This document shows, piece after piece, positions 1 through 38,137 of a DNA stretch of 38,137 nucleotides. The position numbers and the translations under genes were made by a program. Positions within the stretch are counted from its first letter, which is position 1; every line of letters starts with the position of its first letter. The notes beneath the pieces were generated by a model. It was not told the DNA's origin. It saw only the letters and a program-made list of their open reading frames with translations, and ran no database searches. Where the stretch lies: positions 1 to 38,137 of the IMG/VR virus record IMGVR_UViG_3300037424_000885; one strand, 5' to 3'. The stretch comes from a virus (lineage: Duplodnaviria; Caudoviricetes).

Positions 1-126
1 GTGAACGATCTTGAAGAGGCGCTGCGCGATACACTTCGGCAACTTGAGAAGGCAATCAATGGAAATTCGATGGATGGCGACTGGGTTTCCGCCGAGACGA
101 ACGGGCGTGAATGTTTGTACGCATAA
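1..126 (+). CDS. 3' end of a hypothetical protein (truncated by window edge), probable cassette ORF
   Basis: Frame 1 is open from base 1 (VNDLEEALRDTLRQLEKAING...RECLYA) to TAA at 124-126. The TAA lies inside GCATAAC, as for the ORFs at 5222-6434. Confidence 0.65.
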   Translation: MNDLEEALRDTLRQLEKAINGNSMDGDWVSAETNGRECLYA

Positions 127-140
127 CAGCATGTTATACA
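121..140. other. attI-like simple recombination site (copy 1)
   Basis: GCATAAC-AGCAT-GTTATAC-A: inverted AAC/GTT cores 5 bp apart. Closely matches ATATAAC-AGTGT-GTTACAC-A at 6429-6448. Confidence 0.55.
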
Positions 141-257
141 GAATGGGCCAATATGTCGCTATGTAAAATTAGTAAGTATGTATTGCACGGGTCTCAAAAT
201 TTATAAGCTTTTTGGATTACTTGATACACTAACACCAAAAATACAAGAGCAGATAAA

Positions 258-758
258 ATGACAAAAAAAAGAGCAAAAACATTTTTTACTACATTCCGTG
301 GTGATATTATAAATATTGCTACAATAGCAAATTGGATGGTACAACAGGGTTCCACGCCAAGAAGCAGGAACGAAATACTCAGTTGTGCAGTTAGAAATTT
401 CACTGGGCAGATCCATAAACTCTTTCCTGAGGCGCGTGTAACAGACGATGCGGATGCGCTGCGTCTCTTGCAAGAGTTGGGGTTGGAGGGAAGAAAGCAC
501 ACCGCCCCAATGCTTAAAGTATCAACAGATGTGATAGAAAAGGAAGATTTGGTTCCTGTTTTCTCCCCCAGTAACCAGGACGAGCTGGGAGCAAAGGCTA
601 GACAGGCACAGAGAACCCAGATGGCGGAAGAAGCCTTGCAACTCATGGAAAAAACGCTGAGAAGAGAAAAAACCGATAAAGAAACAAACAAAAAACTCAT
701 AGAGGGGATATCAACAACCGGAGATAACGGACTGGTAGTGACGACCAAAGACAAATAA
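258..758 (+). CDS. hypothetical phage protein
   Basis: 166-aa ATG ORF in the plus-strand gene run. No recognised motif. Confidence 0.7.
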   Translation: MTKKRAKTFFTTFRGDIINIATIANWMVQQGSTPRSRNEILSCAVRNFTGQIHKLFPEARVTDDADALRLLQELGLEGRKHTAPMLKVSTDVIEKEDLVPVFSPSNQDELGAKARQAQRTQMAEEALQLMEKTLRREKTDKETNKKLIEGISTTGDNGLVVTTKDK

Positions 759-781
759 ACACAAGCGAGAAGGAGGACGAT

Positions 782-1024
782 ATGTGCTATACTAACCGGT
801 GCAAATGGGAATATCGCCACGGCCAGTTTAGGGGGGAATGCCGTCTGCCGTACAATCATTTGTGTCCTGAAGAGGAAAAGGAAGAGGAAAAGGATAAGAA
901 CAGTCCAGCAGAAATTTTATGTTGCAAGTGTGGTCGTTTTTTAAGTAAGCCAGGGAAACAAAAAAAATTATTTAAAAACGGTCTTTGCTATAATTGTGAA
1001 TTGGCAAACAGGAGACGTGAATAG
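782..1024 (+). CDS. small Cys-rich (zinc-finger-like) hypothetical protein
   Basis: Strong SD (AGGAGG) upstream. CxxxC, CCKC and CYNC motifs. Confidence 0.7.
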   Translation: MCYTNRCKWEYRHGQFRGECRLPYNHLCPEEEKEEEKDKNSPAEILCCKCGRFLSKPGKQKKLFKNGLCYNCELANRRRE

Positions 1025-1034
1025 AAAAAAGTTT

Positions 1035-1063
1035 TTGACATTGTCACCATTAAATTGTAAAAT
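1035..1063 (+). promoter_or_regulatory. sigma-70 promoter with overlapping palindrome
   Basis: TTGACA(1035-1040)-17 bp-TAAAAT(1058-1063). Palindrome TGACATTGTCA (1036-1046) overlaps the -35 box. Confidence 0.75.
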
Positions 1064-1117
1064 ATAGATACTTTGAGTTCGCAAATATCTTTTGAAAACC
1101 GAAACCAGGAGAAGGAG

Positions 1118-1384
1118 ATGATCTGTGCGACTAAAGCTAGGGAAATATCACGGATTAGGCCACTAGAACTAATACTGATGGACATCAATATATCCGTACA
1201 AGAGAGAGCAGCAACAGGAGGGTATTACATCATATACGATTATGCGTTGTCGCGCTATATGACAACGCAGGAACAACGAGATGAGGTAGCGTCGAGGATG
1301 AGAAACCTTGGGTACACAATAAGTTACCTTGATAACGGTGCTCAAGAAATTAACTGGGAAAATGCCAAGGAGCCATGTTTCTAA
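1118..1384 (+). CDS. hypothetical phage protein
   Basis: In-frame ATG at 1118 follows AGGAGAAGGAG. The ORF-track start at 1073 is a TTG without an SD. Confidence 0.7.
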   Translation: MICATKAREISRIRPLELILMDINISVQERAATGGYYIIYDYALSRYMTTQEQRDEVASRMRNLGYTISYLDNGAQEINWENAKEPCF

Positions 1385-1578
1385 TGAAAACCTACCAATA
1401 TAAATCTCCGTGGGAAATCACGTTTTCCTGCGCTGAAAGGCTGTATAACTATGTCAAATATCCAGCTGAGAAATCACACTGGGTTGAGGTTGTCTTGAAG
1501 CAATCTGCCATGATACAAAGCCAGCTTGCCCTTGAACTTATGCGAAAACAGCGGAAGTTGAAGGGGAGCAGGACATGA
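1384..1578 (+). CDS. hypothetical phage protein
   Basis: TAATG stop/start coupling with the upstream gene. Confidence 0.6.
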   Translation: MKTYQYKSPWEITFSCAERLYNYVKYPAEKSHWVEVVLKQSAMIQSQLALELMRKQRKLKGSRT

Positions 1579-1694
1579 ATAAGGCTTTGTTCGTTTCCGC
1601 CCTATTCGGGATACTAGTAGTAGCATTTATCTATACGTTGGGCTCGCTTATCCTGTCTAGCGATATTCGTGGTATCTATTCATTTTTTTACTAG
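1575..1694 (+). CDS. 39-aa single-transmembrane peptide (below ORF-track cutoff)
   Basis: ATGA overlap with the upstream stop, GGGGAG SD. Translates MNKALFVSALFGILVVAFIYTLGSLILSSDIRGIYSFFY. Confidence 0.55.
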   Translation: MNKALFVSALFGILVVAFIYTLGSLILSSDIRGIYSFFY

Positions 1695-1713
1695 CTGTAT
1701 ACAGGAGGACTTC

Positions 1714-2127
1714 ATGGCCAGTAAGAAATACAATATTTTCGATGAAACAAGAGAAAGAGAATTTGAAAAGTTGCGCGAAGAAATTGACCCTGCGCAGATA
1801 GTAATGGCGAAGGTCGATCAGGATCATTCAAAGTGCTCCCTAGATCACAGGGGAGATCCGAGACGATATCCAGATCTCACAGCCGTAAATACACTAATGT
1901 TGCCACACAATGGGAATTACTTTGCCTTGCAAGTTTGCCATGTTTGTGAATGGTCGCTCAACCAAAAAGATTGGGATTGGTACCTGTTTGTATGTTTCGG
2001 TTGCAGCACTACAAGGTGGATGCCAGTTAGTGAGGTTTCTACACATTACAAAGAACAAATTATAGGTATGACTGAGTGCCCAATTTGTAGCTTTTTGTCG
2101 CTATGTGATCCGGGAATTATCCATTGA
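1714..2127 (+). CDS. Cys-rich putative zinc-binding protein
   Basis: AGGAGG SD before ATG 1714. Three CxxC pairs (CHVC, CFGC, CPIC). Confidence 0.7.
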   Translation: MASKKYNIFDETREREFEKLREEIDPAQIVMAKVDQDHSKCSLDHRGDPRRYPDLTAVNTLMLPHNGNYFALQVCHVCEWSLNQKDWDWYLFVCFGCSTTRWMPVSEVSTHYKEQIIGMTECPICSFLSLCDPGIIH

Positions 2128-2229
2128 AACGACCTTTTACAAAAATAATGTTCATACCTGTACGGGATCATTACATAGCGTGGAATGGTAGTATTATGAA
2201 CGCCTAACACGTCAATTTTAAAGAAGGTC

Positions 2230-2850
2230 GTGCATAAAATGAAAAAAATAAGAACTATCGTAGACGCTTATAACCATCTCGTTAATGAGTGTTATTATGG
2301 GGATTCCATGTTTTACCAGTACCCACAGAGGGGGTCGTTCGCCAATGAATCTACATATAGAATACAGCTACCACCGTTGATACTCTGTATACTGGAGCCA
2401 ACGAACTTCCTCTATTTACCAAAAACCGTTACCAGGGGGACTATAGAAAAATATTATGAGAACTATCTACTCGGGATGGAAGAGCAGGAAAACGAGGCAT
2501 ATACTTACGGGTCAAGAATAGCCAGTCAACTCCCAGCTATCCTTGAAATGTTGGAAGAAACGCCAACGACGCATCAAATGGCGATCTCAATTTCGACAGT
2601 AAAAGATATTTGTTTAAAAAAACCACCATGCCTACGCGAGTTAACCCTCCAGGTAAGACATGGAGAACTTCACCTAACAAGCTTTTGGAGATCTAATGAC
2701 ATTAAAGAAGCTTTCCTGATAAATCAAGGAGGCCTTGGCTTATTTTTAGAGGACTTAGCAAACTATGCTAAGCTTAAACGAGGCTATCACTACTATGTAT
2801 CAAGTGGTAGTCACATAGATGTGAGGGAAAACGAATGTCTAAAAAAATAG
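2230..2850 (+). CDS. thymidylate synthase (ThyA)-fold protein, short divergent type
   Basis: YTYGSRI, catalytic PPCL, RSND, downstream Asn (AFLIN) and SSH motifs in ThyA order. Confidence 0.85.
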   Translation: MHKMKKIRTIVDAYNHLVNECYYGDSMFYQYPQRGSFANESTYRIQLPPLILCILEPTNFLYLPKTVTRGTIEKYYENYLLGMEEQENEAYTYGSRIASQLPAILEMLEETPTTHQMAISISTVKDICLKKPPCLRELTLQVRHGELHLTSFWRSNDIKEAFLINQGGLGLFLEDLANYAKLKRGYHYYVSSGSHIDVRENECLKK

Positions 2851-3134
2851 TAAATAAGAAAACAGTAAACAAGACCGCAGTAAAGACGATAGCAGTTAAA
2901 TGTATAACATGCAGAAAAAATAAAAAATGCCATTTGAAACCTGCGTTCATGAAAAAATGTTTCCGGTGGGGAGTGTCAGCTATAATTGTGAGGTGTGATA
3001 GTTATGACAAAGCATACAGTGACAGCAACGAAGCGAACCAGCAAGCCGGTAGAACTCGAGAGTTCATTAACGGTCATAAAGGATGCGGCACATCAAAGAT
3101 TCCAAATAACTTGTACAAATCATCTGACGAATAA
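2835..3134 (+). CDS. basic Cys-rich hypothetical protein
   Basis: GAGGG SD. CITC...C...C...C pattern. Its 3' part overlaps the next ORF. Confidence 0.5.
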   Translation: MSKKIVNKKTVNKTAVKTIAVKCITCRKNKKCHLKPAFMKKCFRWGVSAIIVRCDSYDKAYSDSNEANQQAGRTREFINGHKGCGTSKIPNNLYKSSDE

Positions 3135-3228
3135 AATTACTACTGGGCTATATTCTCTGGAAGATTTTCTAGAAAAGTACCCATGGTTCAGTCAGGAAAT
3201 AGAAGAAAGATTAAGAGAAGAGGGATAA
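3004..3228 (+). CDS. hypothetical phage protein
   Basis: GAGGTG SD before in-frame ATG 3004. The stop abuts the next start at 3231. Confidence 0.55.
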   Translation: MTKHTVTATKRTSKPVELESSLTVIKDAAHQRFQITCTNHLTNKITTGLYSLEDFLEKYPWFSQEIEERLREEG

Positions 3229-3230
3229 CT

Positions 3231-3452
3231 ATGGTGGGTAACGACAGTTCACGACCAAGATTAACAGTTGATATAACTCAAGAACAAAGCGATAGAATTA
3301 AAAGCCTCATTCCTTGGGGGATGCGCCCCCAGTTAATTGGATGTTTTTTAGAGTTATTGATGACTTACGCTGAGTTTCGCGGCGTCGGTAAGACCGTCGA
3401 AGACTTGACTAAGGACAGGCTCATAATAACTTTTAAGCCATGGATAAAATAA
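3231..3452 (+). CDS. putative ribbon-helix-helix-like DNA-binding protein
   Basis: GAGGG SD, ATG 3231. RPRLTVDITQEQSDRIK beta-alpha pattern. Confidence 0.55.
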   Translation: MVGNDSSRPRLTVDITQEQSDRIKSLIPWGMRPQLIGCFLELLMTYAEFRGVGKTVEDLTKDRLIITFKPWIK

Positions 3453-3622
3453 AATTGTAGGAGTCCTGCCGAATAGAGGACATTTTGCTTAGCCTGTAAG
3501 AGAATGAAGCTATACAATTGCGCTTGCTGCTCCACGCTTCCTTTACTGTAAAGGAAGCTAGGGGCATTATTCACTTAATTAATAACGTAGTAAAAAACAC
3601 ACTCTAGGTACTAGGGGCAAGA

Positions 3623-4852
3623 ATGTCAGACTCTAAAAGAAAGACGTTAGATTGGATAGATGGCTTCATGCAGTACAATGAGAATACCGAACCTCCAAGG
3701 AGCTATTTACGCTGGGTGGCTATTAGTGTTGTCGCCTCAGCGCTCCAAAGAAAGTGCAGGCTTGAAATGGGAGATTTAACTTTCTATCCGAATATGTACA
3801 TAGTTCTTGTTGGGCCTCCAGGAAAGGCACGGAAGGGAACTGCGATGCGACCAGGCAGGGAGTTTCTTGAAGATCTTGGTGTCCCTGTAAGCGCTGAAGC
3901 TACTACCAGGGAAGCGCTTATCAGGACGCTTGCCGATTCTGTCTCTTCTGTAGTCGACACAAAGACTGGTGAAACGGAATATCACTCTAGCTTAACCGTG
4001 TACAGCGCAGAACTTGTTACGTTTCTGGGCAACCAAAATTATCTATTAATGAGTGATTTAACAGACTGGTTCGACTGCGCTCCAAGATGGACATACAGAA
4101 CGAAAACTGCTGGGGAAGATGATATCTTTGGTGTGTGGTTGAATCTGATAGGCGCCACAACACCTGACCTGATCAGGGCAGCGCTTCCACTGGACGCTAT
4201 CGGCGGCGGGTTTGCTAGTCGGGTAGTGTTTATTTATGAGTCAAACAAATACAAAGCCATTCCATGCCCATTCAAAACATCGGAGGAGCTGGAACTTCGA
4301 GTAAAACTACTCGAGGATTTGCATAAAATCCATGCACTGCAAGGTAGGTTCAAGGTGACGGCTGACTTTTTAGACAAGTACGTAGATTGGTATTATAGCG
4401 CAGACGTTAACCCACCATTTACTGACAGTCGTTTCTCGGGATATGTTGAGCGTAGGGCGACGCATCTTCTAAAATTATGCATGATTTGCTCAGCAAGCCG
4501 GTCTGATAGTATGATTATATCAGCACAAGACTTTAGCCGTGCTAAGTTGTTCCTCACTGACGCAGAAAAGAATATGCTTAGAACTTTTAGCGGTGTGGGA
4601 AAAAGCGCTCACGCAGCCACGATGGAAGCGGTTATGGGAGAAATCGCTACACGTAAAGAAACCACGATGGGAGAGTTGTTAGGTATCTTCTATCAAGACG
4701 TCGACCAATACATGTTGGAGAATATGATTCGCACGCTAGACACAATGAATTTTATTGATTATCACATAACGAAATCTGCCACTACCAATAAAATTATTTA
4801 TCGTGGAGAGACACGAAAAGGGAGTGTAATCATGGAGGCATCCGATATATGA
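3623..4852 (+). CDS. DUF3987/YfjI-like P-loop ATPase (putative replication helicase-related protein)
   Basis: YPNMYIVLVGPPGKARKGT Walker A, LNLIGATTP and GGFASRVVFIY motifs. Probable C-terminal winged-helix region. Confidence 0.8.
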   Translation: MSDSKRKTLDWIDGFMQYNENTEPPRSYLRWVAISVVASALQRKCRLEMGDLTFYPNMYIVLVGPPGKARKGTAMRPGREFLEDLGVPVSAEATTREALIRTLADSVSSVVDTKTGETEYHSSLTVYSAELVTFLGNQNYLLMSDLTDWFDCAPRWTYRTKTAGEDDIFGVWLNLIGATTPDLIRAALPLDAIGGGFASRVVFIYESNKYKAIPCPFKTSEELELRVKLLEDLHKIHALQGRFKVTADFLDKYVDWYYSADVNPPFTDSRFSGYVERRATHLLKLCMICSASRSDSMIISAQDFSRAKLFLTDAEKNMLRTFSGVGKSAHAATMEAVMGEIATRKETTMGELLGIFYQDVDQYMLENMIRTLDTMNFIDYHITKSATTNKIIYRGETRKGSVIMEASDI

Positions 4853-4928
4853 GATACTTTTGCTTTGTGGTGTGGGAGGGGAGGTTAGTGATGGCCGTTC
4901 CTATCCCGATATGTACCGAGGAAACGAC

Positions 4929-5138
4929 ATGAATATGAAGGAACCACGGAACGCCTCAGGGTTACACGAACTCAAGCAACTTCTTATGCCTCTATTGCTT
5001 GTTTTTGCCGCTTACGCTGTTGGTGTGATGACAGGATATGAGCATGGACGTAAGGACGGCATTTCTTTTGAAATGACGAGAAATGCAGAATCGTTTCCGC
5101 AAACGGTGAAAGCAATAAAAGAGATGGTATGCCCTTGA
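4929..5138 (+). CDS. cassette ORF 1, small membrane protein
   Basis: GAGGA SD, ATG 4929. Hydrophobic LLMPLLLVFAAYAVGVMTGY followed by GYEHGRKDG. Confidence 0.65.
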   Translation: MNMKEPRNASGLHELKQLLMPLLLVFAAYAVGVMTGYEHGRKDGISFEMTRNAESFPQTVKAIKEMVCP

Positions 5139-5139
5139 G

Positions 5140-5225
5140 GCATTATGGCCAGCCTAACCGGGCGGCCACTTAATTAATTTTTTGCCGGATGCGTTATCCC
5201 GCTCCGGTTGAGGTGTTTGTTATGC
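5140..5225 (-). other. attC-like site A (86 bp)
   Basis: Minus strand: R'' GCATAAC, 5-nt spacer, L'' CCTCAACC ... L', 6-nt spacer, degenerate R' ATAATGC. The plus strand folds 13 bp (5153-5165 with 5199-5213) with extrahelical G5210 and T5203. Confidence 0.8.
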
Positions 5226-5524
5226 AAAATAATAGTTGCTGTTGTGGCAAATATAAAGACTGTGACTTGCCGTTTATCTCAAACGATATCGAACATGAAC
5301 AGTTAGGACTTGACGGGGCATTTTGTGGGCCAGTCATTAAACACCAACTCAGCAGGGCAGAATTAAAGCTGAACAAAATCTCCACACTGGTAAACGCTGC
5401 CTTGCTGACGACCACCAAGAAAATGAACCAAGGCCCAGAGGTTTTTATTTCTGGGTCAAGATTTATAGATGCTAAAAGTTTTGAGGATGTTCTTGTGCAT
5501 ATTGCTGAATTGCTTGTGGCATAA
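5222..5524 (+). CDS. cassette ORF 2, hypothetical protein
   Basis: ATG inside GTTATGC (alternative start 5189 within the hairpin loop). TAA inside GCATAAC. Confidence 0.65.
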   Translation: MQNNSCCCGKYKDCDLPFISNDIEHEQLGLDGAFCGPVIKHQLSRAELKLNKISTLVNAALLTTTKKMNQGPEVFISGSRFIDAKSFEDVLVHIAELLVA

Positions 5525-5648
5525 CGATTTAGTTAAATAGATTGCATATTAAAGCCAAGGAGATACAACCATGAATGAAGATTCTAAAATTGAAGAAAGT
5601 CCAGAAACCGCCAATATCAGCAATTCCACGCTGAACGGCTTGTTATGC
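5519..5648 (-). other. attC-like site B (130 bp, partly degenerate stem)
   Basis: Minus strand: GCATAAC-AAGCC-GTTCAGCG ... ATTTAAC-TAAATC-GTTATGC. Inner ATTGC/GCAAT and ATATT/AATAT pairings. Confidence 0.65.
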
Positions 5649-5807
5649 GATATTGAGGGCGAACCGCTAGAACCTTATTTCGATGGAGGCTACTGGAGAT
5701 TACCATATTTGATGAATGGTGCTGGGGGCTATGGTGGTAGCGTTGGCGAGATGAAACACAAAACCAAAGACGGCGTAATAGCAATGTATATTGATTATCA
5801 CACATAA
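5571..5807 (+). CDS. cassette ORF 3, hypothetical protein
   Basis: AAGGAG SD and ATG lie inside site B. TAA inside ACATAAC. Confidence 0.7.
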   Translation: MNEDSKIEESPETANISNSTLNGLLCDIEGEPLEPYFDGGYWRLPYLMNGAGGYGGSVGEMKHKTKDGVIAMYIDYHT

Positions 5808-5889
5808 CAACCCGCATAACCAGCTGGCCCCGGGAACTGGCGTATGCCGCAACGCTTCTTCCCGTCTGAGTTAATGCGGCTGGTTAGCT
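5802..5889 (-). other. attC-like site C (88 bp)
   Basis: ACATAAC...GTTAGCT. CCGCATAACCAG (5812-5823) pairs with CTGAGTTAATGCGG (5866-5879), leaving two extrahelical bases on the right arm. Inner CGGGAA/TTCCCG stem. Confidence 0.8.
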
Positions 5890-5892
5890 GAT

Positions 5893-6075
5893 ATGAAATT
5901 TATTGAATGGTTTTTAAAAAGGTCTCTTGGTTATGTTTGCTATTGGCCTGTATTGGTTCTCCCTTTGTGGTTATCATGTAACCGTTTTTATTCATGGCCG
6001 CTGTCATGGGCTGGGTTTTATGCCAATGATGATGGATATCAAAATTGGCTAAAAAGGCAGCGCAGAAAACGATAA
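5893..6075 (+). CDS. cassette ORF 4, small aromatic/hydrophobic protein
   Basis: ATG 3 bp after GTTAGCT. Trp-rich, possibly membrane-associated. Confidence 0.6.
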   Translation: MKFIEWFLKRSLGYVCYWPVLVLPLWLSCNRFYSWPLSWAGFYANDDGYQNWLKRQRRKR

Positions 6076-6128
6076 AGCTCAGTTGCGCCGCAACTGAAAT
6101 GTGGGGCGCATGGCAGATGCTTTTTGCT

Positions 6129-6250
6129 GTGTAACGATGAGCGCACTTGACCAAGGAAAAAAGGATTATGAAACAAGCAACTGAAACACGGCAGGAACTA
6201 ACAACCGGCAAGCGCAGCCCCCCGGGGGCAAGTGTTGCGACTTGTTATGT
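6129..6250 (-). other. attC-like site D (122 bp)
   Basis: GTGTAAC-GATGA-GCGCACTTG ... CAAGTGTTGC-GACTT-GTTATGT. One extra base on the right arm. Confidence 0.7.
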
Positions 6251-6434
6251 AATTGTTGAGGGTGAATTTTATTCAGAGGAACACACCCTTTGCGTATGCA
6301 AAACAAAGAAAATAGCACTACAAAAGTGCCGTTTCGATGGGTTTTCGTATAACCGCAAAGATGATCTTTGGAGTGGAGAAAGGTGTGGGCAATCATATTA
6401 TCGAAGAATTGAAAGAGAAGATTTCTATATATAA
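6168..6434 (+). CDS. cassette ORF 5, hypothetical protein
   Basis: AAGGA SD and ATG 6168 lie inside site D. TAA inside ATATAAC. Confidence 0.7.
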   Translation: MKQATETRQELTTGKRSPPGASVATCYVIVEGEFYSEEHTLCVCKTKKIALQKCRFDGFSYNRKDDLWSGERCGQSYYRRIEREDFYI

Positions 6435-6448
6435 CAGTGTGTTACACA
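6429..6448. other. attI-like simple recombination site (copy 2)
   Basis: ATATAAC-AGTGT-GTTACAC-A. No long hairpin partner. It terminates the array. Confidence 0.55.
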
Positions 6449-6501
6449 AAAAAAACGGGATACCTGAGTGAAGGGAAAACATGGCGCTAGCTGAACTCAG
6501 T

Positions 6502-6535
6502 GCTGTGAGTGTTCTTGGTAAATAACACTCACAGC
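6502..6535. terminator. perfect 12-bp hairpin between convergent transcription units
   Basis: GCTGTGAGTGTT-10 nt-AACACTCACAGC. No clear U-tract, so terminator function is uncertain. Confidence 0.5.
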
Positions 6536-6581
6536 TAAAGTCATTTATCTAGGGTTTGACAGTCTTCATTAACAAAGGAGG

Positions 6582-9500
6582 CTATTTGGCTTCTTGTATC
6601 AACCGTGTCAATTCATTCAACTCGTTTGTTTTAGTTGGTAGTTCTTCTTCTAAATACCCCTGCAGTGCCCGTTTTCTTCTACTCGGAGTGGACTTTCTTT
6701 CATTAAAAGCCTGAGTTAGTTTGCGCCTAGCATCACTTATCTCGTTTGATTTTTTTGAAAGCGCCTGTTCGCCTGCTTTTTGAACATCCATACGGTTGAT
6801 TTTTATCCCAACCGAACCTAACATTTCGTCGCTAAAGTCCAGGTCATTTTTGAAATAATCCTTTCCATTCCACCCACGACGCTGAGCGTAATCCCATAGC
6901 CACCCGCTATTTTTGTTGATAGTCCCGGTACTAACTAATGCGTTTCCTACCCTATCACTAGAATAGGTATACGGGATAAATGGGATATTAGGCAGTAGCG
7001 TATTTACCGCGAACTTCGTCCACGCATCAAAATTTTCAGCCTCTTGAAATTGATTTTTTGGCTTCGGATGTGGAACTATTTCAGAACCAAACGCGGCGTG
7101 TTTTCCCGAAGCCATAGCATATACAGTGCTAATCACAGGGTGCATACCAAAAGGGAAACTTGCTCCGAAGTCCGAAAATAGATCGGCACCAGGAATGTAA
7201 TTTCTAGCGTCAAGACTCCTGGCTTCGCCTGTCTGAGGATCGTTTGCCAGACGGATCTGCGCTTCTGGCCCTGCACCGAAAAAGTTACCTTGCTGATATT
7301 CTGGGCGAAGCTTGCTCTCAAGTTTTGCTTGTGCCTCTGCTTTTTCTCCATAATGATGTTCATACCAGTAGTCACTAATAGCCTTATAAGCATAAATCAT
7401 ACCAAGAATACGTTCTGGATGTTCTGCCGCACTCTCTGCAATGACGGGAATAATTTTGTACGACCAGCTAATAAAAGGAACTATACCACTATCCCTGAGG
7501 AATGCCACTCCACTTGGAACGTCGCTATAATCCAAGAATAGTTTGTTCGCTGCTTCGAGTGCTTCGTCCGTAGATCGCCCTTTTAACCTCTCACTCTTAA
7601 AGACGCCTAATTTAAAAACTTCATCCTCCCACTGATAGAGTTTCATTGGAAACTTGGCAGCTTTTGATCCAGCCTTATAAGACTTAAATAGTGCCCTAGT
7701 TACTAAAGGCATATTGTCCATGGTAGGTTCAAGTGCCTCAGTCAGAGACTCAAATTGTTTTAAGTTCCATTCTCCAGCAAGGACGCCACTGTCAACCAGC
7801 CCGGCATCAACAGCCTCTTTGAAATTTTTATCCTTGAGGGCAAGCGTCTGTATGCCATCTCTAGCCACGGCTATTGGATTCCTTCCATCCATAATGCACA
7901 CGTGCAAGTTTGTAACCGTGTTTAGCACGTGGGCTGGTGGGCTATATGCTGTCTTGCCGATTTTCCATGCACGAGTCAGTGTCTTGTGAACCTCCCATAT
8001 AGTTTCAGCAGTTTCTGAAGTATACCTTTTTCCAGTCATACTGTGTAAAACCTTTTCTACATCCTTATGAACCCACTGGCCATTAAGTTTTCCATACTTG
8101 GCTATTCCACTAGGGGTATATTTGTCAGGAAGTTTAACAAAACCACTAGCCCTAGCATATGCAGCGAAATCTTTTTTTGATAGTCTTTTCTTCTTACCAA
8201 GCTCCTTACCAAGCTCGTCAGTATTTTTCAACGTCAACTTGGCGTCACCAGAGATGCTACTGAATACCTTACCGAGAGAAATATCGTGCGACGCCTCCCT
8301 AAACAGCACTGCGAGTCTAAGGGCGACATCCCTACTCTCTCCCATAGCCTGGCGTTCTTCTATAGTATAGTCGGTGTTGGCTATTATTCTACCCTTACCT
8401 TTTTCAATAATATCCCATTTAGTAACTGGCCCTTGGGCTTTTAATACCTGTAGTTTTTCTATCTGAGTTTCATGTACCCACGTCTTCCTTCCATCTGGCC
8501 CTACCCCATGGTAGACAGAATCACCCAAATTAAAGTTGTCCTCGGTAAGTCCTATTTGCTCCAAGCGTTTAGCCATGTTAGCGTTCTTTCCCCTAGTTTT
8601 CAGATAGTTTGCTTGGATAGATTTAAGTTTTTGCTTTACTAGCCCATATGCAGGTTTCTTCATCAATTGTGGAAGATAGACTCTATGTAGATACCTGTCC
8701 CCAAGTCTATCTATCAATTGTGGTTCTATTCCGCTGTCAACTAACATGTCTTTAATTTGCGTCAAAAACCCTTGTATTTCTGTAGCTTGTTGTTGTAAAA
8801 TTTTAGGGACACTCTCCCAATCATTTTCTTTCTCGATGAAGTCACTCAACTGCTCTAACTCTTTGGGCGAATATTTCTTTTTCAAGTCTATGGCGAACTG
8901 GTCAAGTGTTCTTCTAATCCCCTGTTTTCCCTTCCTAAATTGTTTTTTTATTTTATAAATTTCTGGATCTATTCGCTCAGTTGGGTGTAGTTTTTTAAGC
9001 GGCTCGCCCAATCCTCTAAGCATTGGGTGGTCTACGCCTTCCCAAAACTTTTTACTCAGCTTGGAGCCTATTCCACGAACAACCCTGTTTCCACCAACTC
9101 TGCGATAAACGCGTCCACCAAAACCGATAAGGTGAAACGGCGCTCCAAATTTTAGGTATTTGTTTGTGTTCCAATTAAGCCTACCGTCTTTAGTCTCAAG
9201 CCCAGTGAGTAATGGCAGAGAATGCAGGGCAGTTGTTCTTAGAAAATCAGGGGTTACATACCCGCCCTGGTTTCCGATGCTCTTCGTCATCCATTCACCG
9301 AGATGTGGGTTTTCTTGTCCACCCAAGCCAAGTTCGCGAACCACCTTAGCAATCTCTTTTGGATCCGCCTTACTCAAAATCCCTGTTGCAGTGTCCGACG
9401 AAATGGCGCTGGCAAGTTTCGCATCCCTATAGGTAAGTTCTTTGTTACGAAACGCATTTTCCAGTTGAAGCATGTAGCTTTTTTTTGCCTCAGCCTGCGA

Positions 9501-11027
9501 GGCCTCATTTCCTGCATTATCTATAATCCTGGCAATAACACCCTGTGCCTCTTGTGCGTCCCAAGTATCACTAAAAAGCATTGTCTGTTTTGTTACGGGA
9601 AACTCGCCTAGTGGCTTCCCTTGCAAAGCGTTGATGACCATATGGTCGACATTACTACCAAACTTTCCGAAAAGCGCTCCAGATGCCTCTTGTGCCCTTG
9701 CCATCTCTTTATCTGCCAGCTGCTGGAACTTCTGAATTTTATTCGCCTGTGTTTCTGGATCAAATTTTTCGATTAGCTTTTTTGCCTGCTTAGCACTATC
9801 AACCGGACGTTTAACTAAATGAGAGATTGCATCTGGAATACTTTTCATCGTTCCAGCCTCTTCTGAAACCCCTACTGCTGCGGCAAGCGCCCTTGGGCTA
9901 AGCTCCTTTGTAACTTGGATTTTAGGAACGATTGGTGGATAACTAGCTCCTTTGGCGAAATGCGCCTCGACAGATATAGCTTTCTCAGTGGAATAAAGAT
10001 GTTCTGTATTCATCCTCCCATTTGTATGCTTTAAGATATCATCTTTCAGACTCGGTGGTTTTATAATCTCTTTTGCCTTAGCGATTGTCTCTTCCGGCCC
10101 CAACCCCCCCTTAACGCTTCGTACAATATTATCCACAACTAACGGGTTACCTAAAATCCTATCCACCGTGTGTTCAAATGTAAAGGCACTAAACACTCCG
10201 GCAAAGACCGGGAAAACTGCCTTCATAATCCCTTTTGTCTCATCACTATAAGAACTCTTGTCAATATAATGATCAGCCAAGACCATAGAAGGAACCACTA
10301 CTCCGGCCTCACCTGCTGCAGCAGAATAACTACTAAGAAGTGCGGCGTCGGTAGATGAAAATAACGACGCCCCTACCGTCTTTCCAGCGAGATTTAATTT
10401 CTGCAACCTGAGTGCCTGTGCCGCATACCCAAAGCCACCACCAAACGTACCAGCTGCTAATACTCCCTCTTCATATTCTGTTATTGGGCCATTAAATATC
10501 TTCATGGCTTGCTTGCTCTTTTCCAACCCCGAATATTTAGCGAGCAGCCATTTGTTTGCTGTGCTGTCTCCTTGTCCAGTAACTTCAAGAACCTTGCTCG
10601 CCGCACTATATGGAAGCTGTGCGAGACTAGTGATAAACCGCCCTGGAATACCAGCTGTGTGTAGAAGCACATTCGCCGTGTTCTCGCCAAGCACTCCCAC
10701 GTTTTCCTTAAATCCGTTTGTCCGAACGGCTTCGATATCATCACGCAGTCCACGTGAAAACTCAATCGCCCCTCCGGCAATGTCTTCACCAAGGATTGTT
10801 TTAAGGTTCTCCATGCCCTGTCCTACATCTACTGTAGTCTCGATGTTATCCAAGATATCATCGTTAACCCTCTTCCTTAAGAAATCGCCCAGCTCTGGAT
10901 TACCTCTAAATCTCTCGTCAGAAGCGATTAGCTTGTTTGCGTACATATCACCGAACTTAAGCTTGTCGTCATTATTCATGCTTTTAAATTCGTCGAGCTC
11001 AGAAAATTGCTGGTAGAAGTTTTCCAT
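6582..11027 (-). CDS. large internal virion (DNA ejection) protein
   Basis: 1481 aa, helical character, last gene of the morphogenesis operon. This position is typical of podoviral ejection proteins. Confidence 0.7.
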   Translation of the reverse strand: MENFYQQFSELDEFKSMNNDDKLKFGDMYANKLIASDERFRGNPELGDFLRKRVNDDILDNIETTVDVGQGMENLKTILGEDIAGGAIEFSRGLRDDIEAVRTNGFKENVGVLGENTANVLLHTAGIPGRFITSLAQLPYSAASKVLEVTGQGDSTANKWLLAKYSGLEKSKQAMKIFNGPITEYEEGVLAAGTFGGGFGYAAQALRLQKLNLAGKTVGASLFSSTDAALLSSYSAAAGEAGVVVPSMVLADHYIDKSSYSDETKGIMKAVFPVFAGVFSAFTFEHTVDRILGNPLVVDNIVRSVKGGLGPEETIAKAKEIIKPPSLKDDILKHTNGRMNTEHLYSTEKAISVEAHFAKGASYPPIVPKIQVTKELSPRALAAAVGVSEEAGTMKSIPDAISHLVKRPVDSAKQAKKLIEKFDPETQANKIQKFQQLADKEMARAQEASGALFGKFGSNVDHMVINALQGKPLGEFPVTKQTMLFSDTWDAQEAQGVIARIIDNAGNEASQAEAKKSYMLQLENAFRNKELTYRDAKLASAISSDTATGILSKADPKEIAKVVRELGLGGQENPHLGEWMTKSIGNQGGYVTPDFLRTTALHSLPLLTGLETKDGRLNWNTNKYLKFGAPFHLIGFGGRVYRRVGGNRVVRGIGSKLSKKFWEGVDHPMLRGLGEPLKKLHPTERIDPEIYKIKKQFRKGKQGIRRTLDQFAIDLKKKYSPKELEQLSDFIEKENDWESVPKILQQQATEIQGFLTQIKDMLVDSGIEPQLIDRLGDRYLHRVYLPQLMKKPAYGLVKQKLKSIQANYLKTRGKNANMAKRLEQIGLTEDNFNLGDSVYHGVGPDGRKTWVHETQIEKLQVLKAQGPVTKWDIIEKGKGRIIANTDYTIEERQAMGESRDVALRLAVLFREASHDISLGKVFSSISGDAKLTLKNTDELGKELGKKKRLSKKDFAAYARASGFVKLPDKYTPSGIAKYGKLNGQWVHKDVEKVLHSMTGKRYTSETAETIWEVHKTLTRAWKIGKTAYSPPAHVLNTVTNLHVCIMDGRNPIAVARDGIQTLALKDKNFKEAVDAGLVDSGVLAGEWNLKQFESLTEALEPTMDNMPLVTRALFKSYKAGSKAAKFPMKLYQWEDEVFKLGVFKSERLKGRSTDEALEAANKLFLDYSDVPSGVAFLRDSGIVPFISWSYKIIPVIAESAAEHPERILGMIYAYKAISDYWYEHHYGEKAEAQAKLESKLRPEYQQGNFFGAGPEAQIRLANDPQTGEARSLDARNYIPGADLFSDFGASFPFGMHPVISTVYAMASGKHAAFGSEIVPHPKPKNQFQEAENFDAWTKFAVNTLLPNIPFIPYTYSSDRVGNALVSTGTINKNSGWLWDYAQRRGWNGKDYFKNDLDFSDEMLGSVGIKINRMDVQKAGEQALSKKSNEISDARRKLTQAFNERKSTPSRRKRALQGYLEEELPTKTNELNELTRLIQEAK

Positions 11028-11028
11028 A

Positions 11029-11670
11029 TTATTCCCCTAAAAATGGAGCATGAGCGCTGAAAAGTTCATCTGTGATGGTTGCTTTTTTGGCTTTTTCAAA
11101 ATCCTCCAAAACTTGCAACAGTAGTGGATCTTTCGTCCGTTTACTAGTTCCTTCAGAGCTTCCCTTTAGGATATAATCAACATCTCGTTCAACTTCTTCA
11201 TTTAACGCGTCAGCACCTTTTGCCGCGTATATTGGGTTGTTCGCCCTAGCCTTTAACAAGCCTTCCCGTAGTTCTTCTTTTGTCTTTTTTGTGCTCTTAC
11301 CTTGCGTTATTACTTGCCAAATAGGTGTAGCAGTAAAATCACCTCCGTGTTCACCAGCCTGCCGTACCAATTCTCTTGACACTTGTATTTGGGCAGGGAC
11401 ATTGCTACCACTCGGAGCTCTGCCAGTACGAAGAGCATCGTTCGTAGCAAACATGCTTGAGAGTGTCCCTGGATTTACCCTGGCAATGATATCTGCCGGG
11501 GCCTCATGGATGTTCCCAGCAGTATAATTTTGCAGTTCTTTGAGCGCTCCCTGAACTTCTACCGCCTGTTCAACGCCACGGTTGTACTTAAGCTCATCTA
11601 AGGTTTGACGCCTTTTTGCCACCCCTAACTGTTGGCTAGCTTGAAGGACATTTATAATATTTCCAAGCAT
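11029..11670 (-). CDS. putative internal virion protein
   Basis: Synteny with the ejection gene cluster. Ends 1 bp before the large gene starts. Confidence 0.55.
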   Translation of the reverse strand: MLGNIINVLQASQQLGVAKRRQTLDELKYNRGVEQAVEVQGALKELQNYTAGNIHEAPADIIARVNPGTLSSMFATNDALRTGRAPSGSNVPAQIQVSRELVRQAGEHGGDFTATPIWQVITQGKSTKKTKEELREGLLKARANNPIYAAKGADALNEEVERDVDYILKGSSEGTSKRTKDPLLLQVLEDFEKAKKATITDELFSAHAPFLGE

Positions 11671-11687
11671 TTGTTGTTCACTGGCGG

Positions 11688-12101
11688 TTAAATTTGCGAC
11701 TTGTTCAGGAGATAATCCGGCAAGCCTGTTACCTCCCCGCCCTGTAACCTCTGGTAAAAAGGGTTGGTGGTCTGGTTCCCACCTCCTACGTCTGTATTCT
11801 TCGTTCGTGCCACCGCTTCCTGTACGTCAGGATTCTTTGGCACCTCTCCAGTAAATGTAATTTTTCCGTCAGGCCCGATTTTAAGCCCAGTAGTATCTGC
11901 CCCTTCGACCGTTAGTCTATTCACCAGGTCTCTAAGCTGATCTTGACTTGCTGCACCCTCTTGTCCCATTATTGTGGCCTGCCCCATCTGTGCGGCAATT
12001 CCACCTGCTGCGGCCCCGATTGACCCAGGCGCTATTGCCCCCGCCAACTGCCCTGCAAGAATCGACAATTGATTTGGATCTAAGTTTGTTCCTAATGCCA
12101 T
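11688..12101 (-). CDS. putative internal virion protein (Gly/Ala-rich N-terminus)
   Basis: GGAGGAG SD. LAGQLAGAIAPGSIGAAAGG segment. Synteny. Confidence 0.55.
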   Translation of the reverse strand: MALGTNLDPNQLSILAGQLAGAIAPGSIGAAAGGIAAQMGQATIMGQEGAASQDQLRDLVNRLTVEGADTTGLKIGPDGKITFTGEVPKNPDVQEAVARTKNTDVGGGNQTTNPFYQRLQGGEVTGLPDYLLNKSQI

Positions 12102-12113
12102 TTCTTCTCCTCC

Positions 12114-12974
12114 TTAGTTGATAAAGCTTGCGGCAAGACCGACAACACCACCGATAAGAGCGCCATATGGGTTGCCAGTCATTTGGTACCCCATAGCAGC
12201 GCCACCCAGTGCTCCACTGACCGCCTTCGCCGTCTGACTAGGCCCTTGTGGCTGTACTGTCCCCATGGCCCCGCTCACGACGCCAAGCATAGACCGGACA
12301 TATTCAAATAAACTCAAATCAAAAAGTACATCTCGCATTCTCATGTCGACGTTCTGATTGTTTGCGTCCATCTCTACAGAGTAATATAATTGATACATTT
12401 TGGCGTAAGTACCAACGACTGTGGTGTTCCAGTCAAGATGTTTTGCCCACATCTCAATACTCACGTCCAATGCTCGAAGTCTAATTTCTGAGGCAAATTT
12501 ATTTACTGCCTTTACCTTATTGTTTTCGATTAGCGCACGACCGATAGCAAACGCGCTGGACTGTACAGCATTGATATTACGCATTCCTCCCTCGAATCTA
12601 GGTAGTGTGCGCTGCCGTAAATCATCATCTAAATAATCTGATTGGGCGGACACTGCCTGGTTTATTTCCGCGCTAGCAACGATTCCGTTGAATGTTTGCC
12701 CCCACAGGTCATGTACATCTAATCCAGCCATAAACTTTCCGAACATATCCCATAGGCACGGAAAACTGGCGATAGAATAGCCGTAGCTAAAGAAGCCACC
12801 GGTGACGTCAATCACAGTAGCAGAACCAAAAGGACTCCTGCCGTAAGCTGAATTGAAGGCCGCTACCACACTTGCTACTGGAAAATCAGATCCGTTGTTG
12901 TTTAAAATAGCGGTATGCGCCTCTTCAAAATACTCCGCGTATCTCACTGTACTGTCTGGCTTGCTTGACGACAT
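12114..12974 (-). CDS. putative internal virion/ejection protein with glycine-zipper C-terminus
   Basis: GALGGAAMG...GALIGGVVGLA C-terminus. Synteny. Confidence 0.6.
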   Translation of the reverse strand: MSSSKPDSTVRYAEYFEEAHTAILNNNGSDFPVASVVAAFNSAYGRSPFGSATVIDVTGGFFSYGYSIASFPCLWDMFGKFMAGLDVHDLWGQTFNGIVASAEINQAVSAQSDYLDDDLRQRTLPRFEGGMRNINAVQSSAFAIGRALIENNKVKAVNKFASEIRLRALDVSIEMWAKHLDWNTTVVGTYAKMYQLYYSVEMDANNQNVDMRMRDVLFDLSLFEYVRSMLGVVSGAMGTVQPQGPSQTAKAVSGALGGAAMGYQMTGNPYGALIGGVVGLAASFIN

Positions 12975-12985
12975 GTGCTCTCTCC

Positions 12986-13426
12986 CTAGAGTTTGGTGTG
13001 ATAGTTTACACTTACTGGCTCAAGTCCCACCCTCTCTGCAAGTGCTTTTATCCTTTTGGCATTTGTTTCCATTCTTATGCAACAACATGCGTTGGTCTTG
13101 GCGTATTGTCTAAGTTGGGCAAAGCTCTCCTCTGCCAGCTCGTCAGTCAATGTTCTATACCCGTAAATACTCAGGATATGCAGCTCGTCTTCAACAAGCG
13201 AATGATTAGTAACGATCATTGTTATGCCTATAGCATGTATCCTGCGTTGTTCACCCTCCTTGGAGAAGATTATCCAACACTGGTATTTTTCCATTAGCAG
13301 GTTCTCAAGTAACCTCTTCCCATATTGGCTGTGTTTTTCCTTAGAAATATTGTTTGCCATTACGGCACTATGAAAGATGTCATTCCATAGCAAACTAACT
13401 TGAATTGGTTGTAGTTGAAGTAACAT
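12986..13426 (-). CDS. GNAT-like fold virion assembly protein
   Basis: LHILSIYG...LRQYAKTNACCCIRMET...LAERVGL pattern. Lies between tail and ejection genes, as in many podoviruses. Confidence 0.55.
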   Translation of the reverse strand: MLLQLQPIQVSLLWNDIFHSAVMANNISKEKHSQYGKRLLENLLMEKYQCWIIFSKEGEQRRIHAIGITMIVTNHSLVEDELHILSIYGYRTLTDELAEESFAQLRQYAKTNACCCIRMETNAKRIKALAERVGLEPVSVNYHTKL

Positions 13427-14697
13427 TAAGTTTCTCCTTGGTCTGGAAGTTCATAGAGTGGGCCACGGATAAAGCGCCTATCATGCCGCTGGTGCCTAAT
13501 ATTAAGGTAATCAATTTTTAGTTCGTCGTAGGTTACCTGCTTAACTCGAAATCTAAATTCCACAGCAGCTATATCAATCTTTGCAACACCTTCAGGATTG
13601 CATTTAACCCAATCGCTGGTACGCCAGTTTTCGTCCTTTGTATAGCGGAAGTCTACCGCTACGTATAGTTCCTCTGTAGTGTCTGTGCCTACTTCGATGA
13701 AGCTAATGAATTTTATCCCTCGCTGCCCAAGATCTATTATGTCTGTCATAATACTGACAGGGATACCACTCAGAGTGTCGGAGCCTATAACATAGTTTGG
13801 GGTAATACCTGTAATAGAAGCGTAACCTCCACCCAGCCCAGCATCAAACACATACCCAGTATCGCCGTCACTAATAAAAAGCCGGTTGTTTTTCTCATCA
13901 TAATTTAGTACTGGTGCTGTCAATGGTGCAAGAAACTCACTAAAACCTAACAGTTCAGGCCCAGCATTAGAGGAGAGTTTCCACAGCTCACCCTTCGTCG
14001 TGATAAAATAATGGATATAGTCTGATCCAGCAACACTCCAGGCTGACTTAATCCCTATGTTACTCATATCTTCAAAACCAAACGTGACAGCAGGCTCATC
14101 TACCGGCTGCATTAGGCATATACCATTGTCCCCGTAAATAACGACGAAGTTTCCAAGCTTCAATGCTCTCCATGCCCAACCATTCCAGGCCATTGGCCGC
14201 ATTCCTGCCTCATTCCGCAAGTCCTCGGTCTCAAACGATGCCTCGCCGATTAAGCTCCATGCAACCCAGTTTGACCGGTATCCTACCTCAAAAAAGTAAG
14301 CATCGAGCACGACTGAAATTCCTATCGTCGTAGCTGTTACCTGTTTTCCAGGATTAGCGGTACCACTCAGGCCAACGACTGCAACAAGTGGATCTGAGAT
14401 ATGCGTCGGGTTGAGAATAGTACCGCTTGGAACAACACTTATTTGAGGCTGTCCGTGTACTCTAGAGTCTCCAGACCAGAATGTGACATCGTTGTCTCGA
14501 CGCACAATCACGGGTGTGGTGTAAACGCCAGAAGAGTTTTTTACCTTGACAACTATCGTCTCGGCAAAGATTGGCATAGGGTAGACACCGCCCCCTGCTA
14601 AACTGAGACTGCCACTCCCAATATTGACACCCAGCGCAACAACAAGAGGCTGGCCACTAATTGATATTGCTGCCCCGCCAACACTTATAGTTGCCAT
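13426..14697 (-). CDS. tail nozzle/stabilization-like protein (beta-propeller C-terminal part) with fibre-like N-terminus
   Basis: Beta-rich blades (NWVAWSLIG, VVIYGDNGI, IHYFITTKGELW) and a C-terminal beta-sandwich ending EFRFRV. Position fits a nozzle gene. Confidence 0.6.
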   Translation of the reverse strand: MATISVGGAAISISGQPLVVALGVNIGSGSLSLAGGGVYPMPIFAETIVVKVKNSSGVYTTPVIVRRDNDVTFWSGDSRVHGQPQISVVPSGTILNPTHISDPLVAVVGLSGTANPGKQVTATTIGISVVLDAYFFEVGYRSNWVAWSLIGEASFETEDLRNEAGMRPMAWNGWAWRALKLGNFVVIYGDNGICLMQPVDEPAVTFGFEDMSNIGIKSAWSVAGSDYIHYFITTKGELWKLSSNAGPELLGFSEFLAPLTAPVLNYDEKNNRLFISDGDTGYVFDAGLGGGYASITGITPNYVIGSDTLSGIPVSIMTDIIDLGQRGIKFISFIEVGTDTTEELYVAVDFRYTKDENWRTSDWVKCNPEGVAKIDIAAVEFRFRVKQVTYDELKIDYLNIRHQRHDRRFIRGPLYELPDQGET

Positions 14698-14705
14698 GTG
14701 TTCTC

Positions 14706-15131
14706 CTAATCGGTAGTATCTACTTCAATGTCTGCTATTGTAAAAACTCCACCATCCAGCGTAGTTTGATCAGACCCGAAGTCAATATATCCAACTACAA
14801 TGTCGCTGGCATGGGTATCGTCGAAGATGATAGCACCACGTGCAGTCACGTTTCCACCTGCGGCAGTCCAGCTGGCGTTATCCCAGGTCATCTGACCCTT
14901 ATTGCTCGTGTCATTCTGTGAAATAGCCACATTCGCCAGGGTAAGGCCACCAATAGTGTAACCACTGGCAGTAGACAATTCACTTGCACTCACATCTGCA
15001 TATGTATTGTGAGATACTCGGTTGAAGGTAAATCCGCTCTGCATTAAGATAATTTTAAATACATCAGATGCGCCTGTAACACCGCCGTTCAAAAGCTCAT
15101 ATTTAAAACGATTACTTGCATATGTCGCCAT
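14706..15131 (-). CDS. tail-associated structural protein (paralog B)
   Basis: FKIIL...YADV...EL...GYTIGGLTL...WTAAGG...ARGAII motif series shared with 18120-18569. Confidence 0.65.
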   Translation of the reverse strand: MATYASNRFKYELLNGGVTGASDVFKIILMQSGFTFNRVSHNTYADVSASELSTASGYTIGGLTLANVAISQNDTSNKGQMTWDNASWTAAGGNVTARGAIIFDDTHASDIVVGYIDFGSDQTTLDGGVFTIADIEVDTTD

Positions 15132-15170
15132 GTTTAACTCCTCTTCTTGTTGTTAAAAATTCCTATTAAG

Positions 15171-17099
15171 TTATGACACTCCTGACTCTGGATACTCCCA
15201 TACTGGGTTATGATGGTATGGCGTTGTTAAGTCCATTACTGGATTTACCCTGTATTTAGTTATCATTCCACCGCCTTGGCCCGGGGAATCATTCTGGGCA
15301 AAATTGTAAATATACTGAACACCATCTGTTACTATAGCCATTCCAAGTTCAAAATATCTATCATCACTGCTCAGTTTAAACCCCATACAATCATACAAGC
15401 AAACGAATTCTAAATCGAGAGTTAGTTTTATTATCGCGGACTGATGTCCTGCAGCATGAAGAGAGTCTTGCCATAAATAGACATAGTCTCCCAGAATAAC
15501 AAACGAGGCGTGAGTACCATCAGGAATAGGGACATCGTATTGGTCTATCAATGTACCCCCCGGGTCTACCGAAATAATACGGAGATAAAACTCCGAGTAT
15601 GTATGATGGCATGAGTATATTCTATCATTACTATGCCATATAGTCCTTCTATGGTATAAAGAGTTATCTTGTGGCACCCCTGAAATTTCAAGCCCAGTGA
15701 TTAAGGTGGCCACCAAAAAATCTGCTGTAAAATTACCAATGACTCTCAGGCTTAAATTGGTGAATGCACCAGTACATCTTAGCAATGCCCACTCATCAGT
15801 AAGTGGAGATTTAACTAATTCGTTTGGGCCTATGATGGTATTGCTGTTATACGTGAAGTCATGCTGTCCCGTAAACTTCATCCTGTGTATCATGGATGTA
15901 TACGCCAAAAAGCTTGAAGTTGGGCCAGAGTTAATAATAAAGACATCATTAGTCCGGTAAAAGTTTATTACCTCTCCCCCTCTTGTTTTTTCGTTAGGGT
16001 CAGCATCTTGTACCATACTCATGTTAGGATAAATATAGTATGGATAGTCAGCAGGCAATAACTCCCAAGCAGTATCCCATATATCACCGGTTACGGGGGT
16101 ATGTCCTGATATCCAAAGAGAACTACCTATATTAGCTGTAATTTTCGCGCCATAGATATTGCCATCTGTTCCTCGTACCACTGTTCCACAATAGATAGGT
16201 TCGTTTATAGGAGTAAAGTCCTCGCCTGCAACCGAGTAATCCTGGATATGATCACCAGTATATCCAGCAAAATTTACTAGCGCGTATAATGTTGATGCTA
16301 TCAGTTGGATATGCTTAAATGAGCATCCGTTAAATTTTTTGCTCGTGATAATCCTCAGAGAGTCGGCATCGACAATAGCTAGAGTACCGTCAGTAGAAGC
16401 GGTATAAAGCACTCCATCATCATAGATCATAAGGGATGTTGACGTGAATTGGCCATAAGGTGGAGGTGAGAACGAAGTTGATATCGTCCGCACATGTTCT
16501 ATACACGGAATATCAGCGTCCGAATCTGGCTCTTTGTGCCAATGGCCACAAACTCTTGGCCAATAAGGATCCTCATGATACGGGATCGGAAGATCAAATT
16601 GTTCTATAAAATCCCATTCAGGATCAGTGCTTGGACTAAGCTGCCAAAACGGATCAAGTAGTGGGTTGTCATCTAATATCGGCGGCCATTGGTAGTCTTC
16701 TGGGCCAGGGGAATAATCAACATAAGCCCTAGGTAAAAGACCCACCCCCGTAAGGGAAATGGAGGTTACTTTTATGGTAATAGGCGTGTCTATCTGTGAA
16801 ACGACATTTTGTCCGTTAAATGTTATTTCCACAAAGCCAATGCTTACTAGCGGAACAGACACCCCATTTCCGCTAAAAGATATACTACCTTTACCTATTG
16901 TTACTATCTTTAGTGTAGTAACAGCGACGCTTAAAGCACTCCCGGAAAAAACAACATTTCCACGTCCAACCGAAATAGTAGAACCAGTTACAGTGTCACC
17001 TGGCGTTAGTCCGGCAGAGATATAAAACGTATTGGGAGTTCCACCAGAGGAGCTATCAATAGGCGGTATACCCGCAGATATGTAATATTCATTAGCCAT
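15171..17099 (-). CDS. putative tail fibre/receptor-binding protein
   Basis: 642 aa. N-terminal xISxSG-type repeats, Pro/Asp-rich linker, beta-rich C-terminal domain. Confidence 0.55.
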   Translation of the reverse strand: MANEYYISAGIPPIDSSSGGTPNTFYISAGLTPGDTVTGSTISVGRGNVVFSGSALSVAVTTLKIVTIGKGSISFSGNGVSVPLVSIGFVEITFNGQNVVSQIDTPITIKVTSISLTGVGLLPRAYVDYSPGPEDYQWPPILDDNPLLDPFWQLSPSTDPEWDFIEQFDLPIPYHEDPYWPRVCGHWHKEPDSDADIPCIEHVRTISTSFSPPPYGQFTSTSLMIYDDGVLYTASTDGTLAIVDADSLRIITSKKFNGCSFKHIQLIASTLYALVNFAGYTGDHIQDYSVAGEDFTPINEPIYCGTVVRGTDGNIYGAKITANIGSSLWISGHTPVTGDIWDTAWELLPADYPYYIYPNMSMVQDADPNEKTRGGEVINFYRTNDVFIINSGPTSSFLAYTSMIHRMKFTGQHDFTYNSNTIIGPNELVKSPLTDEWALLRCTGAFTNLSLRVIGNFTADFLVATLITGLEISGVPQDNSLYHRRTIWHSNDRIYSCHHTYSEFYLRIISVDPGGTLIDQYDVPIPDGTHASFVILGDYVYLWQDSLHAAGHQSAIIKLTLDLEFVCLYDCMGFKLSSDDRYFELGMAIVTDGVQYIYNFAQNDSPGQGGGMITKYRVNPVMDLTTPYHHNPVWEYPESGVS

Positions 17100-18113
17100 C
17101 TAGCTTTCCGGTATTATTATGGCCGTTCTCCTCAGTGTTGCAGTGTCACTGAGGGTATAATCTTCAGGATCGTTCTCGTCTATATATCCGCTTTCAGTAT
17201 CGCCCTGATCCTCAAGTGTGGTACTACTTCCAGAATCAGTAATTTCAATGGTAGAAACAGAGCCTTGAATGTTGTCCCCGTCGTTATCTTGAAAATAATT
17301 CCAGCCTTGGTGTTGCACGTAAGTTCCAGTACTAAGACCGATGGCCCCTACAGCCGAATGATTTGTGATTCTATTTCCCAACAGCGTAACAGTATAACTA
17401 GACAGGAGTATTCCGCCCGCAATGTTTCCATTAACTACACAGTTAATGATAGCGCCATAATGGCCAGTATTGTTTATACCGTAGTTACCATTTTTATCTA
17501 GAATACACCCCATTACCAACTGGTGCAAAGTGGATGATCCACCAGCCAGTTGTAACCCATGAGAGAGGTTGTCTCTAAACCTGCAAAAATAAAACGAAAC
17601 AACAGCGGAGGCGATATTCGCCCCGATAGCACCATTAGAATGAAAGATACACTGAAAAAAAACAAAGCAGCGAGCATCGCTGTTGCAATATACTCCGCTT
17701 CCGCCATTGTTATTAAAACTACAGTTTGTAAAATGACACGAATAAATAGCAGTAATTGGGGCGTTATAGACACCAGTGCTCGTGGCGTTTTTAAATTCAA
17801 TATTAGCAAAAAGTATGCGATACTGTTTAATTCTGCCACAATAGGTAGATGTACTATTTCCATCAAGAACATAACGGGTACCATCTTCCACCCCAGAAGA
17901 ATTACACCCTACAAATCGAATAAATCCAGTGGACGGACTACCGGCGTTGGTATCCCAGTCTATTGCTGCGGTTAATGTCTCTGTTCCACGACAGTAGACA
18001 GTCTCGCCAGCAACAGCTGTATCAGCAGCAGTCTGTAGGGTTGTCCAAGCGTCTGTCCAACTAGTCCCGTTGTTTGCCCCAGTAGCGGCGGGGTCAACAT
18101 AATAGTCAGCCAT
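17100..18113 (-). CDS. right-handed parallel beta-helix protein (tailspike/depolymerase-like)
   Basis: YYVDPAATGANNGTSWTDAWTTLQTA N-terminal motif and repeated CxFxxNxxxG rungs. Confidence 0.8.
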   Translation of the reverse strand: MADYYVDPAATGANNGTSWTDAWTTLQTAADTAVAGETVYCRGTETLTAAIDWDTNAGSPSTGFIRFVGCNSSGVEDGTRYVLDGNSTSTYCGRIKQYRILFANIEFKNATSTGVYNAPITAIYSCHFTNCSFNNNGGSGVYCNSDARCFVFFQCIFHSNGAIGANIASAVVSFYFCRFRDNLSHGLQLAGGSSTLHQLVMGCILDKNGNYGINNTGHYGAIINCVVNGNIAGGILLSSYTVTLLGNRITNHSAVGAIGLSTGTYVQHQGWNYFQDNDGDNIQGSVSTIEITDSGSSTTLEDQGDTESGYIDENDPEDYTLSDTATLRRTAIIIPES

Positions 18114-18119
18114 GACGAC

Positions 18120-18569
18120 TTACCATCCACCACTGGAAGCAAAGATCCCTGCTGCGTCGAGTTGAAGCGTGAGGGTATTACCATCAGTAACTGTCACATC
18201 CGCCGGAGAATTATCTAACAAGCTCATAGCTACAAGCTGGCTGCTGGCGACATGGTAGATAATCGCATACCGGCAGACAATACTCCCACCACTTGCAGTA
18301 AAGACAACGTCGTCAGCGTCCCATGTAGCTGTTCCAGCTGCCTCTGTCCACGTAATCCCGGTAAGCGCTTCCCCTCCGGTAGTATAACCATTTGCCGCGG
18401 CTACCTCGTCGGACAGTGCAGAATATAGATCGTCCGTCTGCGCTGGAGTTAGTGCGTCTGTGAATAGCGCACATTTAAAAACGCCAGCACCGGCATCATC
18501 TAAATCCACCGTACCATCTGCCATCTTCTCTTTAAAACTATCGTAAATTTTCCAATCATCTGCGGCCAT
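18120..18569 (-). CDS. tail-associated structural protein (paralog A)
   Basis: FKCAL...YSAL..EV...GYTTGGEAL...FTASGG...CRYAIIY. Confidence 0.65.
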   Translation of the reverse strand: MAADDWKIYDSFKEKMADGTVDLDDAGAGVFKCALFTDALTPAQTDDLYSALSDEVAAANGYTTGGEALTGITWTEAAGTATWDADDVVFTASGGSIVCRYAIIYHVASSQLVAMSLLDNSPADVTVTDGNTLTLQLDAAGIFASSGGW

Positions 18570-18646
18570 GTAAGTACCTCGTAAATTTGAGTTTAAGTTA
18601 TTCAGTTATCCACTAAAACTATGACGCCTCAATAAAACATTCATTT

Positions 18647-19144
18647 TTAAGGAAGAACAACGTCGGGAGCGGTTGCAATTATCTGACCATTATAGTTACA
18701 AACGCAACTCGCACTAGTAAGCTCTGCTATATTATTTCCTGTCCACCCCTTAGTCTGTCCATCACGGCAAACAACCTGCTTGCCATTACATAACATCAAA
18801 AACGAATGAAAGTCTGCAACACTCCAGCAGTGCCCCTCCATTAACGCTCCAATCACTTTGGTTAGATCACCACTTGACGGATTATATTCGTAGATATCCG
18901 TAGCAGTGCACACAATAGTTAACCCCTTCAGTTCAAAAACCTGGGGGTATGGAAATTCAGGTGTAGGGCTTATGCTGGAAATATCTATTTCAGTAAAATC
19001 TCCCAGCTCCACACTAGCCAATGCACCCTCAGTTGGCACCATACCATCACTCTTTACTAACGCTTGCATGTTCCGGCGATTCTTGTCTGTACTTCGCAGC
19101 CCTACAGATAGCGCTTTATTTACGGTATAGTTGTATTCTCTCAT
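18647..19144 (-). CDS. tail protein, probable N-terminal part of a nozzle/stabilization protein
   Basis: Beta-blade-like segments (WSVADFHSFLMLCNG, CNYNGQIIA). Follows the adaptor-region genes. Confidence 0.5.
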   Translation of the reverse strand: MREYNYTVNKALSVGLRSTDKNRRNMQALVKSDGMVPTEGALASVELGDFTEIDISSISPTPEFPYPQVFELKGLTIVCTATDIYEYNPSSGDLTKVIGALMEGHCWSVADFHSFLMLCNGKQVVCRDGQTKGWTGNNIAELTSASCVCNYNGQIIATAPDVVLP

Positions 19145-19518
19145 AACTCGCCTATTGTGTCGTCGAGGTCACTAAGGCGATTACGTCTCGGTTCGGCATT
19201 TCCAAGGGTTCGAGTCCCCTTAAGCACTTCTCGTGAACGTCCTGCCACACGTGAAAGAATTTTTTCAAAGCTTGCGCCTGGGTTCTCGTGTTCAACCTGT
19301 TCCATTATCTCGCCAACGAGCTTCTTGTGTTGCACCAAATCCTTGTTTTCTTCATAAAATTTTTTGCTCGTTTCGTGCATAGTCGCACTACGTCTAATCA
19401 GGTTTTCATTTACCAGAGGAAGAGTTTTCATCGACTCCTGTATTATAAAATTAGCAAATTCCTCGTATGCCGACAGCTCACCTTTTTGCATTCTCGCGAC
19501 TAAACTTTCGTCAATCAT
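19141..19518 (-). CDS. hypothetical virion-operon protein, resembling the scaffold C-terminal region
   Basis: ATGA-coupled on both sides. KFYEENKDLVQHKKLVGEIMEQVEHENPG resembles scaffold NFYRENKDLAAVKKTVGAITQTLGTENPE. Confidence 0.65.
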   Translation of the reverse strand: MIDESLVARMQKGELSAYEEFANFIIQESMKTLPLVNENLIRRSATMHETSKKFYEENKDLVQHKKLVGEIMEQVEHENPGASFEKILSRVAGRSREVLKGTRTLGNAEPRRNRLSDLDDTIGEL

Positions 19519-20165
19519 CCGTTCATCTCCTCCACTAAGGTTGCATCGCTTTCTACTGTGTCCTTTTCAATACCTAACAAGTCTACCCTGATAGTAGCAA
19601 GCCAATCCTTATAACCTTGAGTATTTCTGTAGGAAGCTTCCAGCATCATAAGTGAGGCATTCACAGCGATATGCTCGAAGTTACTATACCAAAAATTAGT
19701 ACCGACGTCTTCACTTGGAAAAGGCGTCTCACGACTAAACCAGACCTCGGCATTCCCTGCCGCCTCTGGTGGTGGCAAAATCACAAGCTGTTGTGCCGCC
19801 AACTGGGTGGTGTCGACAACCAGTGCATAATGCGTAGGAGTGGCATTATCTAGATCGGTATAATCTCCGTATGTACCTCTCACTTCAAACCCTGACAAGT
19901 ATTCCAGTTGCTTCATAACCCCTGCAGAATTTTTCCAGAAGACCCCATGGACTACTCTGCGAGATACAGTATCAACCAAATAATCGCCAATTTCAACAGC
20001 GGTAACTTCCCTTACAACCTCTTTATCAAAGCCCACTTCTCTGTCTAAGAATTTAAGTGCAGACTTCAAAAAGTAATCAGCACCATTGTCTGTAAAATCG
20101 TCATTTACGAGGTCATATCGTCCGCTTAGCTTTGCAAATTGTGTCCGTACTTGCAGTAAGTTCAT
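19515..20165 (-). CDS. head-tail adaptor (tail tubular protein A-like)
   Basis: GAGGAGGTG SD. 216 aa directly after the MCP. PTHY...LVILPPP motif. Confidence 0.7.
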   Translation of the reverse strand: MNLLQVRTQFAKLSGRYDLVNDDFTDNGADYFLKSALKFLDREVGFDKEVVREVTAVEIGDYLVDTVSRRVVHGVFWKNSAGVMKQLEYLSGFEVRGTYGDYTDLDNATPTHYALVVDTTQLAAQQLVILPPPEAAGNAEVWFSRETPFPSEDVGTNFWYSNFEHIAVNASLMMLEASYRNTQGYKDWLATIRVDLLGIEKDTVESDATLVEEMNG

Positions 20166-20179
20166 TTCACCTCCTCACG

Positions 20180-20210
20180 AAAAGGAGGGGAGGCTTATTC
20201 CTCCCCCCCC
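20180..20210 (-). terminator. rho-independent terminator after the major capsid gene
   Basis: Minus strand GGGGGGGAGG-AATAAG-CCTCCCCTCC-TTTT. Confidence 0.75.
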
Positions 20211-20217
20211 ATATCGG

Positions 20218-21489
20218 CTACTCTGAAACAGTGTTAAGCTGTCCAAAGCCGTTTAACCATCCCCAGCCAACAGGATGATGGTATTCAAGTCCCGCCTCAG
20301 TCAAAAACTCCTCATTTGTCGCATCCAAGGTATTAGAGCTTGAGCGGTCAATAAATTGAGTATCATCAATGAAGCGATACTTAAGATTCTTAGGCTCAAA
20401 AACCAACATTGAGTTTCGAGTAGTTGGGTCATAACTGAACAGTGGGTGTAGTTTCAAGTAGATAGTGCCAAAAGGCGTGATCCACTCCATCACTTTTAGC
20501 CCGTAGGCAATCGTGGTCGGCTGGAGTTGAATCTGTCCACTTGATTTTGCTAGGCGGTTAATTGCCAGCGCTGTGCCACTTCCGATAAAAGCAAGTTTCT
20601 CACCACCATACCGGAATATTTCTTCCAACTTAGAATCCAACCAGGCTTCACCACTGGTCAACCAGGCATCTGCGGCATAGTTTGTGTCGGTAACATAGTT
20701 TCCAGTAACGCCACCATCCTTCGTTGCAGCAATAATACCACCGGTGGTACGCTCTGGCTGTCCATTGTCTCCAGTATTCTCACTACGAATACCAAATAGC
20801 CAAGCCTTCTCCTGTTCGATACCATGAATTTCAAGTGCCTCACGCTTCATTTCCTTGTAAGTATCACCAGTACGCACTCGCGTCTTCCGTGCGGTTCTCG
20901 TAATGCTCAGAGGTGTTCTGAAAATCTGCGTGTAATTATACCATTTAACTGGGTCGTAAGAAATTGCGGAAGGCATTGATGCACCCTCAGCATTGATATT
21001 ACCAACAACAAGTATTCTGTCACAGTCGCTCAGATCATAACTAGCTGAATTGTCGTCTGCTTCTAAAAGTTTACACGAAATCTGGGAACTCTCGCCATTC
21101 AGAATAACCCCGGTAACTTTCACGTTAACATCAACATCCAAGTCACTAGAGTATCGAAGGAGTGCTTGATGACCAGCACGAAACTCCGAGGCCGTCGCTT
21201 CAGCTGTCTTGATATAAAGAGTAGTTCCGGTAACACCACTATCCACGTATGCTGAGGTCATAGCCGCATCAGTATAAACATTTGTTACGGCACCACCCTG
21301 GGTGGCTAATGTCTTCGTCCACCAATTAAACTCTGGATCAGTTGTTCGTTCTTTTCCCATCTGAGATAAAATACCAGTCAGTGGGACGCTTCCATTTGGA
21401 TAGAGATATAAAATCGTCTCGCGCCAATTCTTAGGCCGCTGGCCATCCACCCAGTCGCCATTGCCACGCATTCCTAAAGTTACAGTCAT
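20218..21489 (-). CDS. major capsid protein (DUF5309/SU10-like, HK97 fold)
   Basis: NYTQIFRT...SITRTA, EQEKAWLFG, RTTGGI and TPFGTI motifs. Followed by a terminator. Confidence 0.9.
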   Translation of the reverse strand: MTVTLGMRGNGDWVDGQRPKNWRETILYLYPNGSVPLTGILSQMGKERTTDPEFNWWTKTLATQGGAVTNVYTDAAMTSAYVDSGVTGTTLYIKTAEATASEFRAGHQALLRYSSDLDVDVNVKVTGVILNGESSQISCKLLEADDNSASYDLSDCDRILVVGNINAEGASMPSAISYDPVKWYNYTQIFRTPLSITRTARKTRVRTGDTYKEMKREALEIHGIEQEKAWLFGIRSENTGDNGQPERTTGGIIAATKDGGVTGNYVTDTNYAADAWLTSGEAWLDSKLEEIFRYGGEKLAFIGSGTALAINRLAKSSGQIQLQPTTIAYGLKVMEWITPFGTIYLKLHPLFSYDPTTRNSMLVFEPKNLKYRFIDDTQFIDRSSSNTLDATNEEFLTEAGLEYHHPVGWGWLNGFGQLNTVSE

Positions 21490-21519
21490 GTCGTTTCTCC
21501 TATTTTTGTAAAATTATAA

Positions 21520-22614
21520 TTAGGTTCCGCTAAAAGGCGTTGCAGGGTTTGAGCCAGTAGGACATTGCAGTTGGCCAACCACACACCATTTATCTGTTGC
21601 CATATCAATAAGACGTATCCAGTCACCTACTGCACCACCGGTGGTAGTTCCGTTTAAGGTGATAAGGTCGTCTGTAGAAGCTGGGGCATAAGCAGATTGT
21701 GCGGCTGCGTCCAAGTCAAGAATATTGACACTTCCGTAGAAGCCACAATCCGTTGTATCTGCCGTTTTTATCACATTTCCACTGGTATTAACCTCGTTTA
21801 TTACTATCTCGTAGACTGCACCGCTTCCAGTAGCTTCTGGAAGGGTATAAATAGCAGCATCCGTACCAGTAACAATAAGCTTTTTACCTTCATGCAGTGC
21901 CTCTGTGATAGCTGCAGTCGCTGTCAGGCTTACAGCGTTTGCTGAGACATCACACTTACGGTCAATTTCTGCAGCTGTTGCAGCAGCTACTACGCCATCA
22001 TTGCCAGCACTTGTTAACAATATATTGGCAGTTGATGCACCCGGGTCAGGGACGCTCACTACAGTTGCTTGCCCCATTGCCTCGGCTTGCAAGGTTACCG
22101 CTGTGTCTCCATCCTGATCAGCGCATAGGATAATCAGTTTTCCGCTGCTTGCTGTACTAGGAAAAACATCCACTGAGCCTGCCGCCCCGCTTGCTCCGGC
22201 ATCAATGTCGCCACCGTCCACCGCCAAGTCACCAGTAATAGTAAGGTCGTCACCTATTACCAAATCTGCGGTACCTGCACCAGAAAGAGGTGCCCAACCC
22301 ACACCAGTAGAATATAGTACGGCATAGTCTCCAGCAGAAGCCAGGGTTATGTCTCCCATTCCTGCATCATTGGACTTATCCTGAATAGTTACCGTACCAG
22401 TACCTACAGCAACCAGCCGAACAACAAACAGCCCACCGGTGGCCTCTGAAACACTGGGAAGAGTTATAGTGCTTGAATTCGTAGACGTTATCGTGACCTC
22501 TACGACAGAATCACGTACAGTCATAGTAAGGTTCTCGTCACTTACGTGTTGGCGCAGATCGGAAACACTCTCGTTTTCTTCCCGGCGGCGTCTTCCACCT
22601 ATTCCATGTGTCAT
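21520..22614 (-). CDS. putative capsid decoration/head fibre protein
   Basis: Beta-rich, Thr/Ala/Gly-rich. Two similar xTLPxxxxxG...W modules (ITLPSVSEATG, YTLPEATGSG). Lies between scaffold and MCP. Confidence 0.55.
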   Translation of the reverse strand: MTHGIGGRRRREENESVSDLRQHVSDENLTMTVRDSVVEVTITSTNSSTITLPSVSEATGGLFVVRLVAVGTGTVTIQDKSNDAGMGDITLASAGDYAVLYSTGVGWAPLSGAGTADLVIGDDLTITGDLAVDGGDIDAGASGAAGSVDVFPSTASSGKLIILCADQDGDTAVTLQAEAMGQATVVSVPDPGASTANILLTSAGNDGVVAAATAAEIDRKCDVSANAVSLTATAAITEALHEGKKLIVTGTDAAIYTLPEATGSGAVYEIVINEVNTSGNVIKTADTTDCGFYGSVNILDLDAAAQSAYAPASTDDLITLNGTTTGGAVGDWIRLIDMATDKWCVVGQLQCPTGSNPATPFSGT

Positions 22615-22627
22615 TTTTTATTCCTCC

Positions 22628-23554
22628 TCAAAATTCTAAAAGTTCATTTATTTGTTTCTGCACTTTAGAGAGCTTAGGATTAGGCCCTCTCGTTCGCTTC
22701 CCCTTTACCCGTGGAGAAACAGGCTTACTATTCCGCTTGACAGTCTTCCCTTTAGTGGGCTTACCGGGATCAGGGATCCCAAGTAAGCTACGGGTTTTGA
22801 TAGCAGCTTCTTGCAAAAGCTTCTCCATACCCATTTCAGGATTCTCTGTTCCAAGCGTCTGAGTAATAGCCCCAACGGTTTTCTTTACGGCTGCTAGGTC
22901 TTTGTTCTCCCGATAGAAGTTATCGACAAGCGCCCGAACATCTAATACCTGTTCAGTGCGTTGGTTAATAACCGTGGGTAATTCAGCACGTAATCCGTCT
23001 ATAGTAGATTGGCGAGTATGGTCGACCACTTTTTGCATCATCTCCACAAACAACGTGGGATCTTCGTTCATTTCTGCAAAATCTATTTCGCCAATCAGGT
23101 CTGCAAGACTCGCTGGCGTGGTCTCACCATCGCCTTGAGCCGCAGTTTTTTCTTTTATGGAAGTCATTCCTAACGATTCAGCAACGCCCTTTTCAATTAA
23201 AGCGAGGAGTTCTTTGTTGGACTTTTTAAGTCTTCCCAATTCAGTTTCGTCCTCGTCCGTCTCTTCGTCGGCTGTAGAATCATCATCATCGGTTTCGTCT
23301 GCATCATCTTCTATTTCTGTGTCTGCTTCTTCGTGGTCATCATCTTCTTCCTCTTCCCCTGCATCAGGATCTCCTTCATCTACATCGGCGTCTTCTTCTT
23401 CTCCTTCTTCTACAGCAGTTTCGTCTGTCTCTTCCTCAAAATTTTCTTCAGTTGATAACTCAAGAAAATCCTGGATTTCTTCGCCCATATCTATGGTGTT
23501 ACTATCTTCTTGTTCCAGCGCTTCATCGTTGTAATCAAAGTCTTTTGGATTCAT
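22628..23554 (-). CDS. capsid scaffolding protein
   Basis: Very acidic N-terminus, helical middle, basic C-terminus. Upstream of the MCP. Confidence 0.8.
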   Translation of the reverse strand: MNPKDFDYNDEALEQEDSNTIDMGEEIQDFLELSTEENFEEETDETAVEEGEEEDADVDEGDPDAGEEEEDDDHEEADTEIEDDADETDDDDSTADEETDEDETELGRLKKSNKELLALIEKGVAESLGMTSIKEKTAAQGDGETTPASLADLIGEIDFAEMNEDPTLFVEMMQKVVDHTRQSTIDGLRAELPTVINQRTEQVLDVRALVDNFYRENKDLAAVKKTVGAITQTLGTENPEMGMEKLLQEAAIKTRSLLGIPDPGKPTKGKTVKRNSKPVSPRVKGKRTRGPNPKLSKVQKQINELLEF

Positions 23555-24117
23555 GGATTACTCCCTAAAAATTGATTGATTATTCCCTGTTCAAAAAGGT
23601 CAGCCTCTTTATTCCTACGAGTAGGATATTTATCTTTAAAATTACGTAGGTTATTTAGCGCCTCGTCGTACCTTTTGTTTGTCATTTGCTGCCAAAAGTT
23701 CATTTTTTCAAGTGCCCCAGTTCCATATTGGTAATTAACACTTGCCAGAACTGTCTGAAATTCTGGTGGAAGATCCTCAAATTTAACGCTGGAACTTGCG
23801 TTGAATTTTTTAGCAAGGGCATTTACACTACTATCAAATATTAAAGAATTAAGCTCTTGTACCTGTTCTGGCGCAAGCTTTAGAGGGTTTTGTTGCAAAT
23901 AGTTTTTTGCTTGAGAACCCACTTTACCAAGATAAGGGGTTACCAACTTGATCGTTTCAGGAGAGACGCCAAGTTTTGTAAGTCCCTGGACATCTTTGCT
24001 AGACAAATCCACCCCTGTTCCAATTGTTACTCCACTGTTATCAGAGGGTACGTACCCTGCAAGTTCCGACCCTTCTAATTTTTCCAAAAATCCATAGTTA
24101 ATATTAGGACTAGCCAT
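23551..24117 (-). CDS. pesticin C-terminal-like muramidase (lysozyme)
   Basis: FLEKLEG..GYVP...SGVTIGTGVDL, VLASVNYQYG and YPTRRNKEADL motifs. Likely start MASPNI at 24117. Confidence 0.85.
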   Translation of the reverse strand: MASPNINYGFLEKLEGSELAGYVPSDNSGVTIGTGVDLSSKDVQGLTKLGVSPETIKLVTPYLGKVGSQAKNYLQQNPLKLAPEQVQELNSLIFDSSVNALAKKFNASSSVKFEDLPPEFQTVLASVNYQYGTGALEKMNFWQQMTNKRYDEALNNLRNFKDKYPTRRNKEADLFEQGIINQFLGSNP

Positions 24118-24355
24118 CAACTTGCTCGCTATATTTAGCATAGTCAATAACAACATCAGGCCAAACAATAATTTCTCGTAACGCATCTACTCTCCCTCTA
24201 TGACGCTCGTCTTCTGCGGAACCCTTTTCCAGTAAATCCCGCAGGTCTTCAATCATCATATTTATTTCACGTCTCATCTCTTTCCAGCCCTCGCTCTCAG
24301 CAAGGCGCTTAACTGCCTGAACGTTCACTTCGCTCACATAGTCTTTGGTCTCCAT
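24110..24355 (-). CDS. small portal-adjacent head assembly protein
   Basis: 81 aa, helical, SEGW...RGRVDALR..WPD pattern. Immediately after the portal gene. Confidence 0.65.
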   Translation of the reverse strand: METKDYVSEVNVQAVKRLAESEGWKEMRREINMMIEDLRDLLEKGSAEDERHRGRVDALREIIVWPDVVIDYAKYSEQVDG

Positions 24356-26320
24356 TTAAGCTCCTTCTATTGGCACATAGTTTCCACGTTGAGCTTGAAT
24401 CTCGGCATTCTGGTCAGTAGTTGTGCTTACCTTTGGCATCACACGCCGTTCAAAATCCGATACATTTTTAGCCCCCAAGTTTGTAGCAATATGCTTAAAA
24501 ACTTTCACCATATCGAACTGTTGCATAAGTTCAGGGTTCCCCGTTATTATCTGATACAACTGGATCCAAGACTGTGAAAAATTTCCACCAGGAATACTGC
24601 CGTCACGTATCAGTACTTCATAATTAAGCACCATGTCAAATGGGTTTACGGGTATTGGCTCATTCACTACTCCATATTCCTGGGCTATAATGTCCGGCCA
24701 ATTTCCTACAGTTTGAATATATGTCTCCTTCTCCATAAATTGCTGGACATTGTTAGCAAACATACGGGCAATATCCTGCATAGCTTGGTAGGAAGATATC
24801 CTAGCCACCCTTTCCAAGCGACTAACCGCACCACTCATAGTCCCTTGAAACTCTGCAGTAGTAAGGCGTTCGGGGCCTCCCTGTCGTAAGTTGCCCATAA
24901 CTGGGTTGTCCGTTCCACTTAACATCCGCATAAGTTGAGAAATAACACCGGCATCGACCATATTTCCACGAGTTACATCACTCACATTAAACTGTTGGAC
25001 AGCATTTTTCACTCCCTGCCCCCAGGCAGGACGCCGCATGCGTATCAGTTTCCCTGGTCTAGGATCTTTAAGGTCGTTTATGTTTACAAGGAACGGGTCA
25101 ACCAGGAACATATCGTTCATGGCTTTGCGCACATTTGCTATGTGTGAATTAAACAGCCAATTAAGAACCGTCTGCATGCCGTCCATTACCTCTAGGCGGC
25201 TTATTGGCATACCAGAGTATCCATCATATTCACTAGCGCAAACGGCTACGTTAAAGCGATCATCTAACCCTTCAGACGGTCTGGCCTTTATAATCACTGA
25301 ATCTCCGGCCAACTCAAAATACCAAGTTTCTGGATATTCACCTTTACCAAGATTCCACTCGCGAGGAATCAACTTTACATACATAGAAATAATGTCAACA
25401 TTGTTAGCGTTGGTGTTTTCATTAAACGACCTGTCAGTCGCCTTGGTCTTTTTCCCTCGACGATTATTTTCATTTGTAATGATCGACGTCTCAGCTATCC
25501 GCAAGTGTTTGATATAACGGGCATTAAACATGTCAATATCAGTCTTTTCCGTAGAAAGTACGTCCATCAAGTTAGTGCGACTCAACCAACCGACGAATTC
25601 CCCATCGTCCACTTTGTCAACCGGGACATTCGGGTCTGGTAAATAGTTGTATGGATCTATATTTTCCAGTGCATTGCCTTCATGAACGACCTGCTCCACC
25701 ATATTTATTTCTTGCCCAGCAATTATCGGTCGGTTAAAAAGGCCAGTGCCAAGAATATCACTAACAACTGGCCGTCTACCCATGCGCACTTTCCATGAAG
25801 GGACTGCCACGCCAAGACCATAAGCAAAATTGTCACGAAACATCGTGTGGATTGCCAGCGGAACTTTGTTGTACTCACAATGTTGCTGCACTACTTTTTG
25901 CAAAAGAATAGCCTTCACTGTGTCAGCAGGACTGAAACCAACATAGCGAAACATAGGATCCTGGAAAAAGGCCATAACCATATACGACAACATTGTCTCC
26001 AAAATGGCATATGAGTTTGGATAGACAATAGATACAGGCTTGCGCCCGTCCTCGTCCTGAACGTCTTCCTCCTCATCGGTAAGGTCAATGTAGGTTGTAA
26101 GTGTCTCGTCGACACGATTCCACGAGCTGAAACGCTTTGATATGGAACTGTGCGCGTCACTTGCACGTTGCCATATGGCATTCACTAGGGACTCGTGAAG
26201 CTTACTGCCAGGCTTCAGATCCAAGCCGTCCGGGTAGTCGTAGTCGTAACTTTTTCCTGTAAGCTGTTGAGTGCGTTCAGAACGATTTGTGCGTAAAGCT
26301 CCTTGTATGATTGCTGGCAC
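24356..26320 (-). CDS. portal protein
   Basis: About 655 aa directly after TerL (TAGTG overlap, GTG start 26320). YGLGVA, IDPYNYLPDP and TTAE motifs of podoviral portals. Confidence 0.85.
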   Translation of the reverse strand: MPAIIQGALRTNRSERTQQLTGKSYDYDYPDGLDLKPGSKLHESLVNAIWQRASDAHSSISKRFSSWNRVDETLTTYIDLTDEEEDVQDEDGRKPVSIVYPNSYAILETMLSYMVMAFFQDPMFRYVGFSPADTVKAILLQKVVQQHCEYNKVPLAIHTMFRDNFAYGLGVAVPSWKVRMGRRPVVSDILGTGLFNRPIIAGQEINMVEQVVHEGNALENIDPYNYLPDPNVPVDKVDDGEFVGWLSRTNLMDVLSTEKTDIDMFNARYIKHLRIAETSIITNENNRRGKKTKATDRSFNENTNANNVDIISMYVKLIPREWNLGKGEYPETWYFELAGDSVIIKARPSEGLDDRFNVAVCASEYDGYSGMPISRLEVMDGMQTVLNWLFNSHIANVRKAMNDMFLVDPFLVNINDLKDPRPGKLIRMRRPAWGQGVKNAVQQFNVSDVTRGNMVDAGVISQLMRMLSGTDNPVMGNLRQGGPERLTTAEFQGTMSGAVSRLERVARISSYQAMQDIARMFANNVQQFMEKETYIQTVGNWPDIIAQEYGVVNEPIPVNPFDMVLNYEVLIRDGSIPGGNFSQSWIQLYQIITGNPELMQQFDMVKVFKHIATNLGAKNVSDFERRVMPKVSTTTDQNAEIQAQRGNYVPIEGA

Positions 26321-27855
26321 TAGTAAATTCTCCAATTTTTAATTAAACTATCGTTATCAAGCTCTTTATATTCTTCTTCATCTGAACCTGATGCGTCAAA
26401 ATCTTCAGGATCAAAATATTCTGCGTTTAACTCTAATAGCTCCACAATATATGCAAGAGCGTCCATAACATCCCAAAGTTTTGACCTGGGAAAACCCATA
26501 AGCTGGCCTTCAAGTTTCGCGCATTCAAGCTCGTTATGATAGATATACCCCTGCCGATAGTAAGGAATCAATCCAGTTATTCGTTCCTCTTTTGATGCCC
26601 TGGCATTTAATGATACCCAATTAGGGAAAATACCCTTAATGCGCATCTGATTTTTAAACGGTTGTGTTATAAATTCATTTAAGCTCGTTACCTCAACAGC
26701 AAGAGTGTTTGCTCGTAACTCCTTACATAACTCTAAAGAAGCATCATATAATTCATCTGGATACATCTTTCCTGAAACAACACGTCGAACATATATCTTA
26801 TGATCAGTCCTGCTAACTCCAATTCCAACAATAGCCGAATCAGCCGAATGAAGTTTGACCGTCTTTGCAGGATCTACGATTACAACATTTCTGAGATTTC
26901 TAAACTCAGCGGAACTCCCGAGTTCTACCTCATTATAATGCTTAAAATACTCTGGAAGAAAACTTGCATCTTCCTTTGAAATAGGAATATTTCTAAACTC
27001 CCTGTAAAAAACGTCCATCATGCCCTTCTCACGATGTGCCGTTACCTCCAATGCTATTTCCTCATCACTAATCATTGAAGGGGCATTGGACTTAAATTCG
27101 TCATTACAAAGCTCTTGGCGTACACCTACCCATCCAGGCGTAGACAACAAATCCTCAAGGAGAGAATCTTCATGTTTCAGGGTGTCAATATAGATTATCT
27201 GCCATTTTTTTTCAACACGGCTTACACACTTAACAAGATCTGCCCAAAACCATTCTTTTCTAGAAAGACGGATTGCATCATTAGTGATAGTCTTTGCCTC
27301 TTCCAGATCATCTACCACTATTAAGTCTGGGCGTGCGTTGCCATATAAAACACCACGGATCTGCTGTCCACTACCCCGAGGATAAACAAGTGTGTTGAAT
27401 AGATTCCCGCTACTATCCTGTGTACCAACACTTGCAACCCACGCTCGTTTAGAAAAAGTCTCGTCCATTCCAGTCAGATTTTTAGACTTAATTGAACCAA
27501 ATAGGTTCTTTACCATAGGATTTGCCAGTAATTCCCGCTTTAAGTTGTCAGTCTGTAACTCAGCACTACCACTTGACTGCGACACATAGGCAATAAAACG
27601 ACATTGCTGGAAAAGCATCTTACGGGCGGTAAGCGCTAACCCAACAATAGATGTTTTTCCAATTCCACGGGGGGCGGCAATAGCTATCTTCTGTTCACCA
27701 GAATCGACTAACTCAAAAATCTCATCATGCAGCGGTGAAAACTCTGCACTAAAGCGTTCAGGAAAAAACAACTTGGCCATAAATTTTGTGGAGTTTGCAC
27801 ACATTGCCATGATGTCTATAAGGTCAGACTTGGTTAGGTCATCCAACTCAAGCAT
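26320..27855 (-). CDS. terL: terminase large subunit
   Basis: Walker A APRGIGKT, Walker B LIVVDDLE, nuclease IVDPA...DSA and DVMDALAY. Start 27855 (or 27894). Confidence 0.93.
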   Translation of the reverse strand: MLELDDLTKSDLIDIMAMCANSTKFMAKLFFPERFSAEFSPLHDEIFELVDSGEQKIAIAAPRGIGKTSIVGLALTARKMLFQQCRFIAYVSQSSGSAELQTDNLKRELLANPMVKNLFGSIKSKNLTGMDETFSKRAWVASVGTQDSSGNLFNTLVYPRGSGQQIRGVLYGNARPDLIVVDDLEEAKTITNDAIRLSRKEWFWADLVKCVSRVEKKWQIIYIDTLKHEDSLLEDLLSTPGWVGVRQELCNDEFKSNAPSMISDEEIALEVTAHREKGMMDVFYREFRNIPISKEDASFLPEYFKHYNEVELGSSAEFRNLRNVVIVDPAKTVKLHSADSAIVGIGVSRTDHKIYVRRVVSGKMYPDELYDASLELCKELRANTLAVEVTSLNEFITQPFKNQMRIKGIFPNWVSLNARASKEERITGLIPYYRQGYIYHNELECAKLEGQLMGFPRSKLWDVMDALAYIVELLELNAEYFDPEDFDASGSDEEEYKELDNDSLIKNWRIY

Positions 27856-27875
27856 GCGAAAAACTCCAAAAAAGA

Positions 27876-28106
27876 TTAAACATTCCGACGACAAATAGTC
27901 TCAACAATCACCTGTAAACCTGTCATAGCCCTAGTGTTGTTTTCCACAATATCTATTAATTCCCGTCTCTGCTGCCTAGCCTCCTCATCCCGCAAGTTAA
28001 GCCGGTGGTCAAATCTTATTACAATAAAGACAAGAGACGCAGCCATAAAACTATCAACACCATAATCGGTAAGTATGTTTAATAAAACTGTGATAATATC
28101 TTGCAC
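27876..28106 (-). CDS. small membrane protein, holin-like
   Basis: N-terminal hydrophobic segment, then coiled coil (IVENNTRAMTGL). Confidence 0.5.
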   Translation of the reverse strand: MQDIITVLLNILTDYGVDSFMAASLVFIVIRFDHRLNLRDEEARQQRRELIDIVENNTRAMTGLQVIVETICRRNV

Positions 28107-28610
28107 TTATAGCCTCCCCTCGTACGTTAACTTTGCACCAGCAATTGATAGAAAATTAATAAAGTCTTGTGGCGATACGTGAGAAGCGTTGATATCCCAA
28201 CCAAATTCTTTAATGAGTGGTAAAACACACCCCTCAGAACAAAATAGCCGATTAGAGTTAGGCCGAATCACCTTGAAAACAAATGCTAAAACTCCAAACC
28301 AATCGTACCTCACCTGCTCCTCGGCAATAATTCTGAAATGCTCACGTATACTGATCCGCTGAGCCAGAGTTACTTCTAGTTCCCAGATCTCATAGAAAGT
28401 CCCAGGAGAGTGTGCACTAAAAGATGAAAAACCCCAACGCTGAAAAGGGTTATCTCTAGAAGGCCAACACTCAACCAACAAGTCGTCTCCACAATAAAGG
28501 AATGCAATATGTGAATACTTCTTACTGCGAGTTGCAAAACGAATAAGCTTAGAAACTAAACTCTTTCCACGGAAGGCCACGAAGGCGCATACTCGACTAT
28601 GCTCTGGCAT
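28107..28610 (-). CDS. permuted papain-like NlpC/P60 (YiiX/YebB-like) amidase
   Basis: SKLIRFAT..YSHIA, YDWFGV and FCSE: His before Cys, the permuted catalytic order. Confidence 0.8.
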   Translation of the reverse strand: MPEHSRVCAFVAFRGKSLVSKLIRFATRSKKYSHIAFLYCGDDLLVECWPSRDNPFQRWGFSSFSAHSPGTFYEIWELEVTLAQRISIREHFRIIAEEQVRYDWFGVLAFVFKVIRPNSNRLFCSEGCVLPLIKEFGWDINASHVSPQDFINFLSIAGAKLTYEGRL

Positions 28611-28612
28611 TA

Positions 28613-29107
28613 TTATTCCTCTGGGGTTACGTCGATAATTCCATTCTCAGCCGCGATCTGTTTCGCCCTATTTTTAATGATAGCAAGATCGTTAGCAGTA
28701 AAGTGCCCGTGTAAATGGTTAACCTGTTGCGGCGCAGCATTCCCAGATCTGTCTAATGCGTCCTTAGCAGCATTAAAACGTACTCCAAGAGGGGCGTCGG
28801 GATTCTCCAAAATCTCACGCATTACTTTTAACGCCTTAGGCGCAAGCTCCTCTATCTCTTTTTGTATCGAAATAACTTCATCATTCGCTGTGGCATGCAT
28901 AGCCTTTAGTTTATCCTGGACTATAGGAGAATTACGAACACTGGAAACCTGCTCCTTAGTCACGCCAAGAATATTTGCTATTTGCGTGTTTTTCTGACCA
29001 AGAAATATTCTCCGTGTTATCTGGTGATGGACGTCCCACATGTCGGTGACTGACCAAGAAGTCTTCTCTTCACTTGGTTTAAAACGCCGGTCTGTCCGAG
29101 GAGACAT
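28613..29107 (-). CDS. putative terminase small subunit (HTH)
   Basis: NTQIANILGVTKEQVSSV HTH, VRFNAAKDALDRSG motif, IDVTP C-terminus. Upstream of TerL. Confidence 0.7.
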   Translation of the reverse strand: MSPRTDRRFKPSEEKTSWSVTDMWDVHHQITRRIFLGQKNTQIANILGVTKEQVSSVRNSPIVQDKLKAMHATANDEVISIQKEIEELAPKALKVMREILENPDAPLGVRFNAAKDALDRSGNAAPQQVNHLHGHFTANDLAIIKNRAKQIAAENGIIDVTPEE

Positions 29108-29110
29108 ATA

Positions 29111-29611
29111 CTACTCCTCAGATAAAGGAACAGATGAACTCTGGACAGCAGTATTGCTGTCTCCAGTCGCGTGAGTCTCTGTCGAATTGAATGATTCCCG
29201 GACCTCCATATTCTCAGAATTAAGACTGATATTTCCAGCCGCTTGAAGACCGCGCTCTGCTATCTTGTAAGTGGTAGCACCCATCGTGACAAAAGGGATG
29301 AAACCAACAGCAGTGTTCAAAACATCCATTCCGGTTGTAGGGGCTGTTAGGGGGAGGGGTTGAAAATGCAAGCGCTCAATCTGTAGCATGCCAATCACAG
29401 AAAGAAGGGTGGCTTCAGTGGCACTCTGGGCTCTGGCTTGTGATACTGCCTCAACTATAGCCTTTGATTGAGAATCAATTCGCCTAGACTCTGCCTCTGA
29501 ATGTGCAGATAGGGCGGTTGTGTAACTCTCGTAATCACCAGTATAAAAACAACCAGATAAGGGCAATACCAAAAATATCATTACCACAATAGCAAAAAAA
29601 TACTTGAACAT
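29111..29611 (-). CDS. lipoprotein of unknown function
   Basis: GGAGG SD. MFK plus hydrophobic core plus LSGC lipobox. Confidence 0.75.
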   Translation of the reverse strand: MFKYFFAIVVMIFLVLPLSGCFYTGDYESYTTALSAHSEAESRRIDSQSKAIVEAVSQARAQSATEATLLSVIGMLQIERLHFQPLPLTAPTTGMDVLNTAVGFIPFVTMGATTYKIAERGLQAAGNISLNSENMEVRESFNSTETHATGDSNTAVQSSSVPLSEE

Positions 29612-29647
29612 ATAGCCTCCATAGTCGTTTTTTTTGGTGTCTTATTT

Positions 29648-29676
29648 ATTGTACTGTTATTGAAGAGAGATGTCAA
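29648..29676 (-). promoter_or_regulatory. sigma-70 promoter of the morphogenesis operon
   Basis: Minus strand TTGACA-17 bp-TACAAT, about 35 bp upstream of the first gene. Confidence 0.8.
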
Positions 29677-29955
29677 TATATGAATGTCACCAAATGTATT
29701 TTTTGGGAAATTTTGTGAGGGGGGTACACACGGGGAAAACACGAATACATACCCCCCATTCGCCCCCGCAGGTTAAATGAGTAATTTTTATACACTGGAT
29801 AGAAACTACCCACCCCTTAACACCGCGAAACCACACGATATCTTCACACACCTGCGTAAAAACTACTCATCAGACACATTGTCCGACAAGCTGGTTGGGA
29901 CAAAAAAGAAGCGGGCAGTAGCCCAACCCACTGAAACTATTATAAATATTATTTC

Positions 29956-29971
29956 TGGCATGGGGTTTGCT
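29956..29971 (+). promoter_or_regulatory. sigma-54 (-24/-12) promoter
   Basis: TGGCATGGGGTTTGCT: GG-N10-GC with TGGCA and TTGCT consensus flanks, 70 bp before ATG 30041. Confidence 0.75.
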
Positions 29972-30040
29972 ATAGTACTGGCACTTGTCACCAATTGGCC
30001 TGGTGGCATTAGAAAAACAAATCAACCGAAAGAGGGCATC

Positions 30041-30247
30041 ATGAAAAATTTAGACTTTGTAAAAAAAGAAATAAGGGAAGAGATTAACCAGGTACTAGCT
30101 GATCCTGCAACTTCCAACTTTGAAAAAGAGATTATCCGGCAAGGCTTAAGTATGGATACACTGGACGCGTACTATGCATCTAGACATGCAAGCCAGCTGC
30201 TGAAAAAAGTTATGGACGATCTCCTTAACTATGCAATAGCCAGTTAA
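30041..30247 (+). CDS. hypothetical early protein
   Basis: GAGGG SD before ATG 30041. The upstream extension in the ORF track runs across the promoter. Confidence 0.7.
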   Translation: MKNLDFVKKEIREEINQVLADPATSNFEKEIIRQGLSMDTLDAYYASRHASQLLKKVMDDLLNYAIAS

Positions 30248-30328
30248 ACACAAACAGCAGGGGAAAGAAATGAACATGCAACGAGTCGTAAAGGTTAAAA
30301 GCACAGTCTACGAAGGGGAGGCCGACGT

Positions 30329-30724
30329 ATGAAATACTTTGGTATGAGCGATGAGCCCAAATATCTGATCGGTGACGAGTATCTGCCGATGGCCAAGATG
30401 TACTGGGGAGTTTGGCCGCTCCCCAAAGGGGCAAAGATCATTGGCGGGTTTAGCGATGATCACCGAGCCGGGGCGCTGATAGAGCTGGCAAGCAGTAACT
30501 GGACTTGCGGCAACGCTGGGGCACATAGCAACGTGTATAAAAAACGAGCAGGACGCCCGGAAGATATGACCGGCGAAAAAAGGCGCAATGTGTACCTTGA
30601 CGATGCGATTTGGGCTAAGGCCGTTGAGCTCGGTAAAGGCAGCGCCAGTGATGGAATTAGAGTGGCGCTGGCAAGTTTCGCGCGGAAAGAGATCAACAAA
30701 ATTTTGACAGGAGAAAAACAATGA
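30329..30724 (+). CDS. protein with C-terminal ribbon-helix-helix-like DNA-binding domain
   Basis: GGGGAGG SD. GRP...RRNVYLDDAIWAKAVELGKGSASDGIRVAL. Confidence 0.7.
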   Translation: MKYFGMSDEPKYLIGDEYLPMAKMYWGVWPLPKGAKIIGGFSDDHRAGALIELASSNWTCGNAGAHSNVYKKRAGRPEDMTGEKRRNVYLDDAIWAKAVELGKGSASDGIRVALASFARKEINKILTGEKQ

Positions 30725-30873
30725 AAACAACACTTTGGATATTTATCGCTTGGCTGGCTACCCTGATTGTAGGTATCTACCATATCAACAAGTGGCAAGA
30801 CGCCATGATGGGGGATATGTTAGGTAAAATACATGAGCGTCAACAACAACTCGTAGAGAGCCTGAAGAGATAA
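30721..30873 (+). CDS. 50-aa membrane peptide (below ORF-track cutoff)
   Basis: AGGAG SD, ATGA coupling. MKTTLWIFIAWLATLIVGIYHINKW... Confidence 0.6.
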   Translation: MKTTLWIFIAWLATLIVGIYHINKWQDAMMGDMLGKIHERQQQLVESLKR

Positions 30874-30883
30874 GGGGGGTAAA

Positions 30884-31237
30884 ATGAAATCAACAATGCC
30901 AGCACGAAGGTGCGAAATAGCGGCGAAAAACTTTTTCAGACTGGCGATATACGCAGCTAGGCACGGAGGGTTTGTCGTCTCAGAATGCGGCGGGACAGCA
31001 AATATCATAGTAGGGATACTCTCGGAAAAAACTGGGGTAACATATAAGGAAGCACACGCTATATTGAACAGTGCCGGGAAAAAGGTGTTAAGCGATACAT
31101 GGTACTGTGACCTTGCTTTGAATCAGCCTTGGCATTGGCTCGGAGCTAGAGAGGACGAAGCAAGGTGGAATATTAGAACAATCACAAAGGCGGCATGCAA
31201 ACTCACCACAAAGGGGATGCCAAAGCGGTTAAAATAG
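30884..31237 (+). CDS. hypothetical protein
   Basis: AAGGGGG SD. 117-aa ORF. Confidence 0.65.
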   Translation: MKSTMPARRCEIAAKNFFRLAIYAARHGGFVVSECGGTANIIVGILSEKTGVTYKEAHAILNSAGKKVLSDTWYCDLALNQPWHWLGAREDEARWNIRTITKAACKLTTKGMPKRLK

Positions 31238-31251
31238 TTAATGGTGTTCGT

Positions 31252-31455
31252 GTTAACCGTATTGTCCGTATTAACTGTTTTTTGCTACCCCTTGCCTGGA
31301 CATTATTGTTTGTTAAGAATATTAATATTTTAATAATTACTTAAATAAAAAAAAAAAAATAATTAATTAATTAAATAAATATAAAACACCAAGTCAACAA
31401 AAGGTAGGGGGGTAAAAAAATGAACAATACGAACAATACGAACAATACAGTTAAC
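31252..31455. repeat. origin-like element: AT-rich core flanked by inverted iteron-like repeats
   Basis: GTTAACCGTATTGTCCGTATT (31252-31272) is an imperfect inverse of AATACGAACAATACAGTTAAC (31435-31455). 3x GAACAATAC at 31422-31448. Almost pure A/T at about 31313-31386. Confidence 0.7.
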
Positions 31456-31605
31456 GGTAACTATTATAAAGTCTATATAAAAAATGTTCCTACACTCACT
31501 GTGTGGGCGAGAAGCACACAGGAGGCACGCCTTTTTTTAGAAAACCGTCTTCATGGACGTGGTCGAAAACCTATTTATTATTCTCGTGTAATTAAATTAA
31601 CTTGA
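31420..31605 (+). CDS. hypothetical protein (start uncertain, overlaps repeats)
   Basis: 61-aa ORF. The N-terminal NNT repeats are the translation of the DNA repeat. Confidence 0.45.
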   Translation: MNNTNNTNNTVNGNYYKVYIKNVPTLTVWARSTQEARLFLENRLHGRGRKPIYYSRVIKLT

Positions 31606-31615
31606 GGTAAAAAAG

Positions 31616-31867
31616 ATGAAATTAGAGAGAATAAAAAAAAGACAAGCAGAGATTAAGAAACGGCTCATAGATTTGAATAACTGTAAGTTTTTTTGCTACT
31701 TAGAGAAGCAAGAGCTCCGTGCGGAATATCTTGCTTTAGAGGAAATGCGTTACACGTTATCAGGTGGCAAAATATCTAAAGTACCATCGAGAAAGTCTCC
31801 TAGTGTTTTCTGGGGAGATATATTAGAGTTGATAGAGCGTTTTGGATCATGCACACCGGCACGTTAA
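31616..31867 (+). CDS. hypothetical protein
   Basis: GAGGT SD. 83 aa. Confidence 0.65.
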   Translation: MKLERIKKRQAEIKKRLIDLNNCKFFCYLEKQELRAEYLALEEMRYTLSGGKISKVPSRKSPSVFWGDILELIERFGSCTPAR

Positions 31868-31882
31868 ACATGGAGGTGTAAA

Positions 31883-32107
31883 ATGGGGAAAAAAGATTGC
31901 AGTGACTGTAAACACAGGACGGCCTACGAGGCCGTTAAAAACCGAGGCCATAAAATTTTCATTTGTTCAGCAGATGGATGGGAGGAAGGGGAAGGTGGCT
32001 CCTTTTATTTAATGGAAGTCAGTTATTTTGATACAGAGGAATGTCTTTGGTTTTCTTCGGCATCTATACAAGAAATAAAAAAGGAGGAAAATTATGGATG
32101 TCAATAA
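31883..32107 (+). CDS. small Cys-containing hypothetical protein
   Basis: GGAGGTG SD. CSDC...C...C. Confidence 0.65.
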   Translation: MGKKDCSDCKHRTAYEAVKNRGHKIFICSADGWEEGEGGSFYLMEVSYFDTEECLWFSSASIQEIKKEENYGCQ

Positions 32108-32879
32108 GATAAGAGGAGCACTCTCTAGACACAAAAAAGTAGATGTAGAAAAATATGTAAATCATATTTGGTCTCTATCTGCTGGGGGGAAAAATCCGTG
32201 GATTAATGAAAAATCGGACGAATATTTAATAGCAACGTACGAAAACGTTGCAGCTACAGGGTTAACGTTTGATGGTAATCACATAACTTTGCAGAAAACA
32301 GGTGTCTCTTTTGATTATCAGGCCTATAAAAATAAGATGCTGCTTGTATATCCTGAATCAAATATTGACGTGGAACTGGTGTATACTGGTGATATTTTCA
32401 CATTTACTAAAGACTCAGGGCAAGTGCTTTATAAGCACGAGATAAAGGATCCATTTGGTCACACAGACGATCAGATTGTGGGTGGGTATTGCGTTGTAAA
32501 AAACAGGCGTGGCAATTTTTTGACACTACTTACACGTGCGGAAATAGACAAACACCGCAAGGTTGCAAGGACAGATTATATTTGGTCTGCCTGGTTTGTT
32601 GAGATGGCGCGAAAAACTGTCATAAAAAAAGCGTGTAAGAATCATTTTGAAGACATATTTCAGCGGATCAATGATGTTGATAACGAGTCGATAAACCTGG
32701 AGAACCCTCTCGACATAGACGTGAAAGTGAAAGGGGAAATCGAAGGAATAGCGACAATAGAAGAATTACACAAGTATTGGCTCGCTAACCATGATGACCA
32801 CAAAGCCAACGCAAGAAGCTTTAACCTTTTAGTTTCCAACAGAAAAGCAGAACTGGAGGGTAGTAATGGAGATAGTTAA
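32094..32879 (+). CDS. recT: RecT-family single-strand annealing protein
   Basis: IVGGYCVV, EIDKHR and W...EMARKTVIKKACK motifs. Paired with an exonuclease. Confidence 0.8.
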   Translation: MDVNKIRGALSRHKKVDVEKYVNHIWSLSAGGKNPWINEKSDEYLIATYENVAATGLTFDGNHITLQKTGVSFDYQAYKNKMLLVYPESNIDVELVYTGDIFTFTKDSGQVLYKHEIKDPFGHTDDQIVGGYCVVKNRRGNFLTLLTRAEIDKHRKVARTDYIWSAWFVEMARKTVIKKACKNHFEDIFQRINDVDNESINLENPLDIDVKVKGEIEGIATIEELHKYWLANHDDHKANARSFNLLVSNRKAELEGSNGDS

Positions 32880-33483
32880 CTGTATACAGGGATCCGACGA
32901 ATGGCGGAAACTGAGATCTCTTCGTATGGGAGCAAGCGACGCTCAAGCTATTGCCGCGAATGGAAAAGGTCTCGAGTCTTGTATTCGTGAAAAGATGCGG
33001 GAATATTTTTCTGCAAACGGAGAACAAGGTTTTACAAATAGCAATATGGAAAACGGTATAGAGCTTGAGGCAACAGCAGCAATGCTGTATGAGTTTAAAA
33101 CAGGGCTTAAAACACACAAGGTAGGCTATGTCATACATTCTCCCCACGTTGGGTGTTCTCCTGATCGTGCAGTAGGGCAAAAGGGTTTGATCGAAATCAA
33201 ATGTCCTACGAACAAGGTTTATTTTGATCTTCTGCTTGATAATATCATAGACACAAAATATCAATGGCAAATGCAAATGCAGCTGTTGATCTGCAAAAGA
33301 GAATGGTGTGATTATGTTGTTTACAATCCTAATTTTGCGGATCAGCTCGTAATAATAAGAGTGGAGCCTGACGAAGAAAAATTCAAGAAATTGGAGGTAG
33401 GTTTTGAGGCATGTAGCAGACGTATCAAAGAGATTCTGTATCGTTTTGAACGAGACAACGACGAAAAGGAGAAAAAATGTTAA
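32866..33483 (+). CDS. YqaJ/lambda-type exonuclease
   Basis: QGSDEW..LR, GASD, GIELE, SPD, EIKCP and YQWQMQ motifs. Confidence 0.9.
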   Translation: MEIVNCIQGSDEWRKLRSLRMGASDAQAIAANGKGLESCIREKMREYFSANGEQGFTNSNMENGIELEATAAMLYEFKTGLKTHKVGYVIHSPHVGCSPDRAVGQKGLIEIKCPTNKVYFDLLLDNIIDTKYQWQMQMQLLICKREWCDYVVYNPNFADQLVIIRVEPDEEKFKKLEVGFEACSRRIKEILYRFERDNDEKEKKC

Positions 33484-33884
33484 ATAAATGCATACTGATC
33501 GGCAATCTTGGAGCCGACCCTGAAATCCGTTATACTAAAGAAAGCATGCCAGTCGCCACTTTCTCTATTGCCACAACTGAACGATGGGCAGATAAAAGTG
33601 GAAACAAAAAAGAGTCTACAGAGTGGCACCGTGTTGTAGCTTGGAATAAGCTAGCTGAGATTTGTGGCGAGCACCTAAAAAAGGGCGCAAAGGTGTATAT
33701 CGAGGGTAAGATACAAACTCGCAAATGGCAAGATAAAAATGGTAACGACAAGTATACTACTGAGGTTATCGCCCGTGAGATGAAAATGCTTGATTCCAGC
33801 GGTGGCAATACAGGTGGCGGAAATACCGGTGCTGATGCTCCGCCACCAGCTCCTAGTTACACTGGTGATGATGTACCCTTTTAA
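33477..33884 (+). CDS. ssb: single-stranded DNA-binding protein
   Basis: NKCILIGNLGADPE, TEWHRVV, VYIEGKIQTRKW and C-terminal DDVPF. Confidence 0.97.
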   Translation: MLNKCILIGNLGADPEIRYTKESMPVATFSIATTERWADKSGNKKESTEWHRVVAWNKLAEICGEHLKKGAKVYIEGKIQTRKWQDKNGNDKYTTEVIAREMKMLDSSGGNTGGGNTGADAPPPAPSYTGDDVPF

Positions 33885-33898
33885 ATGGATTTTAACTC

Positions 33899-34096
33899 AT
33901 GAAAAGAGATAAAATACAATTTAAAGTAGGGGAAAGTGTTATCTTGCGACAAGATGATACTGAGATCAGTGGTACTGTGATTAAAATATTGCCAATGATG
34001 AAATGGGGTGAAAAAACGAAATACGAAGTAGCTGTAGGCTCAATGATATATACTGTTTGCAACGATGAGATAAAAAGAAATGGCTGGTTATTCTAA
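33899..34096 (+). CDS. small SH3/KOW-like hypothetical protein
   Basis: FKVGESV...GTVIKI...YEV pattern. Confidence 0.55.
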   Translation: MKRDKIQFKVGESVILRQDDTEISGTVIKILPMMKWGEKTKYEVAVGSMIYTVCNDEIKRNGWLF

Positions 34097-34097
34097 A

Positions 34098-34126
34098 TTG
34101 ACAAAAACAAGCAAACAGTGTATTTT
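34098..34126 (+). promoter_or_regulatory. sigma-70 promoter of the replication genes
   Basis: TTGACA-17 bp-TATTTT, directly before a structured leader. Confidence 0.75.
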
Positions 34127-34131
34127 AAATA

Positions 34132-34184
34132 GTGCGGCTACCTTTAGCGGGGGAACCATGGGCCTCAAGCACCCATTGCCGCAC
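34132..34184 (+). ncRNA. structured leader RNA, c4/CI-antisense-like architecture
   Basis: Closing stem GTGCGGC/GCCGCAC. Inner ATGGG/CCCAT hairpin with loop CCTCAAGCA, complementary to two downstream GCTTG sites. Confidence 0.55.
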
Positions 34185-34222
34185 AAACTCTAGCTTGATA
34201 ACTTTTGCTTGGAGGTTTTCCT

Positions 34223-35083
34223 TTGATAACCCACTTCACTTTTTTTGCTAGTTACTACGACTCAGTAGAACATCTAGGAAAGGATATTAAAATTGAATTT
34301 TTTGACGCATTGCTAAAATATGCATTGCGTGACGAAATACCGGATAAATTGTCACCAACAGTGCAAGCCTTATTTATTATGGCAAAACCGAACGTTGATA
34401 AAAGTAAGGCCAGAAGTAAGGCTGGAGGTAAGGGTGGAAAGTCTAAAACAAGGCAAAAAACAAACGAATATCAAGAAGATATGGGACAAGAAGAAATAAC
34501 AGACGAAATATACTTGGATGAAGAAGAAAAAACAATTAAGCAAAACGAAATTTGCTTAAACGAAAAAGAAAGCAAAAGTAAGCAAAACAAAATTTGCTTA
34601 AACGAAAAAGAAAGCAAACTTAAGCAGGATTCATTTTGCTTAAACCAAAGTGTAAGCGATAAGGAGAAGGATAAGGAGAAGGATAAGGATAAGGAGAAGG
34701 AAAAAAAACAAAAACCCTCTATCACTTACAGTGATAATTTTGAGAGGTTTTGGAAAGAATACCCGAGAAAACAAGGAAAGGTAAAGGCATACCTTTCCTG
34801 GAAAAGACAGGGTTGCGATTCTATCATGGAAAAAATCATGACCTCCTTGGAATCGTTTAAACGTAGCGATGCCTGGAAAAAGGACAACGGGCAATACATC
34901 CCCCACGGCGTTACGTGGGTTAACGGAGCGAGATGGGAAGATGAAGTTGAGGCAAAGGAGGAAAAGTACTGCGGAACCTGCCGCGACTTTTGTAAACCAG
35001 GATCTCCAGACCATTGCCACAGAAACGGGGGGCAGAAAGCATGCAAGATGTACAATTTAGGCGAATTCCGCCTCACGACTTAG
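34223..35083 (+). CDS. phage replication initiator (DUF6291-like N-terminus, lambda O-analogous)
   Basis: GGAGG SD then TTG 34223. FTFFASYY...ALLKYA N-terminus, DKEK linker, FERFWKEYPRK...YIPH..TWVNGARWEDE C-terminus. Followed by DnaB. Confidence 0.85.
   Translation: MITHFTFFASYYDSVEHLGKDIKIEFFDALLKYALRDEIPDKLSPTVQALFIMAKPNVDKSKARSKAGGKGGKSKTRQKTNEYQEDMGQEEITDEIYLDEEEKTIKQNEICLNEKESKSKQNKICLNEKESKLKQDSFCLNQSVSDKEKDKEKDKDKEKEKKQKPSITYSDNFERFWKEYPRKQGKVKAYLSWKRQGCDSIMEKIMTSLESFKRSDAWKKDNGQYIPHGVTWVNGARWEDEVEAKEEKYCGTCRDFCKPGSPDHCHRNGGQKACKMYNLGEFRLTT
34537..34645 (+). repeat. 42-bp tandem repeats (iterons) inside the initiator gene
   Basis: Units start at 34537, 34579 and 34621 (partial). Each contains TAAGCA...TGCTTA dyad symmetry. 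Confidence 0.85.
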
Positions 35084-36384
35084 AGGCCGAGAGGGCCATT
35101 TTAGGAACGTGTCTCTACGGGACAGAGCATATTTACACTGTGCTTGATAGTATTACTCCTGACAGTTTTTACAATAATATCAACAGGATTATCTTTGAAA
35201 GTATAGCGACCCTTGCGACAAGGGGCGAAAATGTAGATATCGTCACTGTTGCTAACAAACTGTCAGAAAAAGGGGCATTAGATAAAATCGGAGGGATACC
35301 GTATTTATCTTCTTTAACCTCTGATATAATGCCAGGATTTGTGTCGGATTATTGTGGAATAGTTCGCGCTAAAGCTATGTTGCGGCACATAATCGCGTCA
35401 AGCAACAATATTTTACTAAAAGCCTATAAAGGGTGTGCTGAAAATGATTTGGTGTCTGAAATCAGCAAGTTAGCGATGTCATTTGGTACACGCGAAAAAG
35501 AAAAGTCTGCGTCGACAAAGGATTTGATTCCAGCAGCTATAAAAAAAATTAAAGAATATCAGGATTCTGAGAGGGTGTTCGGCATCCCTTCAGGACTGGA
35601 AGATTTAGATGCGCACACTGGCGGGTTTAAAGCCAGCAACTACATTGTAATTGCAGGTAGGCCTGGAATGGGAAAAACATCCCTTGCTTTGAATATCATT
35701 CTTGCTGCTGGAGCAGGCAACAAGAGATGTTTGTTTTTTTCGCTTGAGATGAAAAAAGAAAGCCTTGCTGAACGAATGCTATCAAGTGATTCTGGTGTGT
35801 CAAGTAGGGCCATGGAGAGGGGTTTTCTAAATAAAAACGATTGGATAAAGATAACCGCTGCTGCAAAAAAAATAAGAGAATACGATATTACAGTCGATGA
35901 TTCCACCGCGCTTTCTGTAGCTGACATAACAAACAGGGCAAAAAGACACGCTATAACGAAACCTGTTGATTTAGTGGTTGTTGATTATATCCAGCTTATC
36001 AGATCAACCGGCGGGCAAAATAGACACCTAGAAATCGAAAAAATATCTGCTGGATTACTAGCTCTATGTAAAGATATTGATGCCGCTGTTATAATATTGT
36101 CGCAACTTAACAGGAAGTGTGAAGACAGAACTAATAAGCGGCCTTTGCCCTCAGACTTAAAAGAGTCTGGGTCGCTTGAAGAAAACGCACATATCGTGAT
36201 GTTGCTTTATCGCGATGAGGTGTACAACACATCACCAGATAATCCTGAGAAAGGGGTTGCCGAAATAATCATTGCTAAGGGGCGTGATATTGGGCAGAGG
36301 ACAATAAGAACAGCATTCATAGGAGAGATTACCGGTTTTCGAAATCTCACGGATAATGGTTACAGAAATAATAATCAAGAATGA
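35041..36384 (+). CDS. dnaB: replicative DNA helicase
   Basis: IPPHDLEAERAILG, AGRPGMGKT, VDYIQL, LSQLNR and SDLKESGSLE motifs. Start 35041 or 35014. Confidence 0.95.
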   Translation: MQDVQFRRIPPHDLEAERAILGTCLYGTEHIYTVLDSITPDSFYNNINRIIFESIATLATRGENVDIVTVANKLSEKGALDKIGGIPYLSSLTSDIMPGFVSDYCGIVRAKAMLRHIIASSNNILLKAYKGCAENDLVSEISKLAMSFGTREKEKSASTKDLIPAAIKKIKEYQDSERVFGIPSGLEDLDAHTGGFKASNYIVIAGRPGMGKTSLALNIILAAGAGNKRCLFFSLEMKKESLAERMLSSDSGVSSRAMERGFLNKNDWIKITAAAKKIREYDITVDDSTALSVADITNRAKRHAITKPVDLVVVDYIQLIRSTGGQNRHLEIEKISAGLLALCKDIDAAVIILSQLNRKCEDRTNKRPLPSDLKESGSLEENAHIVMLLYRDEVYNTSPDNPEKGVAEIIIAKGRDIGQRTIRTAFIGEITGFRNLTDNGYRNNNQE

Positions 36385-36832
36385 ACAAGATATTAACAGG
36401 GCCTGTTATATTTTAGAAAAAGGGCCGATGGTACCGACCCGTGTCGTTACAATAAAAGACTATGTTATTGACAGGTCAATAGCACAAAACCGGCTTGCGT
36501 TTCGATGGTATAGTGACGCCAGTAGCCAACTTAGAGACGGAGTAAATCACAGATCTTTTTGTAAACTTCATTTCGGCATAGCAATTATAAAAAATGGGAC
36601 GAGTAAACTCTCTGAAAAATTCAGGATCCAGTATGACTGGATAATAAAACCATTGGAGTATGAGCAGAAGATGGCACTTATGGAAGAACCTATAAATTTT
36701 CCCGTCACGTCACTGTTCAACACTAAACAATTTTCTGAATACTTAGACACTATGCAGAAACATTATGCCAATATCGGAGTCGTGTTACGTAAAGGAGACG
36801 ACCTATTTAATGAAGCAATGGGCAGATATTAG
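36356..36832 (+). CDS. NinB-like recombination protein
   Basis: RSIAQNRL..W, CKLHFG and TSLFNTKQFSEYL motifs. Position after the replication genes. Confidence 0.7.
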   Translation: MVTEIIIKNEQDINRACYILEKGPMVPTRVVTIKDYVIDRSIAQNRLAFRWYSDASSQLRDGVNHRSFCKLHFGIAIIKNGTSKLSEKFRIQYDWIIKPLEYEQKMALMEEPINFPVTSLFNTKQFSEYLDTMQKHYANIGVVLRKGDDLFNEAMGRY

Positions 36833-36856
36833 TGCCGGAAAAAAGGAGGACATTTT

Positions 36857-37384
36857 ATGATTGAGGTTACATATCCTTGGTTCCCGAAAGAACTAAACCC
36901 CAATACTCGTTGCCACTGGGCAGTGAAAAGTAATGCTGCAAAAGCATACAGGAAAACTGGAAAGTTAATAACACAGTCCGTTTTTGCAAAAAATCAGGTT
37001 GTTTTTGGCCAAATAAAAATACATTTATTCATTGATTTTTATCCGCCAGATAGAAGGCGGCGTGACGACGATAACTGTTACAGCGCGATAAAAAGCCTTC
37101 GCGACGGAATCTCCGACGCCCTTGGTGTCAACGACACCAATTTTGTTGGGCACCCTCTTTTAAAGGATGAAACTGTCAAGGGTGGAAAAATAAAAATAAG
37201 GTTTCGCTACAATTCAGGCGCTGCTACTAGTTACGCTCGTGTTTTATTGCTTTGCTCTTATTGTGATGAATGCGCAGATGACTACCCATGCGAGGATTGT
37301 TTACAACTGTGTAGTCTTGCCATTGTCCCTAAAAATACAATAAATGTTTTAGGAAATTTTGGTGTTATGAAAGAGCAGTCATAA
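36857..37384 (+). CDS. RusA-like Holliday junction resolvase with Cys-rich C-terminal extension
   Basis: LNPN, FYPPDRRRRDDDN and DGISDALGVND motifs. Confidence 0.8.
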   Translation: MIEVTYPWFPKELNPNTRCHWAVKSNAAKAYRKTGKLITQSVFAKNQVVFGQIKIHLFIDFYPPDRRRRDDDNCYSAIKSLRDGISDALGVNDTNFVGHPLLKDETVKGGKIKIRFRYNSGAATSYARVLLLCSYCDECADDYPCEDCLQLCSLAIVPKNTINVLGNFGVMKEQS

Positions 37385-37470
37385 GACCCACTGGGGCAGA
37401 TTGTTGTATTGTTTTTTTAAAAAAAATTTAACTATTTGCTTTTTTTAAAAATATCTATGGAGAATGAGCA

Positions 37471-38137
37471 ATGAAAAACACTGAAATTGCATTAGTACCA
37501 GGAACTGTTGATGCCGTTGCCGTATTCACGGGAGAAAGGCTAGATGATTTTCTTGACAGAATAAAGGCTGAAACTGAAAAACTTAATCCAGATACCACCA
37601 CCGCCAAAGGGAGAAAAGAAATTGCTTCGCTGGCGTACAAGGTGGCGCAAAGCAAGACCGCATTAGATAGACTTGGTAAAGATTTAGTGTGGGATTGGAA
37701 AACAAAAGCCGCCAAGGTTGATATATCGCGCCGTAAATTGAGAGAGTTTTTGGATAATTTGAGGGATGAAGTCCGCAAACCGTTGACTGAATGGGAAGCG
37801 GAAGAAGAGGCAAAAATCAAGGCAGAAGCCGAAGCAGCGGAATACTCGGCGGCATGGGATGAAGCACACACCCTGCATGAAATATTTTTAAGGGTGCAGG
37901 CCATAGCCAAAAAGGAAGCAGAACTAGCAAGAGTTGAGGCCGAAGCAAAAGATAAGGCCGAAGCTGAAGCGGCAGAGCGTGCCCGTATTGCCCGTGAAGA
38001 AGAAATAAAAGCGGCGGCAGAAGCAAAGGCTAAGGCTGAAGCTGATGAGGCAATTGCGAAGGCCGAAAGAGAAAGGATAGCCGCAGAAGAACGCGCAAAA
38101 ATCATAGCAGAACAGGTCGAACAGGATCGTATAGCTG
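37471..38137 (+). CDS. phage coiled-coil protein (truncated by window edge; missing from ORF track)
   Basis: ATG 37471 after GGAG. MKNTEIALVP...TAKGRKEIASLAYKVAQSKT...VRKPLTEWE, then Ala/Glu/Arg-rich coiled coil, open to the end of the window. Confidence 0.8.
   Translation, partial: MKNTEIALVPGTVDAVAVFTGERLDDFLDRIKAETEKLNPDTTTAKGRKEIASLAYKVAQSKTALDRLGKDLVWDWKTKAAKVDISRRKLREFLDNLRDEVRKPLTEWEAEEEAKIKAEAEAAEYSAAWDEAHTLHEIFLRVQAIAKKEAELARVEAEAKDKAEAEAAERARIAREEEIKAAAEAKAKAEADEAIAKAERERIAAEERAKIIAEQVEQDRIA

Follow-up and report, generated by a model that had tools for sequence, protein, structure and literature searches.

It has long been asked how phages acquire and rearrange their numerous small early genes; units, a crossover base and a candidate enzyme can now be named for this question. 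The locus described here lies in the tailed-phage record IMGVR_UViG_3300037424_000885, and the whole stretch that was analyzed (38,137 bases, hereafter the window) is the complete viral record, corresponding to ~79% of the phage genome as estimated by CheckV. At positions 4929 to 6448 five short open reading frames on the plus strand alternate with hairpins resembling the attC sites of integrons, which read on the minus strand. To our knowledge integrons have been held to require genes on the top strand of attC. The questions are therefore whether these hairpins are attC sites, which enzyme would act on them, what the moving unit is, and whether the reversed layout belongs to this phage or to phages at large.

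Methods

Sites were scored with a covariance model (R1) whose training set consisted solely of 61 bacterial attC sites. Polarity was surveyed with one attC pattern run on viral contigs (35 of 64 parts covered) and on bacterial genomes (9 of 64 parts), and genes were assigned to strands by a simple caller, which had been checked against the window and three annotated phages. At least 110 viral sites were listed, 37 of which were removed (21 inside a called gene and 16 with a weak L box); the bacterial sites listed numbered at least 120, with 38 removed. Sites are called co-oriented when the genes lie on the attC top strand and inverted when they lie on the bottom strand. Published work is cited as far as the accessible text of each source extends.

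Results and discussion

Anatomy of the array

Four hairpins had been marked between the reading frames in the initial annotation, which expected a covariance model to find them on the minus strand. Model R1 placed them at the same coordinates (Table 1): over the 38,137 bases sites A to D ranked first to fourth among 13 matches at E<=10, all on minus, and the genes lie on plus. All four contain, according to this model of bacterial training, the imperfect palindrome R''-spacer-L''...L'-spacer-R', with spacers of 5-6 bases and an extra base in L''. The unpaired base of L'', in plus-strand letters, is G at 5210, G at 5633, A at 5874 and T at 6235 in sites A, B, C and D, respectively; both extrahelical bases described earlier for site A on plus, G5210 and T5203, are present. 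The conserved AAC of the bottom-strand R' is kept in B, C and D and is gone from A (GCATTAT). Sites B and D overlap genes, since the long variable part of B contains the ribosome site and start of ORF3 and that of D the start of ORF5.

Table 1 Coordinates of the array features and of the intron remnant at the left edge (R1 E-values are rough)
Feature	Position	Strand	R1 score	pfold	Remarks
Group IIC-type intron 3' remnant	4867..4910	plus			44 bases: distal strand of domain V and domain VI
ORF1	4929..5138	plus			69 aa; no PHROG/Pfam match
attC site A	5140-5225	minus	31.6 bits, E 1.3e-5	1.5e-4	
ORF2	5222..5524	plus			100 aa; start codon in site A R'', stop codon in site B R'
attC site B	5519-5648	minus	27.2 bits, E 1.7e-4	1.9e-5	
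ORF3	5571..5807	plus			78 aa; first ~25 residues encoded by site B
attC site C	5802-5889	minus	24.1 bits, E 1.1e-3	0.11	L box 7/7
ORF4	5893..6075	plus			60 aa; doubtful, rejected by gene caller
attC site D	6129-6250	minus	14.2 bits, E 0.36	8.9e-5	L box 6/7
ORF5	6168..6434	plus			88 aa; first ~25 residues encoded by site D; stop codon in terminal core
Terminal site E	6429..6447	minus			two inverted 7-base boxes, 5 bases apart

The expectation that the hairpins would exceed shuffled DNA held in part. A strict arm scanner gave three matches in 4929-6448 against a mean of 0.076 over 1000 shuffles, none of which contained three; one of these three, at 5976-6088 (plus, within ORF4), is probably due to chance. 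By plain folding energy site A stood out (z -2.4/-2.6), C reached -1.2/-1.4, and B and D stayed at about 0, so that this test was uninformative for the latter two and was set aside for them. The probability of the recombinogenic fold (pfold) was 0.11 for C and between 1e-4 and 1e-5 for A, B and D; the medians were 0.11 for 60 viral and 0.19 for 60 bacterial sites. Sites A, B and D are at or below the 10th percentile of the viral set, with little difference between their top and bottom strands. Excision has been reported to be reduced or absent at sites with pfold near 1e-5, and weak Vibrio sites fall in such a range (PMC5371416). The array is real but partly decayed, as judged from the loss of AAC in A and from the low pfold of A, B and D, and site C is the best folder. 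Rfam gave nothing relevant on the window, and five of the six loci found with the exact left-arm pattern of site B were chance matches within genes.

The locus shares with CALINs (clusters of attC sites lacking a nearby integrase) its four sites within 1.1 kb and, within the 38,137 bases of a contig ~79% complete, the absence of intI, without which it is not a complete integron. No tyrosine recombinase, IntI or resolvase was matched across these bases (PF00589, TIGR02249, PF00239), in agreement with the initial annotation. The canonical arrangement, in which genes lie on the attC top strand and the site is 3' of its gene, is not what is found, the sites being on minus and the genes on plus.

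Genes and cassette cores

No protein family was found for the window ORFs. Within ORF1 lies what remains of an attC right arm (4970-4989, with the core CTTATGC at 4983-4989), decayed and a weak match that ranks 55th among 38,097 places; the outer letters of its core match those of site A R' at 4/4. ORF2 is the best-kept cassette, with flanking cores complementary at 7/7; it has four homologues (71-85% identity) and its N-terminal CCC motif is common to 119 clusters, and no ORF2 locus was confirmed in viral and metagenome contigs. One ORF2 homologue (P0010) carries a 25-residue leader resembling that of ORF3, which places an ORF2-type gene body behind a long attC body. ORF3 had no homologue except itself, Atlas matches all scoring <0.9, and the Atlas searches with ORF2 and ORF3 yielded no usable match. 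The two homologues of ORF5 (63 and 68%) both retain an attC-type leader. A contig of 39,803 bases carries both ORF3 and ORF5. Downstream of ORF4 there is a weak half-site (6064-6083, rank 43 of 711) followed by a short hairpin; a fifth whole site at ~6064-6111 was rejected.

Complementary cores had been claimed on either side of each gene, as in canonical arrays, and such pairs are found around all five. Over seven letters there are 7, 6 and 6 matches for cassettes 2, 3 and 5 and 5/7 each for cassettes 1 and 4, the putative right-end core of cassette 4 at 6064 belonging to the weak half-site. The outer four letters agree at 4, 4, 3, 2 and 3 positions in cassettes 1 to 5.

Edges of the array

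Terminal site E is either attI-like by position or a collapsed attC. It pairs with R'' of site D (3/4 outer letters) and occupies the place held by attI in phages bearing intI. Identity with a standard attI is not supported: its register differs from the commonest phage attI and its exact form occurs at 0 of 26 other array ends. Arrays contain more mini-sites resembling E than expected (21 against 7.5), with no enrichment within the window (2 against 2.6). A second two-box mini-site lies at 121-139, where the first ORF has its stop codon, midway through the early region. In addition, site D R' (6129-6135) exactly complements the far box of site E (6441-6447), though these do not flank one cassette in the usual order.

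The left edge is marked by the intron remnant, at which unrelated contigs lie. The same pair of motifs forms the end of group II introns at 14 viral loci and is covered by Rfam RF00029 in 3 of the 13 scanned; the window retains domain VI and the last bases of domain V, and Rfam matches the fuller copies, not the window. A search of the remnant against plasmids gave no match. In the window, and likewise in each of the five loose 3' ends listed out of 13, the letters following the intron end resemble the last part of an R'' core (A, then TG or GC), which hints at an attC-homing lineage.

Genome setting

Head, portal and terminase genes are carried on the minus strand, recombination and replication genes on the plus strand with the array at their end, and the array and the late genes converge head to head near 6500. 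Besides a DUF3987 primase-like gene the phage encodes a lambda-like initiator with DnaB helicase (3623-4852 and 34205-36384), and likewise RecE/RecT, SSB, NinB and RusA. Sigma-70 promoters inside the array occur at chance level only. No match to the array was obtained by blastn against 50,697 phage records, and no relatives were found via the neighbouring late gene. Relatives sought by the primase comprised 43 loci at 40-53% identity, with a single match (E 0.84) in 482,715 bases; because these 43 lack an array, it was either gained in the lineage of the window's phage or lost from the primase relatives.

Taken as a whole, the locus is in our judgement probably an attC array with its genes on the other strand from the one used in bacterial integrons. 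It was likely built up when phage-made cassettes were joined by an IntI-type reaction at the end of the early transcript, and it is predicted to need an integron integrase from outside the contig.

The recombinase

The initial annotation proposed a borrowed host recombinase, IntI-like or Xer-like. Fifty viral records with inverted sites contained one IntI above the TIGR02249 cut-off, and none was matched in the 12 near-complete ones (0/12); on these grounds most inverted phage arrays are orphan. In the positive record intI comes last in the shared transcript, behind an attI-like site. An IntI-alignment search confirmed 522 viral stretches, of which the best 80 were kept, a set leaning towards this type of phage and including near-duplicates. 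The model applied to these 80 loci found 148 sites, 140 of them on the strand opposite to intI; at 50 of the 80 the attC sites lie upstream of intI on the opposite strand, with the genes on intI's strand in 47 of the 50. Three viral loci (L355, L378 and L388) resemble the inverted-integrase type. In trees of 96 and 47 rows the phage IntIs interleave with those of bacteria, 26 in number. Since many phages close such arrays with an intI of their own, IntI and not Xer is the likely enzyme, and it need not be that of the host. Xer was dropped on account of the attC anatomy of the sites and of IntI being the neighbouring recombinase in other phages. The placing of new genes at the end of the early transcript agrees with the growth point in other phages, located there where intI-bearing phages carry intI.

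Some individual loci deserve mention. Upstream of intI in L310-L389 the common form of the attI-like sites is AAC, five bases, TT, and L307 and L308 are alike from exactly the AAC of the attI-like site onward. At L124 (4156-4737) a shortened intI, its N-terminal third, closes an inverted array and likely represents a step toward an integrase-less array.

Action of a different enzyme, either host Xer or a non-IntI phage recombinase encoded in that fifth of the genome which the contig lacks, or a fossil array reshaped only by RecT-type recombination between similar sites, is in our view very unlikely. Such readings would account for the lack of IntI in all 12 near-complete records and for the poor folding of three of the four window sites, and RecE/RecT-like genes are at hand in the phage. 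Nevertheless, the sites score as attC down to the extra base of L'' and the 5-6 base spacers, arrays of this kind that do have a neighbouring recombinase have IntI, and a fossil status would be limited to the window copy and leave the origin of the array unchanged.

The unit of movement

If genes move as cassettes, cores should correspond across the gene. Perfect agreement of R'' was found with the core across the gene in 128 of 184 neighbouring viral pairs and with its own R' in 24 (47/68 and 6/68 in the bacterial control). The identity of attC bodies was 0.81 where the 3' gene was common and the 5' neighbour was not (10 pairs), 0.51 where the 5' gene was common (12 pairs) and 0.48 for random pairs. 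Among six pairs with shared 3' genes at least 97% alike the body was identical in four and changed in two, and all four near-identical pairs sharing the 5' gene diverge directly after AAC. Because body identity tracks the 3' gene and divergence starts after AAC, the moving unit is body first and gene second, cut at the AA/C of R', which is the place of the ordinary bottom-strand reaction (PMC5027507). The TAA of this core ends a called gene at 116 of 297 sites.

Breakpoints at the core, anticipated in the initial annotation, were seen at AA/C in other phages and also for a variant of ORF2 that changes its neighbour there. In contigs of run X3 this variant departs from the window at 5527, two bases past the core at 5525, into another attC-like arm. 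An A-type body begins in the same run at 5147, directly behind an intact AAC core, and the body of site A with an intact AAC core and different neighbours was found in runs X1 and X3. A further piece of the ORF2 variant has unlike sequence 5' of R'' and a distant ORF2 homologue has a different leader, so bodies are exchanged at times. The idea of a gene-shuffling platform is borne out by cassette movement in other phages and less so by the window, where the array is partly decayed and the contigs of the three runs (X1-X3), which cannot reveal rare excision, held no joint or skipped cassette. The window DNA may itself derive from run X1, and no RNA run was listed as containing the sequence.

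A further reading, which we consider very unlikely, takes the attC bodies for selfish or passive inserts, gene-less cassettes that a host IntI left between early genes of the ordinary sort. These genes would not be cassettes themselves, and the orientation would be determined by replication or by the tolerance of the transcript. The swapping of some bodies while the gene stays and the primase relatives without an array would fit such inserts, and IntI is able to insert cassettes outside att sites (bioRxiv 10.1101/2022.09.11.507474). They are opposed by the cores, which match across the gene and not across the body (128 versus 24 of 184), by identical units of body and gene among different neighbours, by paired genomes already seen to differ by one whole body-plus-gene unit, and by the phage intI and conserved attI-like site at the array end.

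Polarity and cargo

Among the matches listed, the 73 viral sites kept comprised 53 inverted, 12 probably inverted, no co-oriented, 2 probably co-oriented and 6 mixed. The 82 bacterial sites kept, again among the matches listed, comprised 48 co-oriented, 6 probably co-oriented, 4 inverted, 5 probably inverted and 19 mixed. For clear sites the ratio of inverted to co-oriented was thus 53:0 in viral versus 4:48 in bacterial sequences (Fisher p 1e-25 among the matches listed, an overstated value since sites in one locus and in related phages are not independent). Several of the inverted bacterial sites sit in prophage-like DNA. A wider scanner classified sites as 237 inverted, 11 co-oriented, 66 unclear and 12 in long genes at 162 viral loci, and as 14 inverted, 100 co-oriented, 47 unclear and 10 in long genes at 80 bacterial loci, where 5 of the 14 inverted sites come from L226. 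The reversed layout is the rule in the surveyed phage sequences.

The locus L226 itself (877-4868) has ~12 inverted sites with phage-type genes in a bacterial genome bin and is probably a prophage. At L047 (960-3990) ~12 inverted attC sites are recognized by eye, one type occurring three times with different genes, and one cargo gene is Lar-like. The phages of Qi and coworkers differ: TJE1 is co-oriented, MW202573 (3 sites) and the PH101 site (L102) are inverted, and H188 and 3/49 gave scattered weak matches only with our scanner.

Pfam matches were obtained for 19 of the 105 proteins examined (of 195 found) in other inverted arrays; they include eight DNA methyltransferases, Lar and phage families and no toxin-antitoxin genes. 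The 61 of 71 bacterial cassette proteins examined gave four toxin or antitoxin matches and one DNA methyltransferase. Such cargo would fit a separate phage cassette pool.

A captured bacterial array that lost its genes and gained new opposite-strand frames, or cassettes inserted backwards by rare top-strand recombination, is highly improbable: co-oriented captured arrays do exist in phages (TJE1 with 3/3 sites, and L334) and top-strand insertion does yield the opposite orientation (PMC5027507), but top-strand cutting would tie the body to the 5' gene, contrary to the data, breakpoints are seen at R', and the cargo is phage-type, with no toxin-antitoxin genes among the 105 proteins examined of 195.

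Proposed mechanism and its meaning

Under the preferred reading of IntI-type recombination of phage-made cassettes, each cassette would begin at the C of one AA/C core and end at the next AA/C, where the stop codon often sits. The attC body, which often includes the ribosome site and start codon, would come first and be followed by R'' and the gene. The strand folded and cut by IntI, the attC bottom strand, would here be the coding strand. The phage early promoter would drive the array genes, new cassettes would enter at the far end, at site E, and IntI would presumably act on the window array in trans. The window array itself would be an orphaned, partly decayed copy, in which good recombination is expected of C and poor recombination of B and D, with A likely failing at its own R'.

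We put forward more tentatively, with somewhat less than even confidence, that tailed phages may run an integron system of their own: a separate, hairpin-first pool of counter-defence and other early genes, shuffled by phage or host IntI, in which polarity would serve as a firewall and integrase-less phages would borrow IntI in trans. Much of the mosaicism of small early-region genes would then be site-specific, not illegitimate. Such a firewall, if true, would keep host cassettes, often anti-phage defence, silent in the phage array and phage cassettes silent in the host integron. A phage branch following the opposite rule would make polarity a switch that may separate two cassette pools sharing one recombinase family. 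Bacterial integrons store anti-phage systems (bioRxiv 10.1101/2024.07.02.601686 and.601719) and phage cassettes carry DNA methyltransferases and Lar, so phage and host may both draw on one machine in their arms race. The window genome is a modest, decayed example, and its value lies in the class.

Comparison with known systems

The initial annotation knew of no formal description of this arrangement. That holds for reversed polarity: no paper on reversed cassettes or on arrays with intI last was found in phages by a search outside which most subscription papers lie. It does not hold for integrase-less phage attC clusters, which have already been published (PMC9892861; Qi, Rajabal, Ghaly, Tetu, Gillings 2023), so that only the reversed polarity seems new. 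The 17 phage CALINs described there are like the window array in having at least two attC sites without intI in a phage and small cargo genes. IntI1 recombined five of six tested phage sites, bottom strand better than top, PH101_attC1 among them on the bottom strand (PMC9892861); in our own analysis PH101_attC1 (locus L102) is inverted to its genes. The accessible text of that paper gives no rule that genes lie opposite to attC: it calls the TJE1 and PH101 arrays typical, describes only the P12002L sites as divergent, and contains no description of phage-type intI arrays.

Bacterial integrons (PMC5027507; CALIN defined in PMC4889954) differ in several respects, as far as they are described in these sources. 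The phage-array genes lie on the attC bottom strand, the phage site precedes and often starts its gene, the phage intI is last in the array transcript, not divergent, and expression in phages would use a promoter at the old end of the array and not Pc beside attI. Group IIC-attC introns, according to the accessible account (PMC3001079), resemble the window in that the bottom strand of attC carries a group IIC 3' end at the array edge; they are antisense to the integron genes, whereas the window remnant is sense and 44 bases long, its lineage and target being putative. The inverted-integrase integrons of Treponema and others (PMC4889954, PMC13323075) share with the phage arrays an unusual relative orientation of parts, but as reported there in them a single strand bears intI and attC, while in the phage arrays intI and attC are opposite and it is the genes that are flipped.
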